Part shown: piece after piece, positions 1 to 64,000 of the stretch
Layout: the number at the start of each line of letters is the position of its first letter
Position numbering within the stretch: position 1 is the first letter of the stretch
NCBI GenBank assembly: GCA_964533505.1
Contig: CAZHKA010000035.1
Span: 1,288 to 65,287 of the forward strand
Origin: an uncultured Candidatus Bathyarchaeia archaeon
Lineage (GTDB): Archaea; Thermoproteota; Bathyarchaeia; 40CM-2-53-6
Direction: 5' to 3'
Length of the DNA: 64,000 bases
Translations under genes and position numbers: made by a program
Notes under the pieces: generated by a model
What the model saw: the letters and a program-made list of their open reading frames with translations, nothing else
Database searches by the model: none
What the model was told of the DNA's origin: nothing

Positions 1-2
1 GA

Positions 3-482
3 ATCCAGTTCAAGATGACGACTAGAAAAGTGATGGAACAGATGGCGAGTTTTCTTAGACAGAAACTCTGTCTCGAAGTACCCCTCAGATTCAATACCGA
101 AACTATAGCATCACCCTACGTACGCCCGTGCCATACATTGCAGATCAATAGGTCAGAGGATATTGAAACCTGGAGAAGGGCGATCGGCTTTTCGAATCCA
201 TCTCACATCACCCGAATGATGATGTTCGAACAGTTAGGAGAATGCCCACCGAGAACATGTATAGTTGACCGTTTGGCGTTTCTCTCCGGATGTTCTAACA
301 CGCTGAAGGCTGCGGGACCGATTCCCGAGTCCGCCTTTAAGTCTGTGGTATCAGCAATGAATCGGGAGGATGGATCACCTATCTCGGAAGTTCATCAAAT
401 GATGAAACGAATCAAGGCTGTGAATGAGCGATTGCGTCACTTAAATAGAGAACTCCCTCGAATCTTTCAATTAACAAGTTAG
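3..482 (+). CDS. LAGLIDADG-family endonuclease-like protein, C-terminal part (5'-truncated by the window edge)
   Basis: The frame is open from the window start (IQFKMTT...). LQINRSEDIETWRRAIGFSNPSH resembles the W..IGFSNP.H end of free-standing archaeal LAGLIDADG domains. The LAGLIDADG helix itself is not in the window. Confidence 0.55.
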   Translation: MQFKMTTRKVMEQMASFLRQKLCLEVPLRFNTETIASPYVRPCHTLQINRSEDIETWRRAIGFSNPSHITRMMMFEQLGECPPRTCIVDRLAFLSGCSNTLKAAGPIPESAFKSVVSAMNREDGSPISEVHQMMKRIKAVNERLRHLNRELPRIFQLTS

Positions 483-495
483 AAAGGAATGTGAG

Positions 496-652
496 GGCCG
501 CCGCCGGGATTTTCACGTTGTTTTCAACGCTTTGAACCCGGCCTTTCCCCGGCCACTCGGCCTCTAGGGTCCACAGCCTTGTATCCTCCTTTGGAGGTCT
601 ATACGCTACCAAGTTGCGTGGAGTTTGTGGGCTCCTCTACGCTACGGCGGCC
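496..652 (-). tRNA. tRNA-His(GUG) with encoded G-1 and four BHB-type introns (614-636, 579-598, 545-563, 510-530)
   Basis: Removing the four introns gives GGCCGCCGTAGCGTAGCTTGGTAGCGTATAGGGCTGTGGACCCTAGAGGCCGGGTTCAAATCCCGGCGGCGGCC (74 nt). Acceptor stem GCCGCCG/CGGCGGC, anticodon stem TAGGG/CCCTA around CT-GTG-GA, T arm CCGGG-TTCAAAT-CCCGG, discriminator C73. Confidence 0.93.
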
Positions 653-757
653 ATCGTTCGTTAGTGGACCGTAGTTGTTCATATCAACCTTTGCCAAAGG
701 TCCGAATCGAACACCTTTTCTTTTCATCCGAGTCAACCGCCTGCTAGGCGATTTCAG

Positions 758-1600
758 ATGGTTAAGGTCGGCGTTCATGTCTCGATTTCTGGGACGATTG
801 ATCAGGCGATTGATAGGGCTCGTGAGCTGGGTTGCGATACATTTCAGATATTCACAAGGAACCCGAGGGGATGGAAATACAAGAAGCTGAAAGAAGAGGA
901 GGTGGATGAGTTTAGACGCAAGCTAGCATCGGACTCGTTGACTCCTGTAACGGCCCACATGCCTTACCTGCCCAATCTCTCTTCTCCAAAGAAGGCGGTC
1001 TACAATAGATCCGTAAGGTCGCTCTCAGTAGAACTCCAGCGCTGTGACGCCCTAGGGATTCAGTACCTTGTTACCCATCTGGGCAGCCACTTGGGAAAGG
1101 GACAGGAGTTAGGGCTTGAGAGGATAACAGGGGCCATCAACACCGCCAGCGTCGAGAACCCGAGTAACGTCATGGTGCTCCTGGAGAATACCGCTGGCAC
1201 GAAGAACAGCATGGGCTCCTCCTTCGAGGACCTCAAGAAAATCCTTGCCCGCATCGATGATAAGAGAAGGGTTGCGATCTGCTTCGATACGGCCCACGCA
1301 TACGCCGCAGGTTACGACCTGCACAGCCCTCGCGGAGTCGAGGAGACACTGGCACGGTTCAACTCAGTCTTAGGATTCAACATCCTGAAAGTAGTTCACC
1401 TTAACGATTCTAAGGTCGGCCTAGGGTCCGGCCGAGACAGGCATGAACATATCGGGATGGGGTACATTGGCGAAAAAGGCTTCAGGGCGTTTCTAAAGCA
1501 TGAAGCCATACAGAGCCTGCCATTTATACTGGAGACGCCGATTGATGAGCGCAGGGATGAGTTGGGGGACTTGAAGAAAGTAAGAGAACTCTCAGCTTGA
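758..1600 (+). CDS. nfo: Endonuclease IV (AP endonuclease)
   Basis: Zn-ligand motifs GVHVS, HMPYLPNL, HLGSH, LLENTAG, CFDTAH, HLNDSK, DRHEHIG and ILETP. Confidence 0.95.
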   Translation: MVKVGVHVSISGTIDQAIDRARELGCDTFQIFTRNPRGWKYKKLKEEEVDEFRRKLASDSLTPVTAHMPYLPNLSSPKKAVYNRSVRSLSVELQRCDALGIQYLVTHLGSHLGKGQELGLERITGAINTASVENPSNVMVLLENTAGTKNSMGSSFEDLKKILARIDDKRRVAICFDTAHAYAAGYDLHSPRGVEETLARFNSVLGFNILKVVHLNDSKVGLGSGRDRHEHIGMGYIGEKGFRAFLKHEAIQSLPFILETPIDERRDELGDLKKVRELSA

Positions 1601-1948
1601 GCTGAGCTCAACAAGGAGATTGTTCAACTCATACATGAAAGTTCGACGAGGCAAGACTCGCTCAAAACCGTTAGCCAACGCCTGCACCGCGATCTTGGAC
1701 TCCACGTGCGAGTAATATCCAATCAACCTGCACTGACCGCGGACGGATGCAATCAAAGGTGCCCCAAGCCGCGTAAATGCATCAAGATTCACAAGCAGGG
1801 CTTTCGGAACAGACTCTTTCAAGGCGCTTTGCAGTTCATCAAAGGTAGTCGTCACTTTGACTTCTAGGCCAGACTTGAGGGCAGCGCTTTCCACCCTAGA
1901 AGAAAACAACAGGTCTGGCTCAAGAACAAACACTTTCCCGCCCATCAA
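1592..1948 (-). CDS. Receiver (CheY-like) fold protein, atypical
   Basis: DLLFSSRV...LLVNLD...IGYYSHV pattern; the phospho-acceptor position appears to be Asn. Confidence 0.6.
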   Translation of the reverse strand: MMGGKVFVLEPDLLFSSRVESAALKSGLEVKVTTTFDELQSALKESVPKALLVNLDAFTRLGAPLIASVRGQCRLIGYYSHVESKIAVQALANGFERVLPRRTFMYELNNLLVELSSS

Positions 1949-2025
1949 TCATCGTCCCAAGGCTAGATGGCGAAAAGTCGGGAACGCAACCGATTAAAGT
2001 TAGCTAAGAAACCTAGGGCCAAGCC

Positions 2026-2640
2026 ATGATCTTCAAACAGATTCCGGTCGGCACGATGCAGAACTTCTCGTACATAATAGGCGATCCAGTGACCCAAAAA
2101 GCGGCTATCATCGACCCGGCCTGGGAAGTTGACAAACTCCTGAGCCAATGCCAAACTGCGAACCTCTCCGTGGTTAACGTCATCAACACACATTCACACT
2201 ACGATCACACAGAGGGAAACAAGGCCGTAGTGAAACGAACCTGCGCCCGAGTCGTGGCGCATCAAACCTCACCGATTCGAAAAGATATCCCAGTTAAGGA
2301 TGGCGACCCTGTGGAGGTGGGTTCACTGCGGATCAAGGTAATCCATACCCCGGGTCACTGCCCTGACCATATTTGCCTCCTTGTCGAGGGTAAAGTGTTG
2401 ACCGGCGATACGTTGTTCGTCGGCGAATGCGGCCGAACTGACTTAATCGGTGGAGATTCGGGAGCGATGTATGAGAGCCTATTCAACAAGTTAATGACGC
2501 TCGATGACTCGACCGAAGTCTATCCCGGCCACGATTACGGGCACAAACCCTCATCTACAATCGGCGAAGAACGCAGAACCAACTACACTCTGAAACCGAG
2601 AACGAAACAAGAATTCATCAAATTCATGTCCGAACCATGA
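2026..2640 (+). CDS. MBL-fold metallo-hydrolase (glyoxalase II/ETHE1-like)
   Basis: THSHYDH, HTPGH, TGDTLF and YPGHDY motifs. Confidence 0.92.
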   Translation: MIFKQIPVGTMQNFSYIIGDPVTQKAAIIDPAWEVDKLLSQCQTANLSVVNVINTHSHYDHTEGNKAVVKRTCARVVAHQTSPIRKDIPVKDGDPVEVGSLRIKVIHTPGHCPDHICLLVEGKVLTGDTLFVGECGRTDLIGGDSGAMYESLFNKLMTLDDSTEVYPGHDYGHKPSSTIGEERRTNYTLKPRTKQEFIKFMSEP

Positions 2641-3269
2641 ACGAAAAGCGACGACCCCTGGATTCTGTCACTAATCACGCAGTGCTGAAGAAAATCTTAA
2701 CGACGATCGGCGACCCTCCGCCGTCCGTCTACGCACCAAGCGACGACAGCCTCCTAATGATCGATGCAATCGCAAACCATCCCCTCACCGGAAAAAAAAT
2801 CTTAGACATGGGGACCGGCTCGGGCGTACTCTCACTGTACTGCGCCATGCATGGTGCCGAAGTAACCGCGTCAGACGTCGATCGGCCAGCGGTCGAGGAG
2901 GTGGGTCGACGTGCCGACGAACTTGGGGTACAAGTTAAGTTATGTACCTCTGACCTATTCAGTAACATCTCGGATAGATTCGATCTGATCCTCTTCAACC
3001 CGCCGTACTTGCCTAGCGTAGAGGTTGTGGATAGTACCGTTGACGGAGGTCCGGGCGGGACAATGCTTGCCGATAGATTCTTGGACGAACTGCCACCCCA
3101 CCTAAGCACGGCGGCAGAGGCTTTTCTCTTGTTAAGCAGCATCAATTATCCTATCGCGATTCAGCTGCGACATACGGATCTGGAGTTCGTGACGGTAGCT
3201 AAGAAATCGCTCTTCTTTGAAGAACTCCAAGTCTTACGGGTGCGTCTTAGAGACGATCTCACGGTTTAG
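2637..3269 (+). CDS. HemK2/Mtq2-family SAM-dependent methyltransferase
   Basis: VYAPSDDS, LDMGTGSG and FNPPY motifs. Confidence 0.88.
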   Translation: MNEKRRPLDSVTNHAVLKKILTTIGDPPPSVYAPSDDSLLMIDAIANHPLTGKKILDMGTGSGVLSLYCAMHGAEVTASDVDRPAVEEVGRRADELGVQVKLCTSDLFSNISDRFDLILFNPPYLPSVEVVDSTVDGGPGGTMLADRFLDELPPHLSTAAEAFLLLSSINYPIAIQLRHTDLEFVTVAKKSLFFEELQVLRVRLRDDLTV

Positions 3270-3632
3270 CGACCTGATGGCTAGATCGTCGTCATAGAAC
3301 TCCTTCTCTTCAACGGGCTTCCTTCCCGAGTAACCTTCATGCCTAGAATGCCAGAACGCAACATGGTCCTCCCCTAATTTCCAGCACAACCAAACTCGTT
3401 CCCCCAGCCTAACTGCCGGAAAATCAACCAAACCCATGCTCATATCCCTAAGAACACAGCCCATTTCCTCGAGTTTCCTAACCTCGCTTTCCAACTTGTT
3501 CATTGCCTCCGTCATGTCGGAATCATCCTTGGCGCGATCGGTCTCATCCTTAACTCTCAGGACATGCTCAACAATCACCTTAATCTCCGGCAAAACCTCC
3601 TCAGCATACTTTGGAGTGTAGAAGATAGGCAA
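3234..3632 (-). CDS. DUF2203-family protein
   Basis: GLVDFP...LCWKLGE...WH....G..GR signature. Confidence 0.85.
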   Translation of the reverse strand: MPIFYTPKYAEEVLPEIKVIVEHVLRVKDETDRAKDDSDMTEAMNKLESEVRKLEEMGCVLRDMSMGLVDFPAVRLGERVWLCWKLGEDHVAFWHSRHEGYSGRKPVEEKEFYDDDLAIRSLNREIVSKTHP

Positions 3633-3673
3633 GGTTAATTCCTTTGGAAGCTCGCTGCATATGAATAAGACTC

Positions 3674-4186
3674 TTGCGAGATAAAGAGACTAGCCCCGTC
3701 GTAGAGCCCTCTGCCTGGGCGATAAAATCGCTGAGCAGGGCGAGGGTCGGACATTTGGCAAGCTCAAGTAAGCAAGGAAGGCCACTTGCCATCCCAATTT
3801 GTTTTGCATTCGACGGATCGAGACTTTACAGTTCAATCGATGAGAAACCAAAAAAGACCGGCCCGCTTGCGTTAAAACGAGTCTCCAATATCATCGAAAA
3901 CCCAAACGTCTGCCTAGTCATTGACAAATACAGGGAAGACTGGCGCAAACTGGAGTATGTCTTAGTCATCGGCCATGCCGTAGTGACTAAGCGGGGACAG
4001 GAGTTTCCACGGGCGCTTGCACTTTTGCGAAAGAAGTACAAGCAATACAAATCAATGAAGATCGAAGAACGACCGCTCATCATCATCGAACCACACCGCT
4101 TCATAACCTGGAAATCGTCAGGGACCCCTGCAACGGTCAAACCGAAAGGATATGGGCGATTCAAGCAGGCGTTGTCAGAAAATTAG
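3674..4186 (+). CDS. PPOX-class F420-dependent oxidoreductase (Rv0121-like)
   Basis: PICFA, IDEKPK, NI.ENP.V.LVID.Y.EDW..L and KYKQY motifs. Confidence 0.85.
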   Translation: MRDKETSPVVEPSAWAIKSLSRARVGHLASSSKQGRPLAIPICFAFDGSRLYSSIDEKPKKTGPLALKRVSNIIENPNVCLVIDKYREDWRKLEYVLVIGHAVVTKRGQEFPRALALLRKKYKQYKSMKIEERPLIIIEPHRFITWKSSGTPATVKPKGYGRFKQALSEN

Positions 4187-4493
4187 AGGCCTGCTGAGAG
4201 TGGAAAAGCCGGCGGAAATTTCAGGCTTTCGATCACGTGAACTAGCAATTGCTGGGAACTTCTTTTTCTGCGAAGTGTGCAATCTAGTTTGCGAGTGGGG
4301 GGACCCGTTGTGGCAAGAACACCAAAGCCAACTCGGGTTTCACAAAATGAAACGTATGTTTCTACTTCGATGCGCAAGATGCAAGAAGGTAGTTGTCGAT
4401 GCCTATGCGGAGTACTCACCCGAGTTGAATCAATTCTGGTGCAAGAACTGCATAGGCGACGTCGGTTACCTGAAGTTTAGGTCTGCAGCCTAG
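4152..4493 (+). CDS. Small CxxC-rich (zinc-binding) hypothetical protein
   Basis: CEVC, CARC and CKNC motifs; the true start is probably downstream of the ORF start. Confidence 0.55.
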   Translation: MGDSSRRCQKIRGLLRVEKPAEISGFRSRELAIAGNFFFCEVCNLVCEWGDPLWQEHQSQLGFHKMKRMFLLRCARCKKVVVDAYAEYSPELNQFWCKNCIGDVGYLKFRSAA

Positions 4494-4517
4494 GATATGA
4501 TATCGGTTCGAACTTCT

Positions 4518-5567
4518 TTAATTCCAATGCTTGCTTGACGCCTTCCAGTAGGCTCTCCAGTACGGATCAAACTTCGGATATCGTATGGTTCGCTTCCTGC
4601 CTCTTGAATCAACGCCGCGAAAGGCCCGGCGTGTCGTTAGTTTGCCAATTACCGCAGATCCGATACCTGCCGGCCGAAGACTCGCCATGACTCTCCGAGT
4701 TCTCTCGGGTTTGCAAGCGATCAGGAGGCTTCCTTCACTAAGAGAGTGGAAGGGATCAATGTGGAACAATTTGCAAATCTCCTTTGTCTCTAGGGATACC
4801 GGAATGTCGGAAAGAGCTAGTTCGACACCTACTTTCGAAGCGTTGGCAACCTCCAAAACGGCCGCTATTACTCCTCCCTCAGTCGCGTCGTGCATTGCAG
4901 TTACTCCGTTTTCGTGCACTCCTACGGAGACGGCTGCGAGAGCATCGCTGACGGTCGATACTTTAGGCAGGTATGCAAGGGCCTTCTCGAATAAGTCGGA
5001 ACCTATGAATCTCTTCACTTTCCTTGGGAAGACTCTGGCCAATACCGCTGTGGTTTCTATGGCTGCTCCTTTGGTGAGAATAATCTCGTCCCCAGGATGA
5101 GCCATGCCAGAAGTCAAGTATTGATCCTCCTTTCCGATTGCGCACATGGTCCCACCGCCGATTACCGTGTAATCGCATCCCTGATACCTACCAGTGTGGC
5201 CCCCGATTATTGCTAACCCCAATTTGGCGCACTCCTCATGGAAATATTTCCAATAGTTTGCAAAGAGGCCTTGAGACATTGTAGGAGGTAGGTTGAAGTC
5301 GAAGACGCCGTACTGGGGTACAAGCCCGCTTGTTGTCAGGTCGGAGGCGAGCAAGTTGACCGATAACCAGGCGGAGGCAGAGGCCCCCAAGGTTGGAATG
5401 AATGAGAGAGGGTCCGCAGTAACAACAAGGACTTTTCTCGCCCCGATCCTCACAACGGCGTTATCGACCCCAAACCTCGGCCCTACGACAACGTCACCTC
5501 TTCTTGCGCCCAGCCGGCGGTAGATTACCTTCGCTAGATACTTGCGGTCAGGTTTTCCGAGAATCAA
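4518..5567 (-). CDS. AIR synthase-related protein (PurM/HypE/ThiL superfamily)
   Basis: GVDNAV, DPLS, IIGGHTG, AMHDATEGG and SEGSLL motifs. Confidence 0.88.
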   Translation of the reverse strand: MILGKPDRKYLAKVIYRRLGARRGDVVVGPRFGVDNAVVRIGARKVLVVTADPLSFIPTLGASASAWLSVNLLASDLTTSGLVPQYGVFDFNLPPTMSQGLFANYWKYFHEECAKLGLAIIGGHTGRYQGCDYTVIGGGTMCAIGKEDQYLTSGMAHPGDEIILTKGAAIETTAVLARVFPRKVKRFIGSDLFEKALAYLPKVSTVSDALAAVSVGVHENGVTAMHDATEGGVIAAVLEVANASKVGVELALSDIPVSLETKEICKLFHIDPFHSLSEGSLLIACKPERTRRVMASLRPAGIGSAVIGKLTTRRAFRGVDSRGRKRTIRYPKFDPYWRAYWKASSKHWN

Positions 5568-5715
5568 TCATTTCCCCAACTCGTCCACTGACCAACGGCT
5601 AAGTCTACCTAAGGACTACCCATAAAGTGCCGCATAGGTTGGCCTGATATCATTGGTAAGGTTGAAAGCCTCAATGAAGAACACCAAGTCTATGTGAGGC
5701 GCTCCCGACCTCAAC

Positions 5716-6345
5716 TCAAGCTTCTCCAAAGAATTGTACGCGGAACGCGCCTCGAATCGCCTTTATCAAAAGAAGAGCTACAGGAATCCAGATCAGATCG
5801 ATGAGAGTGCCAAAGTCGAAAGCTGCGAGGCTGAGACCTGCCATAAAACCCGCAGGCGCGCCGTAGAAGAATGTAAATGAATAGAAGAACCAATCTGGAA
5901 AGAAGAACGCCAACGTCTCGTAGACAGTTGCTATCACCATGGCGAAGACGAGCCACGATGCTGATTTCCGTCTGAATTTGTTCATGATGAGAGCTTCAGG
6001 CCCCCGCGCCCATATCATACCGGGTATGTAAATTACGGCAAATGCTGCGGGTGCCGAGCCAAAGATTAGGACGTTAATTGCTTCTCCAACGGCCGAGCCA
6101 ATGGCGGTAGACCAGAAGCTGACTCTGCGAGGAAACAGCACGCTTAACGTGAGATAAACCGCAGGGGCGAAAGTGATCTCAGACAGCGGCGCGGGCAGCG
6201 GAATCCCGAGAAGAGCGGTGGAAAAGGCAGTGGTTACAGCGATCAGTGCAGAAAAACAAGCGGTCTCGGCAAGGAATAGAGTCTGGCTGCGACCTTTCGT
6301 GCCCATGCCTTCGACCGTTTTCCTCTTTTCGGCTTGATTGGACAT
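5716..6345 (-). CDS. ECF-type S component, probably specific for thiamine or a thiamine precursor
   Basis: Hydrophobic ~6-TM 209-aa protein with A.FSAL N-terminal helix and AIGSAVGE motif; preceded by a TPP riboswitch and a GGAGGTG SD. Confidence 0.75.
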   Translation of the reverse strand: MSNQAEKRKTVEGMGTKGRSQTLFLAETACFSALIAVTTAFSTALLGIPLPAPLSEITFAPAVYLTLSVLFPRRVSFWSTAIGSAVGEAINVLIFGSAPAAFAVIYIPGMIWARGPEALIMNKFRRKSASWLVFAMVIATVYETLAFFFPDWFFYSFTFFYGAPAGFMAGLSLAAFDFGTLIDLIWIPVALLLIKAIRGAFRVQFFGEA

Positions 6346-6444
6346 AGTCTACACCTCCGTCCAATCGAGACGTTCAGAAGCTGCGAATGCAGAGCCGCAA
6401 AAGTCGACTATAGACCTGCAAGGTCCACTGAGACTGATTCCCAT

Positions 6445-6542
6445 CTTCCTTTTCCTACGCCGGCATTACCCGGATCAGGTTCACGGGGTCAACGACCATT
6501 GTCGTCCTCTCAGCCGGGACACACCCCAGCTCCCCCCGGTAC
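6445..6542 (-). promoter_or_regulatory. TPP (THI-box) riboswitch
   Basis: Minus strand reads GGGG-AGCTGGGG..TCCCGG-CTGAGAG-GACGAC/GTCGTT-GACCCC-GTGAACCTGATCCGGGTAATGCCGGCGTAGGAA. This carries the GCTGAGA, GAACCTGA and GTAAT..CGTAGG consensus elements. P1 looks weak. Confidence 0.92.
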
Positions 6543-6613
6543 CTTCTGCGAAGTGGAGGCGTAAGGGTCGGATTTAGCCTTCTCGTTTAGCGGTCATGAA
6601 CGAGATTTACTGA

Positions 6614-7183
6614 TTACTTGGCATATTTTGACTTGAGTTCAACTCTATGAATTTCGACGCGCGGTGCGGCATAGAGCGTTATGAATGGATCAGGTTTGCT
6701 TGTCTCTCCGGCTATAATCGTACCTGATGAACTGCCAAGATCGTCGAATAGCACATCGCCGTTCTCCTCCCCAAGAATTGCTGCATGCACCCTAGACGGA
6801 ACAATTCTTACTCGACTATCGAAGCGCTCCAGTTCACTCTCCGACTCCATCGACCAAACAATTAGCTTGGAGTCGACCGGTTCTCTTCTGCCTAGGATGT
6901 ACAGAGCGCCTTTTTTTAGCTCGACGGATGCGAGTGTTCCGCTAAGGAGTCTCCGTGAGTCCGAATAAAAGAGTGGCGTGGTGCGGCCGAGCACTATAAT
7001 GACGGGATCGATTGTGGCGCTAATCTTGAACGGCTCGTGGGCTCTAATCGAGTTCGCACCATATTGCGCCGCATAAGAGGAATAAGCCTCCTCGAAGGCC
7101 GGATGTTTCTTACGAAAGAGTGGAAGCGAATTGTCCAATCTCTTTTGGAATGATGCGAGCGTTTGCATCGTTGCTCTCATCAT
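6614..7183 (-). CDS. FHA-domain-like protein
   Basis: ILGR, SRVHA and DLGSSSGT (normally DLGSxNGT) motifs. Confidence 0.65.
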   Translation of the reverse strand: MMRATMQTLASFQKRLDNSLPLFRKKHPAFEEAYSSYAAQYGANSIRAHEPFKISATIDPVIIVLGRTTPLFYSDSRRLLSGTLASVELKKGALYILGRREPVDSKLIVWSMESESELERFDSRVRIVPSRVHAAILGEENGDVLFDDLGSSSGTIIAGETSKPDPFITLYAAPRVEIHRVELKSKYAK

Positions 7184-7229
7184 GTTTTGATGAAGCCGCT
7201 AATTAAAGGTCCATAAGATCTCTCTGCGT

Positions 7230-7913
7230 TCATAACTGAACGCTCGCAAGTCTTTGGAGGCCATCGTTGCGGTCAAGGTTCGGGTTGGGAATCAGAGCCG
7301 AAGCATACTGCCATGACGATAAGGAGTCAATGGAGCTCTTGAAGGGCGCGAATATCATCAGTCCCAGAATTTTCTGGTTGCCGCTGTCGAAAATCCTATT
7401 CGTAAAGGAGCGTGCAAGCGCGATCTTGCTAACCGCTTTTCTACGGCTGGGCGATAGGGATGCGGAGAGGACTACGAGCGACGATTCTTTCTTAGGCAAC
7501 TGCTTAAGGGAATGTGCGTGTAGTCGCAGGATCTCTCTAAGTAGATCTTGACGATATGAAGCCTGTTTCTTGCGCAGGGCGCTATGGGCTCTGGTTTTGA
7601 CTTCGATGTAAGTCCAGACGTTGTCGAGCGATACTGCCAAATCGGCGTGCTTACCGCCGGGCAATGAAGGCTCAGACTTTACCGCGATACCCCGTTGTGA
7701 ATAAGTTCGTGCGATTCCCGACACAACGGCCTTGTGGTCGAAGTTCGCAGCATACTTCAGGCGGGAGACATAGATGCCGGTCTTCACTCTTGCGATCCAC
7801 GCTTCCGGCCCTTCTCCTCTCCTCGATGCCTTATTGAATTTTCCCTTTCGGAATGTTGACCGTACAGGAGAGGTGTTCAAATAGCGTAGGTGACACCAAC
7901 GTGTCAATTCCAA
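7230..7913 (-). CDS. PD-(D/E)XK nuclease-fold hypothetical protein
   Basis: EP..PGGKHADL......YIEVK motif; start uncertain. Confidence 0.55.
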   Translation of the reverse strand: MELTRWCHLRYLNTSPVRSTFRKGKFNKASRRGEGPEAWIARVKTGIYVSRLKYAANFDHKAVVSGIARTYSQRGIAVKSEPSLPGGKHADLAVSLDNVWTYIEVKTRAHSALRKKQASYRQDLLREILRLHAHSLKQLPKKESSLVVLSASLSPSRRKAVSKIALARSFTNRIFDSGNQKILGLMIFAPFKSSIDSLSSWQYASALIPNPNLDRNDGLQRLASVQL

Positions 7914-8345
7914 TCGTATCAGAGGTTGAGAGGGTTGATCCCCGACAGTCTGAAGAAGTTCATGTCAGAGAAATTTGACAAGGAATACGACGGTGTAGTT
8001 GGTGTCTTGGCCTCCCTAACGGCGGAGGGCAATCCTAACGCCTCGCCTAAACACTTCCGAATTAGGGATGAGAGCCATTTGGAGTTTACAGATGTATTCT
8101 CCCAGACGCTGGGTGACGTATTGAGGAAGTCCCCTCAGGTTTCCGTTGCCTTCTTCGATCCGAAAGCAGTGATAGGCTTCAGAGTTAAAGGAAAAGCAAA
8201 TCTGGAGACCTTCGGCCCCTTATTCCAACACGCTGCAAGCCAACTCGAAAACATTGGGTTCAAACCCAAAGCTTTGGTGAGCATAGATATTGATGAAATT
8301 CAATCGCTAAACTTCGGGCCTAACACCGGCAAGAAGATAGCTTGA
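7890..8345 (+). CDS. Pyridoxamine 5'-phosphate oxidase-family FMN-binding protein
   Basis: LAS...EGNPNASPK, P.VSV and GFRVKG motifs; start probably downstream. Confidence 0.8.
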   Translation: MTPTCQFQSYQRLRGLIPDSLKKFMSEKFDKEYDGVVGVLASLTAEGNPNASPKHFRIRDESHLEFTDVFSQTLGDVLRKSPQVSVAFFDPKAVIGFRVKGKANLETFGPLFQHAASQLENIGFKPKALVSIDIDEIQSLNFGPNTGKKIA

Positions 8346-8433
8346 TCCAATTTGAAAATACCAGCAACTTATCTTAATCACTGCTCGTGAGGTTCGATAG
8401 TAACTCTCTTGATTAGTCGGATATCTGGAAAAC

Positions 8434-8973
8434 TTAAGAGTGATATGTTAGCTTTCCATGGATGACCTTAGCGCATTTCGTATACTTATGTTCCTTCGAA
8501 TTTCCAATATCAAGAACATGCGTCACATCCACGCCCTCCGATTTCAGAAAGTCGGCGATCATTGATCGATGACATCTCCAATAGAGCGACTCCGCACACA
8601 TAATTGCCACACTCTCGGCATTGGCCATCCGAAGGAGTTCTTGGACTCCGTCCCGGAATTCGTTTGTTTCCATGTAATCTGCGAAATTCCTGAATGACTT
8701 GTTTCTCCAACATACATTTGGCGAAGAAACGCCGAGTCCTTTCCTTCTTCCTCCCAGCTTCTTTAGCCAAGCATACCGTATTCCAGCTCTTGAAGCGTTG
8801 AGTTCTATTGTTTCCTTATTGAATTGTGGGTTGCGATGAGAATGCGGAAAGCTTCTCACATCAACCAATAGAGTAACTCCGTAAGGCGTGAGGAGTCGAA
8901 GGAGTTCCGCGGAGGTTCGAGTTGAATGGCCAACCGTAAAAATGTGCAATTGGGTCTCGCGTGAGATTTTCAC
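8434..8973 (-). CDS. DUF488-family protein
   Basis: TVGHS, DVRSFP, LGG and MCAE....CHR motifs. Confidence 0.9.
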   Translation of the reverse strand: MKISRETQLHIFTVGHSTRTSAELLRLLTPYGVTLLVDVRSFPHSHRNPQFNKETIELNASRAGIRYAWLKKLGGRRKGLGVSSPNVCWRNKSFRNFADYMETNEFRDGVQELLRMANAESVAIMCAESLYWRCHRSMIADFLKSEGVDVTHVLDIGNSKEHKYTKCAKVIHGKLTYHS

Positions 8974-8981
8974 ATTAGAGG

Positions 8982-10433
8982 TTATATGACATCTACATCG
9001 TGTGGGTAGCTTTCCTTCAACCCAGCCGGTGACATTTTGACAAATTCGCCCTTTCCGCGAAGTTGAGAGATTTCGGTAGCTCCGCAGTAACTCAGACCCG
9101 ATCTTAAACCACCGACGAGTTGGTTAATGAGTTCGGAGGCACTGCCCTTGAATGGTACGAATGCCTCAACGCCTTCCGGTACGTAGTCCAGGAGCGCACC
9201 GACGCTTTCAAGCTCCGGTTGATTCGATTCGCGACCAAGCCTGTCATACGAAGCGGCCACTGAGGCCATTCCCCGTACCAGTTTGTATTTCCTTCCTTCT
9301 CTCATCACAGTCATCCCGGGGCTTTCCTCAGTCCCCGCCAGAAGGCCCCCTAGCATTACCGTTGAGGCGCCGGCGGCGATTGCTTTCGTAATGTCTCCAG
9401 AATTACGAATTCCTCCGTCCGCTATGATAGGCACTCCGGCTTCATCCGCGACTTTCATGCATTCCATTATAGCTGTTAACTGTGGTACTCCCGCTCCAGT
9501 TACAATCCGTGTAATGCAGATCGACCCAGAGCCGATCCCTACCTTCACAGCGTCCGCTCCTGCTCTAATTAAGTCGGCCGTGCCTTCGCTAGTTGCTACA
9601 TTGCCTGCAATCAGTTGCGTACTGGAAATGGTTTTCTTGACGGTTTGAATAACCTCAAGAGCGACGTCAGAGTGAGCGTGTGCTATATCGAGTACTAAGA
9701 CGTCGGCACCTGCTTCGTGCAGGGCCTTGGCTCGCTCCATGAAGTCAGATTTGACGCCAATCGCTGCTCCAACCATCAGTCTCCCCTTTTCATCCTTAGA
9801 TGTGTTCGGATACTGCTCACGATTGAGTATATCCCGACTTGTGATTAGGCCACGTAATTTGCCTTCTTGGTCAACAAGCGGTAGTTTTTCGATTTTATGC
9901 TTGTGCAATATTCGCTCTGCATCTTGCAGGCTTGTGTTCGGCGGAGCCGTCACCATATCCTTGAGCGCGGTCATGACTTCACGAATGGGTTTCTTGAGAT
10001 CCCGTTCAAAGAGGATGTCGCGTGAAGTGAGTATTCCTTCCAGTTTGCCTTGGTCGTTGAGAATCAGGAGACCTGAGACTTCGCGATGCGCCATCAGGTC
10101 CTTCGCTTTCCTCAATGTTTCCTTTCCATTAAGACTGTAGGGTTGATCGATCACGATGCTCTCTGAGCGTTTGACCTTAAGCACTTCCTCAACTTGCTGT
10201 TCAATTGACATGAATCGATGTATGACTCCTATACCACCGGCGCGTGCCATCGTAATCGCCATGGCGTGTTCCGTGACTGTATCCATTGGTGCGCTGACGA
10301 TTGGAATATTCAGTTCTCTACCCCGAGTAAGCTTGGTTCTTGTGTGTACATCCTTCCTGGAACGAACGGCAGTTTTCTTTGGAACAAGTAGGACATCGTC
10401 GAAAGTCAGACCCTCAGTGATTTTGTTTGACAT
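8982..10433 (-). CDS. guaB: IMP dehydrogenase (with CBS pair)
   Basis: [30 protein letters not shown] catalytic loop, IADGG, RGM and VPEGVE motifs. Confidence 0.97.
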
Positions 10434-10483
10434 ATCAAGCTGTACCCGATTATACTTGGCCCCAATATGGCTGAGTCGTTTGC

Positions 10484-10553
10484 GCTTGGTTGAAGGAACG
10501 AGAAGTTTTCCGATTCAACGGGCGCCAATGACATGCCCGTTAATCAACCAAGC
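10484..10553 (-). ncRNA. Candidate structured leader RNA (three-way junction) upstream of guaB
   Basis: A perfect 10-bp stem GCTTGGTTGA/TCAACCAAGC encloses a 7-bp hairpin AACGGGC/GCCCGTT and a 4-bp GGAA/TTCC hairpin. Confidence 0.4.
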
Positions 10554-10680
10554 CTTTCCATCGAAATTTAAGCTTTGGTGGGGCACCGAGCTTCTTGCAT
10601 CTAATGCTTTGCTGAATCCTGAGCCGGATAGCTTGGGTCTAGGTTAAATATGTCATATGTAATAATCTTGGCGAGTTACC

Positions 10681-11568
10681 ATGACAGCGACCGCCCAAAC
10701 CACCTACAAACACCCGGAAGTTCTCGTGGAAACGTCCTGGGTTAAAGATCATTTGAATGATCCGAAGGTCCGAATCGCCGAGGTCGATTACGATCCTACC
10801 GCCAACTACAATCTAGGCCATATTCCCGGAGCCGTCCTCTTCGATTGGAAGAAGGATATGAACGACCCGGTTACGCGCGATATTCCCAGCAAATCGCAAC
10901 TAGAGGATCTCCTCTCCAGAGTCGGATTAGGCGCAAATTCGAAGTTGATTCTTTATGGAGACTTCAACAACTGGTTCGCAGCTTTCGCTTTCTGGATTCT
11001 GAAATATTACCAAGTTGACAACGTCGTTTTGATGAATGGAGGTAGGAAAAAATGGCTGGCCGAGGACGGACAGGTTACGAAAGACCAGCCGGGCTATAAT
11101 AGAACCGAATTCAGAGTCAAAGGAACCAATGAAAACATCAGAACCTATCTCGATGCCGTGAAGAAACGGTTGGGCCAACGAGGCAGCGTATTGGTAGATG
11201 TCCGAAGCCCCGCGGAGTTCACGGGAGAGATAACTGCGCCAGTCGAATACCCTAACGAGCACGCTCAACGCGGCGGACACATTCCAGGAGCGGTGAACAT
11301 TCCATGGTCACAAGCCGTGAAGGAAGATGGCACGTTCAAAGAACCTGAAGAACTTAGGAGGTTATATGAGAGAAACGGAGTGACAACAGACAAGGACGTT
11401 GTTACGTACTGCAGGATTGGAGAGCGCTCATCCTTCTCGTGGTTCGTTCTGAAATACCTCTTGGGCTACCCCAACGTAACGAACTACGACGGATCGTGGA
11501 CCGAGTGGGGCAACATGGTCAAAAACCCCATAGAAAAAAACCAGTTTACCTCACCTTCCTCACAATAA
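10681..11568 (+). CDS. Tandem-domain rhodanese (thiosulfate sulfurtransferase, CysA/SseA-like)
   Basis: GHIPGA twice, YCRIGERS active-site loop and YDGSWTEW motif. Confidence 0.95.
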   Translation: MTATAQTTYKHPEVLVETSWVKDHLNDPKVRIAEVDYDPTANYNLGHIPGAVLFDWKKDMNDPVTRDIPSKSQLEDLLSRVGLGANSKLILYGDFNNWFAAFAFWILKYYQVDNVVLMNGGRKKWLAEDGQVTKDQPGYNRTEFRVKGTNENIRTYLDAVKKRLGQRGSVLVDVRSPAEFTGEITAPVEYPNEHAQRGGHIPGAVNIPWSQAVKEDGTFKEPEELRRLYERNGVTTDKDVVTYCRIGERSSFSWFVLKYLLGYPNVTNYDGSWTEWGNMVKNPIEKNQFTSPSSQ

Positions 11569-12211
11569 AGTGCATTAGGTTTCCTTCCTTCCTCGATTCG
11601 AGCACATCCTGACCAGTTTCGTCACTCCACCGCTCCATCTCAATATCTGCGGTGGGATCATCTGAAACAACATGAACCACATCGTTCACTTTGGAACTTT
11701 CGAGCAACTCATTCAACCTAACCAAGACCGCGGCACATTCCACGCCAATCTCCCACAGGTCATAGTCCGGGTACGCCGTGAAACATCGGACATGCAAGTC
11801 TCGTACCTGTGCTCTGATTCTATCGACAGCCGCTCTTGGTTCCACCAGTGACCCTAACCCGCTTGTATCCGAATTCTTAGCGACCTCAACAAACCACCCC
11901 TCCCCATAGGGGAAATCATTCGCGAGTTTCGGTTGATCATCTAGCCGCGAGTTGAGAGCGACTAGCCTTCCAGATAGTGGTGTCCGAACGACGCCGAAAT
12001 ATCTTGCACTCTCGATTGTCGCTACGCCTTGGGATTTTAGAAGATTGGTTCCTATAGGTTTGAATTTCACTTGATTTAGTTTGCCAACGAGGGCTGCATG
12101 AATGCTCGTTATCCCTAATCGGATAGCTCCTGCTGAATTGATTCTTACCCAGACATTGTTCTCAAGATCGTACAGCAGCTCGTCCGGGAACTCGCAGTGT
12201 TCAATCTGCAA
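11546..12211 (-). CDS. GcvH/LbpA-like domain fused to a TusA/SirA domain
   Basis: N-domain VWVR, LGIT, IESARY, PLSG and PYGEGW motifs; C-domain GVEC, VSDDPTA and W....G...L....EG...FIVRK motifs. Confidence 0.85.
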   Translation of the reverse strand: MQIEHCEFPDELLYDLENNVWVRINSAGAIRLGITSIHAALVGKLNQVKFKPIGTNLLKSQGVATIESARYFGVVRTPLSGRLVALNSRLDDQPKLANDFPYGEGWFVEVAKNSDTSGLGSLVEPRAAVDRIRAQVRDLHVRCFTAYPDYDLWEIGVECAAVLVRLNELLESSKVNDVVHVVSDDPTADIEMERWSDETGQDVLESRKEGNLMHFIVRKVR

Positions 12212-12226
12212 ACGCGTCGTCCTTGG

Positions 12227-13255
12227 TTATTGTTGAGCCTGGAGTGATGAGAGCGAACGATTTGGCTGGTAGTTCACACCAGCAACAATCCTCGGCGGGT
12301 CCAGGCGTTCCGTCAGGAGTTCGTTAATGCTCAATTTGCATGTCGTAGCAGTTTCGGGCTCAAACCCTTTTATCCCAAGGATAGCCATTCCCTTTGTTCC
12401 AACTTCTCTCCGTGCTTCGTACGATTTCTCAATGACATTTACGACCGCTGACACGGTCGCCCCTGTCTTCTGCACGAGCTGAATGCATGCGTTACGCGTT
12501 TGCCCAGTGAATCCGACATCGTCGAATATTATCACACTGTCATTTTGAACTATCGAGCCCTCAGGGATTGCGAAGTAATGCTTCGTTTTCTTGGTCGCGG
12601 ACTCAACTTCCAAGTCCCCAAGAATCTTTCCTCTCCATGTTGCTGGAACCTGCGGTTTCATACGATCGTAAACCTTGACGGCTCTTACGAACTTTAAGCC
12701 TGCGATGCTAGCGTACACAGCGGCGAGAGGCGGCCCAGATGACTCGGGAGAGAGAACCTTCGTTACCGACCTCCCCAGCTTAGGTCTGAGCACATATCTC
12801 ACGATATCCCCAAAGAAGGGCGCGTCAAAATTCTGATTTACAAATGGGACATCCAGCCCGCCGTCTTTGAGGACCGAGAATTCCTGAGGATCCATCAAAT
12901 GACTAATCAATCGCTCAGTTAGATTATCAACACTTTCCCGAAATTTCGAAAGTAAGGTAACTTCATTTGAAGCAATAAGAATAGAGTCTCCAATCTTGGG
13001 AAAATGAACTTGAAGCGCGAAACCAAGAATGTTAGTGTCTCGAGGCTGTTTCACTAATTGCTGATACCGGTCGACCGCAACGACCTGATGAGAGATTTGA
13101 GCTGGTGATGGTGCGAAGCGGTCAATTCTGGCGATGATTCCAACCTCACCTCTAATTGCCTCGGGAGCCAACACCGCGTCGTCGTTTACTCGAACTTCAT
13201 TCCCCTCTTTCAACATCACAAATCCGGATTCACGTCCAGGAATTCCGCGTGCCAT
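12227..13255 (-). CDS. Type I phosphoribosyltransferase-fold protein (Xpt/PurR-like) with N-terminal extension
   Basis: PFVNQ, ESSG and VIIFDDVGFTGQT PRPP-binding loop. Confidence 0.75.
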   Translation of the reverse strand: MARGIPGRESGFVMLKEGNEVRVNDDAVLAPEAIRGEVGIIARIDRFAPSPAQISHQVVAVDRYQQLVKQPRDTNILGFALQVHFPKIGDSILIASNEVTLLSKFRESVDNLTERLISHLMDPQEFSVLKDGGLDVPFVNQNFDAPFFGDIVRYVLRPKLGRSVTKVLSPESSGPPLAAVYASIAGLKFVRAVKVYDRMKPQVPATWRGKILGDLEVESATKKTKHYFAIPEGSIVQNDSVIIFDDVGFTGQTRNACIQLVQKTGATVSAVVNVIEKSYEARREVGTKGMAILGIKGFEPETATTCKLSINELLTERLDPPRIVAGVNYQPNRSLSSLQAQQ

Positions 13256-13441
13256 AATTGACCCCTGAGGAGAAAATGACGCGCCCTTGTTTAAGAAGGA
13301 TTGGAGATAAGGCTCCTTCTCTTGCTCTGATCACGTGACGTCCACGATATCCTTCGAAACCTCGTTGCAAGAGACCAATGATGGAGAAGACATGAGGAGA
13401 CGAGTAATAAGCAAGCGACGAGACTGAATCGTTGACCCAGA

Positions 13442-14554
13442 ATGATCGTGGCAAAGGGCCTGGAAGGGATTATTGTTGACAATAGTTCGATTTGCAAGAT
13501 CGATGGTAACGCAGGCCGACTCATCTACCGTGGATACGACATTCATGACCTAGCCTCGTCCCTCTCCTTCGAGGAAGTAGCTTACCTCCTATGGAATGGA
13601 GACTTGCCAAACCACCAACAGCTGAGAGAGTTAAACAACGAACTCGTTCGTCAACGAACCGTCCCGCAGGAGCTGAAGTCGGCGATCCGTAACCTCCCGA
13701 CCTCATCCAACGCATTAGACGTTCTTCGAACTGCTATATCGATTCTTGGAGCCGAAACGCCTCTCAAGAAACCCGAGATGATGGACGCAATCGCCATCTC
13801 CGCTAAAATCCCAACGATCAATGCAGCATTCTACCGGATTCGTAATGGGCAAGAACCTATCGAACCTCGCGATGATTTGAATCACGCTGCAGATTACTTG
13901 TACATGTTGTCCGGCCGCGACCCAGAACCGGTCAAAGTTGAAGCTCTTAACAAATACTTGATCCTACTCGCGGACCACGGGATGAATTCTTCGACATTCA
14001 CCGCGAGAGTCGTAGCGTCAACCTGGGCCGATATGTATTCGGCCGTCGTGGCCGCGATCTGCGCACTCAAAGGACCGTTACATGGCGGCGCACCCGCCCC
14101 CGTACTCAAAATGCTGCAAGATATCGGCAAACCGGAACGAGCGGAAGAATGGATAAGAAACGAGTTGAAGTCGGACCGCCGCCTGATGGGCTTCGGACAC
14201 AGGGTGTATAGAACTACTGACCCACGTGCCGAAATATTGCGAGGGATCGGGGAGAAGAGCGCGCCAAAGGATCTGGTCGAACTCGCGGAGACGGTTGAGG
14301 AGACGGGTATCCGAATCCTTCAAGAGTACAGACCGCAGCGAAAGCTGTATGCAAATGTGGAGTTCTATTCAGCCGTTGTAATGCATTCCGTCGGTCTGTC
14401 CCCCGACCTCTTTACTGCCACGTTTGCAGCAAGCCGATCTGTAGGGTGGACCGCGAATGTTCTAGAGCAAGCTGCTAACAACAGGCTAATTCGACCCGAG
14501 ACAGAGTACACGGGCCCGATGAACAGGAAAGTTGTCCCTATTAACGCTCGATAG
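13442..14554 (+). CDS. Citrate/2-methylcitrate synthase
   Basis: GLEG, LIYRGY, DHGMNSSTF, GPLHGGA, GFGHRVY, DPRA and NVEFY motifs. Confidence 0.95.
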   Translation: MIVAKGLEGIIVDNSSICKIDGNAGRLIYRGYDIHDLASSLSFEEVAYLLWNGDLPNHQQLRELNNELVRQRTVPQELKSAIRNLPTSSNALDVLRTAISILGAETPLKKPEMMDAIAISAKIPTINAAFYRIRNGQEPIEPRDDLNHAADYLYMLSGRDPEPVKVEALNKYLILLADHGMNSSTFTARVVASTWADMYSAVVAAICALKGPLHGGAPAPVLKMLQDIGKPERAEEWIRNELKSDRRLMGFGHRVYRTTDPRAEILRGIGEKSAPKDLVELAETVEETGIRILQEYRPQRKLYANVEFYSAVVMHSVGLSPDLFTATFAASRSVGWTANVLEQAANNRLIRPETEYTGPMNRKVVPINAR

Positions 14555-14657
14555 ACGCAGAATACCGTGCGTTTAGTCGGTCTCCCTCTACTTCAGTTAG
14601 TTCAAGCAACAGCTTTCTAGGCCGACTGGTGAGAGCGGCTTTTTCTGGCAGGGTGCT

Positions 14658-15380
14658 TTACCCGCTGATACATGCTTCGTGGTACGACTCGGCCGCCTCC
14701 TTGGCGACGAATGCGAGTATAACCGCAGCCGCCAGATAATCGGCCCACCACCACCCGAGGAAATATTCTGCAAGAAGCCCCCCAAGGAGCGCGAGTGACA
14801 TGAAGAAACATGTGGCGGACTCTATTGCGTCGATCTTCAGCGGTAGGCAGTTAGTCTCCTGACCGACCTTCCTCTTCTCGAGCCAGAGATAGGGCATGAC
14901 GATCACGGCTCCGATCGCGATCAGAATACCGAGAGGAGAACCCTCGGGTCTGACACCAGTAAGGTAAGAATAGAGCGCTCCGATACCAATGAGCGGAAGC
15001 AGCAAGAAAAGCAGACCGCTTCCGATTTGAGAAGCCATTCTCCCTGAAATCTTTGAACCAGCTATGTCTTCTTTCAAGTGCCCAGCGACGACAAGAGTTG
15101 AGAGCAGCTCCACTAGGCTGTCACCTCCGAATGCCACCAAAGCTAAACTTCTTATCAAAAGGCCTACGCCAATCGAACCAAGAACCTCGACGCTCATCCA
15201 TGCGAAACTGATGTATTCCAACCTCATTCCGCTCCGAAGCCGCTCATGCCTCCATGAGACGTGGGTTGCGCTGCAACAGCAAGAAACACAGTTCGCACAA
15301 TTTTCTGGGGAAGTGCAGCTGGCGCATGAATTCTCGGCACAACCGCAATTTGAACATGAGGTGCCAGTCACGGCAGACAA
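14658..15380 (-). CDS. CDF-related cation transporter with Cys-rich N-terminus
   Basis: SLALVAFGGDSLVE and GWWWAD motifs; ~6 TM segments; 10 Cys in residues 9-36. Confidence 0.8.
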   Translation of the reverse strand: MSAVTGTSCSNCGCAENSCASCTSPENCANCVSCCCSATHVSWRHERLRSGMRLEYISFAWMSVEVLGSIGVGLLIRSLALVAFGGDSLVELLSTLVVAGHLKEDIAGSKISGRMASQIGSGLLFLLLPLIGIGALYSYLTGVRPEGSPLGILIAIGAVIVMPYLWLEKRKVGQETNCLPLKIDAIESATCFFMSLALLGGLLAEYFLGWWWADYLAAAVILAFVAKEAAESYHEACISG

Positions 15381-15471
15381 CAGAATCGCTAGCCATCATT
15401 TAGCTTGGCTTAATTGCTTAAACACTTGCGCTTGATTTTCATCTAGTTTATTATTGAATGACCAAGTCGCC

Positions 15472-16794
15472 TCAAACTCGACCTGACCCAGTTGTCACGA
15501 TCAAGAAGACCAGGGCAGCCAGTCCCACAGTTGATGTTCCAACGCTGTACTCGAACGCGGCGAGAGAATTCGTGAACGTCCATAGGTAGCCAAATATCGA
15601 GTTAGCCGCGAGCGAGGCTAGCCCAACTAAGAGGTAATAAATGGCGTACGCCGTCCCTTTGAGTTCTTTCTGCGTAAAATCAGGCACTATTGCGCGCTGA
15701 ACTGAGTCCGAAATTCCAAAATAGATTCCGAATAGGCAACCAATAGCGAAACCATAGACCCAGCTTCCTACTAACATTATCCCAGCTGCTGACGTGGCAA
15801 TGAAAGCTACGTAGCTGAGACCCAGCACCGGCAGTTTGCCAACCCGGTCCGCAAGTATCCCGCAAGGAAACGCCGCGGCCACACTGACCGCGTTGATTAC
15901 AACGTAGACAAGTGGGACTTGCCCGTTCGAGACGCCAAGCGATGACGCCCTCAACAGGATAAATGAGAAATTGTAGGCTCCCACCAAGAATACCCCCAGC
16001 ACAGTGAGATAGGAAATAAACCGACGATCCAGTACCGCCCGGGCATTTTCGAACAGACGCGTCTGTTTTTTCAACCCCACAGCTTCTTTGACGAAGAACA
16101 CGAGTATTAGCAGAGAGACGATAGCGGGCGCGAATGATAGCCAGAATATTCCTCTGAAGCCAATCAATGGAAACACGAGGTAAGCAACTAGCGGGCCGAG
16201 AACTGCGCCGATTTGATCCAAGGATTCATGCACCCCGAAGGCCTTACCCGACACCGATTTCGCGATCGAATCGCTGATGAGAGCATCACGAGGTGACGTC
16301 CGCGCTCCCTTACCCGCCCTATCAGTGGCCCTGACAGCCAAAGCCTGCGGCCAGGTTGTGACAAAAGCGAATAGTGGTTTCGCGAATGATGAAAGAGCAT
16401 AACCAAGAAGGACCAACGGTTTGCGTTTCGCTATCCTGTCGGTGATTACGCCGGTCAGAATGCGAAACATATTGTTCACGGCCTCAGCGCTCCCTTCAAT
16501 GAGCCCGACGATTACATAGGATGCTCCAAGTTGATCGTGAATGAAAATAGGGAGTAACCCGAGGATCATTTCAGTCGAAAAATCCGTGAAGAGACTGACA
16601 TAGCCCAACCTAACCACGTTCTTGAAACCCAATGAGTTCGAACTCGACAAGCCCGCTTCGTCGGGCCCTTCGTCTTCGGGCTTCCTTGGGTTCCAGTTCA
16701 TTAGCCAGCACATCGAACGAGTGTTGTGACTAAGTTTCGCCTTATATTTACAATATCGAACGCTTAGCCCGAGAGAAGAAGATTGCACAGACAC
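15472..16794 (-). CDS. MFS transporter
   Basis: DFSTEM, DRIAKRK, DR.GKG.RTSPRDALI and ADRVGK motifs; ~12 TM. The true start is probably ~30 codons downstream. Confidence 0.92.
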   Translation of the reverse strand: MSVQSSSLGLSVRYCKYKAKLSHNTRSMCWLMNWNPRKPEDEGPDEAGLSSSNSLGFKNVVRLGYVSLFTDFSTEMILGLLPIFIHDQLGASYVIVGLIEGSAEAVNNMFRILTGVITDRIAKRKPLVLLGYALSSFAKPLFAFVTTWPQALAVRATDRAGKGARTSPRDALISDSIAKSVSGKAFGVHESLDQIGAVLGPLVAYLVFPLIGFRGIFWLSFAPAIVSLLILVFFVKEAVGLKKQTRLFENARAVLDRRFISYLTVLGVFLVGAYNFSFILLRASSLGVSNGQVPLVYVVINAVSVAAAFPCGILADRVGKLPVLGLSYVAFIATSAAGIMLVGSWVYGFAIGCLFGIYFGISDSVQRAIVPDFTQKELKGTAYAIYYLLVGLASLAANSIFGYLWTFTNSLAAFEYSVGTSTVGLAALVFLIVTTGSGRV

Positions 16795-16863
16795 TTATCA
16801 TGGGGTCCATATCTAGTGAGCAAACTTCAAATAAAGTGCGACTTCCACGGTTTGTGATGAAGA

Positions 16864-17334
16864 TTGTTTGTCGATATAAGAGTAAAGACGGCTCCGAGTT
16901 ACAAAGTTGCGTACCTAACGCATGTTGGGCCTTATTCAGGGCAAAACATGTGGCGTGCAGAATTTGCCCAGCTCGTCAGATGGGCGAAGAAGAGGAAACT
17001 GCGCACGGGTAAGTGGATCATGTACTTCATTGATGAGTGGGGTAAGAAACCCGAACGGCAAAGACGATCCGTCGCCTGCCTTGAAATAACGGGGCGCGTC
17101 GAACCTGAGGGAAAGATCAAGGTCATGACCCTGCCACGACAGAAAGTCGCATCTGTCACGTTCAACCCTGATAAGGTCGCGGACCGCCTAGTTTACCATG
17201 GGATAGAAGGCTGGTTACAATACCGACCGTTCAAGGAGGCCGGGCCGAGCAGGGAAGTCTACATCGCAAGCCCATGGATTAATCGCCGAGCTTGGGCGAA
17301 TGCGGAAGTTCAGGTCCCAATAAAGAGAAAGTAG
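16864..17334 (+). CDS. GyrI-like small-molecule-binding protein
   Basis: VAY..HVGPY, GPSREVY and EVQVP motifs. Confidence 0.75.
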   Translation: MFVDIRVKTAPSYKVAYLTHVGPYSGQNMWRAEFAQLVRWAKKRKLRTGKWIMYFIDEWGKKPERQRRSVACLEITGRVEPEGKIKVMTLPRQKVASVTFNPDKVADRLVYHGIEGWLQYRPFKEAGPSREVYIASPWINRRAWANAEVQVPIKRK

Positions 17335-17374
17335 CAAGAGGCTCCCGCAGAGAACCAGTGCCCGTGCCTCAAAT

Positions 17375-17746
17375 TTGAACGCAGCCACACTAAAGAAACG
17401 GGAGAGGCTTGACATCTACGCGGACATACTTGAAGTTCTGAAGCGACAACCTGATGGCGTACTAATCACGAGAATCTCATATGGAGCCGGACTTCCGCTC
17501 GATCGGATTAAACCAATGCTTGACGCGTTGACGCACTGCGAGTTAGTTGCCGTTCAAGCTAAGGGCCACCCCTTGCAATCTAGCTTCATGCAGCGGCGCT
17601 TCTTCTATGTAACCAGAAAGGGGCTAGAATTTCTCGATGCCTACCGTAGAATCCAAAGTCTACTGACATACTTGCAGAAGGAAGCCAACGTCGCCAAAAA
17701 AGAGAAGCCCACGGCTCCCATCGCCTTTGTCGGCGCTCCAGAATAG
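17375..17746 (+). CDS. Archaeal winged-helix transcriptional regulator
   Basis: R.RLDIYADIL, T.ISY.A.L and YVTRKGLEFL motifs. Confidence 0.8.
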   Translation: MNAATLKKRERLDIYADILEVLKRQPDGVLITRISYGAGLPLDRIKPMLDALTHCELVAVQAKGHPLQSSFMQRRFFYVTRKGLEFLDAYRRIQSLLTYLQKEANVAKKEKPTAPIAFVGAPE

Positions 17747-17815
17747 ACGTGGTCGATCGAAGCAGAGAAACTTAAAGCACTGACCGAAAACTTCGATCAA
17801 ACGGACAGCGCGGCG

Positions 17816-18205
17816 ATGAAAGCTAAATTCATCTACACTGGAATCCACGTCTCAAATCTAGAAAGAGCGATTTCATTCTATACGAAATCTTTGGGAATGA
17901 GACTGCTGTTCAAGACGGAGATAAAGGAAACGGGCGGCCGTGTGGCGTGGCTAACTACGAAGGAAACAAGACAAATTCTCGAATTGAACTGGTACCCTAA
18001 GCGGTACAAGCACGGTGGGAAATCCGGGCTTGACCATTTAGCCTTCGAAGTTGACGACGCGTCAGGCGCTTACAGGAGACTCGCTTACAAACAAAAAGGA
18101 GCTATACGTCCTTTCAAGGAAGGAAGATGGCTGCTGGCTTACATCAGGGATCCTGACGGGAATTGGATAGAGTTGGGTTCGAGGACTAAAAGACCCAAAA
18201 GATGA
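17816..18205 (+). CDS. VOC/glyoxalase-family protein
   Basis: V.NLERAISFY...LG, DHLAFEVDD and DPDGNWIEL motifs. Confidence 0.9.
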   Translation: MKAKFIYTGIHVSNLERAISFYTKSLGMRLLFKTEIKETGGRVAWLTTKETRQILELNWYPKRYKHGGKSGLDHLAFEVDDASGAYRRLAYKQKGAIRPFKEGRWLLAYIRDPDGNWIELGSRTKRPKR

Positions 18206-18212
18206 ACCATTT

Positions 18213-18605
18213 CTACGTGGACAGGTTAATTGTTATCCAGTAACCTCCACCGGTAATTTCAACGGGAATCACTGACTTACCCGCGACAACCCAGAAGGGC
18301 GGGTTCACAACATAATTGGTCAGTGGACCGCTTGCGTAGCCTATTGCGTATGCCGAAAGCCAGACGGTTGGAGTCTCGGTCCGGATAGGGATTATCACCA
18401 TTGACCCGTCAGCGCTGAAACCCGTCCCGACTATTCTGCCCGTTTGGTCCCGGATTGTCACTTGGAGGTTGTACAGGAAGTTCAATGGATAAACGAAACT
18501 AACATACAATGTATACCCCTCTGTAACCCCTTGACCAAACGCGGGGACGAAACTGCATCCGAGGAAGACTAGAGCCAGCATGATGGCAAATGCGGAGAGC
18601 CTCAT
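18213..18605 (-). CDS. Secreted hypothetical protein
   Basis: Signal-peptide-like N-terminus (..VPAFG) and beta-rich mature region. Confidence 0.65.
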   Translation of the reverse strand: MRLSAFAIMLALVFLGCSFVPAFGQGVTEGYTLYVSFVYPLNFLYNLQVTIRDQTGRIVGTGFSADGSMVIIPIRTETPTVWLSAYAIGYASGPLTNYVVNPPFWVVAGKSVIPVEITGGGYWITINLST

Positions 18606-18720
18606 CGGGCATTCAACCGTTTATGCTAGTGTACATCGCACATATAGCCTCAACTTAAGCAGCTGAAACGTGAGGAAATATACAGGATTAAGTTTCTCGT
18701 AGATTACGTGCGAAACATCA

Positions 18721-19872
18721 ATGTTTCGTCCAGCGAACATTGATATACCAGGGCCACCGAGCAGGCGCCGGAAGATAACGGAAATGCAAGACAAATGGAC
18801 ACACGAAACCCTCCTCGCATCGCTACTGCTAGCAATTTCGATCATATCGGTCACGCCTCCGCTCACACACGCAGCCCAGAATTTCCCAGCGAACCCAATA
18901 ACAATCGACGCGACCGGCCAAGCCACAGCATTCGGCAACGGGCCATCCGGACCGACCACAATGACTCTGAACGCTACGGTTTACACTAATTCTAATCATT
19001 GGCTGATAATACAGAACATGACAGGAACACTCACGATTGGTACGTCGACCTTTGCAATTATCAACGGCCAAGGCAGCGTCAACACATTCGGTGACGTAGC
19101 AATCTTCTGCAACACTAATGCAAGCTCATCCCAAAACGAACTCATCCTCCACGGATCAATGAATGGAAACAACCTGACTTTCGATTCACCAAGCCAGATC
19201 GTCTCCCTAGCATATCTCTCACTCTCAGGAACTCTCAATCAGAACAACACCCAAACCGAGTCCCAACTTACCGGAAGCACAAATTCCACCGCAACCATTA
19301 CCAGCTTCTACAATACAACCTCAACGGACTCCACTGCGACCAATTCTACTTCACAACTCTCAGCTACAACCTTAGTTCAGGAAAACTCCACGCAGTCTGG
19401 AATCAGAAACGTGACCACCACGTCCGTTAACTCAACGGTGGCATCTGCACTAGTCCAGCAGAATTCTACACAAACTAGCGTTGCGACGACCCTCGCGGCT
19501 AACGCAACTATAGCATACACGCTTCTCACACAGAACTCGACACAATCAAACGCCGTGAACGCGACTACCGCCCTAGGCAACTTAACAGAAACATCCGCAG
19601 TGGCTACGGCGAACACGACAACTGCAGGCTCGCTGATTGGTAACGTAAGTGCTCCTAACAACCCATCCGCCGCGGGCAACTCGACAGTGACGGTCACTCA
19701 ATACCTCAACCAAACAATCTCCGCCACACAAACGATCGCAAGCGTGACCATAAGCTACACCACGACGGTAACGGTAGCTAACAGAACGATAACCCAAGCA
19801 AATCGACGACCGCTACTGCGAAAATGGGGACATAGAGTCCCCCCCCTCCGATTTTTTCTGATGCCGTTCTAA
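18721..19872 (+). CDS. Secreted Thr/Ser/Asn-rich surface glycoprotein-like protein
   Basis: Hydrophobic signal after MQDKW; many NxS/T sequons; internal repeats LVQENSTQS / LVQQNSTQT / LLTQNSTQS. Confidence 0.7.
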   Translation: MFRPANIDIPGPPSRRRKITEMQDKWTHETLLASLLLAISIISVTPPLTHAAQNFPANPITIDATGQATAFGNGPSGPTTMTLNATVYTNSNHWLIIQNMTGTLTIGTSTFAIINGQGSVNTFGDVAIFCNTNASSSQNELILHGSMNGNNLTFDSPSQIVSLAYLSLSGTLNQNNTQTESQLTGSTNSTATITSFYNTTSTDSTATNSTSQLSATTLVQENSTQSGIRNVTTTSVNSTVASALVQQNSTQTSVATTLAANATIAYTLLTQNSTQSNAVNATTALGNLTETSAVATANTTTAGSLIGNVSAPNNPSAAGNSTVTVTQYLNQTISATQTIASVTISYTTTVTVANRTITQANRRPLLRKWGHRVPPLRFFLMPF

Positions 19873-19894
19873 ATAGAGGCTTACGATTCGTCCC

Positions 19895-20056
19895 TCAGGG
19901 CTGTTGAAACCCTCGGCAATCACATTCATTCTCAGTGCAATGACGGTCAGCCGCGGTGCTGTGCTTCAGCAAAATATGCGAACAATTCTTGCAACGAGTA
20001 AACCAGAAGGCACTCGCGCTGTAACGGGACGGTTGGGTAACCGATGATTGAGCCAT
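19895..20056 (-). CDS. Small Cys/His metal-binding protein (53 aa; not in ORF track)
   Basis: Translation MAQSSVTQPSRYSASAFWFTRCKNCSHILLKHSTAADRHCTENECDCRGFQQP; CxxCxH-x4-H..C-x4-CxC..F pattern. Confidence 0.7.
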   Translation of the reverse strand: MAQSSVTQPSRYSASAFWFTRCKNCSHILLKHSTAADRHCTENECDCRGFQQP

Positions 20057-20268
20057 GTTTCCTAGCGACCGCCCGTTCCATGTTCTTGCATGGAAAAAGA
20101 GCTTGCGCTCTCAGAATCCAAGGTCACTGGAGCTAACCTACACCCATTCTGTTTTCAACTACCCAGTTCAACTGTAGAGCATGGATGATTCGTCCAGAAC
20201 CCTTTTTATCAGTTTTATCGATTCGGGCGGACTAAACGATTCAAGTAGTCGACCCAACAGAATGAGGC

Positions 20269-21678
20269 ATGAGCATGAATCGGAGAGCTTTCCTGAAAAT
20301 CGCGCTCGCCACATCCGGTGTCGCCGTGGGCGGCTACTTTGGCGCTCAGCTTCTCGATATGGCCAATACTTCTGTCCTATCCTTGGATAATCAAATGGAA
20401 TTTGGAACGACATCGTTCACAACTAATGATTGGAGGATCCCGCACCTCATGCGTAGGGCCGGATTCGGCGCTTCGCCTACAGAGCTAGCATTCTACGAAA
20501 ACCTTGGCGTGAATTCAACAACAAATCAACTCCTGAATTATGAGAGCATTGACGACAGCAACCTGTCGGACCAACCCGACATTACTATGCAATTCATGAG
20601 AAAAACCCCCGCTGGGGAGATTGCAAACTTGGTCTGGTGGTGGGTTAACCGAATGATCAACACGCCAAGGCCTCTGGAGGAGAAGATGGCGCTATTCTGG
20701 CACAATCATTTTGCGACGGCGATTTATAAGGTCAGAAGCCCCTTCCTGATGTTCAAACAGAACCAATTGATCCGTAGCAAGGGCATGGGCAACTTCCGCG
20801 ATCTCCTGATGGGAATGACCGAAGACCCCGCGATGCTCATTTGGCTTGACGGAGCACAAAATAGGAAAACCGCCCCGAATGAAAATTACGGCCGGGAAGT
20901 GATGGAAGTCTTCACGATTGGCGTTGGCAACTATACCGAAGATGATGTCAAGGCAGCGGCCAGAGCATTGACAGGATATCAAATCGATAAATCAGGAAAT
21001 ACGTTCTTCAACCCTAACAAACATGATAACGGGACCAAAACGTTCCTAGGCCAAACAGGTAACTTCGGCCCGGAGGACATCGTCGACATCCTAGCGTCCC
21101 ATCCGGCGACAGCGAGATCCATCGCCCGCAAACTCTTCACATATTTTGCTGACGACGCACCCACCGATGATACGATAAATCAAATTGCGAACGTCTTCAC
21201 TGCGACGAACGGCAACATCAAAGCTGTCGTCCAAGCCATTCTGAACTCCTATGAGTTCTGGTCCAGTCAAGCTTACCTCGGCCTCGTCAAGAGCCCAGTG
21301 GAGTATGTTACGACGGCGCTCCGCTCTCTTGGAGCAACGGTAAACCCGAAGGCCGCTGTAGGCACGCTGAACAATATGGGTCAGCTTCCATTCGACCCTC
21401 CGAGCGTTTTCGGATGGCCTGCCGGAGCAGCTTGGATCAATACTTCAACCATGCTGGACCGATACAACTTCCCCTTATTCGTAAAGAACCTCGATAATGC
21501 TAGCGTCGCGTTTGAAGACTCAGTTGATACGGCAACGCGGATCCTTTTCCCCGAAGGATTACCAGCGGATGTATTGCAGGTCATCCAGCGGTCTACCGAT
21601 TCACTTACCGACACGCTGGAAAAAGTACGGAATCTCATTCGACTAACAATGTCCACCCCATATTACAACTTGAACTGA
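20269..21678 (+). CDS. DUF1800-family protein with Tat signal
   Basis: NRRAFLK, HLMRRAGFG, LFWHNHFAT, PNENYGRE and PPSVFGW motifs. Confidence 0.92.
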   Translation: MSMNRRAFLKIALATSGVAVGGYFGAQLLDMANTSVLSLDNQMEFGTTSFTTNDWRIPHLMRRAGFGASPTELAFYENLGVNSTTNQLLNYESIDDSNLSDQPDITMQFMRKTPAGEIANLVWWWVNRMINTPRPLEEKMALFWHNHFATAIYKVRSPFLMFKQNQLIRSKGMGNFRDLLMGMTEDPAMLIWLDGAQNRKTAPNENYGREVMEVFTIGVGNYTEDDVKAAARALTGYQIDKSGNTFFNPNKHDNGTKTFLGQTGNFGPEDIVDILASHPATARSIARKLFTYFADDAPTDDTINQIANVFTATNGNIKAVVQAILNSYEFWSSQAYLGLVKSPVEYVTTALRSLGATVNPKAAVGTLNNMGQLPFDPPSVFGWPAGAAWINTSTMLDRYNFPLFVKNLDNASVAFEDSVDTATRILFPEGLPADVLQVIQRSTDSLTDTLEKVRNLIRLTMSTPYYNLN

Positions 21679-21689
21679 GTGGTTAGAAA

Positions 21690-22949
21690 ATGCCAGTCAA
21701 TATTACTCGCCGCCTCTTTTTGCGCCAGCTCGCTCAGTCAATTGGCCAAGTGCCATCACTAAACCCACTAAGCTTTGGGCCAAGAATACTTGACATGACA
21801 AGCATGCAGTCACCGCAACAAGTTGACGGTATGAAGAACCGAACCCTCGTCGTTGTGCAACTCAGTGGTGGCAACGACGGATTAAACACCCTCGTTCCCT
21901 ACACTCAACAAACCTACTACAACGCTCGGCCCACCCTCGCGCTTGCCAAGAATGATGTCCTTCCGCTCAGCGGCGACGTTGCATTGCACCCTAGCATGAC
22001 GGCACTTGAATCCCTATACAACGACAAACACTTGGCGATTGTACAAGGAGCCGGATACCCCAACCCCAACCGATCCCACTACGAGTCAATGACGATCTGG
22101 CAGACCGCCTCCCCAGACGAGACGATGCAGACCGGCTGGCTTGGCAGATACCTCGACACAGCACGAAGCGTCGACAGTTCAATCAACGCCGTCGAACTAG
22201 ACGCATTATTATCCCCCACCGTTGTTGGAGAAAAAGAGCGTGCCATGGCCATTGAGAGCCTGCAATCATTCAAGATCACTTCCCTGACAAAACAAAGCCA
22301 GACAACTGATGAGATGGCGATTAAGGCCTTAGACGCTATCCAGTGCAGCTCATGCCAGGAGTACAATAATCTGATCACTGCGATGATGGACGCTGGACTC
22401 GATGGTATGACCGCCTCAGACATAGTGCGACAAACTGCCGCCAACTACCAGACCTCGGTCACTTACCCAACGGACGACTTTTCTAACAGGTTGGAACTGG
22501 CAGCACAAGTCGTCTCCTCAAGCCTGAAGCCAACAATCATCTACCTACAGATAGGCGGCTTCGACACTCACGCAAACCAGAAGAACACTCAAGCGAACCT
22601 CCTCAAGACGGTCAGCGACGGCATATCTGCATTCTACCAGGATATGGATTCGAAGGGCAAGGCGGAAGACACATTGATTATGACTTTCTCGGAGTTCGGG
22701 CGCAGAGTTCACGAGAACGGCAGTCAAGGTACAGACCACGGAACCGCTGAACCAATGTTCTTAGTCGGAGGACAGGTAAGCGGTGGACTCTACGGAGACT
22801 ACCCCAGCCTCTCAAACCTCGATAGTAACGGCGACCTCATACATACTGTCGATTTCAGGCAAGTTTACGCGTCGGTGCTTCAAGATTGGCTTGGAGTTGA
22901 CTCTACACAAGTCCTGAGTTCACAATTCCAAAAACTCAACATCTTCTAG
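21690..22949 (+). CDS. DUF1501-family protein
   Basis: TRRLFL, QLSGGNDGLNT, NRSH, GGFDTH, SEFGRR and GTDHG motifs. Confidence 0.92.
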   Translation: MPVNITRRLFLRQLAQSIGQVPSLNPLSFGPRILDMTSMQSPQQVDGMKNRTLVVVQLSGGNDGLNTLVPYTQQTYYNARPTLALAKNDVLPLSGDVALHPSMTALESLYNDKHLAIVQGAGYPNPNRSHYESMTIWQTASPDETMQTGWLGRYLDTARSVDSSINAVELDALLSPTVVGEKERAMAIESLQSFKITSLTKQSQTTDEMAIKALDAIQCSSCQEYNNLITAMMDAGLDGMTASDIVRQTAANYQTSVTYPTDDFSNRLELAAQVVSSSLKPTIIYLQIGGFDTHANQKNTQANLLKTVSDGISAFYQDMDSKGKAEDTLIMTFSEFGRRVHENGSQGTDHGTAEPMFLVGGQVSGGLYGDYPSLSNLDSNGDLIHTVDFRQVYASVLQDWLGVDSTQVLSSQFQKLNIF

Positions 22950-23020
22950 ACCTAGTTCCTTTTACGAAAACAGTAGTAATTAGTACGAAACCGTATTCGG
23001 AAGGGCTAAGGTTCTCGGAC

Positions 23021-23468
23021 ATGAGCAAGATTACGTTAACGAGAGTGACAGCAGACCACCTCGATACCCTGATTCCTTTATTTGATGCGTACAGGCAGTT
23101 TTACGCTCAACGGTCCGATCTTGACGGAGTAAGACATTTTCTAACTGAAAGATTGATTAGGAATGAGTCCGTGATGTTTCTCGCCTCCGAGGATTCCCAA
23201 GCTACAGGATTCGCCCAGCTTTATCCCACATTCTCTTCGTTGTCCATGAATCGCGTATGGATTCTGAACGACCTTTTCGTTAGTTCATCGGCGAGAGGAC
23301 ACGGAGTGGGATCGGCTCTATTGCAAGAGTAAGCGGTTGGCCGTTGAAACGGGGGCTAAAGAGTTGGAGTTGGAGACCATGAAGAGTAATCTTACCGCAC
23401 AACATCTCTATGAGGGTCTGGGCTGGAAGCGTGACGAGATCTTCTACCGGTATCACTTGCTGATTTGA
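23021..23468 (+). pseudogene. GNAT acetyltransferase with a frameshift at ~23330
   Basis: The ORF stops after RGHGVGSALLQE. The +1 frame continues KRLAVETGAKELELETMKSNLTAQHLYEGLGWKRDEIFYRYHLLI*, which is the missing GNAT motif B. Confidence 0.85.
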
Positions 23469-23556
23469 AACTAGCAAACGATTCGGCGCTAGTCGACCAC
23501 ATGTATCTCATTTTGACGGCGATGATAAATCAAATGCCAGATCTGATGCTCTGGAT

Positions 23557-24339
23557 TCAGAGACGATTAACCGAGTTTGCTTGGCTAATCCGACTTACCT
23601 TGACCTCTTTGCGTCGGTAGTCATCGATCAAGTCATCGGCATGAGGCCTACCGCCAGCCTGAACGATTTTGATCAGGATATCGACATCATACGGCACTCG
23701 ATAGAAGCTCAGACTCATAGCTCCTTGTTCGTACGTTAAGACCGAATACTCCGCCCAGGCATCGGTGTGGAAGTGCTCCTGAGGTAGGTGGTAATCGTAG
23801 ACGACACCGATGCTGCCGGGGTTGAAGAATAAGCCTTCGCCGATGCGACGTACTTGTTGTGTGTGCGTGTGACCCCCAGCCATTATCGCTGGAGCGAAAC
23901 GCCCAAGCAATCGGTCCCACTCCTCTTTCGAGGTTTCGGGCAGAAGGACATCATCGTAGGAATTGGGAGAGCCATGAAAGCAAAGCAAACGCTGCATTTC
24001 GCCCATCCTAATTTCGACGGTTCGCTGAAAACCACGCAGGTAATCCAAATCATAAGCGGAAAGCTGGGCGAGCGTCCAAGCGCGCACTTCACGTTGCTCC
24101 TTAGATATCGGCTCACCAGAATCGTCGTCCCCTGTTAGAAGCCAAGCATCGGCATTGCCCATTACAACAGGACATGCGAGATCACGGAGTCGTTCCAATG
24201 TTTGAGTTGGTTGTGCTCCGCCCTGGATTGTGTCACCCAAGCAGACGACTTGGTCTACAGAGTTTTGTCGCAGATCGGCAATTGCTGCGTCGAGTGCGAG
24301 ACAGTTGGCATGGATATCTGAGATAACAGCAATGCGCAT
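23557..24339 (-). CDS. Metallophosphoesterase (calcineurin-like)
   Basis: SDIHAN, LGD, GNAD, HGSP, GHTH and NPGS motifs. Confidence 0.92.
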   Translation of the reverse strand: MRIAVISDIHANCLALDAAIADLRQNSVDQVVCLGDTIQGGAQPTQTLERLRDLACPVVMGNADAWLLTGDDDSGEPISKEQREVRAWTLAQLSAYDLDYLRGFQRTVEIRMGEMQRLLCFHGSPNSYDDVLLPETSKEEWDRLLGRFAPAIMAGGHTHTQQVRRIGEGLFFNPGSIGVVYDYHLPQEHFHTDAWAEYSVLTYEQGAMSLSFYRVPYDVDILIKIVQAGGRPHADDLIDDYRRKEVKVSRISQANSVNRL

Positions 24340-24563
24340 TACAGAGTCGCTCCGTCAATCTCGGTAGTCAAGTCGGATCGCGCGTAGACGGTATTCTTGA
24401 TTCTTTATTACCATACCCATTGGGATTTGCAATCGTTTCTTGCCGCGACTTACGTTAAGGAAGAGCAGATCCTCCGGCGGTGTGAGAACATAAGCGGCTT
24501 CCGGTGGAGAAAGTACCAGTTGAGACACGCGCTTAAGTTATCTCAAAATGAATTGAGTCTGGG

Positions 24564-25121
24564 TTGGGTTCCTTGCCGGAAGAACTTGGAGGTGAAGTCG
24601 TTAAGATCAAACCGAGTCTTTTGCCGTTCACTTGGAAAGGTCTAATCGTGGTCGTGCTAGGCCTCGTACTTTCGGCCGGCTCGTTTGTGTTTCAAATCCC
24701 GCCAACCGTTCCCTACCTCAACGGTTCCTTCCTCATTCTTGCTGGTCTGACTGTGATGGGGCTGGGGCTCTTAATTATCCTGTTTGGGGCAGTCAGACGG
24801 AACATGTACACAAACCAGATCATGGATTCAGGCATTATTATTCAGAAACAACTTCTGCGCCGTAGTGTTAGGCGTATTCCGTTCGTATCTCTAAGCGATG
24901 TTGAAGTTTCTCAAAGCCTCATGGGCCGCTTGGCCGGTTTCGGAAACGTTGTGCCCATTAGCAAGAGTGGATACGGTCTTGTTCACGGCATGGATCACAC
25001 GGAAAACATCGTCGCGGAAATGACAAACGTCCCAAACCCGGACAAGGTTGCGAACCTGATCATGTCTCGAGCATCACTGATGCCTAAAGTAGCCATTCAT
25101 CAATACCATGGTGATATGTGA
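24564..25121 (+). CDS. Membrane protein with bacterial-type PH domain
   Basis: Two TM helices followed by V.VSQSLMGRLAGFGNV. Confidence 0.75.
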   Translation: MGSLPEELGGEVVKIKPSLLPFTWKGLIVVVLGLVLSAGSFVFQIPPTVPYLNGSFLILAGLTVMGLGLLIILFGAVRRNMYTNQIMDSGIIIQKQLLRRSVRRIPFVSLSDVEVSQSLMGRLAGFGNVVPISKSGYGLVHGMDHTENIVAEMTNVPNPDKVANLIMSRASLMPKVAIHQYHGDM

Positions 25122-25275
25122 AACTAGGACTGGCAAGTTGATTTGGAAATTGCCCGTGCAAATTCGCACAGCAGCAATTATCAGATTGGCATAGAGTTAT
25201 TAATGCTGGAACATTAATGTTTCAAAGTAGGCCTGTAAGCCTGCCGAGTTTTGCTAGAGTTGAAAGTGAGCGAAT

Positions 25276-26454
25276 ATGGACGTGGACAAACTGAGCGTTG
25301 GATACGTGAGCACGTACCCGCCACGGGCCTGTGGTATAGCCACGTTCACGCGCGATCTGTCGCAGGCTTTGATTGTTCGACGCCGAGTGCGACGCACCGT
25401 CATCCTCCCGATTGAAAACGATCCTTCGCTGACAGCAAATGGAAACGCTATCGACCAAAACGACAGAGCGAGCTATGTTGTTGGTGCGGGCTTCCTCAAC
25501 GAGTCAAACCTTGACGTGATAAGCATCCAACACGAGTTCGGAATCTTCGGTGGAGAATGGGGCGAGTACGTTCTCGATCTATGCAGAAACCTTGAGCCAC
25601 CGTTCATTACGACATTTCACTCGGTTATATTGAACCCCGATGAGAGGCCTCTCGAAATTGTGCGCGAAATTTCTCGCCTGAGCGCTCACGTGGTAGTCAC
25701 TCTCGAGTCGGCAAAGAAACTTCTTACAGAGGAATACGGGATTGATCCTGAAAAGGTTAGGGTGATACCCCACGGGGCACCCGTGCCGGATCAAAGACGC
25801 AGAAGCTATGCGAGGCAGCATCTTCACCTTCGCAACCGAATTGTTCTTGCAACGACGGGCCTGATTAATCCGGGGAAGGGAATAGAGCACGCCATTAAAT
25901 CCCTTTCGTACTTGGTCAAGGACCGGCCCAACATCCTCTACCTAGTGATCGGTAGAACGCATCCCGAAGTCCGAAAACGCGAGGGAGAAGCATATCGCAA
26001 CAAACTTTTCACATTGATTAATGAGTCAAACCTCGAGCGGAACGTTCGGTTTGTGGACGAGTATCTTCCAGAGGCCGAGCTCTCGCTATATATGCAGGCC
26101 ACGGACATTTACATAGCACCATACGTGGGACGGGACCAGGTCTCGAGTGGAACAATTACTTTCGCACTCGCGCACGGAAAACCAGTCGTCTCGACACCCA
26201 CAATATTCGCAGAGGAAGTCCTTTCAAATGGTCGCGGCCTCCTCTGTGATTTCGGAGATGAGTATTCGATTGCCAGATGTGTCCGACGAATTCTTGGCGA
26301 TTCGAAGCTTCGACGCAAGCTTGAAGCGAACGCATTCAAGTATGGCCAAGGACTAACATGGGCAAACGTGGCGGACGAATATGCTAACCTCTTCAGAGCT
26401 GCAAGGCGACTTGAGGGAACTGTCACTGAGACTTCAAGAATCACTGAAACTTGA
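25276..26454 (+). CDS. GT4 glycosyltransferase
   Basis: STYPPRACGIATF, QHEFGIFGG, IPHG and KGIE motifs. Confidence 0.92.
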   Translation: MDVDKLSVGYVSTYPPRACGIATFTRDLSQALIVRRRVRRTVILPIENDPSLTANGNAIDQNDRASYVVGAGFLNESNLDVISIQHEFGIFGGEWGEYVLDLCRNLEPPFITTFHSVILNPDERPLEIVREISRLSAHVVVTLESAKKLLTEEYGIDPEKVRVIPHGAPVPDQRRRSYARQHLHLRNRIVLATTGLINPGKGIEHAIKSLSYLVKDRPNILYLVIGRTHPEVRKREGEAYRNKLFTLINESNLERNVRFVDEYLPEAELSLYMQATDIYIAPYVGRDQVSSGTITFALAHGKPVVSTPTIFAEEVLSNGRGLLCDFGDEYSIARCVRRILGDSKLRRKLEANAFKYGQGLTWANVADEYANLFRAARRLEGTVTETSRITET

Positions 26455-27469
26455 CCACCTTTACGCAATAACCGATCATAATGCGGTTCTGCAACATGCA
26501 ACTTTCTCGATCCCGGCTAAGAGAGAGGGCTACACGACTGACGATAACGGCCGAGCCTTAGTTTTCGCTGCAAAGGCGCAACGATATTGGGCGAGCGATC
26601 GTCTTACTGAGCTTCAGCGTAAATTACTCGCGTTCATTCTTCTCATGCAGTCAGACGACGGACGATTCCACAATTTCATGGATTTCTCACAAAGAATCGT
26701 AGGTGAACCGGCGGTGGGTGACCACTTAGGACGTGCTATTTGGTCCACTGGAGCGGTCATTCACTCGGAGCTGCAGACGGGAATGAAAAACTCGGCCCGC
26801 CTCATCTTCGATCGTGCATTGCCTTGGGGCATGTCATCGGCCTACCTCCGAACTAAAGCTTACACTTGCCTCGGCCTCGTTGAAAGGCTCCGGGCGGACG
26901 CAGGGGACGAGAACCTTGCCCTCAACCTCGAACATCTAGCAGGCGATTTGTTCAACCAATTCAAGAAGAATGCGACGGATAGTTGGGATTGGTTCGAGAA
27001 TTCGCTGACGTACGACAACGCACGTCTGAGTCAAGCCCTGTTTGCCGCCTATGATACACTAGGAAAAGAGGAATTCCGTGGCGCAGCAGAGAAGTCGTTG
27101 TCCTTCCTTCTTCGAGCAACAACTCAGGACGGTAAACACGTCCCAATCGGAAACAATGGTTGGTACACAAAGGGCGGGAGGGCCGCGATGTATGACCAGC
27201 AACCCATTGACGCCGGCGCAATGGCTGAGACCACTGCCCTCGCGTACAAACTCACAGGACGAGATATCTACGCGAATGGATTTCGGCAAGCCTTGGGATG
27301 GTTCTTCGGCCTAAATACAAAGGGGGCCGCAGTCTATGACCCTACGACTGGCGCTTGCTATGACGGTATAACGCCAGCCGGCTTAAACCAAAACCAAGGT
27401 TCCGAATCCACGCTATCATTTCTGCTTGGTGCGGTGACAGCAATCGAGAACCTCGGACAGAGTACGTGA
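26381..27469 (+). CDS. Six-hairpin-glycosidase-like protein (GT4-associated domain)
   Basis: GYTTDDNGRAL, WFE..LTYDNA, DQQP, WFFG.N and NQGSESTL motifs. Confidence 0.8.
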   Translation: MLTSSELQGDLRELSLRLQESLKLDHLYAITDHNAVLQHATFSIPAKREGYTTDDNGRALVFAAKAQRYWASDRLTELQRKLLAFILLMQSDDGRFHNFMDFSQRIVGEPAVGDHLGRAIWSTGAVIHSELQTGMKNSARLIFDRALPWGMSSAYLRTKAYTCLGLVERLRADAGDENLALNLEHLAGDLFNQFKKNATDSWDWFENSLTYDNARLSQALFAAYDTLGKEEFRGAAEKSLSFLLRATTQDGKHVPIGNNGWYTKGGRAAMYDQQPIDAGAMAETTALAYKLTGRDIYANGFRQALGWFFGLNTKGAAVYDPTTGACYDGITPAGLNQNQGSESTLSFLLGAVTAIENLGQST

Positions 27470-27479
27470 CGGGCTAGTT

Positions 27480-28403
27480 TCATGGTTTTTCTTTCGCCAA
27501 TTCTTCGAGGAACTCATCCAACGGCGCACTGGCCGTACAACACACACGGTCAGCCCCGCCATAGTAAACTAACAATTGTCCTTCATGCACAACGGCGCCA
27601 GCGGGGAATACAACGTTCGGTACGATACCTAGCTTCTCGAACTCGGTTTCTGGTTGAAGGATCGGTTCTCTCGTTCGAGCAATCACCTTCTTTGGGTCAT
27701 CCAAATCCAAGAGTAGCGCCCCGACACGGTACACGCGTTCTACACTCACCCCATGGTAAATGACCACCCAGCCTTTCGGCGTCCTAATCGGTGGTGATCC
27801 CGCCCCGACCTTTCGTGTTTCCCAGTAAAACCGCGGCCCAATGACCTCGAACTGGTCGAGCTTCCTAAGGTAGTCTTTCCAGTAGCTTCGTGAATGCTCC
27901 AAGGCCTCGAGGCTTTCGAAATAAGCAAGCTGAATTCTTCCATCAACCCTATGCAGCAAGGCGATCTTGCCGTTGATAGCTTCGGGAAAGATAACGCAAT
28001 CCTTGTCATTCCGGTCAGGTCCCACGATTCCATACTTTTTGAATTGCGAAAAATCCTCAGTTGAGGCCAATGCCATGCGAGGCCCTCGTTGCGAGTAAGC
28101 AGTGTAAGTGACGTAGATACGACCATTCAAACGAGTAATGCGCGGATCCTCACAGCCAAACTCTTCCCACTTGGCGGAGGGTTCTAGGACCGGGGTCGGA
28201 GAACGACTCGAAATATCGCCTCCATCGAACGAACGTGCGTACCCTAGTCGAGATGTCCCGCGTCGGTCCACAGCTCTGTAGAGCAGGTGAATGACACCAT
28301 CGCCAGCAATCGCACCAGGGTTGAAGGTCCCACCAACTTCCCACTCTTTTCCATCTTCCGGGGTTATGATAGGCTTGCTGCCGCATCGCGTTAGCTTTCT
28401 CAA
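27480..28403 (-). CDS. GH130-family glycosidase / mannoside phosphorylase
   Basis: FNPGA, LYRA, GCEDPR, NDKD, YHGV, NVVF and YYGGAD motifs. Confidence 0.9.
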   Translation of the reverse strand: MRKLTRCGSKPIITPEDGKEWEVGGTFNPGAIAGDGVIHLLYRAVDRRGTSRLGYARSFDGGDISSRSPTPVLEPSAKWEEFGCEDPRITRLNGRIYVTYTAYSQRGPRMALASTEDFSQFKKYGIVGPDRNDKDCVIFPEAINGKIALLHRVDGRIQLAYFESLEALEHSRSYWKDYLRKLDQFEVIGPRFYWETRKVGAGSPPIRTPKGWVVIYHGVSVERVYRVGALLLDLDDPKKVIARTREPILQPETEFEKLGIVPNVVFPAGAVVHEGQLLVYYGGADRVCCTASAPLDEFLEELAKEKP

Positions 28404-28729
28404 CCGGCTTACACTTACCTAAACGTGGGTTAACTGTGGGCCCGAGAAGAATGGGCCATTTTATCTAGTTTTCCCATCGCAAATTGCAAACGCGGTGGGA
28501 GAAACCTTTCACTCCCTACAGGCAACCTTCCTTCTTGTCGGGGCATCAACCAAAGACGCCAAGATCAGACAGATGAGCCAAGGGCCGTGAACGCAGTCCA
28601 CGACGAATTCGATCTAAGCAAAGAATGAAAGCGCGTGTCGGCCGGCCTGGGCGGCATGTGCTACTGACGTATTGGTGCGTGCATTCAAGGAGGCATAGTA
28701 TATTCTATATTGGGTACTATCAAGGGTAA

Positions 28730-29107
28730 ATGGTGTGTGCTTATACGAACTATCGTACTCAGACTATATGCTTGAAATTGCCTTACATTCTAATTAATTA
28801 CAGCAAATGCGACGGCGACGGAGCCTGCGTTAGCAGTTGCCCCGCTTCCGTCTTCGAATTTTCACAGCGGAGATGTAAACCAATAGACTGGTTCATCAAG
28901 AACACCGTGGCATTACAGAGTTTCCAGGAACAAATTGCGCAGCGAAATGGTCCCGTGCCAGTCGCAATTAGGTATCACGTTCCTGAATGCTTTCTGTGTT
29001 GGCAGTGCATCGGCGCATGCCCTAAGCATGCGATTGATGTAGAGTATGACGACATAGACATTCGAGAATCCATAGTGCCGATGGAGAACTCGACAATAGT
29101 CAAGTAA
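28730..29107 (+). CDS. 4Fe-4S dicluster ferredoxin
   Basis: CDGDGACVSSCP and CFLCWQCIGACP motifs. Confidence 0.8.
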   Translation: MVCAYTNYRTQTICLKLPYILINYSKCDGDGACVSSCPASVFEFSQRRCKPIDWFIKNTVALQSFQEQIAQRNGPVPVAIRYHVPECFLCWQCIGACPKHAIDVEYDDIDIRESIVPMENSTIVK

Positions 29108-29112
29108 GCTGG

Positions 29113-30735
29113 ATGGAAGCCAACTTGACCGATGCAAGGATCACCGAACATCCGATCTTTCAATTCGATCGAGGAAAAGACGTTTCCTTCACCTTCGAAG
29201 GAAAGTCTGTAAAGGGATATGCGAACGAGACGATAGCCGCAACATTATACGCGAATGGCCTACGAATATTCAGCCGCAGCATGAAATACCATCGTCCCAG
29301 AGGATTCTTTTGCGGCATAGGCCGTTGCTCAGCTTGCATGATGACGGTCGACGGCATTCCAAACGTTCGCACATGCATGGTAAATGTTCGTGAGGGCATG
29401 GTTGTCTCAAGACAGAACGCCTTTCCAAACGCTGACCACGATGTACTATCAATCATAGATAAACTGGGATTCTACTTCTCTCTGGCCTCAGGCTTCTACC
29501 ACAGAAAAATGATACATCCAACTTTTCTCCGACGAATGTACGTCAGAATCCTCACGTCCTTCGTCGGTCTCGGCAAACTCCCATCAAAAGAAGCCGCCGC
29601 TGACATTCAGGGATCAAAGATTAGCGAAGAGACGGATGTTGTCATAATTGGAGGCGGTCCCGCAGGCCTTACTGCGGCCTTGGAGGCCGGAAAACGCTGC
29701 AATAAGGTGATTCTGCTAGACGACAAACGGATGTTGGGCGGACAACTCGTGAAGCAGACACACCGTTTCTTTGGTGACGCGAGACATCATGCGGGCGTCA
29801 GAGGAATTCGAATCGCGGAGAAGCTTACCAAACAAATCGCTGAACTCAGAAACGTCACGCTCTTTCTAGGCGCCACAGTATTTGGCATTTACGAGGGTCG
29901 GACAGTTGCCGCCGCACAGGACGACCGGCTTGCTAAGTTGCATGCGAAGAAGATCATCATCGCTACAGGGGCCTACGAAAGGACACTCGTCTTTGAGAAC
30001 AACGACCTCCCCGGCGTTTACGGAGCGGGGGGCGTTCAGACGATAATGAATACCTACGCCATCAAGCCAGGAATGCGGGCTCTGGTAGTTGGCTCTGGGA
30101 ACGTTGGACTGATTCTCTCATATCAGCTACTTCAAGCCGGAGTCAAAGTCGTAGCTATCGTCGAGGCTCTTCCAAAAATCGGCGGATACGTAGTCCACGC
30201 CGCCAAAGTTCGCCGTCAAGGCGTCGAAATCTTGACCTCGCATACAGTCGTCAAAGCCCTTGGACGGAAAAAGGTCAAGGGAGCGATCATAGCAAAAATT
30301 GACAACTCATTCAAACCGATTCTTGGAAGTGAGAGACAACTAGACTGCGACCTGATTTGCATAGCAGTCGGATTAACACCGACATATGAACTCGCCACCC
30401 AAGCGGGAGGTCAGGAAGCCTTTGTGCCAGAACTCGGAGGTTTCGTGGTTCGCCGAACGAAGTTCATGGAAATCTCGGACGGAATTTATGTGGCCGGAGA
30501 CGTCTCCGGCATCGAGGAAGCAACGACCGCGATGCTGGAGGGACAGATAGTTGGAGTTCACGCATCCCTCAAGCTAGGACATGGACTCCCCGAAGACGCA
30601 AAACAACTCGAAGCTTGGGTCAAACGACTTGACGAGGAGCGATCAGGACCATTTGGCGAGAAAATCCGTCGCGGCCTTGCAAATCTAATCATTCCGGAGG
30701 AAAAAGAAATTGGAGTCTACCCAACAATACCTTAA
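29113..30735 (+). CDS. Dye-linked proline dehydrogenase / sarcosine oxidase alpha-like subunit (2Fe-2S + FAD/NAD)
   Basis: RPRGFFCGIGRCSAC, GGGPAG, GGQL, ATGA.ER and AGD motifs. Confidence 0.88.
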   Translation: MEANLTDARITEHPIFQFDRGKDVSFTFEGKSVKGYANETIAATLYANGLRIFSRSMKYHRPRGFFCGIGRCSACMMTVDGIPNVRTCMVNVREGMVVSRQNAFPNADHDVLSIIDKLGFYFSLASGFYHRKMIHPTFLRRMYVRILTSFVGLGKLPSKEAAADIQGSKISEETDVVIIGGGPAGLTAALEAGKRCNKVILLDDKRMLGGQLVKQTHRFFGDARHHAGVRGIRIAEKLTKQIAELRNVTLFLGATVFGIYEGRTVAAAQDDRLAKLHAKKIIIATGAYERTLVFENNDLPGVYGAGGVQTIMNTYAIKPGMRALVVGSGNVGLILSYQLLQAGVKVVAIVEALPKIGGYVVHAAKVRRQGVEILTSHTVVKALGRKKVKGAIIAKIDNSFKPILGSERQLDCDLICIAVGLTPTYELATQAGGQEAFVPELGGFVVRRTKFMEISDGIYVAGDVSGIEEATTAMLEGQIVGVHASLKLGHGLPEDAKQLEAWVKRLDEERSGPFGEKIRRGLANLIIPEEKEIGVYPTIP

Positions 30736-31213
30736 CGACGGCATCATCCGAAACGACAACCTAACCTCACTCGGACTAGTCCCTCCGAAAGCAAGGTTCG
30801 AAGAGAAACGGCCGGTGGCAATGATCGAATGCGTCCAAGAAATCCCTTGCAACTCTTGCGCCGTTGCTTGCAAACTCGAAGCCATCCATATGGCCAATGT
30901 CAACGACATTCCGAAAATTGATTACAACAAATGCACGGGTTGCATGGCTTGCGCGATGACATGCCCTGGGCTTGCAATATTCCTGTTACGGTCCGAAGGT
31001 GATAGAGGGTACATTACCCTACCATACGAATTCCTTCCCACTCCTGCCCCCGGACAGGAGATCACAGCGCTTGACCGAGAAGGTACACCTCTAGGGAAAG
31101 CCAAAGTGCTACGAATTTTGCCCCCGAAACGGAACGACGGAACAGCACTGGTGACAATCGAGGTGCCAAACGATTGGCTTCTCGAAGCAAGAGCGATTAG
31201 GGTAGGCGAGTGA
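30710..31213 (+). CDS. 4Fe-4S ferredoxin subunit of the same complex
   Basis: ECVQEIPCNSC...C, CTGCMAC...CPG and LPYEFLP motifs. Confidence 0.88.
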   Translation: MESTQQYLNDGIIRNDNLTSLGLVPPKARFEEKRPVAMIECVQEIPCNSCAVACKLEAIHMANVNDIPKIDYNKCTGCMACAMTCPGLAIFLLRSEGDRGYITLPYEFLPTPAPGQEITALDREGTPLGKAKVLRILPPKRNDGTALVTIEVPNDWLLEARAIRVGE

Positions 31214-31482
31214 TCATGGGCAAGAAGATAGTCTGTTTTTGCGAAGACCTGACTGAAGAGGACGTGCTGGAAGCCATAAGGTTAGGGTACGATGATATAG
31301 AGACACTGAAGCGATACGCAGGCTTTTCGACCGGCCCATGCCAAGGCAAAACCTGCCTCATGCATGTCCTCCGACTGCTTTCAATGGAGAAGAAACTGAA
31401 ACCGGCTCAGCTTCGACTTACCACACAGAGGCCGCCCGTCGACCCAGTCCGCCTTAGTGTACTTGCGAGGGATGAACGGTAA
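31210..31482 (+). CDS. BFD-like [2Fe-2S] subunit
   Basis: CFCED, LKR, GPCQGKTC and RPP motifs. Confidence 0.88.
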   Translation: MIMGKKIVCFCEDLTEEDVLEAIRLGYDDIETLKRYAGFSTGPCQGKTCLMHVLRLLSMEKKLKPAQLRLTTQRPPVDPVRLSVLARDER

Positions 31483-32570
31483 TGCGTGTCATCGTTGTCG
31501 GCGCCGGGATTATGGGTCTAAGCATAGCCTACAACCTAGCAGTCCGCGGAGCAGAGGTAGCGGTCCTTGAGGGTCGATATCCCGGAAGCGGACTGAGCGT
31601 CAGAGCCATCGGAGGAGTGCACACACAATGGAGTGATGAGAAAGAGATCAAACTTGCCATGAGAAACCGGGATCTTCTAGAACGTCTCTCAGGAACACTT
31701 GAGTTCAACATTCCATTCCGCCAGGACGGCTATCTGGTGCTAGCAGCCAACGAGGAGCAGCTCACACATCTTAAGGAAAATTCGAAAACCCAGCAGTCTC
31801 TTGGAGTCGAAACAGCATGCCTCTCTTCTGAAGAACTTTCAAGCCGTTATCCGATGCTTGACACGAGTTCGGTCGTAGGCGGAACCATATCCATGGGGGA
31901 CGGCTCCATACATCCCTTCTCGGTGGTCTTCGGATATTGGAAAGGCCTTCTGGAACATGGCGGCAAACTGCTTCGGCCAACGCGAGTGACGCGCCTACGA
32001 TCCAAGGGAGAACGAGTTTGCGAGCTTGATACAGACCAGGGCACCTTCGAAGCGGACACATTCGTCCTTTCCGCGGGCGTTGGAACCCGCGGTTTACTTC
32101 AATCCGTAGGCTTAGATGTACCGACGGTAGTGGTTAGGCACGAAATGCTTGCAACGGAACCCTTGAAGTTCTTCTTGAAACCGATGATTGAACTATATCA
32201 GGATAAATTGTACATCAACCAGAGTCTTCGCGGCGAAATCATCTGCCACATCCCCAGAATAGACCCAAGACCCAAAGAGACCAAGTCAACTTTGGAATTC
32301 TTGGAAGACGCCGCAACCCAACTCACGAGCTTCCTGCCATCCTTGCGAGCCGCTAAGGTGCTCAGATCGTGGGCAGGGCTAGTGGAGGTGACTCCGGACT
32401 CATCACCCATCTGCGGCAGCATCGGGTATGGAAATCTCTTCGTAGCCCTCGGTGATTCGAGTAAGGGGATAATGCTCGCTCCCGTAATTGGCGAATTGAT
32501 TGCCGAAACAGTCATAACCGGCGACGCAAACGCGGATCTGCTACCTTATTCTCCGAGTGCTCGTAGCTGA
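31482..32570 (+). CDS. FAD-dependent amino-acid oxidoreductase (DAO family, beta subunit)
   Basis: VVGAGIMG, RSWAG, TPDSSPI and GIMLAP motifs. Confidence 0.9.
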   Translation: MRVIVVGAGIMGLSIAYNLAVRGAEVAVLEGRYPGSGLSVRAIGGVHTQWSDEKEIKLAMRNRDLLERLSGTLEFNIPFRQDGYLVLAANEEQLTHLKENSKTQQSLGVETACLSSEELSSRYPMLDTSSVVGGTISMGDGSIHPFSVVFGYWKGLLEHGGKLLRPTRVTRLRSKGERVCELDTDQGTFEADTFVLSAGVGTRGLLQSVGLDVPTVVVRHEMLATEPLKFFLKPMIELYQDKLYINQSLRGEIICHIPRIDPRPKETKSTLEFLEDAATQLTSFLPSLRAAKVLRSWAGLVEVTPDSSPICGSIGYGNLFVALGDSSKGIMLAPVIGELIAETVITGDANADLLPYSPSARS

Positions 32571-32618
32571 GACGCTTAGAGATATGTTTTCGAGCCCGCA
32601 TGGTATGCAGCCCATCGC

Positions 32619-33725
32619 TTACACTTTGAGTTTGCCATTCTCTACTAAGACGTTTCCATCCACAGTTAGCGTCGCTTTTGTCAGGACCCCTGCGAAGTAG
32701 AAATCCGTCTTGTTCGCTCCGCCGATGTCATCGTTGCCGCCGATTCCTACCGTCACGACTCCAGACACTATGCTGTCCTGCAAGAACCCCCTCTTCGCTT
32801 TAGGGTTCACCCCAATTCCGACCGCGGCAATTTTATTCTTCTCACCCGTAGCTTTCTCGTAAGCCACCTTCAGAAGGTCCGCGTTCAAACCCGCACGATA
32901 ATTCGTCAGCAACCCATTTCGAAAGTCTAATCCAACTCTTCCAACCCATTTACCCATGAACTGCGCCGGTCGGTCAAAGACAACCTTCCCTTCCACGAAG
33001 GTCTCGTCTGGGCAGGCCAGTACATCGCCGCCCGGAATGTTAGCGACGTTTCTTCCATGATCTAAGTCGTCTGCGTCAACTATGCAGTCATCCTGAAACG
33101 GACTCCGGCTCGCCAGCCGAAGATTCAAGTCGGTGCCGTTCGGGTCTGTGATCTTCACCGACCCATTCTGCATCATGGAGGCCACTTTCCCCGCCTTCTC
33201 CTTAAGCTGTCTGAAATCAACCGTTGACGCCGCGAGCAGCATTCGTTGCCAAGCTGCATGTGAAACTTTGAAAGCACGAGCCCGTTGCTGAGTTGCATAC
33301 CCTAACGTTATCCGAGCTGCCTTCAGACGGTACTGTTTAGCTCTCCTATACCATTCCTCGTTGTAGGCCGTTGCGGCAGCGAACTTCGCGCGGTTGTTCC
33401 AAATTCTCAGAAAATCGGCAGGGCCTGGAATGAATATGTACTCTTTAGATTTCTCAATCGCGGCCCATTCATGATCCCCGACCTTGCCAAGCTTTTCTTC
33501 AGAGAGCGACTCGACACCTCTCCAGAATAACTCTTCACTCTCCAACAGTAGCATTGGATGTGCGCCAAGCTCTCGCAATTGGTAGATGAAAGCGCGTGCA
33601 ATAGGGAGACCATGGTCCCAAGTCTCAACAATTGCATCATCACCAGCTTGCGCGTCTAGCGTAGAGGTTAGAACGTTCTTCACCAAGGCTTCATAGGCAG
33701 ACATGCCCTCCCAAGAAGAACCCAC
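32619..33725 (-). CDS. M29 aminopeptidase-like protein, metal ligands apparently degenerate
   Basis: GTDL, NIPGGDV, GKVVFD, GIGVNP and VDG..LVENG fold motifs. Confidence 0.7.
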   Translation of the reverse strand: MGSSWEGMSAYEALVKNVLTSTLDAQAGDDAIVETWDHGLPIARAFIYQLRELGAHPMLLLESEELFWRGVESLSEEKLGKVGDHEWAAIEKSKEYIFIPGPADFLRIWNNRAKFAAATAYNEEWYRRAKQYRLKAARITLGYATQQRARAFKVSHAAWQRMLLAASTVDFRQLKEKAGKVASMMQNGSVKITDPNGTDLNLRLASRSPFQDDCIVDADDLDHGRNVANIPGGDVLACPDETFVEGKVVFDRPAQFMGKWVGRVGLDFRNGLLTNYRAGLNADLLKVAYEKATGEKNKIAAVGIGVNPKAKRGFLQDSIVSGVVTVGIGGNDDIGGANKTDFYFAGVLTKATLTVDGNVLVENGKLKV

Positions 33726-33896
33726 GTACCTTTAAGACTTGGCCGGGGCCCCCCTCGGGACACAAAACCAGTGATAAAACATGGTTGAATGCTATGCTTT
33801 CGTGCTAGAAGCGAAAGAGTGGGCTGGATAACTAAGCCTAGCCTAGGCAGGTCGCGTTTATTATTTTCGTAGCGAGCTAATCGTTTGGTGTAAGCG

Positions 33897-34901
33897 TTGT
33901 CAAAACGAGTCAAGGTCGGAGTGGACCTATCAGAGAACGTGGCTGAACCCAACCAATTCGTCGAATGCGCGACCCTAGGCGAGAATTTAGGTTTTCACTC
34001 GGTATGGTTCGGAGATCACTTCTTGCCTTGGGTTCATACGCAGGGAAAGTCGGCGTTCATTTGGTCTGTAATAGCTTCTTCCTTGGAGCGAACAACACAA
34101 GTGAGAATTGGGCCCGATGTCACCTGCCCGATAGGCGGAAGGTTTCATCCCGCAATTGTTGCTCAAGCTGCAGCGACTTTAGACAACATGTACCCGGGTC
34201 GGTTCATGCTGGGAGTCGGGTCAGGAGAAGCGGTGAATGAAGAGAGATTCTTCCGAGAGCGCGGAGGATATTGGCCCGCGTGGAAGGAGAGGATTGAGCG
34301 GTTGTCGGAAGCCACTACTCTGATCCGAAGGCTGTGGAGTAGCGAGGGCTACTTCGATTTTCACGGCAGGTTCTTCACAATGCCTAAAGTCATGTTATAC
34401 ACGAAACCCAAGACTCGAATTCCAATCTATTTCTCCGCAATGGGAGCAAAGGCCGCGAGCTACGCCGGTAAGTTCGGAGACTGTTTGATCACGATCGCTT
34501 CGCCCGAAAAATGCCGACAAGTTATCTTTCCGAATTTCGAGGAGGGGCTAAGGTTGGTAGGAAAGGATCCCTCGGAAGCAGAGAAGATGGTTTTGATTCT
34601 TTTCGAATTCGGCGATCCCGAGCTTTGCTTGAGGAAGATTCGGGCAGGCGGAGCGGCGTTCTTGTCGACGAGGGCATTTGATAATCCCGATTCGAGGAAT
34701 ATAGAGGCATCAACAGCTGCGGTGGACGTTCCATCCATCAAAGAATACTTCCATCTATGCGCAACCGCAGACGCCCTGATCGACGTAGCTGAGCAATATC
34801 GAAAGGTAGGAGCAGATCATCTCGTCTTCGGAACCGGAGCAGACCCGAAACTAATCAGACTGATTGGCGAATCAGTTCTGCCTAGCATGAATTCAAGGTG
34901 A
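33897..34901 (+). CDS. LLM-class F420-dependent oxidoreductase (G6PDH-like family)
   Basis: DHFLPW, VTCP, HPAIVAQA.ATL and LGVGSGEAVNE motifs. Confidence 0.88.
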   Translation: MSKRVKVGVDLSENVAEPNQFVECATLGENLGFHSVWFGDHFLPWVHTQGKSAFIWSVIASSLERTTQVRIGPDVTCPIGGRFHPAIVAQAAATLDNMYPGRFMLGVGSGEAVNEERFFRERGGYWPAWKERIERLSEATTLIRRLWSSEGYFDFHGRFFTMPKVMLYTKPKTRIPIYFSAMGAKAASYAGKFGDCLITIASPEKCRQVIFPNFEEGLRLVGKDPSEAEKMVLILFEFGDPELCLRKIRAGGAAFLSTRAFDNPDSRNIEASTAAVDVPSIKEYFHLCATADALIDVAEQYRKVGADHLVFGTGADPKLIRLIGESVLPSMNSR

Positions 34902-36037
34902 TGAAACAAATGCTGGAGGAACTAGGAGTTAAACCCGTAATCAACGCATGCGGAACAGTCACCGTACTAGGCGGCTGCCTGATGGATGACGAAGTACTTC
35001 AGGCGATGAGAGAGGCTGCAAAAGTCTACGTAGACATGACCGAACTGCATACAAAAGCAGGAGCCTATGTCGCCAACTTGGCCGGAGCTGAAGCCGCGTA
35101 TATTTCGGCCGGCGCCGCGGCCGGTCTCGCCCTTTCAATAGCCGCATGCATGACGAGAGGACAAACAGAGCTGATGACCAAACTCCCATTCACAGAGAGC
35201 ATGAGGAACGAAGTCATCGTCCAGAAATTACATCGCAACATGTACGACTACAACCTAGAGATAGCCGGAGCCAGAATTATTGAGATAGGAACCGAACAAA
35301 AGACCACGCCGAGAGACTTGGAAGACGCCATCGGCAAGAAAACAGCAGCCGTAGCTTTCTTCTCATACGAGCCACAAATCGGTGTGCTGTCGCTCGCCCA
35401 AGTGATTGAGATAGCCCACAAGAACCAGATCCCAGTCATAGTTGACGCGGCAGCAGAACTACCGCCCAAAGATAATCTTACCAAATTCATTAGCATGAAA
35501 GCCGACTTGGTCCTGTTCTCTGGCGGCAAAGACATTGGCGCTCCTAACGACACCGGTATCATACTGGGCCGACGTGACTTAATCACGACCTGCATGCGAC
35601 TCGGACCGCATAGCTACGAAACGGTAAATTCGAAACGAAGAGTGTACTTCGGCAGGCCGATGAAAACATGCAAAGAAGACATCCTGGGGGTCGTCGTGGC
35701 TCTCAGGAGATATCTCAAAGCAGACCCCGCTGAAAGAATCCTAGAATCCGAAAGAAAAGTTCACTACATGATTTCGGAACTTTCTGATCACGCAGGCGTA
35801 GCCGTGCGAAGCTTTGAACCCGGACCAACTCATAATCGGCCGCCTTGTTTTCCTCGCGTAGAATTGGAATTCAAGAACACTCAATGGTCGGCCGAAAAGG
35901 TCGCAGAGGAACTGAAGAAATGCGACCCCCCCATCTACGCTTACGTGATGAACGAACGACTGTACCTTAACCCTCAGTGCCTTCGGGAAGGAGAAGAGAA
36001 AATCGTGGTGTCAAGCCTCAAGAAACTCTTGTCATAA
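34898..36037 (+). CDS. SelA-like/DgaE-family PLP-dependent enzyme
   Basis: VINACGT.T.LGG, VDAAAE, FSGGK (PLP Lys) and GR.MK..KE motifs. Confidence 0.85.
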   Translation: MMKQMLEELGVKPVINACGTVTVLGGCLMDDEVLQAMREAAKVYVDMTELHTKAGAYVANLAGAEAAYISAGAAAGLALSIAACMTRGQTELMTKLPFTESMRNEVIVQKLHRNMYDYNLEIAGARIIEIGTEQKTTPRDLEDAIGKKTAAVAFFSYEPQIGVLSLAQVIEIAHKNQIPVIVDAAAELPPKDNLTKFISMKADLVLFSGGKDIGAPNDTGIILGRRDLITTCMRLGPHSYETVNSKRRVYFGRPMKTCKEDILGVVVALRRYLKADPAERILESERKVHYMISELSDHAGVAVRSFEPGPTHNRPPCFPRVELEFKNTQWSAEKVAEELKKCDPPIYAYVMNERLYLNPQCLREGEEKIVVSSLKKLLS

Positions 36038-36301
36038 TTATGGCGACAGGCAGGCAGCACGAATACTCTCATTTCTACCACTCTGGATCCAGAGGCCGAG
36101 ACGACAGTAGACATAGATGTTCGATCAGCTCAATGAGTGGGGAGTCCTTCCGGATGCCTCCCGGACTTGTTCGAGCTTGTCAAGAATTGCGTCGCTGTTG
36201 AAATGCCGTGATGGAAAGGCGAGCTGCATTCTGTTTTCGATAAGAGCACTGAACGTTTATCTTTAGATGCGCGGCTCCCATTCTTTTTTAGTGACGCGAA
36301 A

Positions 36302-38185
36302 ATGTCACTATATAAGAAAGCAGTATCAACTACGAAAGTAGCTATTCTCGTCGTCGTCATAATTGCAATTGTTGGGGCCGGAGTTTACTTCGCTAGCCAA
36401 TCTTCGGCTCCTCCGACATCGGTGACATCATCATCGAGCTCCGTTACTGTGCCTCAGACTTTAGTCATAGATGACTACACTTGGCCCACACGCAATCTCA
36501 ACCAACTTTACGGGCCGCAGTACCAACCTTGGCCTAACTGGATGGAGCATGCCGTTTACCAGCCACTCGTCACAACGAACATTACTCAGCAATTTCAACA
36601 AAATGTTATCAACTGGATTCCGGACCTGGCGGCAAACTGGACGATATCTACTGACTACACGACTTACACTTACAATCTACGACAGAACGTGGCGTTCTCC
36701 AACGGGGACCCATTCAACTCGTATCAGGTTTGGGCTGAATTCATGGGCTTCTACTATCTCATGGGGCCCACATTCCTGGGAGGGCTGAATCTCTTCGATT
36801 TCTCGAACGTCAACTTTGGTCCTACACAGATCGCCCTTCTCCAATCCAGCGGACTGGCTAACCCGACAGGTGCGGCTCTTGTAATGATGCAAAACACGAC
36901 GTGGCCGATATACACTAACGGTCCAGATCAGATATCCTTCCACCTTGCAGCCCCGTTTCTGTTCTTTAACGGGGTAATTGGAGGAGGGGGAGATATTGGA
37001 TTAATCTTCGACATTCAATACGTATTGAATCACGGCGGGTTTGGTACCCCTACGCAATTCAATTCATATCTTGACGACCACCCAGCACCGGGCACAGGCC
37101 CCTACGTGGTTAGTCAAGTTGTCATGAATTCACAAGTAACGTTCCAGAAGAACCCCACCTACTGGGGCGATTCATTGACACCGGCTGAGATTGCAGCGAC
37201 CCCCGTGCTTAACCCCGGACAAGCCAGTACAATCATTGTGGACGTAAAAACAGATGATCTGGCACGGTATACCGACCTATCGACCGGAGCAGCCCAGATA
37301 GTCGCCATAAGCTCGCAAGATTGGAATTTGGTGACACATAACTCACAGTATGCATATTTCGTAATGCCTCCTGGAGTTCCCGACGTTGAAGCCCTAGCTA
37401 TCAACACCGCAATCGCTCCAACTAACAATGTCTGGGTGAGAAGAGCGATCGTTCACGCAATCAATTATACAGACGTTTGGGCAAAGGCCTACCAAGGCGA
37501 AGCCGCGGCATTCATGGGACCTGAAACACCAAACTACGGACCATACTATGACCCAGCCAAACTTCCACCCTACGACTTCAACGTCACGGAAGCAACCGCG
37601 GACCTGGCAAAAGCCGGATATCCGAATGGCACAGGCCTAGCAACCTTGACGTTGAGAACAGTCGCAGGATGCACATACTGCGCGAATGCCGCGCAAGTAA
37701 TTCAGAGTGACCTAGCAAACGTCGGAATAACCGTTAACATACTGGAAGTTGCCTCATCAACCTACTGGAACCCTTACGGCCCGTACTCGACGAACCTACA
37801 GAACGCTAACCAGCTCGGCCAGCTATCATTCTTAGGCGGAGAACTTTACGCTCCCGACTACCTGGGGGCACCGGACTACTGGATAGGCTTCGTCAGCAAT
37901 TCCTCGGTGTGGGGAAACTGGGCAGTATACGATAATCCACAAGTCGACAACGACGTCGCACTTCTATCTAACAGCGCGAACCCAACGGTGGTGATCAATG
38001 CTCTCGCCGACGCTCAACAACACATATACAACGACGCGCCGTACGCATGGCTTGGCACCTACAAGCTCTTCGGCGTCGACGGATCAGTGGTTTGGAACAA
38101 GAACGTAATACAATCAATGCTCTTTGAACCGAATTACGGCGGCACAGATACAGCTCCACTCCTTAATACGATAGTCTTCGCCTGA
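36302..38185 (+). CDS. ABC peptide transporter substrate-binding protein (family 5)
   Basis: N-terminal membrane anchor plus Ser/Thr linker; PDLA.NW, F.NGDP, GTGPY, KNP.YWG and VRRAI..AINY motifs. Confidence 0.92.
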   Translation: MSLYKKAVSTTKVAILVVVIIAIVGAGVYFASQSSAPPTSVTSSSSSVTVPQTLVIDDYTWPTRNLNQLYGPQYQPWPNWMEHAVYQPLVTTNITQQFQQNVINWIPDLAANWTISTDYTTYTYNLRQNVAFSNGDPFNSYQVWAEFMGFYYLMGPTFLGGLNLFDFSNVNFGPTQIALLQSSGLANPTGAALVMMQNTTWPIYTNGPDQISFHLAAPFLFFNGVIGGGGDIGLIFDIQYVLNHGGFGTPTQFNSYLDDHPAPGTGPYVVSQVVMNSQVTFQKNPTYWGDSLTPAEIAATPVLNPGQASTIIVDVKTDDLARYTDLSTGAAQIVAISSQDWNLVTHNSQYAYFVMPPGVPDVEALAINTAIAPTNNVWVRRAIVHAINYTDVWAKAYQGEAAAFMGPETPNYGPYYDPAKLPPYDFNVTEATADLAKAGYPNGTGLATLTLRTVAGCTYCANAAQVIQSDLANVGITVNILEVASSTYWNPYGPYSTNLQNANQLGQLSFLGGELYAPDYLGAPDYWIGFVSNSSVWGNWAVYDNPQVDNDVALLSNSANPTVVINALADAQQHIYNDAPYAWLGTYKLFGVDGSVVWNKNVIQSMLFEPNYGGTDTAPLLNTIVFA

Positions 38186-38428
38186 GCGGCGAGGACTACC
38201 GTAGCTTTTTCTACATTCGTTTATCCGCTCAGAGGGTTTGGTTAAACCTACTTGTACCCTCAAGAAGGCTCATTGATCGCGAAAGGCGCCGTAGACAACT
38301 TTTTCATTGCGCCCGACTGTTTGCATGCGAATGCCATGGGTTGATCTGACCAACTATCGAAAGCCTAACATGATTACAAAGCGCTGGTTTCAAATCCCAT
38401 TGTCATACAGAGACTAGATGAATGCGTC

Positions 38429-39445
38429 TTGAACTTCGCGACATTCATCCTGCGACGACTCGGATTGGCAATCTTTGTTTTGCTAGGCGTGGCGACAATC
38501 ACCTTTACGCTTTCGCACCTGGTATCAAGCAATCCGCTTGTGGCATGGCTCGGACGCGCATCAGGCAACCCAGTATTGGCGGCGGCGTACGTCAAAGAAT
38601 ATCATTTGAATGACCCGTTGTACGTACAGTTCGGCTACTACATGCTTGCGCTGTTGCATGGAGACCTAGGTTTCTCGGTATTCAAGGGTGAGCCAGTAAG
38701 CGAAGCTCTGCAACAGACTCTGCCGTTTACTCTTCAGATAGCATTCTTCGCGATCCTGCTGACTCTAGCAATTGGAATTCCACTGGGAGTATTGGCGGCC
38801 AAATATCATCATACTGCAGTAGACTACAGCATCAGCGGCTTTTATCTTGCAGGAATAGCCTCGCCTTACTTCCTTCTCGCGCTTTTTCTGCTGATTCTTC
38901 TAACTTACACATTCCATCTGCTACCGAGCGGAGGTGCTTTCAGTCCCTCGGTAACCGAACCCTACGCGATAACCCATTTTCCCTTAATAGACAGCCTGAT
39001 TGAGGGGAAATGGTCCACTTTCGCAGACGGAATCACGCACGTGATTATGCCAAGCCTCGCACTAGCCCTTGGAATATTTGGATACGTCACGCGGGTTCTT
39101 CGTTCGTCAATGCTTGACGTGCTGCATGCAAACTATATTCGCACAGCTCGCGCTAAGGGCGTAGATGAAACAACTGTCTTCTTCAGACATGCTCTCCGAA
39201 ATGCATCGATCCCCGTCGTGACACTCGCCTCTATCGTCGTCACTTGGTTAGTGACCGGGACGCTGTTTGTGGAAGTGATCTTTGCATATCCAGGCATCGG
39301 CCAATACGCAGTCCAAGCGCTAAGCGATCTCGACTACCCATCCTTGCTGGCAATCACGCTAGTCTTAGCCGTGATCATCGTACTATCGAACCTCGCCGCG
39401 GACATTCTGTACGCAGTCGTCAATCCGGAGATACGATTACGATGA
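38429..39445 (+). CDS. ABC peptide transporter permease (DppB-like)
   Basis: GDLG.S and YIRTARAKG...HALRNA (EAA loop) motifs. Confidence 0.95.
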   Translation: MNFATFILRRLGLAIFVLLGVATITFTLSHLVSSNPLVAWLGRASGNPVLAAAYVKEYHLNDPLYVQFGYYMLALLHGDLGFSVFKGEPVSEALQQTLPFTLQIAFFAILLTLAIGIPLGVLAAKYHHTAVDYSISGFYLAGIASPYFLLALFLLILLTYTFHLLPSGGAFSPSVTEPYAITHFPLIDSLIEGKWSTFADGITHVIMPSLALALGIFGYVTRVLRSSMLDVLHANYIRTARAKGVDETTVFFRHALRNASIPVVTLASIVVTWLVTGTLFVEVIFAYPGIGQYAVQALSDLDYPSLLAITLVLAVIIVLSNLAADILYAVVNPEIRLR

Positions 39446-40308
39446 AAAATGACCCAAGTCAGCAAGGCAAACGATTCCTGAAACTGTTCCTGACAGGGAA
39501 CGAAGCCAGACTGGGGCTGACAATTGTCATAGTGTTTTTGGCGGTTTCATTGGTCGTCGCGGTTGCCGGCAAGTCCGTGGTCCCGTACGATCCAATAAAG
39601 CAGAACGTTGGGCCCGCTTTAGCCTCACCGAGCACGGCTCACTTAATGGGGACCGACAACTTAGGCAGAGACGTTTTCAGTAGAATCGTATTCGCGACGC
39701 CTAACGATTTACTTGTCAGCTTCGTGGTAATCACATCCTCATTCCTGGTAGGTATCGTTCTCGGCGGTCTAGCTGGGTATTGGGGTGGAATACTTGACGA
39801 GATATTGATGAGGTCTACCGATGTGATATTTGCCATTCCAGCACTTATCCTGGCAATGTCCATTGCAGTGATTCTTGGGCCCGGACTGATCCATATGATG
39901 TACGCACTTATGATCGTATGGTGGCCCCCCTATGCTAGGCTCGCTCGCGGCGAAGCACTGCAGATAAGTCAAAAGAATTTCATCGAGAGTGCAAAAACAT
40001 CGGGAACAAGCACATTTACAATCTTTAGAAGACATCTTGCCCGGAATATCCTGAATCCGATGCTTGCATATGCCACACTTGACATCGGGACCGTGGTCGT
40101 TGTTTACGCTGGGTTAAGCTACCTTGGCCTCTCAGTTCAGCCACCAACTCCGGATTGGGGCGCAATGGTCAGCGCTTATCAGGACTATCTGATCTCCGCA
40201 CCCTGGCTACCCCTGTTCCCTGCTTTGGTCATCGCCGCGGTGGTGATCGGCTTCAGTCTACTAGGCAATGCGCTTAGAGACACTATAGAATCGCAGAGCA
40301 TCTCTTAG
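39442..40308 (+). CDS. ABC peptide transporter permease (DppC-like)
   Basis: HLMGTDNLGRD, FIESA and PPTPDWG motifs. Start placed at the ATG overlapping the upstream TGA. Confidence 0.93.
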   Translation: MKNDPSQQGKRFLKLFLTGNEARLGLTIVIVFLAVSLVVAVAGKSVVPYDPIKQNVGPALASPSTAHLMGTDNLGRDVFSRIVFATPNDLLVSFVVITSSFLVGIVLGGLAGYWGGILDEILMRSTDVIFAIPALILAMSIAVILGPGLIHMMYALMIVWWPPYARLARGEALQISQKNFIESAKTSGTSTFTIFRRHLARNILNPMLAYATLDIGTVVVVYAGLSYLGLSVQPPTPDWGAMVSAYQDYLISAPWLPLFPALVIAAVVIGFSLLGNALRDTIESQSIS

Positions 40309-40321
40309 GAGTTCTCTAGAC

Positions 40322-41323
40322 TTGACCGAGAACATTTTAGAAGTAAACGGATTGTCGGTGAACTATGAATCAAGCCAAGGAACTGTGCATGCTATTGATT
40401 CGGTTTCAATCGCGATTCAACCTCGAAACCTAATCGCGGTGGTGGGAGAAAGCGGCTGCGGCAAGAGCACGCTCGGACTCGCGATAATAGGCCTCCTTCC
40501 AGTACCCCCAGCTAAACAGGTGTCAGGAAACGTCGTGTACAAGGGGGTTAACCTGTCCAACCTTAACCGGGAACAGATGCGTCGCTACAGAGGAACAGAA
40601 GTTGCGATGATCTTTCAGGAGCCAATAACATCCCTCAATCCCGTATACAAAATCGGTACCCAAATCGAAGAAGCAATTGCAATCAGAGATTCCAGGGAGA
40701 AAGAAAAGTCATCCAACTCTCAACAAGACAAAGCGCGCGAAAGACGCGAAGAAGTTCTAGGTAGCTTGAAAATGGTGCGCATCCCAGACTCAGAGAGTGT
40801 TGCGAATCGCTACCCATTCGAGTTGAGTGGAGGCATGCGCCAACGAGTCATGATTGCCATGGCTCTGGCGCAGAAGCCGTCGTTATTGATAGCGGATGAG
40901 CCAACAACGGCCCTTGACGTCACCACCCAAGCCGAGGTGTTGAAATTAATGCGCAACCTCATGAACGAGGTCGATACATCAATTCTCCTAATCACCCATG
41001 ACTTGGCCGTAGCCTCGCAGGTCGCTGACAGGGTCGCCGTAATGTATGGCGGTCAGATTGTTGAAGAGGCCGAAGTTAACGAATTGTTCAAGAAACCACT
41101 ACACCCCTACACAAACGGTTTACTCTCATGCATCCCAACGGGTTCAAAGAAAGAAGCGAGACTGAAGCCAATTCAAGGAAACGTGCTAGATTTGAGAGAA
41201 ACATACACCTGTTGCAAGTTTGCCCCCAGATGCCCTTATGTCATGGAGAAATGTTGGAAAGCGAAGCCCCATCTCCAGACATCGAGAACAGAACACGAAG
41301 TAGCGTGCTATCTGTATGAATAG
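40322..41323 (+). CDS. ABC peptide transporter ATPase (DppD-like)
   Basis: GESGCGKS, LSGGMRQR, DEPTTALD and HPYT motifs. Confidence 0.95.
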   Translation: MTENILEVNGLSVNYESSQGTVHAIDSVSIAIQPRNLIAVVGESGCGKSTLGLAIIGLLPVPPAKQVSGNVVYKGVNLSNLNREQMRRYRGTEVAMIFQEPITSLNPVYKIGTQIEEAIAIRDSREKEKSSNSQQDKARERREEVLGSLKMVRIPDSESVANRYPFELSGGMRQRVMIAMALAQKPSLLIADEPTTALDVTTQAEVLKLMRNLMNEVDTSILLITHDLAVASQVADRVAVMYGGQIVEEAEVNELFKKPLHPYTNGLLSCIPTGSKKEARLKPIQGNVLDLRETYTCCKFAPRCPYVMEKCWKAKPHLQTSRTEHEVACYLYE

Positions 41324-42284
41324 GCACGATCAACTACTCGAAACGCAGGATTTGAAGACGTACTTCACCTTACGGGGATCACTTCTCCGAAGGCGCAAGT
41401 ATGTCCGGGCTGTCGATTTGGTGTCAATCAACGTAGCATCTGGAGAAACAGTAGCCGTAGTCGGCGAGAGCGGATGCGGAAAGACGACGTTCGCGAGAAC
41501 CGTTCTGTTGTTGACGCATTCCACGGCCGGGTCGATCAAGCTTCTTGGACAAGACGCGGTTAGATCAAAAGAGTACTACAGAAACATGCAACTCGTGTTT
41601 CAAGATCCCGAATCCTCACTTGATCCTACGATGAGAATAAGAGATATCGTCGCTGAGCCACTGCTGGGTCTTTCACAATTAACTAGGGAAGAAATCGACA
41701 AGAAAGTCACTCAAGTCATGAACGAAGTGGGGCTTGGCGAGGATGTCTTGCACAGAGTGCCACGACAACTCAGCGGAGGCCAAAAACAGCGCGTAAACAT
41801 TGCTCGAGCAATAGTAAGTGAACCCAAACTTGTGATACTAGACGAACCGACCAGTGCCCTCGATGCATCGGTCCAGGCTCAGATACTTAACCTCCTTCTC
41901 GACCTGCAGACCAAACACGGCCTTAGCTATCTTATCATAACCCACAACATATCCGTCGCCGAATACCTATCCGACAGAATATACGTCATGTACGCAGGTA
42001 GAATCGTGGAGCAAGGTTTCACGGACGAAGTGATCAAGAAGCCCCGGCACCCCTACACCATAGCCCTGCTAGCGTCGGCACCGATCCCCGACCCAAGCAA
42101 GAAGAATCTACTTAGCGCAGAAATCACTGGAGAACCCCCTAGCGCAATCGACCCTCCCCCTGGATGCCGGTTCAACCCACGTTGCCCCTTCGCAAAGGAG
42201 CTATGTCGCATCAAGGAACCATCGTTGGACCCGCTATCACAAGACAGGTTCGTAGCCTGCCATTTCGTAACCGAAACAGCGTAG
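41316..42284 (+). CDS. ABC peptide transporter ATPase (DppF-like)
   Basis: GESGCGKT, LSGGQKQR, DEPTSALD and GCRFNPRC motifs. Confidence 0.95.
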   Translation: MNRHDQLLETQDLKTYFTLRGSLLRRRKYVRAVDLVSINVASGETVAVVGESGCGKTTFARTVLLLTHSTAGSIKLLGQDAVRSKEYYRNMQLVFQDPESSLDPTMRIRDIVAEPLLGLSQLTREEIDKKVTQVMNEVGLGEDVLHRVPRQLSGGQKQRVNIARAIVSEPKLVILDEPTSALDASVQAQILNLLLDLQTKHGLSYLIITHNISVAEYLSDRIYVMYAGRIVEQGFTDEVIKKPRHPYTIALLASAPIPDPSKKNLLSAEITGEPPSAIDPPPGCRFNPRCPFAKELCRIKEPSLDPLSQDRFVACHFVTETA

Positions 42285-42313
42285 AGACGCAGTGAAAGCA
42301 AATCCATGCGGAT

Positions 42314-43840
42314 TCACTTCAATTTTCCAACAGCCTGTTCAACCGCCTCAAGAACTTCCCCTTGTTCTACGGCCTTTGATAATTTCATAATGTCCGGATA
42401 TAACGGCCTATCCTCTTCGAGGTGTGTTACGTACTTCCTTACCGCGTCATGTGCCGCCTGCGTCCCTTTTCCGGGTTTCAACGGTTTTCTGAAATCCAAA
42501 GCTTGGGCGCCAGCCATCAGTTCAATTGCAAATATGGCGGACGAGTTTTTCAAAATCTCCTTCGTTTTCAATGCAGTCGTATTTGCCATACTGACAAAGT
42601 CTTCTTGATCCGCCGCCGTCGGGATGGATCCCGTCGCCGCAGGCGTGGACAGAACCCTATTCTCACATACCAGCGATGCGGCTGTGTATTGCGCAAGCAT
42701 CATACCCGAGAACATTCCCGCTCCTTTGGTCAAGAATGCAGGTAGGCCCATGCTTAGGGCAGGGTTCACCAGGCGGTTCATCCTTCTTTCGGATAATGCA
42801 CCGACCGTCGTGAGAGCGATTCCTAAGTATTCCAATGCAAAAGCCAATGGCGTACCCTGAAAGTTTGCTCCCGTCAAACAAATTCCCCCCTCATCCGTGA
42901 AAAATAGAGGGTTGTCGCCCACACCGTTAATCTCTGTCTCAAAGATTCTTCTTGCAAACTTCAAAGTGTCCTTTGCAGCGCCAACAACCTGCGGTGTGCT
43001 CCGCAGACTATAGGATTCTTGAACCTTCTGAGGTTTCTGCTTCAAAATCTCGCTGCCCCCAACAACTCTCCTGACATTTTCAGCCGACTCGATTGCGCCT
43101 TCGAACCCCCTAGCTTTGTGGATCCTCTCGTCAAAAGCTAACATGTTGGGGGTCAGAGCCTCTAGAGTCATTGCAGCAGCAACTTCAGAAGTCTTCACAA
43201 GCATCTCAGCATCGGACACTTGCAAGCATCCCATGCCAGCCACCAGGTTCGAACCATTGATCGTCGCCAAGCCGTCCCTTGCTTCGTACGTGATTGTTTG
43301 GATTCCCGCTTTGTCCATGGCTTGTTTCCCAGCCATCCTCTCTCCTTGATAGAACGCTTCCCCTTCTCCCATCACAACCAACGACCCTTGGCCTAGCGGA
43401 GAGAGATCCCCGCTTGCTCCGACAGATCCCTTCTGGCACATCACCGGGGTTACCCCTTTGTTCAACATGTCGACCAGTGTTGAGACAACAACGAGCCTCA
43501 ACCCCGAGTACCCCTTTGAAAGAACATTGACCCGAGTAAGCCAAGCCGCTCTAGCATCGTCTATCGCGACAGGCTCGCCCCAGCCCGCAGCATGACTGTA
43601 AACCACGTACCTTTGAAAATCTTTGAGTTGATCGGGCGATAACAATACGTTTGAGAGTTCGCCAATCCCCGTGGAAATTCCGTAGAGCTTCTCTTTTTTC
43701 GCAATCAACCTCTCTACAACTTGCCTCGACCGCGCAATTTTTCCAGGAACCTCTTGTGCAAGTTCAATGGACTCACTTTCCCTCGCAACCTTTACCACAT
43801 CCTCGATGGTCAAAGACTGACCGTCAATGCTCACCGTCAT
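42314..43840 (-). CDS. hutH: Histidine ammonia-lyase (MIO enzyme)
   Basis: YGISTG.G, SHAAG (HAL-type His), GSVGASGDL MIO motif, YSLR and QED.VSM motifs. Confidence 0.85.
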   Translation of the reverse strand: MTVSIDGQSLTIEDVVKVARESESIELAQEVPGKIARSRQVVERLIAKKEKLYGISTGIGELSNVLLSPDQLKDFQRYVVYSHAAGWGEPVAIDDARAAWLTRVNVLSKGYSGLRLVVVSTLVDMLNKGVTPVMCQKGSVGASGDLSPLGQGSLVVMGEGEAFYQGERMAGKQAMDKAGIQTITYEARDGLATINGSNLVAGMGCLQVSDAEMLVKTSEVAAAMTLEALTPNMLAFDERIHKARGFEGAIESAENVRRVVGGSEILKQKPQKVQESYSLRSTPQVVGAAKDTLKFARRIFETEINGVGDNPLFFTDEGGICLTGANFQGTPLAFALEYLGIALTTVGALSERRMNRLVNPALSMGLPAFLTKGAGMFSGMMLAQYTAASLVCENRVLSTPAATGSIPTAADQEDFVSMANTTALKTKEILKNSSAIFAIELMAGAQALDFRKPLKPGKGTQAAHDAVRKYVTHLEEDRPLYPDIMKLSKAVEQGEVLEAVEQAVGKLK

Positions 43841-43979
43841 GCCAAGAACCTCATCAACCGGAAGCCAATCGCGCTCCCCATAAAGCTAGTCGCCTCTTTT
43901 TCAAGGAAGAAAGTAGCTTCGAATCCAAGACTCCTAACGGCTAAAACCTCAAGAGAGGCTCGAACGCAAACACACCACG

Positions 43980-44780
43980 GTGGAATCGAGATTGGACCGC
44001 CTGTACGATAGTGTTTTCGTGAGGCCGCCCAGTAATAGCTACGCGAACTGTGTTTCTTCCAACCCGAAAAGAGATAGCATCGATGTCATCCTCGCAAAGG
44101 AACAACACCGTAACTATGTCTCCGTCCTAGAAGAGTCTGGGGTGAAAGTTTTCGGGTTACCCGCACTGGAAGACTTTCCGGATTCTGTCTTCGCATATGA
44201 CCCTGGCCTGCTTGGGAAGAGAACCTGCGTCATTGGAAGGTTCGGTGAAAAATCCCGGAGAGGAGAAGAGGAAGCCCTTGCAAGAGATCTTGAAAAATAC
44301 AGGAACGAAGTGGGAAGGTTGACCCACGTTGTTGACCCTGGAACGTTGGAAGGCGGCGATATACTTGTGACGGAACAGGAGATCTTCGTTGGGGAGTCAA
44401 CTAGGACTAACCCACGTGGGATTAAGCAATTGACGGAGATCATGAAGAATACAACGGTCCGAGCGATCAAGACGCAGACCTTCCACATGCTATGCGGTTG
44501 CAGTTATCTCAGCAATGGGGGGATGTTGATAGTGCCTGACCTTCTCAACCCGACCCTTTTCCCTAGGTTTGAACACATACTCGTTCCGAAGGAAGAGTCG
44601 TATGCTTCCGAGGCACTCTATTTGGGCGAGAGGAGAGTGTTGATCCCCGCGGGTTTTCCGAAGACCGCGGAAAAGTTGAAGGAAGCAGGCTACAAGCCTG
44701 TTGAGGTAGAACTCTCGGAGTTCTACAAAGGAGATGGAGGCGTATCCTGCTTATCGCAACCAGTTTGGAAGACAATTTGA
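43980..44780 (+). CDS. Dimethylarginine dimethylaminohydrolase / amidinotransferase family
   Basis: FPDSVF.D, RRGE, LEGGD, RTN and DGGVSCLS motifs. Confidence 0.88.
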   Translation: MESRLDRLYDSVFVRPPSNSYANCVSSNPKRDSIDVILAKEQHRNYVSVLEESGVKVFGLPALEDFPDSVFAYDPGLLGKRTCVIGRFGEKSRRGEEEALARDLEKYRNEVGRLTHVVDPGTLEGGDILVTEQEIFVGESTRTNPRGIKQLTEIMKNTTVRAIKTQTFHMLCGCSYLSNGGMLIVPDLLNPTLFPRFEHILVPKEESYASEALYLGERRVLIPAGFPKTAEKLKEAGYKPVEVELSEFYKGDGGVSCLSQPVWKTI

Positions 44781-44861
44781 TTAGCGCTTGTAAAGTGAGC
44801 GATTCCTTTTCGAAGTTCCGTAGAGCTCATCGTTTTTTCGCTATTAACTTCGTGGGCCGTT

Positions 44862-46784
44862 CTAGACGGCGGTTACTTTCTTGCTGGACGCTTCTTGTAG
44901 TTCTCTAATCGAGGTCTCGTCTTCAATTGTTGAGTAGTCGCCGAGGGGCTTATTTGCGATTATAGCCCTGATGACTCTGCGCATGATCTTGCCGCTTCTC
45001 GTTTTCGGCAATTTGCTTACAAAATAGATATCGCTGACGATGACGATTGGGCCGAGAGTGTTTCTAACGAGCTCTCTCAGCGTTTGCTTGAGCGACTCGT
45101 CGCCCATCTTACTATCCTTAAGGACAACAAAGGCGCATGCAGTCTCTCCTCTCAACTCATCAGGTCGTCCGACTACGGCGGCCTCTGCCACGTTGGCGTT
45201 TTGCAGAAGAGCGCTCTCAATTTCGATTGTGCCAATTCTATGTGCGGAGATTTTGATTACTTCGTCAACTCTTCCCAAGAACCAAATGTAGCCGTCCTCA
45301 TCCTTCATAGCCGCATCTCCGGTCGTGTATACTCCGGGGAACCGATTCCAATAACTCTCTACGTACCGTTTATGATCACGCCATAGGGTTGGAGTCAGTC
45401 CTGGGAAAGGCTTCCTCACGATAAACGTCCCCTCAATTCCGGCACCGACTGGTTTCCCTTCATCATCGACTATGTCAGCATCGACGCCGGGCAGTGGAAC
45501 ACATGCTGAGCCCGGTTTAATAGGAAGCAAGTTGATTCCGGCCGGATTTCCCACTAGCGGCCCACTTGTCTCGGTCTGCCACATATGATCAATAACAGGG
45601 ATTCGATCTGCGAAGACCTTCTTCTGCAACCATTCCCATGCCGGCGGGTTGAGCACTTCCCCGGCACAGGCTACGAGCTTGACGGAACTTAGGTCATGTT
45701 TCTTCGGGTATTCGTCCCCATATTTCATCAGTGCGCGTGCACCTGTGGGCGATATCCAGAATCGTGTGACCTTGTTTCTCTCGATTATCTTCCACCAAAC
45801 ATCCGGCGTTGGGTGGTCTGGAAGACCCTCGTACATGAGTGTTGAGCAACCAAAGATGAGGGGCGCGTATACAACATAGCTGTGTCCCACAATCCAGCCA
45901 ACATCCGAAGTAGACCACCACACATCCCTCTCGTCCATGCCGTATACCCACTTGCCCATCGCGTAGATATAGACTTGATAACTTCCGTGACGCTGAACCG
46001 TGCCCTTTGGCTTAGCCATCGTTCCGGAAGTGTACAAGACAAAAGCCGGATCGTTTGCATCCATCTTCTCAAATTCAGAACTCTGCCCTTCGCCGTTCTC
46101 AACGGCCTGCTCCCAGAAGAGGTCTCTACCCTCCGTCATTGGCGGACTGGTCTTTTCTCTGCGTAGAACTATGACATTCCGGACGTCGTGCCGCCGCGCT
46201 TTTAATGCCTCGTCGACTACTTCCTTAAGAGGCACCGTCTTTCCCCGTCGATATCCGACGTCTGCCGTGACGATGAGTTTGGATTCGACATCTTCAACCC
46301 TATCCGCCAGAGCCCCATATCCGAATCCGCCGAAGACCACCGAGTGTATCGCGCCAATCCGCGTCGTCGCAAGCATTGCGACTGCCGCTTCAGGGACCAT
46401 TGGCATGTAGATTGTCACCCGATCCCCGCGAGCAACACCCTGACTTCTCAGGGCTGCAGCAAACCGTTTCACGTCCTGCAAGAGTTGATTGTACGTGAGT
46501 ACACAGGGCGGGAAACCTTCACCATTCTCCCATATCAGAGCAGCATGATTGCCTCTACCCTTCTCAATGTTGGCCTCAAGACAGTTGTAGGCTAGGTTTG
46601 TGATTCCACCGTTGAACCAAGAGAAGTCAGGATAATTCCATTCAAGCACCTTGTCCCAACGATGAAACCAATGCAAGTCTTCAGCAACCTCCGACCAGAA
46701 TGTGTCGGGGTCTCCTAAAGCCCGATGATTCATCCACTTCAGTTGTGGTGGCAGTTCGATCTTGCGGTTTCCTGGCGCGGTCAA
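44862..46784 (-). CDS. acs: Acetyl-CoA synthetase (AMP-forming)
   Basis: LYTSGT..KPKG, WQTET, TGD and LPKTRSGKIMRR motifs. Confidence 0.9.
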   Translation of the reverse strand: MTAPGNRKIELPPQLKWMNHRALGDPDTFWSEVAEDLHWFHRWDKVLEWNYPDFSWFNGGITNLAYNCLEANIEKGRGNHAALIWENGEGFPPCVLTYNQLLQDVKRFAAALRSQGVARGDRVTIYMPMVPEAAVAMLATTRIGAIHSVVFGGFGYGALADRVEDVESKLIVTADVGYRRGKTVPLKEVVDEALKARRHDVRNVIVLRREKTSPPMTEGRDLFWEQAVENGEGQSSEFEKMDANDPAFVLYTSGTMAKPKGTVQRHGSYQVYIYAMGKWVYGMDERDVWWSTSDVGWIVGHSYVVYAPLIFGCSTLMYEGLPDHPTPDVWWKIIERNKVTRFWISPTGARALMKYGDEYPKKHDLSSVKLVACAGEVLNPPAWEWLQKKVFADRIPVIDHMWQTETSGPLVGNPAGINLLPIKPGSACVPLPGVDADIVDDEGKPVGAGIEGTFIVRKPFPGLTPTLWRDHKRYVESYWNRFPGVYTTGDAAMKDEDGYIWFLGRVDEVIKISAHRIGTIEIESALLQNANVAEAAVVGRPDELRGETACAFVVLKDSKMGDESLKQTLRELVRNTLGPIVIVSDIYFVSKLPKTRSGKIMRRVIRAIIANKPLGDYSTIEDETSIRELQEASSKKVTAV

Positions 46785-47023
46785 TTTGGGAATCGCGTAC
46801 GGTCGGTTTGGAATCCCTTTTAGCCCTTAACGGCGAAACCCGATTATGAATTTCACACCTTTACGTTTGACACGGTGGCTTCATCCATATTGAATTCCAT
46901 AATCATAGATGGGGCATATACTACTCATAGGAAAGGCTTGCAAGGAAGCGTAATCCGCTTGGCCGCAGTTGTCTCAAAATTTCTGTTGAGAGAAGTCTTT
47001 TCGAGAACTCTACGTTAGCCACA

Positions 47024-47389
47024 TTATTTCGGTACCATACAGAGAAACTTGAGAGGCTTGTCCGCACTTGCTTGAAATTGGTGCTTGCGGTTTGGCGGAA
47101 TCAGAATCGCATCACCAGGTGCTATCCTCTCTTCTCGGTCCTCGTACCGGACCTTTCCATTGCCTTCGAGAACATAGACTTCATGTTCCCAGTCGTGGCT
47201 ATGGTATGGTGTGAAGCCGCCGGCATCAACCGTAAAGTGACGCATTAGGAAAGTAGGTGCTTTGTCTTTGTTGATAAGCCACTTTATCATCACACCTTGC
47301 GCGCCTTCCTCAGTCACACCGGCATCGGGCGTCTCGTTCAAGCTGGTCTTATACAATGACGTTCTCGCTATAGGAAATGGCGGCCGCAA
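47024..47389 (-). CDS. Cupin-domain protein
   Basis: HSHDWEHEVYVLEG and IPPN.KH motifs. Confidence 0.88.
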   Translation of the reverse strand: MRPPFPIARTSLYKTSLNETPDAGVTEEGAQGVMIKWLINKDKAPTFLMRHFTVDAGGFTPYHSHDWEHEVYVLEGNGKVRYEDREERIAPGDAILIPPNRKHQFQASADKPLKFLCMVPK

Positions 47390-47478
47390 GATAAACCTGC
47401 ACTAAAGGGAATCAGAATTGGGGATTCAAGCGGCCTTGAGGCCAAGCGTTAATATTTCGCCGACATCGCGTTTAATCT

Positions 47479-48294
47479 GTGACTAAGTTGAAGACGATAC
47501 TTCCGAAGCCCAAGTGGTTAGTTCTCACACTTCTCTTTCTTGCGGTAATTATCGCCTCGACCGCGATTTTCGCCAAAGCCCAGGCCACGGTGGTAACTTA
47601 CGGCGATACGAACATCGAACCGGTCACTACCAACCTTCTGGATAACTACGTTGACGCCCTTACCAAGATCGTTGTCACTCAGCCAACTACGATTACGTCA
47701 GTTTCAATGTACATACAATACGCCGGCTCCGATGGAAGCCAGTGTATTAAGTTTGGAATTTACGGGGACAATGGAGGTTCTTCGGGACAAAGTAACCCGA
47801 TTAATCAGCCGCTCATCGCCGCTACGCATTACGGTTACTGCCTGCTGGTAGGAAATTTCGGCCCTGCATGGGAAACGTGGCCGCTGGCGCAATCAGATTG
47901 GATGACTCTTAACCCAGGAACTTATTGGCTTGCCACGCTAGCCTCACAAGACTTCGGAACCATCTACCATTTCACTTACACGGGTGCATACGGCGGGCAA
48001 TACCTCTACAATTATGGATACTTCAATTACGCCTTCCCGGCATCATATGCACTAGGCTTTCCGCCCGCTTCGTTCGGCAATACAACCTTTACGAACGGGG
48101 AAGGCAACATCATCCCATTCAACCCCTCCGACATCGGCACATACAATGCGCCCTACAGCTTTTACGTGACCGGCTTCTTGACTACGCAGACTACGCATTC
48201 AATCCCTGAATTCTCCGCGCCACTGCTCGCTACCGCTGCTCTTCTGCTACCGCTTCTGTTAATCCGGCGGAAAAGACCTCAAATAAGCAAATAG
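47479..48294 (+). CDS. Secreted surface protein with PEF-CTERM-like sorting signal
   Basis: Signal peptide (..AKAQA); C-terminal IPEF, TM helix and RRKR tail. Confidence 0.8.
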   Translation: MTKLKTILPKPKWLVLTLLFLAVIIASTAIFAKAQATVVTYGDTNIEPVTTNLLDNYVDALTKIVVTQPTTITSVSMYIQYAGSDGSQCIKFGIYGDNGGSSGQSNPINQPLIAATHYGYCLLVGNFGPAWETWPLAQSDWMTLNPGTYWLATLASQDFGTIYHFTYTGAYGGQYLYNYGYFNYAFPASYALGFPPASFGNTTFTNGEGNIIPFNPSDIGTYNAPYSFYVTGFLTTQTTHSIPEFSAPLLATAALLLPLLLIRRKRPQISK

Positions 48295-48298
48295 ACTC

Positions 48299-48330
48299 CA
48301 AAAAAAGAAAGCAAGGCGGAACGAACCGCC
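48299..48330 (-). terminator. Hairpin plus T-tract terminator
   Basis: GGCGG-TTCGTT-CCGCC followed by TTGCTTTCTTTTTTT on the minus strand, between convergent genes. Confidence 0.55.
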
Positions 48331-48343
48331 ATAGTTAGCACCC

Positions 48344-48424
48344 TTACGCTACAATTTCCTCTTGACGAATGTTCTTGTCGTGCTCAATACCTAACTTCAT
48401 CTTAACTTTGCGTTTCTTGGCCAA
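48344..48424 (-). CDS. 26-aa basic microprotein (not in ORF track)
   Basis: GGAGGTG SD at 48438-48432, 7 nt before a TTG; translation MAKKRKVKMKLGIEHDKNIRQEEIVA*; terminator directly downstream. Confidence 0.6.
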   Translation of the reverse strand: MAKKRKVKMKLGIEHDKNIRQEEIVA

Positions 48425-48781
48425 ACCCAAACACCTCCATCAAAACTACTGAAGAACAAGATACCTGTCAAGCATATATAACGACGATTGGAGCGAAAGT
48501 TAGAAAGAGTAATAATACCGCCTCTCCACTTGGTAGAATATATCTAAGCTCTCGGGTGTGCGGAGCGCTGGAATGCGAGAAAAAGACTCGCACCATACCG
48601 TTTATCCTTAGAATTGCGGCGGATCTTTTCGCCCGTGTTGTTCGTTGGGCGACTGGCACGTACCTTCGCATGCTAGAATGAGCCTCCTAATGCAACCATT
48701 GACTCTTATGCACTCTATATGCGAAATGACTATCCCGAGCCTTTGTGGAGATTACTAAGTCGGCTGTTCTCTTAGTGAAAG

Positions 48782-50974
48782 ATGGTTTCGATGGCCGAGG
48801 TTATCAGGAGAGGTTGGTGTGGACCCTGCCACATAAGGTGTGGTTTACTAATTCACTTCGAAGGCGATAGAGCGGTTAAGGTTGAGGGCGACCCGAAGCA
48901 CCCGGTGAATAGAGGTGCTATGTGTAGTAGAGGCCGTTTGATTCTGGAACATCTCTACCACCCCGACCGAGTTAACTTCCCGCTGAAACGGGTCGGGAAG
49001 AAGGGGGAGGGAAAGTGGCAGAGAATTTCTTGGGATCAGGCACTGGACGAGATAGCATCAAAGATTAGCGATGTCAAAACGACGTTCGGAGCTGAGTCTC
49101 TTTCTTTTTGCGGCGGCACATACAGAACGTACATGTGGGCTAGCAAACGGTTCTTCAACCTGTTCGGCTCACCGAACCTAACCGGCCCCGGTGCTATATG
49201 TCACTGTTCCAGTTTCGCAGTTGAGTCCGCCACTTACGGGACTATGGCCCACAGCGACCTTCGCAACGCTAACTGCATCGTCGTCTGGGGACATACGCCT
49301 TCAGAATCCGTTCCGATTCCCGAATGGCCGCAGATTCTTGCAGCCAAGAAAAGAGGCGCGAAACTGATCGTCGTAGATCCCAGGTTCACTAAAACCGCTG
49401 AGATGGCCGACTCATGGTTACAGGTACGACCAGGCACAGACGCCGCACTAATGTTAGGTTGGTTAAAGATCATAGTCGACGAGGGGCTCTATGACAAGGA
49501 TTTCGTAGAGAAGTGGACCGTTGGGTTCGACCGGTTGAAGGAACGGCTTGCAGACTACACACCCGAGAGAGTATCTGAAGTCACATGGATCCCGCCAGAT
49601 AGAATCGTCGAGAGCGCACGAATCTACGCGACCACAAAACCCGCGGCCCTAACTTGGGGCTTGGGCTGTGATAAACAGGGAGTCAACCTTTCAAACGTTG
49701 CAAGAGCGAGAAGTATCTTGCGGGCAGTCACAGGGAATCTGGATGTGAAAGGCGGCGACATTATCGGCCTCTCAGGCCCGCTAGGAAGCGTTGTTTCAGA
49801 TGTCGAGATGGAACTCAATGAGATGCTGCCCCCAAACCAGAGAAGAAAGCAGTTGGGAAGCCAAGAATACAGGCTTATGAGCTATCCCGGATGGGAACGC
49901 ACTAGTGAAGCCTCACGGAAGATGCCCCCAACCTACATGCAACCCCCAACGGCCGGGGTGACAGCCCAAGCCAATCCGAGAACGATCTGGAAAGCGATAA
50001 CCGAAGGAAATCCGTACCCAGTCAAGGGCATGATCGTCTTGGCTGGAAACCCACTCCTATCCCTAACGAGCACGCAGTCCGTTCAAAACGCCCTCAAACG
50101 TCTGGAACTACTCGTAGTCATGGATTACTACATGACACCGACAGCCGAGCTCGCGGACTATGTTCTCCCCGCAGCCTCGACCCTTGAAAGAAGCGACATC
50201 GCAACAAACGGCCCACGAGTTGTCGCCTGTCCTAAGGCGATGGACCCTCTGTACGAACGGCGCAGCGATTACGAGTTCTGGCGTGAATTGGGCATGAGGC
50301 TGGGCCAGAAGGAACACTGGCCTTGGAAGACCGCGGAAGAGGTCTGCGACTATAGACTCAAACCTCTGGGCGTAAGTTTCTCGGAGCTTACCGAGAAGTA
50401 TGAGGTATTCGGTCCCCACGAGGACAAGAAATATGAAAAGTACGGTTTCGGGACACCATCAGGAAAGGTCGAAGTTTACTCAACAATCCTCGAGGAACTC
50501 GGCTACGACCCCTTACCCAACTACATCGAACCCCCAGAAACCCCCGTCAACGCTCCGAACATCGCGAAGAACTATCCGTTAATCCTGAACACGGGAGGCA
50601 GATTCATGCCCATGTACCATTCGGAGCTAAGGCAAATACGAGCCGCTCGCGAAACAAACCCAGACCCAGCCGTTGATATCCACCCCGAAACAGCTGGCCG
50701 ACTGGGCATAGCGAACGGAGATTGGGTCTGGGTAGAGACACGAAGAGGCAAAATCAAACAGAGGGCCAGATTCACAGAACAAGTGCACCCTAGGATGATT
50801 CATGTCCAGCATGGATGGTGGTTCCCCGAAAAACCCGCCGAAGAGCCAAGCCTCCATGGTTTGTACGAATCGAATGCCAACGTCCTCTGCACCGACGACC
50901 CAGAATACTGCAGCAGAGAAATCGGTGCATGGCCAGACACCGCCCTTCTCTGCAAAGTATACAAGGCAACTTGA
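48782..50974 (+). CDS. Mo/W-bisPGD oxidoreductase, acetylene-hydratase-like clade
   Basis: CGPCHIRC..C 4Fe-4S site; RISWDQALDEIA, FFNLFGSPN..C, QLG...Y, TPSGKVE.YS and HGWW.PE motifs; 730 aa; no Tat signal. Confidence 0.85.
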   Translation: MVSMAEVIRRGWCGPCHIRCGLLIHFEGDRAVKVEGDPKHPVNRGAMCSRGRLILEHLYHPDRVNFPLKRVGKKGEGKWQRISWDQALDEIASKISDVKTTFGAESLSFCGGTYRTYMWASKRFFNLFGSPNLTGPGAICHCSSFAVESATYGTMAHSDLRNANCIVVWGHTPSESVPIPEWPQILAAKKRGAKLIVVDPRFTKTAEMADSWLQVRPGTDAALMLGWLKIIVDEGLYDKDFVEKWTVGFDRLKERLADYTPERVSEVTWIPPDRIVESARIYATTKPAALTWGLGCDKQGVNLSNVARARSILRAVTGNLDVKGGDIIGLSGPLGSVVSDVEMELNEMLPPNQRRKQLGSQEYRLMSYPGWERTSEASRKMPPTYMQPPTAGVTAQANPRTIWKAITEGNPYPVKGMIVLAGNPLLSLTSTQSVQNALKRLELLVVMDYYMTPTAELADYVLPAASTLERSDIATNGPRVVACPKAMDPLYERRSDYEFWRELGMRLGQKEHWPWKTAEEVCDYRLKPLGVSFSELTEKYEVFGPHEDKKYEKYGFGTPSGKVEVYSTILEELGYDPLPNYIEPPETPVNAPNIAKNYPLILNTGGRFMPMYHSELRQIRAARETNPDPAVDIHPETAGRLGIANGDWVWVETRRGKIKQRARFTEQVHPRMIHVQHGWWFPEKPAEEPSLHGLYESNANVLCTDDPEYCSREIGAWPDTALLCKVYKAT

Positions 50975-51152
50975 CCGAGAGCGACTCCGCAATTACTCAC
51001 ACGTCAATTCTATTGCCAGATAACGCCGCAATCCGATGCATCGCCAAAGAACATTATCGATTCACAATACGCGACCAAAACTCTCTGAGACGAGTAGAAA
51101 CCTCCAAACGCTTAATTGTTTCCTGGGCCGAATGCCGCTAGGCTTGATTTGA

Positions 51153-52133
51153 ATGATGACTTCGAAATCGAAAAAGTTTTACAGGATATTCTTTTCGACA
51201 GACATTCACGCTTCGGAAGTCGTGTTCAGGAAATTTCTGGGCACGGCTAAATTTTACAACGTAGATACTTTAGTGATGGGAGGGGACATAACCGGTAAGA
51301 CCGTTGTCCCGCTCGTATCCAACGCGAATGGTAAATATCGATTCAATTTTCAAGGGCAGGACTTCAACGAAATCCAGGCCAGCCAAATCTCCGAGTTTGA
51401 GAAACGCATCATGAACGCAGGCCTCTACCCGTATCGAACTTCCGAAAGTGAGTACGAATCGCTTCGGTCTGAACCTGGAAAAGTAACCGCCCTCTTCGAC
51501 CAACTAATGATTGATCGGTTGAACGAATGGAAGAAACTCGCCGAGACTAACCTAAGCCCTTTAGGGGTGAAGTGCTATTGGACGGGCGGAAACGATGATA
51601 AACAGGAGATACTTGACGCAGTCTCATCGTCAGAGCACTTTGTGAATGTGGATGGAAAGCGGATTGTCCTTGAAAGCGGACACGAAATGATCAGCCTAGG
51701 CTGGAGTACTCCCACTCCTTGGAAAACACCACGAGAATGCGATGACGAGCAGATCGCTTCCAAACTTCAACCACTGGTAGACACTATCAAAACTCCTTCC
51801 ACTAGCATATTCAATGTTCATGTCCCCCCCTACGATTCAGGACTCGATACCGCACCCAAACTTGATGCAAACTTCGATCCCCCGAAGCCAGTCGTTGAGG
51901 GGGGGCAGCAAGTGCTCATTCCGGTCGGCAGCACAGCAGTTCGCAGCATCATAGAAAAAACCCAGCCTCTGCTAATGCTTTGCGGGCATATTCATGAAGT
52001 AAAGGCAGAGGTTAGGCTGAATCGCACTATGTGCATCAACCCCAGCTCAGAATATTCGGCCGGTATCCTGCGAGGAGTAATCGTTAACCTAGTCGCTGAT
52101 AAGGTACTAAGTTACCAGTTCACGTCTGGGTGA
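51153..52133 (+). CDS. Metallophosphoesterase (Icc-related)
   Basis: TDIH, GGD, GNDD, HVPP and GHIHE motifs. Confidence 0.88.
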   Translation: MMTSKSKKFYRIFFSTDIHASEVVFRKFLGTAKFYNVDTLVMGGDITGKTVVPLVSNANGKYRFNFQGQDFNEIQASQISEFEKRIMNAGLYPYRTSESEYESLRSEPGKVTALFDQLMIDRLNEWKKLAETNLSPLGVKCYWTGGNDDKQEILDAVSSSEHFVNVDGKRIVLESGHEMISLGWSTPTPWKTPRECDDEQIASKLQPLVDTIKTPSTSIFNVHVPPYDSGLDTAPKLDANFDPPKPVVEGGQQVLIPVGSTAVRSIIEKTQPLLMLCGHIHEVKAEVRLNRTMCINPSSEYSAGILRGVIVNLVADKVLSYQFTSG

Positions 52134-52154
52134 CGTGAAAAAAAGACGGGCCCC

Positions 52155-53774
52155 CTACACAGGGGGTACTTCTTTGAAGGCCAAGTCTAAGTCGATGCCT
52201 CTTCTTTTCAGATAGGCTCGTCTGATGAAGAAATAGACGACCCAAATGAGGAAGATGCCGAGCATTATGCTCTCTGAGATTCGGTTTGACGTCATCACGC
52301 CCAATCCGGGCACTGTGAGGTAGTAGTATAGCATCCAAGCGCTGAACAGTGTTGCGATTAACCCGCAGATTGTAACTATTGGGATTCGACCCAGTTTGTA
52401 TTTGGCGCCAGGGGAACTGTCGTATACCGACTTTCTGGTCCACGGAAAGATCGCGCCGCCGAACGCTGTTCCAATGTACATTACTGTCGCGACTGCCGTC
52501 ACTGCAAGCGTGAGCGTGAGGTATCCCGGGACGAAGTTGTAGACTGCCGAATAGATGACGGCGCCGAGGATAAAGAACAGTACGTGTGCGATGACGGGGG
52601 TGTGTGTTCGGCTGTTGACGTTGCTAAGTATCTTCGGGAAAACACCGTCGATGGACATTGCAACCGTAACCCTAGTCCAGCCTATGATCACGTTCGTTTC
52701 AACTTGAAATGCGTTTAGGAGTATGCCGACGGTCATGAGAAAGATTAGCAGAGGATTATTGGTTAGGACGGCTGCGAGGTTGCTGAACCATGGTGGGATA
52801 GGCATGTTCACGGTTCCTGTTGTGCTGCCGTATGCAGCGGCCGCCAACCAGCCTTGTCCGACAGTGTTGATGAATGTATAGGCGAGAACCATCATGAGCA
52901 AAGTGCTGAAGAGGCCGCCGCCGAGGTTGATGAAGAGTTGGTTCTTGAAGCTAGAAGCGCCCTGAATCTCGCCCGCCTGTTCCTGCGTGTACCCCACCCA
53001 ACCTAGGCTGGTTAAGGCGATGGGGATGACGAAGAGGGTTGATCCCCATGACCAGCCGGAGACGGGTGTGAAACCATTCTGAGTGGCTTGAGTGAGAACG
53101 TAGTGGTAGTAATCGGGAGTGTTAGGTGCCAGCACTGCCATGGCTCCGTTGAATTTGGCGATGAACGCGGATGTTGGAGTCATGAGGAAGAACGCGATCA
53201 TGACGACGTAGCTAAGGAGGAAGCCGTACCACATCACCCACTGGGCAAGGACGAATAGCTTGAATCCTCTGATTAGGATAGCAGCACCCAATGCTCCACA
53301 TACGACAGTCGTTATCCAAATGCCCATTGGAGTTGTGAACCACAATCCTAGGTTCTCAACGGGTGTGCTGTTGGTTGCCAATCCGATGCCCGTGAACATT
53401 GGTGCAAATCCAAGTATTGACGTCAGCCATCCGCCCAACGCTTCCCATTGACAGAAGAACACTGGGATTACTGTGGCAACGATTGCGAAGCCGACGAACG
53501 GTTTGAGTGTACGGCTCTGAAAGACGTAGTCGCCTCCAGTGCGCGGCATCGCTGAAGCCAGTACAGAGTAAGCGACGGCGAGGAAAGCAGTGAAGATTCC
53601 GGTGATAAGTATTCCAAGCGGGACGTTTGCATCAGGCCAGAAGGCTAACGTGAGCAAGTAAACCCAGGGAAAGATCACTCCGATGTTTAGAACATTGTAT
53701 GCAAAAGCAGAGTACGGTGACATCACTCTGACTAAGCCAGAAGATTTTCTAGCGAAGACTTCTGTGGTCTTCAT
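52155..53774 (-). CDS. APC-family amino acid permease
   Basis: FARKSSGLVR and AMPRTGGDYVF motifs; ~12 TM. Confidence 0.9.
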   Translation of the reverse strand: MKTTEVFARKSSGLVRVMSPYSAFAYNVLNIGVIFPWVYLLTLAFWPDANVPLGILITGIFTAFLAVAYSVLASAMPRTGGDYVFQSRTLKPFVGFAIVATVIPVFFCQWEALGGWLTSILGFAPMFTGIGLATNSTPVENLGLWFTTPMGIWITTVVCGALGAAILIRGFKLFVLAQWVMWYGFLLSYVVMIAFFLMTPTSAFIAKFNGAMAVLAPNTPDYYHYVLTQATQNGFTPVSGWSWGSTLFVIPIALTSLGWVGYTQEQAGEIQGASSFKNQLFINLGGGLFSTLLMMVLAYTFINTVGQGWLAAAAYGSTTGTVNMPIPPWFSNLAAVLTNNPLLIFLMTVGILLNAFQVETNVIIGWTRVTVAMSIDGVFPKILSNVNSRTHTPVIAHVLFFILGAVIYSAVYNFVPGYLTLTLAVTAVATVMYIGTAFGGAIFPWTRKSVYDSSPGAKYKLGRIPIVTICGLIATLFSAWMLYYYLTVPGLGVMTSNRISESIMLGIFLIWVVYFFIRRAYLKRRGIDLDLAFKEVPPV

Positions 53775-53989
53775 GAAACCCTATAATGCGCGCCGGGATT
53801 ATATTAGCCTTAGCAACACACGCCCCAACCATCAACACCTGCATGCCGTCGTCCTCCGCAGCGGAGTCCGATCTCAAATTAGTGGATGCGATAGACAATA
53901 GGCGGGTGGCTCCGTTCTCGGCCGGAGTAGTCGAAGGGCTGCGATCCGAGCCTTGCGGCTATTGCTCGGATCTACCAGCATGCATCAAA

Positions 53990-54277
53990 TCAGCCTCCAG
54001 CGACAGACGGGACGATTAGGAGTGTGGCCTCGTCGCTCAGCTCGGTATCGAAGGCGTTGATCATGTGAACTGATTTTCCGTCCAATAGGAATCGAAGGTG
54101 AGGGCGTGGCTTGCCGGTAGTTGGGTCAAAGAGGTAGTCGCGCATCTTCTGGCCGTGTTTTTCTACGAGAAGTTTAAGCAGGTCCATTATCGTTGAGGAA
54201 TTGCTGGTCTCAACGGTCTCTTCTCTAGTGCCTGTTATCTCGCGGGCAGCGGCCATGTATTTTACTTTAACTTGCAT
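53990..54277 (-). CDS. moaD: MoaD/ThiS/SAMP ubiquitin-like sulfur carrier
   Basis: Beta-grasp size with C-terminal VAGG; downstream of AOR. Confidence 0.85.
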   Translation of the reverse strand: MQVKVKYMAAAREITGTREETVETSNSSTIMDLLKLLVEKHGQKMRDYLFDPTTGKPRPHLRFLLDGKSVHMINAFDTELSDEATLLIVPSVAGG

Positions 54278-54388
54278 ATACGAAGCATCCTAGGCGAGAC
54301 CGCTTAACCTGCTAGTAAATTGAGGGGCTATATTTGTTTGAATAGCCTAACGTTTTGCGTTAGAGGGCGCCGGGGCGCGTAACTGACG

Positions 54389-56272
54389 CTAATGCGATGG
54401 TAAGTCCGTGAGGCCGAGTTCTTGAATCGTTGCGTTCGTTGGCCTGCCTTCTTCATCCCAGTCCCAGATCCTGTAGTATTCTGAAAGCATTTTCTCGAAA
54501 TCCTCTTTCGACACGACCTTGCCTTTCGGATTTCCTTCCGGCAGTGGGTCTAGGTAGATGCGTGGAGGGATTGTGTCGTCCTTTCGCGAGAACCCTTCCC
54601 TTTGGTTGAAGAGTCTGGCCATTGTCCATATGCGCCGGCCAACTACTTTCAGGCTGTCTTCCACGTAGCTGGTTCCGCAGGAAGTGTTGATCATCCTAGC
54701 GCAGAGCGCTAAGTTGGCGGCGAGGAAGTCGCACATTGTGGTGCTCCATTTCACACTTGTTCTGATGTGGTCCATCTGACATATCTTTGCTTTACCTTCT
54801 GGCGTCAGGGGGTCAAGTTTGCCGAACGCATCGTAGCCCACCGGCCACGCGCGGTTATGGTCTGCACCTCTGTCCGAGGTTGCGTAGGCGAGGGCCATGC
54901 CGAAGGTTCCGCGTGGGTCGTACCCTGGATATTCCAATCCTTTGACGTGTAACGCGTACCTATCAGAGCCTTTCCCTACAATCTTCGACGCCCTAGCGAC
55001 TCCCTCGGCCAACACGTTGCCAATGCCTTTTCTGTATGCAATCAGCTTGGGCAGAGCTACAGCGGCCCCTGTGTTTCCGAATCTGAGTTCCAGCCCATCA
55101 GTGTCTCTGTTCGTGAGGATCCCCCGTTCGTATAGCTCCATTGCCCAGCCGCAAACGTTCCCAGCCGAGATCGTGTCAATGCCCGCCTCAGAGCATTCTT
55201 CGTTGAATTTCATTATGACTCGAATGTCTTCGATGCCCATGTTAGCGCCGCATAGGGCTAATGTCTCGTATTCCGGCCCTTCCCCCTTTAGGCCTGCATA
55301 CTCCCCATCCTTGACCTCCGTAACATTTCGGCAGCCTATCGAGCAACTGTAACATGTTGACTGGTGCCTGACCAGAATCGTATCGGCAAGCGCGTCCGAA
55401 TTGATCTGCTCCGCTTTATGGAACATGCCCGTCTGGAAGTTTCGGGTTGGAAGCAGCCCTCCCCCCTGACTCAGGTTCAGTACACCTGGGGTTCCGACTT
55501 TTCTCAGCATTTCTTCGTCGGGGTTTTCCTGAATCTCTTTCTTGATGATTTCCCTGACCATGCTCAGGAACGCAGGTTCAGAGTTGATGCTGAGCGCCCT
55601 GAGCTGCTTGGTTCCTCGAGCCGATATTGCCTTGAGGTTCTTTGAACCCATCACCGCGCCTGTTCCGCCTCTACCCGCGAAGTGACGCTTGTCGTACGCA
55701 ACGGCCGCAAATCTGACTTTGTTTTCCCCAGCCGGTCCTATGCACCCAATTTTAGGGCCGTCCTCGTAGTGACGGGGTTTCTCACCAGACTCTTTCACCA
55801 CCAAATCCGTAGTCTCGAAGACACTCTTACCCCACAAGTGACCGGCATCCCTCAACTCCGCGCTTCCATCTTTAATCGCAAGGTAAACCGGCTTCGGGGA
55901 ACGACCGTTAATGATCACTCCGTCAAATCCCGCGAATTTCAGTTCCGCCGGGAAATATCCACCGGAGTAGCTGTCGCTCATTGTTCCCGTTGCTGGTGAC
56001 TTGGTCACATTGGCCATGCGTGACATGGTTGATGCGATGGTCCCAGTTAGCGGGCCCGTCATCAGTATGATAGGATTGTCAGGTGAGTACGGATCCGTGC
56101 CGGGTCGCAGGAATTCGAATAAGTAGCGTATGCCTAACCCTTTCCCCCCAATATACTTGTCAACCCAGTCCCACCGGATCTCCTCCTGTGCGACCTTGCC
56201 GTTCGAAAGGTCGACTTTGAGAATCTTACCACAGTAGGCGCGTCCAGGACGATTCGTTTCAGGCCCGCTCAA
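54389..56272 (-). CDS. Tungsten aldehyde:ferredoxin oxidoreductase (AOR family)
   Basis: KSPATG, IGPAGE, GRGG.GAVMGSKNLKA, CYSCSIGC, EYET, DTIS and RGADH motifs. Confidence 0.95.
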   Translation of the reverse strand: MSGPETNRPGRAYCGKILKVDLSNGKVAQEEIRWDWVDKYIGGKGLGIRYLFEFLRPGTDPYSPDNPIILMTGPLTGTIASTMSRMANVTKSPATGTMSDSYSGGYFPAELKFAGFDGVIINGRSPKPVYLAIKDGSAELRDAGHLWGKSVFETTDLVVKESGEKPRHYEDGPKIGCIGPAGENKVRFAAVAYDKRHFAGRGGTGAVMGSKNLKAISARGTKQLRALSINSEPAFLSMVREIIKKEIQENPDEEMLRKVGTPGVLNLSQGGGLLPTRNFQTGMFHKAEQINSDALADTILVRHQSTCYSCSIGCRNVTEVKDGEYAGLKGEGPEYETLALCGANMGIEDIRVIMKFNEECSEAGIDTISAGNVCGWAMELYERGILTNRDTDGLELRFGNTGAAVALPKLIAYRKGIGNVLAEGVARASKIVGKGSDRYALHVKGLEYPGYDPRGTFGMALAYATSDRGADHNRAWPVGYDAFGKLDPLTPEGKAKICQMDHIRTSVKWSTTMCDFLAANLALCARMINTSCGTSYVEDSLKVVGRRIWTMARLFNQREGFSRKDDTIPPRIYLDPLPEGNPKGKVVSKEDFEKMLSEYYRIWDWDEEGRPTNATIQELGLTDLPSH

Positions 56273-56551
56273 ACCGATTCAACCACAAACCTTCTCCCAT
56301 CCAAGAATGATATAGAACTTTTCTCATTATCTTCAACCCTAATCCGCCCATACCTGCGGACTTGGCGAGACCCGGCTTATGGGTGTATGTCATATGTTAG
56401 ACACCATTTCTTGACCAATGGAGCCGTACCAGCACTCAGGAAGTAGTTTACGTCGTTACCAAGGACGGCTCGGTGCGTTATGGACCGGGACCAACAAGTT
56501 GAGGGACCGAATACCGCATGGAATGGACCGAACCTTGCATACTTCGGGGCT

Positions 56552-56580
56552 TACATGATCAGTCCATACATGATCAGTCC
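56552..56580. repeat. 14-bp tandem duplication
   Basis: TACATGATCAGTCC at 56552-56565 and 56567-56580. Confidence 0.85.
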
Positions 56581-56644
56581 CTGGGCGGTCAGCATAATAT
56601 CTTCGTCATGATATTCCCCGACAAGTTGGTTCAGTTCATCTTCA

Positions 56645-57646
56645 CTAAATTACGTAGTGCTCACGTGGGTGCTCTGGGAAGTAGCGCTCTCTTCTATCCA
56701 CTAAGACGGTTACGACATTCATGCCCTTACCCATCCTCTTGGCGATCTTGATAGCAGCGTAAACGTTTGCCCCCGAGGACATACCGCAGAACAAACCCTC
56801 CTCACGACACAACCGGTTCATCATTAACCTAGCATCGGCATCGCTAATCGTTGAGACCTCGTCCGGCAGACCCCGTTCTAACATCAAGTCGACAAGAGAC
56901 TTAGCGGGAGGCAGCCCAACAGCTTCCCGGTACTTCCTCATAGATCCCGACTTGGACCATTCCGTGACCCTAGCGTCCTCAGGCTCCAACCCTATAACCC
57001 TCACATGCCCAACCTTTTCTCGTAACGCCTCGGCAACTCCGAGTATGGTTCCGCCGGTCCCTATCGAGGCTACCCACGCATCCACCTTCTCGTCCATCTG
57101 TTCGAGTATCTCCTTCCCAGTAGTCTCCTTGTGGGCCAGCATGTTGTTGAGGTTGCCGTCTTGGTTGGCCCACCAGACTCCGGAACCGCGTTTCTCCAAG
57201 TCGTAACATTTCTTCATACCAATCGCGAAGACGGCCGCTGAAGCCTCGTTGGGTGACAGCCCCTCAAACAATTTCTCATAGCCCTCAATGGAGAATTTCT
57301 CAACCTCTGCTCCGAAACACTCCATCACCCTGACCCTGTTCTCGGGGTTGTATTCCCCCGCCCATTTGGCTGGAATGAACAATCTTACCCCGTAGCCTTT
57401 CATAGCGCCTACAAATGATAGCGCCGGTCCGGTGTTGCCACTCGTTGCGTCGACTATCAAGCCACCCTTCCTCAGCTTTCCATTCCTTTCAGCCTCTTGG
57501 ACCATCTTCAGAGCCATCCTGTCCTTGATACTCCCGCTTGGGTTCAAGAACTCACACTTCGCATAGACATTTGCGTCGAGGCCCGACGCCACTCTGTTAA
57601 GGCTCACGAGGGGAGTATTGCCGATAAGATCTAGCGCGTTGTTCAT
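56645..57646 (-). CDS. Cysteine synthase / cystathionine beta-synthase-family PLP enzyme
   Basis: IGNTPLV, NPSGSIKDR, TSGNTG, GTGGT and G.SSGAN motifs. Confidence 0.9.
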   Translation of the reverse strand: MNNALDLIGNTPLVSLNRVASGLDANVYAKCEFLNPSGSIKDRMALKMVQEAERNGKLRKGGLIVDATSGNTGPALSFVGAMKGYGVRLFIPAKWAGEYNPENRVRVMECFGAEVEKFSIEGYEKLFEGLSPNEASAAVFAIGMKKCYDLEKRGSGVWWANQDGNLNNMLAHKETTGKEILEQMDEKVDAWVASIGTGGTILGVAEALREKVGHVRVIGLEPEDARVTEWSKSGSMRKYREAVGLPPAKSLVDLMLERGLPDEVSTISDADARLMMNRLCREEGLFCGMSSGANVYAAIKIAKRMGKGMNVVTVLVDRRERYFPEHPREHYVI

Positions 57647-57789
57647 TTCCTACGCCAGATTTCAATGACGACATTCAAAGGCACTCACGTATTCGCTTAT
57701 TGGTGAGGTATACGTTCCCCTAAGTTGAGTTTGTACTTCAAATCAATTACGATGCCCTTGAGCCCAAATGCGTTAAGAAGAGATGTGGG

Positions 57790-57966
57790 ACCACGAAGAT
57801 CGTAGCACTCGGAGACAGCCTTACGGTAGGAGAGACCGGGTTCGCACTCTCCGCAGCTGATGAGGCCGTTGTCCCGTACACGAAATGCCTCGAGCTCCTC
57901 GCTGAAGAGTACTTGCGCAGCCGCGGTTCGGACGTGAGGGTCTTGGAAGGTTGTGTGTGTCCTTGA
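57790..57966 (+). pseudogene. N-terminal fragment of a GDSL/SGNH hydrolase
   Basis: Frame reads TTKIVALGDSLTVG...PYTKCLE...V.V then stops; no clear start codon. Confidence 0.65.
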
Positions 57967-58538
57967 CCCTCTACCCGTCAATTCTTAATTGTGAAATACC
58001 CTTTCCACAGATATTCTTGGCGTGGTTGAAATTGTCAGATGTCTTGCTCCTCATGCTAGCGTTTGAGGTTGTTGTCGCGGCTGCAGTAGTCTTGCTTGCC
58101 GGCATGTTTCTCACAAGAGCCATTACCTCAGCAGCTAAGAGAGCTGGGGTTCCTCAAGCCCAATTGCATTTTTTCAGAGACGTGATGAGGACGCTCTTTA
58201 TTCTTCTCGCGGTTATAGTGATAATTCACGTTTCCGGTCTGACTTCTCAGTTTACGGCGCTCACCGTTTCAGGAATTGTTGCGATCGCGCTCTCTTTAGC
58301 TCTTCAAACCACGTTGACGAACGTAATATCTGGTATTCTGTTGCTGGTAGACGGCTCGATTCGTGTTAGCGATTCGGTCGAATACAGTGGAGTTAAAGGC
58401 GAAGTGGTCAAGATAGGTATCCGGAATACGTGGATCAAAACTAGGGAAGGAAATTTAGTGATCATAAGCAATAGCCAACTCGCTAGCGGTCCACTAACGA
58501 ACTATACGGCAACCCAACGACTACTAGGAAAACTGTAA
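57951..58538 (+). CDS. Small-conductance mechanosensitive channel (MscS)-like protein
   Basis: ALQTTLTNVISG, G.V..IG.R.T and IISNS motifs; short version; start uncertain. Confidence 0.85.
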   Translation: MCVSLTLYPSILNCEIPFPQIFLAWLKLSDVLLLMLAFEVVVAAAVVLLAGMFLTRAITSAAKRAGVPQAQLHFFRDVMRTLFILLAVIVIIHVSGLTSQFTALTVSGIVAIALSLALQTTLTNVISGILLLVDGSIRVSDSVEYSGVKGEVVKIGIRNTWIKTREGNLVIISNSQLASGPLTNYTATQRLLGKL

Positions 58539-58569
58539 CTAGGTAGATGATATGATCTCTTATCAGGCT

Positions 58570-58767
58570 TTACCGACGTCCACTCTGGTTAGAGAAATCC
58601 AGCTTGATGCCTAACCAACGTTGGCCTTCCGCTCTGACCATTTGACCCGTCTCCTCCAGATCCCTGAAGGTTGAGGGTTCAACGCCCGAACGACGGTCCA
58701 CTTGCTCACAGATGTCGATGCCTATCACTGATGCACCTTCTTTGGCGAAAGCGACGGCCACGGCACG
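58570..58767 (-). pseudogene. Internal fragment of an SDR oxidoreductase (mycofactocin-associated type insert)
   Basis: RAVAVAFAKEGASVIGIDIC...DLEET...V..EG; lacks the TGxxxGxG start and the catalytic YxxxK. Confidence 0.75.
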
Positions 58768-59492
58768 ATGGAAACTTCTCCGAAGATGCGACCTTCCTCG
58801 CTTCCATGTGGCTTACTCACGTGCCCAAAGAAGTATTGGCGAAGAACTTTGGAGTATCCGAAAGCGACTTCGACAACCTAGCAACCGACGTCGATCGCAC
58901 GCGATACATTTTCCCCGGCCAGGTACCGCCGCCACTGTCACAGGATAAAGTTAGCAATCCGCAGGGAGAACGCTCCTTCAGTTATCGTTTATCGGAACAG
59001 AAGCCAATAAAGACGAGTGGCGGCACCGTAAGAATCGTCGATTCTTCCATCTTCCCCGCGGCCAGCACGATTGCAGCGGGGCTCGTAGAGATCGAACCCG
59101 GCGGCATGCGTGAGCTCCACTGGCATCCGAACAACGACGAGTGGCAATATTACATTGAAGGATTCGGCCGCATGGGCGTATTCGCGTCTGAACATAACAC
59201 GCGCACATTCAACTACCGAGAAGGCGACGTAGGCACCGTGCCGTTCGCTTTCGGACACTACATTGAGAATCTCGGCGACACACCGTTGCGCTTCCTGGAA
59301 GTGTTCAAAGCGCCGCGCTTCCAAGACGTCTCACTGAACCAATGGTTGGCGCTTACGCTACCAGAACTGGTACAGGCGCACCTAAACTTCAACTGGACCA
59401 TGATGGCCGCGTTACGAAAACAAAAGACGCCAGTGGTCAAGCCCACGTATCCGGAGAACGCGCACACCAAACCTATGCATGAAATCCAGTGA
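58764..59492 (+). pseudogene. Oxalate decarboxylase (bicupin), C-terminal half only
   Basis: DGNFSEDATF, VPKEVLAKNFGV, MRELHWHPNNDEWQY and GHYIEN motifs; the N-terminal cupin is missing. Confidence 0.85.
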
Positions 59493-59709
59493 TCGATATC
59501 TTGGTCGAATAGTCTGGCGGTCATTCAGTCGTCTTCACTTTGAAGTAAGGTTCAGTCTCCCAAATTTAAGGGAACTCCGCCACTGCAGTCGATTTCAAAC
59601 CGGTCACTTCATTACAGGACCAAATTCTAGAAGTGTTTACTTCACGGTCCCCTAACTAGGTGTGATGCGGAAAAATTGAACTGTCGCCGTCCGTCCTCGT
59701 TCTAAATGT

Positions 59710-60438
59710 GTGTGTGGTGCCGCGCACCCACCTACTCACGCACAAGAAAAACAGAAAGGAATGCGCAGTAGTTATGATTATGGAGTGACTCGGACATTGG
59801 CGCAGGAGATCAGGAATCGTATTCCGAAGACGAAGATCGAATCACTAACAGACCTCATATTCGGACTTGCGTTGTCAATAGGTGCCGTTTCTCTGCTTAG
59901 CAAGCCGCCTTTGAGTCCGGCGGACGTCATGACGGATCTTGTAGGGTTTGGGTTCAGTTTTCTGATTCTGATCTCGATTTGGTTTCGGTACACGAACATA
60001 ATGTCAGTGCTTCCAGTCGAGACGAGTGGAATGATGTTTCTGAACGTTGTTATGCTCTTCCTTGTGTCAGTAGAGCCGTATCTTCTCAGTCTCCTGACAT
60101 TCGGTTCGGTCGAGGCATCTAGGGTCGCTATAGTGAATTTCGCTTCTGAAGCCTACGCGCTCGACATGGCTGGACTTAACTTGATATTGGGTGTCTTCGC
60201 TCATCAACTGACGATCGAAGAACGAAAGCTGGTTAACCCCGAACTTGCGGGCAGGTATCGTCGTAACCGAAATGTCTCGTATTTTGTCGCGGTCCTTTTC
60301 GCAGTCTCGACGCTACCGTTTTTCTGGTCATGGGAAATTATGGGCACACCGGTGCGGTTCTATCTTTGGTATACTATCTTGACCATCGCATGGATAAGCC
60401 GCCTGAGTGGAAGATTCAAAAAAAAAGCGGGTTCCTAG
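59710..60438 (+). CDS. TMEM175/DUF1211-family membrane protein
   Basis: KIESLTDLIFGLALS (RxxxFSD-like) and SF......W motifs; ~6 TM. Confidence 0.75.
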   Translation: MCGAAHPPTHAQEKQKGMRSSYDYGVTRTLAQEIRNRIPKTKIESLTDLIFGLALSIGAVSLLSKPPLSPADVMTDLVGFGFSFLILISIWFRYTNIMSVLPVETSGMMFLNVVMLFLVSVEPYLLSLLTFGSVEASRVAIVNFASEAYALDMAGLNLILGVFAHQLTIEERKLVNPELAGRYRRNRNVSYFVAVLFAVSTLPFFWSWEIMGTPVRFYLWYTILTIAWISRLSGRFKKKAGS

Positions 60439-60456
60439 CGACCCACTCAGTTATGT

Positions 60457-61812
60457 GTGCCAGATCTTTTCAGGCAGCTGCTACTTTGCTTTCGCAGTCC
60501 GAAATCGTCAATCATAATCAAATATCTCGCCTTAAGAAACATGAAGATGTTGGAGGGTCAGTTCATCCAACGACCTCTAGTGTCTGCACGCCGGCTCTGG
60601 CTTGATTGGCTCCGAGTTCTCGCCATGGGCACTATCTTCTTGTTTCACAGCAGCAGGCCTTTCGCACCTCCCCCATGGCATGTCATGAACTCAACGCTGG
60701 ACCTAGGGTTCACTCTGTTCGACGCTTTCATTTCCGGATGGATCATGCCACTCTTCTTCGTGATCTCAGGGATCGCCGCGTACTATTCTGTAGGAAAACG
60801 GAGTACCCTTCAATTCGTTAAGGACAGATTCCTAAGGCTCATGGTTCCTTTTCTCACCGTTGGATTGCTGATTATCTTATCTGTGAACGCTTACTATGAC
60901 GCAGTATTCCACGGGAATTTTACCGGGGGCTTCCTCAGCTTCTATCTGGGACCATACTTTACCAGGTTTTTCCCATTCACCCTGACTTTCTCCCCCACCT
61001 ACTTCGCAAACTCAAATCAGGGCATCTACCTCTGGTACCTCTTCTGGCTCTTCGTATTCTCCCTCGCCACATTTCCCCTCTTCAAATGGCTCGCGAAAGA
61101 GGAAAAACGCGGCAAGCTCTCGAAACTATACCACGCTTGCAACAGGCGCGGAGGAATCCTACTGCTCGCGATTCCTCTGATCATTGTGAATATCGCAGCG
61201 GTGCCGCCCTATTTCGTCTTTCCCAGTGGCTACGGAGGCTGGAAACTCCCCGCATACCTCCTATTTTTCATCGCCGGTTACGTGATGGCTTCCAGCCCTC
61301 AATTCGAAGAGTCTATCGAGAAAAGCAGGAAGGCCTCGCTCCTATTGGGGATCATCACAAGCCTCTTGATAATTTCCGTTGTGGCTTTGGGTGGACTCAC
61401 GTCTGGCTCATCTGGGCCATCTGACCCATCTGGGATCAACAGTTCTTACATTGTAGTTTCTACGATCTGGGCGTTGAACGGCTGGTGTTGGGTGGCGGCG
61501 ATACTTGGTTTCGGGCGCAAGCACCTCTCCTTCAACCACCGGTTCCTACAGGTCTCGAACGAACTTGTCTTGCCGTTCTATATTCTTCACCAGGCCGTTA
61601 TAGTCGCAGTCGCCTACTATGTGGTCGGATTGGATTTGATCGTGATTGAAAAGTATCTACTAATTGTGCTTGCATCTTTTCCCATCATAGTCGCTCTACT
61701 TTACCTCATCAGCAAGGTCAATTTGCTCAGGTTCTTCTTTGGAATGAGGATAATGAATCGGCCCTTCAAAGAGCAAGCGACGACGCAAAAAATGAGTCTA
61801 ATTACGAAATGA
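60457..61812 (+). CDS. Acyltransferase-3 (OpgC-like) membrane protein
   Basis: LDWLRV...H, MPLFF.ISG, R..RL.VP, LWYL and YILHQ motifs; start probably downstream. Confidence 0.88.
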   Translation: MPDLFRQLLLCFRSPKSSIIIKYLALRNMKMLEGQFIQRPLVSARRLWLDWLRVLAMGTIFLFHSSRPFAPPPWHVMNSTLDLGFTLFDAFISGWIMPLFFVISGIAAYYSVGKRSTLQFVKDRFLRLMVPFLTVGLLIILSVNAYYDAVFHGNFTGGFLSFYLGPYFTRFFPFTLTFSPTYFANSNQGIYLWYLFWLFVFSLATFPLFKWLAKEEKRGKLSKLYHACNRRGGILLLAIPLIIVNIAAVPPYFVFPSGYGGWKLPAYLLFFIAGYVMASSPQFEESIEKSRKASLLLGIITSLLIISVVALGGLTSGSSGPSDPSGINSSYIVVSTIWALNGWCWVAAILGFGRKHLSFNHRFLQVSNELVLPFYILHQAVIVAVAYYVVGLDLIVIEKYLLIVLASFPIIVALLYLISKVNLLRFFFGMRIMNRPFKEQATTQKMSLITK

Positions 61813-61825
61813 GCCCACGGAATGC

Positions 61826-61855
61826 TGGAGCAGGTGGGATATGAACCCACGACTT
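61826..61855 (-). repeat. tRNA 3'-half-like remnant (att-like), copy 1
   Basis: Minus strand reads AAGTC-GTGGG-TTCATAT-CCCAC-CTGCTCC-A, i.e. a T arm plus acceptor 3' strand. Confidence 0.6.
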
Positions 61856-61861
61856 GTGGGA

Positions 61862-62665
61862 TTATCGAGCTTTTTTAGTGCCTCTCATCTGAGCTAACAT
61901 CTGTTCCAATGCCGGTTGGTTTGGAGCAATAAACGGTTGGGACGTGGGAAGGGTCTCAAGCAGTTTGAGGAACGTTTTCGTCTTGCTTCTAGCGAGCGGT
62001 AGGTGTGCTGAGCATATTATCTTCGGATCCATTTGATGAATTCTATCCAGCTCTTGGTTGAATCTGCTTGGTTGCACCATATGAATCCATGGAGTGTCTG
62101 CGCAAGCCCAGCCTATCATGCCTTGAGACAGATCACCTTCTCGAATCTCATCTGCATCCTGCGCTGGTGACGACACGATAGCGCCGAAGCAATCGGCAGA
62201 GAAGAATGCCGTCGACTTGTTATCGTAGATGCCGATTGTGGTTGGATTGTCGAACAGCGGCGGTCTGACGGCCGTCAGCTCACGGTCACCCACGTTGATG
62301 CTATCTCCCGGATTTAGCCAATAGCACCGATCGATTGGCACTTGCCAAGCCGAGCTCATCCTCAGCATGGCTAGGGCGTTCACTGCAAGGCGAGCTGCTG
62401 GTGCTGTCTCCATGATCTTCTGAATGTTGCCGGTATGGTCTGCGTCGTCATGAGTGAGCCACACCCACCTCAAGTCTTTAGGGTCGATGACCGATTTGAG
62501 TGCCTTCATGAACTCTTCATTATCTATTCCCATTCCCGTGTCAAGGAGGACTGGCTCTGCGGCTTTAATGAAGAAGGCATCGACTGGCAGAAATCCCATG
62601 CCGGGGATCGGGAAGTGTGCAGGAAGCGCCACAATGTCTGGCGTTACTTCATGCGGTTTATCCAT
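61862..62665 (-). CDS. MBL-fold metallo-hydrolase (FprA/ODP-like)
   Basis: LDTG, THDDADHTGN, PPLFDNP, FSADCFG and SAH motifs. Confidence 0.85.
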   Translation of the reverse strand: MDKPHEVTPDIVALPAHFPIPGMGFLPVDAFFIKAAEPVLLDTGMGIDNEEFMKALKSVIDPKDLRWVWLTHDDADHTGNIQKIMETAPAARLAVNALAMLRMSSAWQVPIDRCYWLNPGDSINVGDRELTAVRPPLFDNPTTIGIYDNKSTAFFSADCFGAIVSSPAQDADEIREGDLSQGMIGWACADTPWIHMVQPSRFNQELDRIHQMDPKIICSAHLPLARSKTKTFLKLLETLPTSQPFIAPNQPALEQMLAQMRGTKKAR

Positions 62666-62819
62666 TAAAACAATCTTCCTTCGTAATTTTGCACCTCAAA
62701 GAGTTAGTAGATCATAATTCGCCTATCCGAAAATTTTAGAATTATCTCTCGATTCTAAATTTTAAAATCAAAAGCGGTAAAGGGTGCGTGCGGAATCAGG
62801 TCGTCAATAGCCCCATAAA

Positions 62820-62847
62820 TGGTGGGCCGGTGGAATATGAACCCACC
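62820..62847 (-). repeat. tRNA 3'-half-like remnant (att-like) with CCA, copy 2
   Basis: Minus strand reads GGTGGG-TTCATAT-TCCAC-CGGCCC-A-CCA; 17/18 identity to the core of copy 1. Confidence 0.6.
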
Positions 62848-62901
62848 AAATTCGTGGTTCCATCAGCTGCTTCATAATTCCGAGCCCATGAACTTCGGAT
62901 G

Positions 62902-63036
62902 CTAAAAATTCAGCAAAGGCTTGAAGAAGGCTCTGATTTCCTCTGATAGGAGGCGCGGTTCTTCAGACGCCGCAAAGTGGTCACTCGTAGGCGTGATTCG
63001 CCACCGTTTGATTTTGTAAAGTCGCTCAGCCAATTC
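62902..63036 (-). pseudogene. C-terminal remnant of an epoxide hydrolase (alpha/beta hydrolase)
   Basis: ELAERLYKIKRWRITPTSDHFAASEEPRLLSEEIRAFF matches the AER.Y.V.RW..MP.GGHFAA.EEP.LLA.DIR.FF end of epoxide hydrolases. Confidence 0.7.
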
Positions 63037-63255
63037 TCTTCAGAGAGCATATGGGGAATACATAGTCGTTCACAAATAGAGCTGCGCCCATGAGCACCTC
63101 GATCTTTCTTCAGATTCAACAATGTTCTGTTACAGGAAGATGGACCACTTCAGGACCCAATCTGTGCTGAATTATGATGGTGTCGGCGGTCGTACAGGTA
63201 GAACAATCCTTAAGATAAGAAAATTACAGAGTGTGCCGAGGAGGAAAGAGTTGTA

Positions 63256-63564
63256 ATGAAAGTCTCTACAACAACGGTCATTGGTGTACTTGCTGGTTTT
63301 GTCATCGGCATAATCGGGCTCGGTCGAACCAATGGCGTTAGTCCTGATCTAGCGAATCTTGCGCCAAAGATTCATCAGTACATGCTCTGGCTCGTGCTCC
63401 TGAGTCTGCTTGTGCCGTTAGCTGACTATTTCGTTTCCACAAATTTGCCTACAACAATTATTGGTTACGTGGCACGTCAACCGTTTCGTCATGTAGCCGG
63501 ATTCTTCACGGGGGCCGCGGTAGGTTTACTTGCTCTAATTCTCATTGCACCTCAAATGTTTTAG
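63256..63564 (+). CDS. Small membrane hypothetical protein
   Basis: Three hydrophobic segments; ATG start after a purine-rich region. Confidence 0.6.
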   Translation: MKVSTTTVIGVLAGFVIGIIGLGRTNGVSPDLANLAPKIHQYMLWLVLLSLLVPLADYFVSTNLPTTIIGYVARQPFRHVAGFFTGAAVGLLALILIAPQMF

Positions 63565-63754
63565 ACTGGAGTTTGGAATCCGCAGAATCAGACTAACTGA
63601 GTATCGTTACTGGCTTCTACGGATCAAACGCAAATACTTCAATTGCCCTTGGACGTGGAAAAAGTGACTAGGTCGAAATATGCCTATTGGTCACTGCTGC
63701 TTAGGAAAAGCCCGTGCGGGAAAAACATTGACATCGATCAAGGCCCAAGTGTTC

Positions 63755-63931
63755 ATGAGCAAGGCGGAAATCAGAGGGAGAAGCAAACAAATCAAAGGGA
63801 AAATTCGGGAAGAGATAGGCAAACTGAGAAACAACAAAACTTGGCAACTGAAAGGTAAGATTGAGCAAGCTGAAGGAAAGGCTAGACAGAAGATAGGGAG
63901 AGTCATAAGAAAAACGAAGATGCGATTGTGA
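63755..63931 (+). CDS. CsbD-family stress protein
   Basis: KQIKGKIREEIGKL.N....LKG..EQ.EGK.RQKIG pattern. Confidence 0.8.
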   Translation: MSKAEIRGRSKQIKGKIREEIGKLRNNKTWQLKGKIEQAEGKARQKIGRVIRKTKMRL

Positions 63932-64000
63932 ACATTTGGCCGACGCCTCCCAAGCCGACGGGGTTCGGTATTAATCTGCAACGAGCGGATTGGTTATAGG

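Follow-up and report, generated by a model that had tools for sequence, protein, structure and literature searches.

A tRNA-His gene divided into five exons

The question raised by this locus is whether a tRNA-His gene interrupted by four introns, none of them at the canonical position 37/38, can serve its host as a working gene and, if so, how the interruptions arrived and how they would be removed. The locus lies in a window of 64,000 nt, by which is meant the whole stretch of DNA analysed, corresponding to positions 1,288-65,287 of the forward strand of contig CAZHKA010000035.1 in GenBank assembly GCA_964533505.1. The source is a peat MAG of an uncultured Candidatus Bathyarchaeia archaeon (GTDB Thermoproteota; Bathyarchaeia; 40CM-2-53-6) that comprises 2.49 Mb in 70 contigs, with 51% G+C, 92% completeness and 6.5% contamination, and most of the DNA runs in which the locus occurs are peat metagenomes. 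The reading favoured here, to which a probability of roughly 85% is given, is that the locus is the working, and probably the only, tRNA-His(GUG) gene of this archaeon, and that its transcript would be spliced by the route set out below.

The gene occupies positions 652-496 of the window on the minus strand and consists of five exons of 16, 15, 15, 14 and 14 nt and four introns of 23, 20, 19 and 21 nt, inserted at tRNA positions 15/16, 29/30, 44/45 and 59/60, respectively, with the introns making up 83 of its 157 nt. Read from position 652, the gene begins GG-CCGCCG-TA-GCGT-AG. Exon 1 (637-652, minus strand, as are all features of the gene) carries G-1, the 5' strand of the acceptor stem, U8 and A9, the 5' strand of the D-stem, and A14 and G15, and is followed by intron 1 (614-636), which lies in the D-loop. 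Exon 2 (599-613) supplies the remainder of the D-loop with G18 and G19, the 3' strand of the D-stem, A26 and U27-G29, and is separated by intron 2 (579-598), in the anticodon stem, from exon 3 (564-578), which holds G30 and G31, the anticodon loop with GUG, the 3' strand of the anticodon stem and G44. Intron 3 (545-563) lies in the variable loop. Exon 4 (531-544) then provides A45, G46 and G48, the 5' strand of the T-stem and the T-loop as far as A59, where intron 4 (510-530) interrupts the T-loop, and exon 5 (496-509) completes the gene with U60, the 3' strand of the T-stem, the 3' strand of the acceptor stem and C73; CCA is not encoded. Directly 3' of C73 is a CTCA trailer (492-495, minus strand), which is conserved in 25 of the 27 aligned loci from this family that are described below, the exceptions being L056 (CTCC) and L059 (CCTC).

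When the five exons were joined in silico, a 74-nt sequence was obtained that ARAGORN folds as tRNA-His(gtg), with a 7-bp acceptor stem and the additional G-1:C73 pair, a 4-bp D-stem, a 5-bp anticodon stem and a 5-bp T-stem closed by a TTCAAAT loop. The cloverleaf restored by removal of the four introns has no mismatches to the descriptor used. Its variable loop is of 4 nt, with G48 the last of them, and the position numbering includes an extra D-loop base, 17a, and lacks position 47. The identity features of tRNA-His are present, namely GTG at positions 34-36, G-1 encoded at window position 652 and C73 at position 496. Across the 27 aligned loci, the first 10 nt and the last 8 nt of the tRNA, G-1 and C73 included, are invariant, as are the G46 and G48 columns. 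The preliminary description of this DNA had proposed four non-canonical introns of the bulge-helix-bulge (BHB) type, none of them at 37/38, and a clean 74-nt cloverleaf with G-1, C73 and G48; its coordinates, lengths, helices and tRNA positions were all found to be correct, and the product that it proposed is the one accepted by ARAGORN.

Four bulge-helix-bulge motifs in one precursor

According to the rule given in a 2026 preprint on Asgard archaea (bioRxiv 10.64898/2026.10.13.758758), the four exon bases 5' of one 3-nt bulge of a BHB motif pair with the four intron bases 5' of the other 3-nt bulge. All four introns of the tRNA-His gene show this geometry, each having a central helix, two opposite 3-nt bulges and at least one flanking helix of at least two pairs. 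The central helix is complete (4/4) in every case, being GCGT/ACGC in intron 1, GTAT/ATAC in intron 2, CCCT/GGGG, with one G-U pair, in intron 3 and TTCA/TGAA in intron 4, and the bulges read AG|A and AA|C in intron 1, AG|A and AA|G in intron 2, AG|A and AA|A in intron 3, and AA|G and AA|T in intron 4. Introns 2 and 4 have the full hBHBh' motif, with an inner helix of 5 bp in both and an outer helix of 5 bp and 6 bp, respectively, the latter being the T-stem. Introns 1 and 3 have the relaxed HBh' form, in which an inner helix of 4 bp (GGAG/CTCC and GGCC/GGCC, respectively) is combined with an outer side that is open (1 bp and 0 bp). Since each intron brings with it both a 4-nt complement to the exon bases just 5' of its own 5' splice site and a hairpin of its own, each would build a self-contained bulge-helix-bulge module.

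The predicted fold of the precursor has an energy of -70.3 kcal/mol, compared with -51.2 +/- 4.0 kcal/mol in 200 shuffles (z = -4.81), and this minimum-energy structure contains all four intron hairpins together with the central helices of introns 1 and 3. All four BHB modules and the acceptor stem can be properly nested in a single structure of -59.1 kcal/mol. Five strict BHB candidates were observed in the real precursor, and at least four were reached in 3 of 300 mononucleotide shuffles.

The order in which the introns might leave was examined in the same way. The four modules occupy separate exon segments (10-13; 19-27 with 31-35; 39-42; and 49-57 with 61-65), and therefore no order of removal is forced. 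Ordered splicing, which had been put forward as a possible consequence of so many introns, is thus not required, the motifs being able to nest in one fold. The folding calculations suggest a mild preference only. With intron 2 retained, the predicted pairing probabilities of the central helices of introns 1 and 3 are 0.98 and 0.88, respectively, and in later intermediates they are 0.22-0.24 and 0.34-0.52, which suggests that introns 1 and 3 would be best presented to the enzyme before intron 2 leaves. In introns 2 and 4 the central helices are A/U-rich, and their pairing without protein is predicted to be weak (probabilities of 0.18 and 0.03, respectively).

Related loci form a series of one to four introns

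The locus was compared by BLAST with 59 genomes of the family, of which 33 gave matches, the window's own genome counted, and 30 loci were returned. Motif-free alignment to the spliced sequence was used to parse 27 of these, and the intron boundaries were then refined with the BHB rule, a step that favours the motif. Two further loci, L062 and L063, were parsed with the splice-graph scanner and one, L061, was left out as it is cut by a contig end, giving 29 parsed loci; the matches in genomes G018, G019 and G023 lie outside this set. A 74-nt tRNA-His of one kind is obtained from every one of the 29. Four introns are present in one locus (that of the window), three in 16 loci, two in 11 loci and one in a single locus, counts that are not independent of one another because the relatives are kin.

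Five sites are used in these loci. An intron is present at 15/16 in 27 of the 29, and the two loci without it, L062 and L063, are joined exactly at the predicted junction. At 59/60 an intron was found in 25, and the remaining four loci read TTCAAA|TC. At 29/30 the intron is present in 18 of the 29, and the loci without it read ...GTATAG|GGCTG..., as predicted. The intron at 44/45 was found in the window alone (1/29), and loci L053 and L060 read the exact spliced junction. For every one of the four introns in the window, at least one relative lacks it and has its exons joined at precisely the predicted junction. The fifth site, 34/35, is empty in the window and occupied in four of the 29 loci (L056, L059, L062 and L063, from two other genera), in which the tRNA-His intron lies inside the anticodon, in place of the one at 29/30. 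In L062 and L063, a further tRNA gene begins approximately 50 nt downstream of tRNA-His.

The helices themselves are maintained in the relatives. In the 27-row alignment, 96.0% of the 902 cells in the stated helices are paired, compared with 37-45% when the 3' partners are slid by one to three columns. Two-sided changes were seen in 12 of 38 pairs, and the covariation score was reached by none of 500 shuffles. Inner-helix pairs changed on both sides number 2 in intron 1, 2 in intron 2 and 3/4 in intron 4. Note, however, that one observation stands against the motif: in 17 of the 26 distinct rows of relatives, intron 1 has no pairing at the outermost position of its central helix.

At the level of the class, the one-intron gene of locus L054 was matched in 67 of 301 sampled genomes, and in three of these matches the 94 nt of L054 are covered by 74 nt, a length that would fit genes without introns in other families. 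Judged from this distribution, the introns were gained at different times: those at 15/16 and 59/60 are old, and the intron at 29/30 is, among the parsed loci, confined to those of the window's genus and one other locus. The graded series of one to four introns in close relatives, in which one intron is unique to this species, is unusually clean and provides material for the study of how, and how fast, tRNA introns are gained.

The intron at 44/45, a probable recent gain

Intron 3 is confined to this genome and is absent from the 28 other parsed loci. Its first six bases (AGGCCG) are identical to the first six bases of exon 4, and because of this 6-nt repeat seven registers of the intron lead to the same spliced product; only one of the seven, which is the register chosen in the preliminary description, forms a BHB motif. 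Bases 10-16 of the intron repeat seven further bases of exon 4. DNA contigs from two other studies carry intron 3 unchanged, and the loose ends at 565-567 in the runs of those two studies are contigs of relatives without it. On this distribution, the intron at 44/45 is a very recent gain, seen in this species alone.

An origin by copying from elsewhere was considered and found no match: a BLAST search of the genome with the intron and its flanks returned the intron itself alone and no second copy, the other hits being weak (next best E = 0.68). As the newest intron has no copy elsewhere in the genome, there is no sign here of the transposition that has been proposed for Thermoproteales. The repeats shared with exon 4 suggest instead, as a hypothesis from a single case, that the intron arose locally, by duplication or insertion, and did not transpose from another tRNA.

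The recent arrival of this insert is also where the favoured reading meets its most serious alternative, in which only three introns are spliced and the 19-nt insert at 44/45 is kept, so that the mature tRNA-His would be class-II-like, with a long variable arm bearing a hairpin. The insert does form a GGCC/GGCC hairpin in the variable region, it lacks an outer helix, one pair of its central helix is G-U, and, being unique to this genome, it has no comparative support for its removal or from covariation. Against this, the geometry fits the BHB rule exactly in one of the seven registers and follows the ...NNNN-AG|A...AA| pattern of introns 1 and 2 in the same gene, and the central helix has a predicted probability of 0.88 in the unspliced precursor. 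A long variable arm was found in none of the 28 other parsed loci, and an EndA of broad specificity, as expected here by homology, would be expected to cut the 44/45 motif. Retention of the insert is accordingly regarded as unlikely, and removal of all four introns remains the preferred reading.

Copy number, promoter and strain variation

The preliminary description had allowed for another, intact tRNA-His elsewhere in the genome. None was detected when the 92%-complete genome was searched by BLAST with the spliced sequence, which matched, apart from the exons of the gene itself, T-arms belonging to other tRNAs and a single 3' fragment, and one GTG anticodon was returned by the splice-graph scan of the 22% of the genome outside long ORFs. 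Since the genome is 92% complete and 6.5% contaminated, there is room for a second His gene in the missing part. A 'tRNA-His' with a long variable arm called by ARAGORN at C62:6811-6923 (minus strand) was identified by inspection as a two-intron tRNA-Ile(GAU). The D-loop intron of this tRNA-Ile and intron 1 of tRNA-His both end in GCAA, followed by CTGG in the former and by CTTGG in the latter.

Upstream of the gene, a BRE/TATA-like box made up of CAAAGG and TTGATATGA is located at 679-693 (minus strand), approximately 27-41 nt 5' of G-1. Within the window's genus, most loci keep this box nearly unchanged and equally far from the gene although their flanks differ, and a different A/T-rich box occupies the same upstream place in other genera. 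We infer from this position and conservation that the box is the promoter.

DNA contigs from two other studies cover window positions 300-622 and contain introns 2-4, with five differences in all, of which only one falls inside the gene (position 590, in the loop of intron 2). Because flanking positions differ, these contigs represent distinct strains that keep the architecture of introns 2-4. The sole metatranscriptome run listed (X15, with a word share of 0.04) gave a single contig covering window positions 833-885 only; this RNA contig falls in the gene for a neighbouring 280-aa protein at 90-95% likeness, and therefore probably derives from a relative. An exon-exon junction across any of the introns was seen in none of the runs, although contigs of this kind could scarcely have shown one.

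These data bear on a second alternative, according to which the locus is a decaying pseudogene, disabled by its newest insertion, and histidine codons are decoded through another gene that the assembly does not contain. The completeness of 92% leaves space for such a gene, and a degenerate tRNA-His 3' fragment approximately 1.1 kb away (C35:667-711) indicates that the neighbourhood has seen rearrangement. However, the exon bases all fit a perfect cloverleaf with no descriptor mismatches, the promoter box is intact, and the same allele is present in the DNA contigs of three runs from three studies, those of the two other studies covering introns 2-4. In addition, a single His locus was found in each of the near-complete relatives listed as matching, and the parsed rows with two matches proved to be split alignments of one locus. 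Decay of the gene is therefore considered very improbable, and the tRNA-His gene is, from its sequence and conservation, very probably functional. Finally, a chance arrangement or an assembly artefact is scarcely credible: short helices are common, as the 3 of 300 shuffles with four strict BHB candidates illustrate, and 17 of the 30 clusters in the genome scan were unvalidated, but the flawless spliced tRNA-His, the orthologues in 29 loci, the covariation and the independent contigs all speak against it.

Standard annotation and the other tRNA genes of the genome

The unspliced tRNA-His locus was missed by ARAGORN, both with and without the intron option, and by the Rfam model RF00005, whether at the gathering score, at E <= 10 genome-wide or, with lax filters, at E <= 10 on a stretch of 361 nt. 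The expectation that standard scanners would miss the gene was thus borne out for these two. A splice-graph scan of 20 kb of the contig strand returned the tRNA-His gene alone, with no mismatches to the cloverleaf descriptor. On the whole genome, ARAGORN called 27 tRNAs, several of them wrong and 25 of the 27 with an 'intron', and 18 Rfam tRNA matches above the cut-off span the whole model, 15 of which are 89-189 nt long. The scanner misses imply that tRNA counts, and completeness estimates, are biased for MAGs of such organisms.

A splice-graph census was carried out on the 22% of the genome outside ORFs of at least 130 aa, minus 13 stretches of up to 100 nt. It gave 30 clusters, of which 13 were ARAGORN-valid after splicing and 17 failed and were dropped. 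As the census recovered 8 of the 19 Rfam tRNA matches above the cut-off, and many introns lie outside the strict motif, its counts are to be read as minima rather than as a distribution; when 26 anchors were revisited with relaxed settings, 13 of them yielded nothing. Within the 13 valid genes, four introns are predicted in tRNA-His, tRNA-Leu(CAG) and tRNA-Leu(GAG), three in tRNA-Phe and tRNA-Lys, two in tRNA-Val, one in six genes (that of tRNA-Asp being doubtful) and none in one gene. The genes for tRNA-Leu(CAG) (G000:C21:1349-1534, minus strand) and tRNA-Leu(GAG) (G000:C41:13220-13438, plus strand) each have one of their four predicted BHB introns at 8/9 and are ARAGORN-valid once spliced, and tRNA-Phe(GAA), with three predicted introns, is located at C17:135409-135558. 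The tRNA-Asp 'intron' is probably spurious, as ARAGORN reads the gene uninterrupted, and the parse of tRNA-Lys(UUU) is doubtful, having a variable region of 12 nt.

Splicing enzymes and a proposed route to the mature tRNA

The genome encodes two EndA paralogues of 185 aa and 193 aa, each with PF01974 and PF02778. The 185-aa protein aligns with the catalytic subunit of the Aeropyrum pernix enzyme (3p1z_B; E = 1e-41) with the Y, H and K residues in register, and the alignment runs through the crenarchaea-specific loop with no gap, a one-residue insertion aside. Its K39 and K41 align with A. pernix K44 and R46, and K44 is reported to be needed for the cleavage of D-loop and BHL introns by the A. 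pernix enzyme (PMC3241643). The 193-aa paralogue is divergent and, on a reading of its sequence, is without His at the catalytic position, as expected if it serves as a structural beta subunit.

A relaxed-specificity endonuclease had been postulated from the introns alone, with the subunit type named as a point to be checked. The presence of a catalytic paralogue with the loop lysine, together with a paralogue without the catalytic His, makes a broad-specificity, crenarchaeal-type (alpha-beta)2 EndA plausible, with both its range and its assembly judged by homology. RtcB is also encoded in the genome (582 bits).

One route that accommodates these data begins with transcription from the BRE/TATA-like box, which would yield a precursor of approximately 157 nt plus leader and trailer. 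In this precursor the intron-borne complements and hairpins would present four BHB modules, and a heterotetrameric (alpha-beta)2 endonuclease of the crenarchaeal type would cut each of them after the second base of each 3-nt bulge. The five exons would then be joined by RtcB, and the D-arm, the anticodon arm and the T-arm would be able to form only once splicing is complete.

Comparison with other heavily interrupted tRNA genes

The tRNAscan-SE 2.0 paper (PMC8450103) gives up to three introns for archaeal tRNA genes. In Asgard archaea, 92-95% of the tRNA genes are interrupted in three genomes, as reported by Valentin-Alvarado et al. 2024 (PMC11291895), and the 2026 preprint, in which 18 reference archaea were used, describes up to five intervening sequences per gene (bioRxiv 10.64898/2026.10.13.758758). 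The preliminary description had placed the four introns of tRNA-His at or beyond the known extreme. This holds to the extent that they exceed the three of the tRNAscan-SE 2.0 paper, but not when set against the five of the Asgard preprint or the four that are also predicted in the genome's own tRNA-Leu(CAG) and tRNA-Leu(GAG). The four-intron tRNA-His is therefore rare but neither a record nor unique in its own genome, and the mechanism is the known BHB/EndA/RtcB pathway.

A close parallel in gene anatomy is offered by Thermoproteales (Pyrobaculum, Caldivirga and Thermofilum), in which short BHB or BHL introns are described at non-canonical sites in the D-, anticodon- and T-arms (PMC4090602, PMC3241643, PMC8450103). 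An alpha2beta2 EndA with the crenarchaea-specific loop is likewise described for that group (PMC3241643) and is predicted here by homology. In contrast to the maximum of three introns per gene given for Thermoproteales (PMC8450103), the present gene has four and comes from a mesophilic peat Bathyarchaeia. The Asgard genes resemble those of this genome in that over half of them are described as multi-intron, many introns lie in the D-arm, and a standard annotator misses them (PMC11291895, bioRxiv 10.64898/2026.10.13.758758); the same sources report two EndA paralogues consistent with an (alpha-beta)2 enzyme, and repeated intron gain. However, the Asgard archaea are a different phylum-level lineage, and in the present case a single gene family gives stepwise numbers of one to four introns in close relatives. 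Outside the archaea, nuclear tRNA genes of Cyanidioschyzon merolae are reported to contain up to three ectopic BHB introns per gene (D-stem, 37/38 and T-loop), and an order of removal of tRNA introns has been seen experimentally in that organism (PMC3728597). C. merolae differs in being a eukaryote with another endonuclease and in having some permuted genes (PMC3728597), whereas no permutation is seen in the Bathyarchaeia tRNA-His.

In a literature search, the supplements of the Asgard papers aside, no report of multi-intron tRNAs came up for Bathyarchaeia or Bathyarchaeota. Going by the Asgard reports (bioRxiv 10.64898/2026.10.13.758758, PMC11291895), four introns per gene have so far been described only for a few Asgard families, and the Bathyarchaeia case would add at least one lineage to those in which tRNA genes became heavily interrupted. 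It is tempting to go further and to see the intron at 44/45 as newborn at the level of the species, the product of a local duplication or insertion from which a BHB motif arose by chance, and this Bathyarchaeia family, with its five sites and one to four introns, as an independent third lineage of runaway tRNA intron gain; this broader proposal is tentative and, taken as a whole, rather doubtful at present. If it is true, how tRNA introns arrive would become testable by population genomics.

Surroundings of the locus

The gene adjoining the tRNA promoter (window 758-1600, plus strand) is divergently oriented and encodes a 280-aa xylose isomerase-like TIM barrel protein, with a match to PF01261 (AP_endonuc_2) at E = 2e-51. 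On the other side of the tRNA-His gene, at a distance of approximately 1.1 kb from it and approximately 620 nt before the first base of the window, is the 45-nt tRNA-His 3' fragment (L034:401-445, equal to G000:C35:667-711, minus strand). It consists of the 5' strand of the T-arm, a 22-nt insert at 59/60 and the 3' strand of the acceptor stem, after which comes the CTCA trailer; the T-stem has degenerated, and there are no 5' exons upstream. By eye, the insert is closer to intron 4 of the relatives than to that of its own genome. The fragment may be a relic of rearrangement, or of integration at a tRNA gene. Between it and the tRNA-His gene lies an ORF of up to 210 aa (window 3-482, plus strand, open from G000:C35:1137), for which no Pfam match was obtained even at E <= 1. 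Further into the window, at 6434-6546 (minus strand), is a TPP riboswitch (RF00059), which scored 66.1 bits against a gathering threshold of 54.3 and is the sole above-threshold Rfam match in the window.

Follow-up and report, generated by a model that had tools for sequence, protein, structure and literature searches.

The window, that is, the whole stretch of 64,000 nucleotides analysed here, contains on its minus strand a TPP riboswitch aptamer followed by the genes for a six-helix membrane protein and for a paralog of the PurM/ThiL/HypE superfamily (Table 1). Searching the whole window with cmscan against Rfam 15 yielded a match to RF00059 (TPP) at 6546..6434 with 66.1 bits and an E-value of 9.2e-11, the gathering score of this family being 54.3 bits. 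The match covers all 105 model positions (1-105) without being cut off, and it is the sole Rfam match at or above the gathering score within the window as well as the sole TPP match in the 2.49-Mb source genome. A TPP aptamer upstream of an S-component gene had originally been predicted at this place, and the covariance-model score is indeed significant; the span then proposed, 6445-6542, falls within the match, and the strand (minus) can now be supplied. A linker of 88 nt separates the aptamer from the ATG (6345..6343) of the next gene on this strand. Since 148 nt lie between this gene and the second one, more than the 30-50 nt seen in most loci, their co-transcription is only presumed. A Pfam scan of 51 further ORFs of the window revealed no archaeal marker and no thiamine gene, and no tRNA was found in the window by ARAGORN.

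Table 1. Features of the riboswitch locus, listed in the direction of transcription.
Feature	Position in window	Strand	Basis
TATA-like element CTAAAT, probable archaeal promoter	6572..6577	-	conserved in close leaders
TPP riboswitch aptamer (Rfam RF00059)	6434..6546	-	66.1 bits vs 54.3; P2-P5 recovered
Linker from aptamer to start codon, 88 nt (expression platform)	6346..6433	-	sequence reading
Shine-Dalgarno-like GGAGGTG, 6 nt before ATG	6352..6358	-	sequence reading
209-aa membrane protein, unnamed ECF S-component-like family; candidate thiamine importer	5716..6345	-	fold, context, ThiT exclusion
349-aa AIR-synthase (PurM/ThiL/HypE) superfamily paralog; candidate thiamine-phosphorylating enzyme	4518..5567	-	Pfam AIRS + AIRS_C

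All letters that are highly conserved in the TPP model (GCUGAGA, ACCC, UGAACCUGAUCCGG, UAAU and CCGGCGUAGG) are found in the window, the sole exception being one G>A change after P4. The core sequences of both sensor arms, i.e. the CUGAGA junction and the ACCUGAUC...UAAU...GCG arm, are present, and they are invariant in 22 close leaders and in 33 aptamers of the order; the letters of the CUGAGA junction and of the UAAU/GCG arm are presumably those contacting TPP, as in the crystal structures. Helices P2-P5 were recovered, with compensatory changes in 7 of the 19 pairs predicted from the 33 aptamers, one P3 pair being CG in 18 and UA in 14 of them. In the 22 close leaders, 2 of 25 pairs carry changes on both sides that keep the pairing. 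The core is near-invariant among these leaders, the proteins of which are 77-100% identical, and the flanks vary freely; the purine-rich tail after P4 is conserved as well. By score and conservation the element is a real TPP riboswitch aptamer, with TPP as its predicted ligand. The term canonical, applied to it in the original prediction, is slightly generous, because P1 is weak.

P1 is the helix that usually transmits ligand binding and links the aptamer to the expression platform. In the model alignment this closing helix is poor, 2 of its 5 pairs being non-standard, and RNAalifold predicted no P1 either in the 22 close leaders or in the 33 aptamers; for the 22 leaders it returned P2-P5 only and no conserved structure in the linker. 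When read by eye, the ThiT leaders of the same genus contain a GGUACC that can pair with GGUGCU just after P4. The subgroup of the window has a purine tract in place of this GGUGCU 3' strand, and within the genus the sequence 3' of GCGUAGG differs between ThiT-type and S-like-type leaders. A purine-rich GGAGG/GAGG word occupies the Shine-Dalgarno position in most of the 22 aligned leaders.

Several candidate pairings were tried and rejected. For the 5'-terminal 18 nt, a duplex with the 64 nt following P4 did no better than shuffles (p mostly >0.3), and a long-range helix chosen by eye (A2 columns 7-12 with 142-145 and 155-156) was paired in 68.9% of its cells as against 69.1% after shuffling, with 294 of 500 shuffles scoring as high. 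Shine-Dalgarno/anti-Shine-Dalgarno pairing with the 41 nt upstream gave a median p of 0.56, and p was below 0.1 in 2 of the 22 leaders. The predicted accessibility of the ribosome-binding site was lower with the aptamer locked than with it free in just 10 of the 22 S-like leaders. For the ThiT leaders it was lower in 11 of 13, with means of 0.33 and 0.38 and most pairs equal to two decimals, a measure too insensitive to use. Folded as a single sequence, the window leader (z of -1.85) did not form the aptamer, and a local hairpin GAUUGGAC/GUCCAAUC (6366..6359 with 6343..6336) appeared around the Shine-Dalgarno word and the start codon; this hairpin is not conserved in the kin. A Shine-Dalgarno word is present, these predictions support neither a masking of it nor a terminator platform, and control may act on translation or on transcription.

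Upstream of the aptamer, all 20 aligned leaders from close relatives share the word CTAAAT unchanged, the next 26 nt varying freely, and each of the 30 riboswitch loci of the order has a TATA-like word 25-37 nt ahead of P2. With CTAAAT as the promoter, transcription would begin a few bases 5' of the aptamer. Contigs from three peat RNA libraries, at most one base off the window, lie over 6188-6380, 6218-6353 and 6305-6475, the last spanning the 3' half of the aptamer through the start codon. The shares in the three peat metatranscriptome runs are small, the uncovered parts (e.g. 6525-6700, where the presumed promoter lies, and most of the coding region) being uninformative, and the contigs give a weak hint of transcription, DNA carry-over being possible. 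RNA pieces of high depth at 6451-6494 were set aside, as they run on into unlike sequence and belong to TPP switches of other organisms.

The 209-aa membrane protein scored 24.6 bits against Pfam PF07155, below the cut-off of 26.7 bits; many of its homologues bear a precomputed PF07155 label, and a variant from the same genus reaches 34.3 bits. Its AlphaFold model (mean pLDDT 76.7, pTM 0.72) has six helices. Superposition on the PDB with Foldseek gave ECF S components at all ranks from 1 to 17 (PanT, ThiT, RibU, FolT and BioY, including PanT 6zg3_C, ThiT 3rlb and RibU 5kbw), with TM scores of 0.44-0.70, probabilities of 0.92-1.00 and E-values of 0.016-0.43, none of which reaches 0.001. As judged from the model, the protein has the ECF S-component fold. 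A match to EcfT/CbiQ, part of an energising module that might serve this protein, was found in the source genome (G000:C4:12507-13097, 94 bits), and EcfT is present in all five genomes comprising the source and four kin. PF09515 (Thia_YuaJ, ThiT) matched neither the 209-aa protein nor anything else in the source genome, so that the protein is not filed as ThiT, though it stands in ThiT's place. Within the GTDB family (f1, 25 genomes), the 209-aa type occurs in 6 genomes and ThiT in 15, with neither in 4 and both in none. The protein is best regarded as a candidate thiamine importer standing in for ThiT, with thiamine as its presumed substrate.

The 349-aa product of the second gene has ThiL as its best NCBIfam match, yet with 75.1 bits against thiL TIGR01379 it lies far below the equivalog cut-off of 184.15 bits, and its sequence matches in the PDB are weak (3C9T and 1VQV; E 3e-5 to 1e-3). 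The canonical ThiL is encoded at a separate locus of the source genome (G000:C55:18751-19704, 249 bits). In 48 of 56 genome loci, the gene of the paralog comes directly after the S-like one, and in loci of the same genus it also follows ThiT, with 51-72% identity; in public records it is named 'hydrogenase maturation factor', 'HypE' or 'AIR synthase family protein'. It does not appear to be a canonical ThiL, and phosphorylation of thiamine is its candidate role.

The TPP switch characterises the lineage and is not special to the source genome, being common throughout the class. Matches over the cut-off were found in 33 of the 41 genomes of the order sample, in 92 of 151 genomes of the class sample and in 31 of 151 genomes of the phylum sample, four other families of the phylum having the switch; in the class sample, 49 of 80 genera have a match at E <= 0.001. 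In the kin, the aptamer is followed first by the gene for ThiT (PF09515, 143-167 bits), ThiW (PF09512, 126-146 bits) or the 209-aa type, and one more target in the order is a permease-like gene. All but one of the 25 ThiT matches over the cut-off lie directly downstream of a TPP match, the exception being a fragment of 61 aa. For the S-like gene, a TPP switch over the cut-off lies upstream in 11 of 14 loci from genomes of the Bathyarchaeota type; those lacking a TPP match are L046, L047 (cut at its 5' end) and L077 (in which the gene looks broken). Among metagenome loci, a regular expression for the TPP core matched 57 of 67, 8 of the 10 misses having less than 150 nt upstream. Twenty of these loci, all close, were checked with the Rfam model and all 20 have the switch, at 62-73 bits. 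More distant S-like loci, with about 50-57% protein identity, also retain it. Riboswitch control in another archaeal lineage, as put forward in the original prediction, is borne out with respect to the TACK host; a few riboswitches in Crenarchaeota, Korarchaeota and Thaumarchaeota had already been counted by McCown et al. (2017, PMC5473149).

A different arrangement is seen in the Nitrososphaerales-type loci, none of which (0 of 42) has a TPP switch. In 41 of the 42, a divergent gene of about 314 aa lies beside the S-like/enzyme pair, and its product combines a ThiN domain (141 bits) with a weak N-terminal match to a regulator, an HTH+ThiN architecture like that of ThiR. As read from these loci, the gene pair is thus accompanied by one thiamine-linked control device in one archaeal class and by a different one in the other. 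The TPP switch upstream, the ThiR-like gene in Nitrososphaerales and the mutual exclusion with ThiT constitute three independent lines from which a thiamine role can be assigned to the pair, and they uphold the earlier proposal of a thiamine-related ligand for an otherwise unassigned transporter.

Genes of thiamine metabolism and of its regulation were sought in the source genome (G000) and four kin from its family (G022, G023, G016 and G015). ThiC, ThiN and thiamine pyrophosphokinase (TPK) were found in none of the five, nor was ThiE over the cut-off, and the search for Thi4 returned FAD-motif fragments only. With ThiC, ThiE, ThiN and the pyrophosphokinase not found, thiamine synthesis appears to be missing and the organism looks like a thiamine auxotroph; the source genome being 92% complete with 6.5% contamination, not found does not equal absent there. 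The original prediction had pointed to ThiR as the regulator in many other archaea. No gene with the ThiN/ThiR domain (PF10120) was detected in any of the five genomes by a search that did pick it up in four archaeal control genomes and in all five genomes labelled Nitrososphaerales.

Taken together, we consider it likely that the locus represents a real TPP aptamer at or near the mRNA 5' end of a two-gene thiamine salvage operon in a peat-soil Bathyarchaeia archaeon (Thermoproteota, TACK). At high TPP, the aptamer would bind TPP and the expression of the operon would fall, the direction of control, like the binding itself, being deduced by us; at low TPP, the importer and the enzyme would be made. 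The membrane protein, as the replacement of ThiT, would import thiamine, the paralog, a putative ATP-using enzyme, would phosphorylate it to thiamine monophosphate, which would be trapped in the cell, and the canonical ThiL would complete TPP. Import, trapping by the paralog and finishing by ThiL make up the most economical reading. A bolder version is put forward only tentatively, and we would sooner expect it to fail than to hold in all its parts: the locus may belong to an undescribed archaeal salvage system in which a new S-component family replaces ThiT and the ThiL paralog supplies the archaeal thiamine kinase still missing (thiamine to TMP) and so traps the vitamin, sensing being done by RNA in Bathyarchaeia and by a ThiR-type protein in Nitrososphaerales, and the Bathyarchaeia switch lying at the first transcript bases, without a normal P1 and with a platform unlike the bacterial ones.

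It is rather unlikely that the aptamer is genuine and the module handles another thiamine-related compound, such as an HMP or thiazole precursor, a degradation product or TMP/TPP, on which the PurM-like enzyme would act. TPP switches of the same order also control ThiW, the S component for the thiazole precursor, and the permease-like gene, and the ThiN-domain gene adjoining the S-like gene in Nitrososphaerales-labelled genomes would give the module a wider connection with thiamine metabolism than import of the intact vitamin alone. However, ThiE and ThiN, the two known enzymes joining the two halves, were not found in the source genome and its four kin, to which a precursor would therefore be useless. 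Moreover, the 209-aa type sits exactly in the slot of ThiT, no genome having both, and the same enzyme follows ThiT, the family of which is a thiamine S component.

An aptamer surviving as a leftover is less probable still, and we give it little weight. ThiT would have been replaced just after P4/P5 and the 3' strand of P1 lost with it, so that no switching would occur and expression would be constitutive or otherwise controlled. The undetectable P1, the lack of support for any alternative pairing and the divergence after GCGUAGG between the two types of same-genus leaders all agree with such a history, but the core is near-invariant amid free flanks in the 22 leaders, the tail of purines following P4 is likewise conserved, the close loci (20 of 20) still score 62-73 bits, and the S-like loci at about 50-57% protein identity keep the switch, a conservation that a dead element would not be expected to show.

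As for the host, ribosomal protein L15e was found in all five genomes, the control search being positive solely in the four control genomes that are archaeal. One genome from the family of the source (G023, identical to L040) is titled 'Candidatus Bathyarchaeota archaeon'; the source is therefore neither bacterial nor a member of Thermoplasmatales, in agreement with the archaeal origin first predicted. That a bacterial contaminant of the bin supplied the contig, and with it an ordinary bacterial TPP riboswitch, is hardly credible, even with an estimated contamination of 6.5%, no informational archaeal marker protein in the window and three related records labelled as bacteria (L037 'Acidiferrales bacterium', L038 'Dormiibacterota bacterium' and L041 'bacterium'), given that the riboswitch, ThiT and enzyme locus recurs on megabase contigs of near-complete genomes of the same genus (e.g. 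G015:C1, 1.37 Mb), that archaeal L15e is present also in G022, itself labelled 'Acidiferrales bacterium', that 7 of the 14 Bathyarchaeota-type records are labelled Bathyarchaeota archaeon, 2 Bathyarchaeia archaeon and 1 Crenarchaeota archaeon, that the other 42 records all bear archaeal labels (Nitrososphaerales, Nitrososphaeria, Nitrososphaerota, Nitrosopumilales, Thaumarchaeota, Candidatus Gagatemarchaeum or plain 'archaeon'), and that an archaeal-type TATA word precedes the aptamer at a fixed distance.

Riboswitches are held to be rare in archaea. To our knowledge, the standard account confines TPP switches to Thermoplasmatales and has other archaea use ThiR, and we know of no archaeal TPP switch with its mechanism worked out. 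Here, the switch turns out to be common throughout a class of archaea that abound in soil and sediment (92 of 151 sampled genomes). The ThiR-like neighbour of the same gene pair in ammonia-oxidising archaea offers a clean natural swap between an RNA and a protein sensor. Used as a label, the switch suggests a thiamine role for two families publicly called 'hypothetical protein' and 'hydrogenase maturation factor', and it would mark its bearers among Bathyarchaeia as vitamin B1 auxotrophs depending on their community, the gene pair pointing to a so far unannotated route of uptake and trapping for the vitamin. Mechanistic work on archaeal TPP switches could also reasonably start from an aptamer with a poor P1 that probably lies right at the 5' end of its transcript.

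Among known systems, the bacterial TPP riboswitch before thiT, e.g. that of the Lactococcus lactis thiT leader (RF00059; PMC8862789), belongs to the same aptamer family and occupies the same 5'-leader position before a thiamine-uptake gene, the target in the genus studied here being in part ThiT itself. The locus of the window differs in its archaeal host, in a TATA-like promoter that would start the RNA at the aptamer, in a weak or missing P1, in tests that gave neither a terminator nor a Shine-Dalgarno-masking platform, and in an importer from an unnamed S-component-like family co-located with a PurM-superfamily enzyme. In Thermoplasmatales, TPP riboswitches upstream of thiamine transporter genes were reportedly described by Rodionov and colleagues in 2002; the aptamer examined here shares with them an archaeal host and a position before a transporter gene (a candidate one in this case), but belongs to the phylum Thermoproteota of TACK and not to Thermoplasmatota. 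The targets of the Thermoplasma switches are MFS-type transporters, in contrast to the ECF-type S component with a ThiL paralog seen here and to a switch distributed class-wide. ThiR, said by Rodionov and colleagues in 2017 to combine DNA-binding and ThiN-like domains and to repress archaeal genes of thiamine uptake and synthesis, is a protein regulator in place of an RNA. On the same gene pair, as judged from gene neighbourhoods, the RNA and the protein device replace each other. With ThiL (TIGR01379) the 349-aa paralog shares its superfamily, yet it remains far under the family cut-off in a genome that has a separate canonical ThiL. Uptake of the Pnu type is coupled to metabolic trapping, as in PnuT with thiamine pyrophosphokinase and PnuC with NadR. 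The arrangement of a small membrane carrier gene beside a kinase gene under vitamin-sensing control is similar here, and the same logic of import followed by phosphorylation is proposed, but with an ECF S-component fold, a PurM/ThiL-like kinase superfamily and a trapping step that is deduced from the gene pair.

Scanning the window with cmscan (Rfam 15) returned the TPP riboswitch family, RF00059, on the minus strand at 66.1 bits (E 9.2e-11; gathering score 54.3 bits), and the match contains the whole of the interval 6445-6542 in which the original prediction had placed such a riboswitch. It was the sole Rfam match to reach the gathering score across the 64-kb window; tRNA genes were detected there neither by ARAGORN nor at the gathering score of the Rfam tRNA model. 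All 105 positions of the RF00059 model are covered by the aptamer, and the model alignment demonstrated that the conserved letters GCUGAGA, ACCC, UGAACCUGAUCCGG, UAAU and CCGGCGUAGG are all kept. It is less convincing at the closing helix, P1, in which two of five pairs are non-standard. No second TPP match was found in the genome of the window, G000 (2.49 Mb in 70 contigs; 92% complete, 6.5% contamination).

Features of the riboswitch locus, in window coordinates
Feature	Position	Strand	Remark
Upstream neighbour gene	6614-7183	minus	189-aa protein; stop codon 6616..6614
Hairpin TCTCG ... CGAGA	6581-6605	minus	between the stop codon of the 189-aa gene and the TATA-like word
TATA-like word CTAAAT	6577..6572	minus	invariant; behind a purine-rich stretch; 26 nt before AAGGUACC
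TPP aptamer (RF00059)	6546..6434	minus	
Local hairpin	6336-6366	minus	GAUUGGAC with GUCCAAUC
Shine-Dalgarno (SD) word GGAGGTG	6358..6352	minus	precedes ATG of the S-like gene
Start of the S-like gene (ATG)	6345..6343	minus	88 nt 3' of the aptamer, same strand
S-like gene	5716..6345	minus	209 aa
PurM-like gene	4518..5567	minus	349 aa; 148 nt beyond the S-like gene

The archaeal nature of the host, likewise predicted, is borne out by ribosomal protein L15e, present in G000 and in all four related genomes examined (the search gave matches within the control set in the four archaea only), and by the public title 'Candidatus Bathyarchaeota archaeon isolate BA_22' under which G023, a genome from the same GTDB family, is recorded. 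Three related records carry bacterial titles, L037 ('Candidatus Acidiferrales bacterium'), L038 ('Candidatus Dormiibacterota bacterium') and L041 ('bacterium'), all probably taxonomy labelling errors; the title of L037 is read as a mislabel because its genome, G022, which shares the GTDB genus of the window, holds archaeal L15e.

In the order sample, 33 of 41 genomes have a TPP match above the cut-off, as do 92 of 151 drawn evenly from the class and 31 of 151 from the phylum, where matches outside the class are restricted to four families (9/12, 8/15, 2/5 and 2/3). At E ≤ 0.001 a match is found in 20 of the 22 other genomes of the same genus and, counted by genus, in 49 of 80 genera of the class sample. 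Of 19 pairs predicted from an alignment of 33 aptamers, 7 show compensatory changes. The distribution and these changes mark a genuine element that selection maintains and that characterises the lineage rather than G000 alone.

The first gene after the aptamer encodes a membrane protein (the S-like protein) whose sole Pfam match, ECF-ribofla_trS, falls below the cut-off (24.6 versus 26.7 bits). The second encodes a paralogue of the AIR-synthase (PurM/ThiL/HypE) superfamily (the PurM-like protein) with both AIR-synthase domains matched; its best NCBIfam match, thiL, lies at 75 bits far below the cut-off of 184, among PDB sequences it matches HypE and ThiL (E 5e-16 to 1e-3), and its family is publicly labelled 'hydrogenase maturation factor', 'HypE' or 'AIR synthase family protein'. 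Over the window as a whole, the gene content is metabolism and transport only. The upstream neighbour, with a faint FHA-domain match (19.4 bits, below cut-off), still adjoins the riboswitch locus in most close metagenome contigs. The hairpin that follows it, whose arms covary in several relatives (e.g. CTCGCT with AGCGAG), may be the end mark of the upstream transcript.

In the order, 30 loci were compared, and the gene that comes first 3' of the aptamer is of the ThiT, ThiW or S-like type, the two copies of ThiT scanned (Pfam Thia_YuaJ) scoring 143 and 167 bits, and ThiW 126 and 146 bits. Across the 41 genomes, 24 of 25 ThiT matches above the cut-off lie directly 3' of a TPP match, the exception being one fragment. 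Within the same genus the second gene, after ThiT, encodes the PurM-like protein with 51-72% identity to the window copy. Two loci (L024 of genome G017 and L028 of G002) carry a more distant S-like variant of 232 aa under a TPP switch, the L024 copy, the only one scanned, matching PF07155 at 34.3 bits; the next gene encodes, in place of a PurM-like enzyme, a 223-aa protein resembling SAM-dependent methyltransferases by eye. In other families of the order (L002, L005, L006, L010 and L018) the switch is followed by ThiW and a 202-214-aa protein, with a Walker-A-like GxxGxGK(S/T) word in the two copies inspected (L002 and L005).

The AlphaFold model of the S-like protein (17 homologues; pLDDT 76.7, pTM 0.72) has six helices, and the best 17 Foldseek matches in the PDB are ECF S components throughout (PanT, ThiT, RibU, FolT, BioY) at TM 0.44-0.70, with weak E-values of 0.016-0.43. 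Its nearest neighbours in a language-model atlas are an unnamed archaeal cluster and ECF S-component clusters. The S-like protein is thus predicted to have the S-component fold, outside every named family. A survey of species-representative genomes yielded 56 loci of this family, 14 of Bathyarchaeota type and 42 with titles such as Nitrososphaerales or Thaumarchaeota. A TPP switch above the cut-off lies just upstream in 11 of the 14, the other three being L046, the 5'-truncated L047 and L077, where the gene looks broken; close metagenome loci carried it in 20 of 20 checked (62-73 bits). No TPP switch was found upstream of the S-like gene in the 42 Nitrososphaerales-type loci (0/42), and 41 of these have a divergent gene starting about 40-130 nt upstream of the S-like start. 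In its product of about 314 aa, a ThiN domain (141 bits) is preceded by an N-terminal region that matches a regulator only faintly, the domain order described for ThiR, the thiamine repressor of archaea. The PurM-like gene follows the S-like gene in 48 of the 56 loci (14/14 and 34/42, respectively). Among 25 genomes of the window's GTDB family, the S-like protein occurs in six and ThiT in 15, never together, and neither occurs in four (67-89% complete), a pattern and not a statistic, related genomes being non-independent. The linkage to the TPP switch, the ThiR-like neighbour and the exclusion with ThiT argue for the thiamine-related ligand that had been proposed for the transporter.

In the Nitrososphaerales-type loci (L048-L092) a TTTATAA box is located between the ThiR-like and S-like genes, and since it stands only some 25-35 nt before the S-like start, the S-like mRNA is probably leaderless there. 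The inverted repeat CTTAT-N-ATAAG overlapping this box is a candidate operator. Locus L169 (453-1031 minus and 1072-2016 plus) serves as an example.

The spacer between CTAAAT and AAGGUACC, the conserved opening of the aptamer, is freely variable, and in 30 of 30 order loci a TATA-like word precedes P2 by 25-37 nt. CTAAAT would be an archaeal promoter that starts the RNA no more than a few bases from the aptamer; a predicted start so near leaves little room for a 5' strand of P1. In ThiT-type leaders of the same genus, read by eye, pairing is possible between GGUACC and a GGUGCU just 3' of P4, and a downstream GGU(A/G)ACCUUCAC has complementarity to two segments, the 5' AAGGUACC and GUGAAG beside the SD word; in our reading these leaders would follow the classical three-part translational design. 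In the window's subgroup the 3' strand of P1 gives way to a purine tract that is conserved as GGGAGAGGAAAAGUGGAAC and reads GGAAAAGGAAGAUGGGAA in the window itself, and equivalents of the ThiT-type pairings were not found in its leaders, all pairing tests being negative or insensitive. The local hairpin at the start of the S-like gene holds the SD word in its loop and also takes up the G of the start codon; no conservation of it was found across 21 close leaders. Binding of TPP would switch expression of the downstream genes off. Control at translation is favoured because a strong SD word follows a leader of about 200 nt, with no better than an even chance against transcription or RNA stability. 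Peat metatranscriptome contigs from three runs match 6188-6380 (1 mismatch/193), 6218-6353 (0/136) and 6305-6475 (1/171), the last running from the aptamer's 3' half into the start of the coding region, a weak hint, DNA in the libraries being possible, that leader and S-like gene share one RNA.

Searches of G000 and its four relatives detected ThiC, ThiE above the cut-off and thiamine pyrophosphokinase in none of the five genomes (0/5 each), and Thi4 gave merely FAD-binding motif matches (profile positions ~10-140) in longer unrelated proteins. ThiN was not found in any of the five, so that the genome search for thiR, suggested with the original prediction, returned no ThiN-domain gene. EcfT was found, and G000 has a canonical ThiL (249 bits). 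A third ThiL-like paralogue (G000:C34:29281-30126; TIGR01379 113 bits, below cut-off) has a counterpart in each of the four relatives. Within the limits set by a 92% complete genome, the host appears to be auxotrophic for thiamine, possessing the last kinase, ThiL, and lacking a known enzyme for the conversion of imported thiamine to TMP; the riboswitch-linked PurM-like paralogue would be the obvious candidate for this step.

Archaeal TPP switches are reportedly confined to Thermoplasmatales according to the ThiR work of Rodionov et al. 2017, and 'Riboswitches in Archaea' by Gupta and Swati 2019 may bear on novelty. The ThiR work is cited in PMC10746257. McCown et al. 2017 (PMC5473149) give 79 riboswitches for Euryarchaeota, against six for Crenarchaeota and a single one for each of Korarchaeota and Thaumarchaeota, TPP and fluoride being the common archaeal classes. 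A description of a TPP riboswitch in Bathyarchaeota was not found in the open-access literature searched, where papers with both terms, riboswitch and Bathyarchaeota, concern other topics by title and abstract. This is a known riboswitch class in a lineage for which no open-literature description was found, though an Rfam scan detects it readily, and the above-cut-off RF00059 match in a Bathyarchaeia host upholds the proposed extension of riboswitch control to another archaeal lineage. As a label, the switch marks an unnamed candidate thiamine importer family and a candidate for the missing thiamine kinase; of further interest is a possibly P1-less mode of archaeal switch. What the window adds is that an unnamed S-component family takes the place of ThiT, together with the S-like/ThiT exclusion pattern and the swap of the RNA sensor for a ThiR-like neighbour on the same gene pair.
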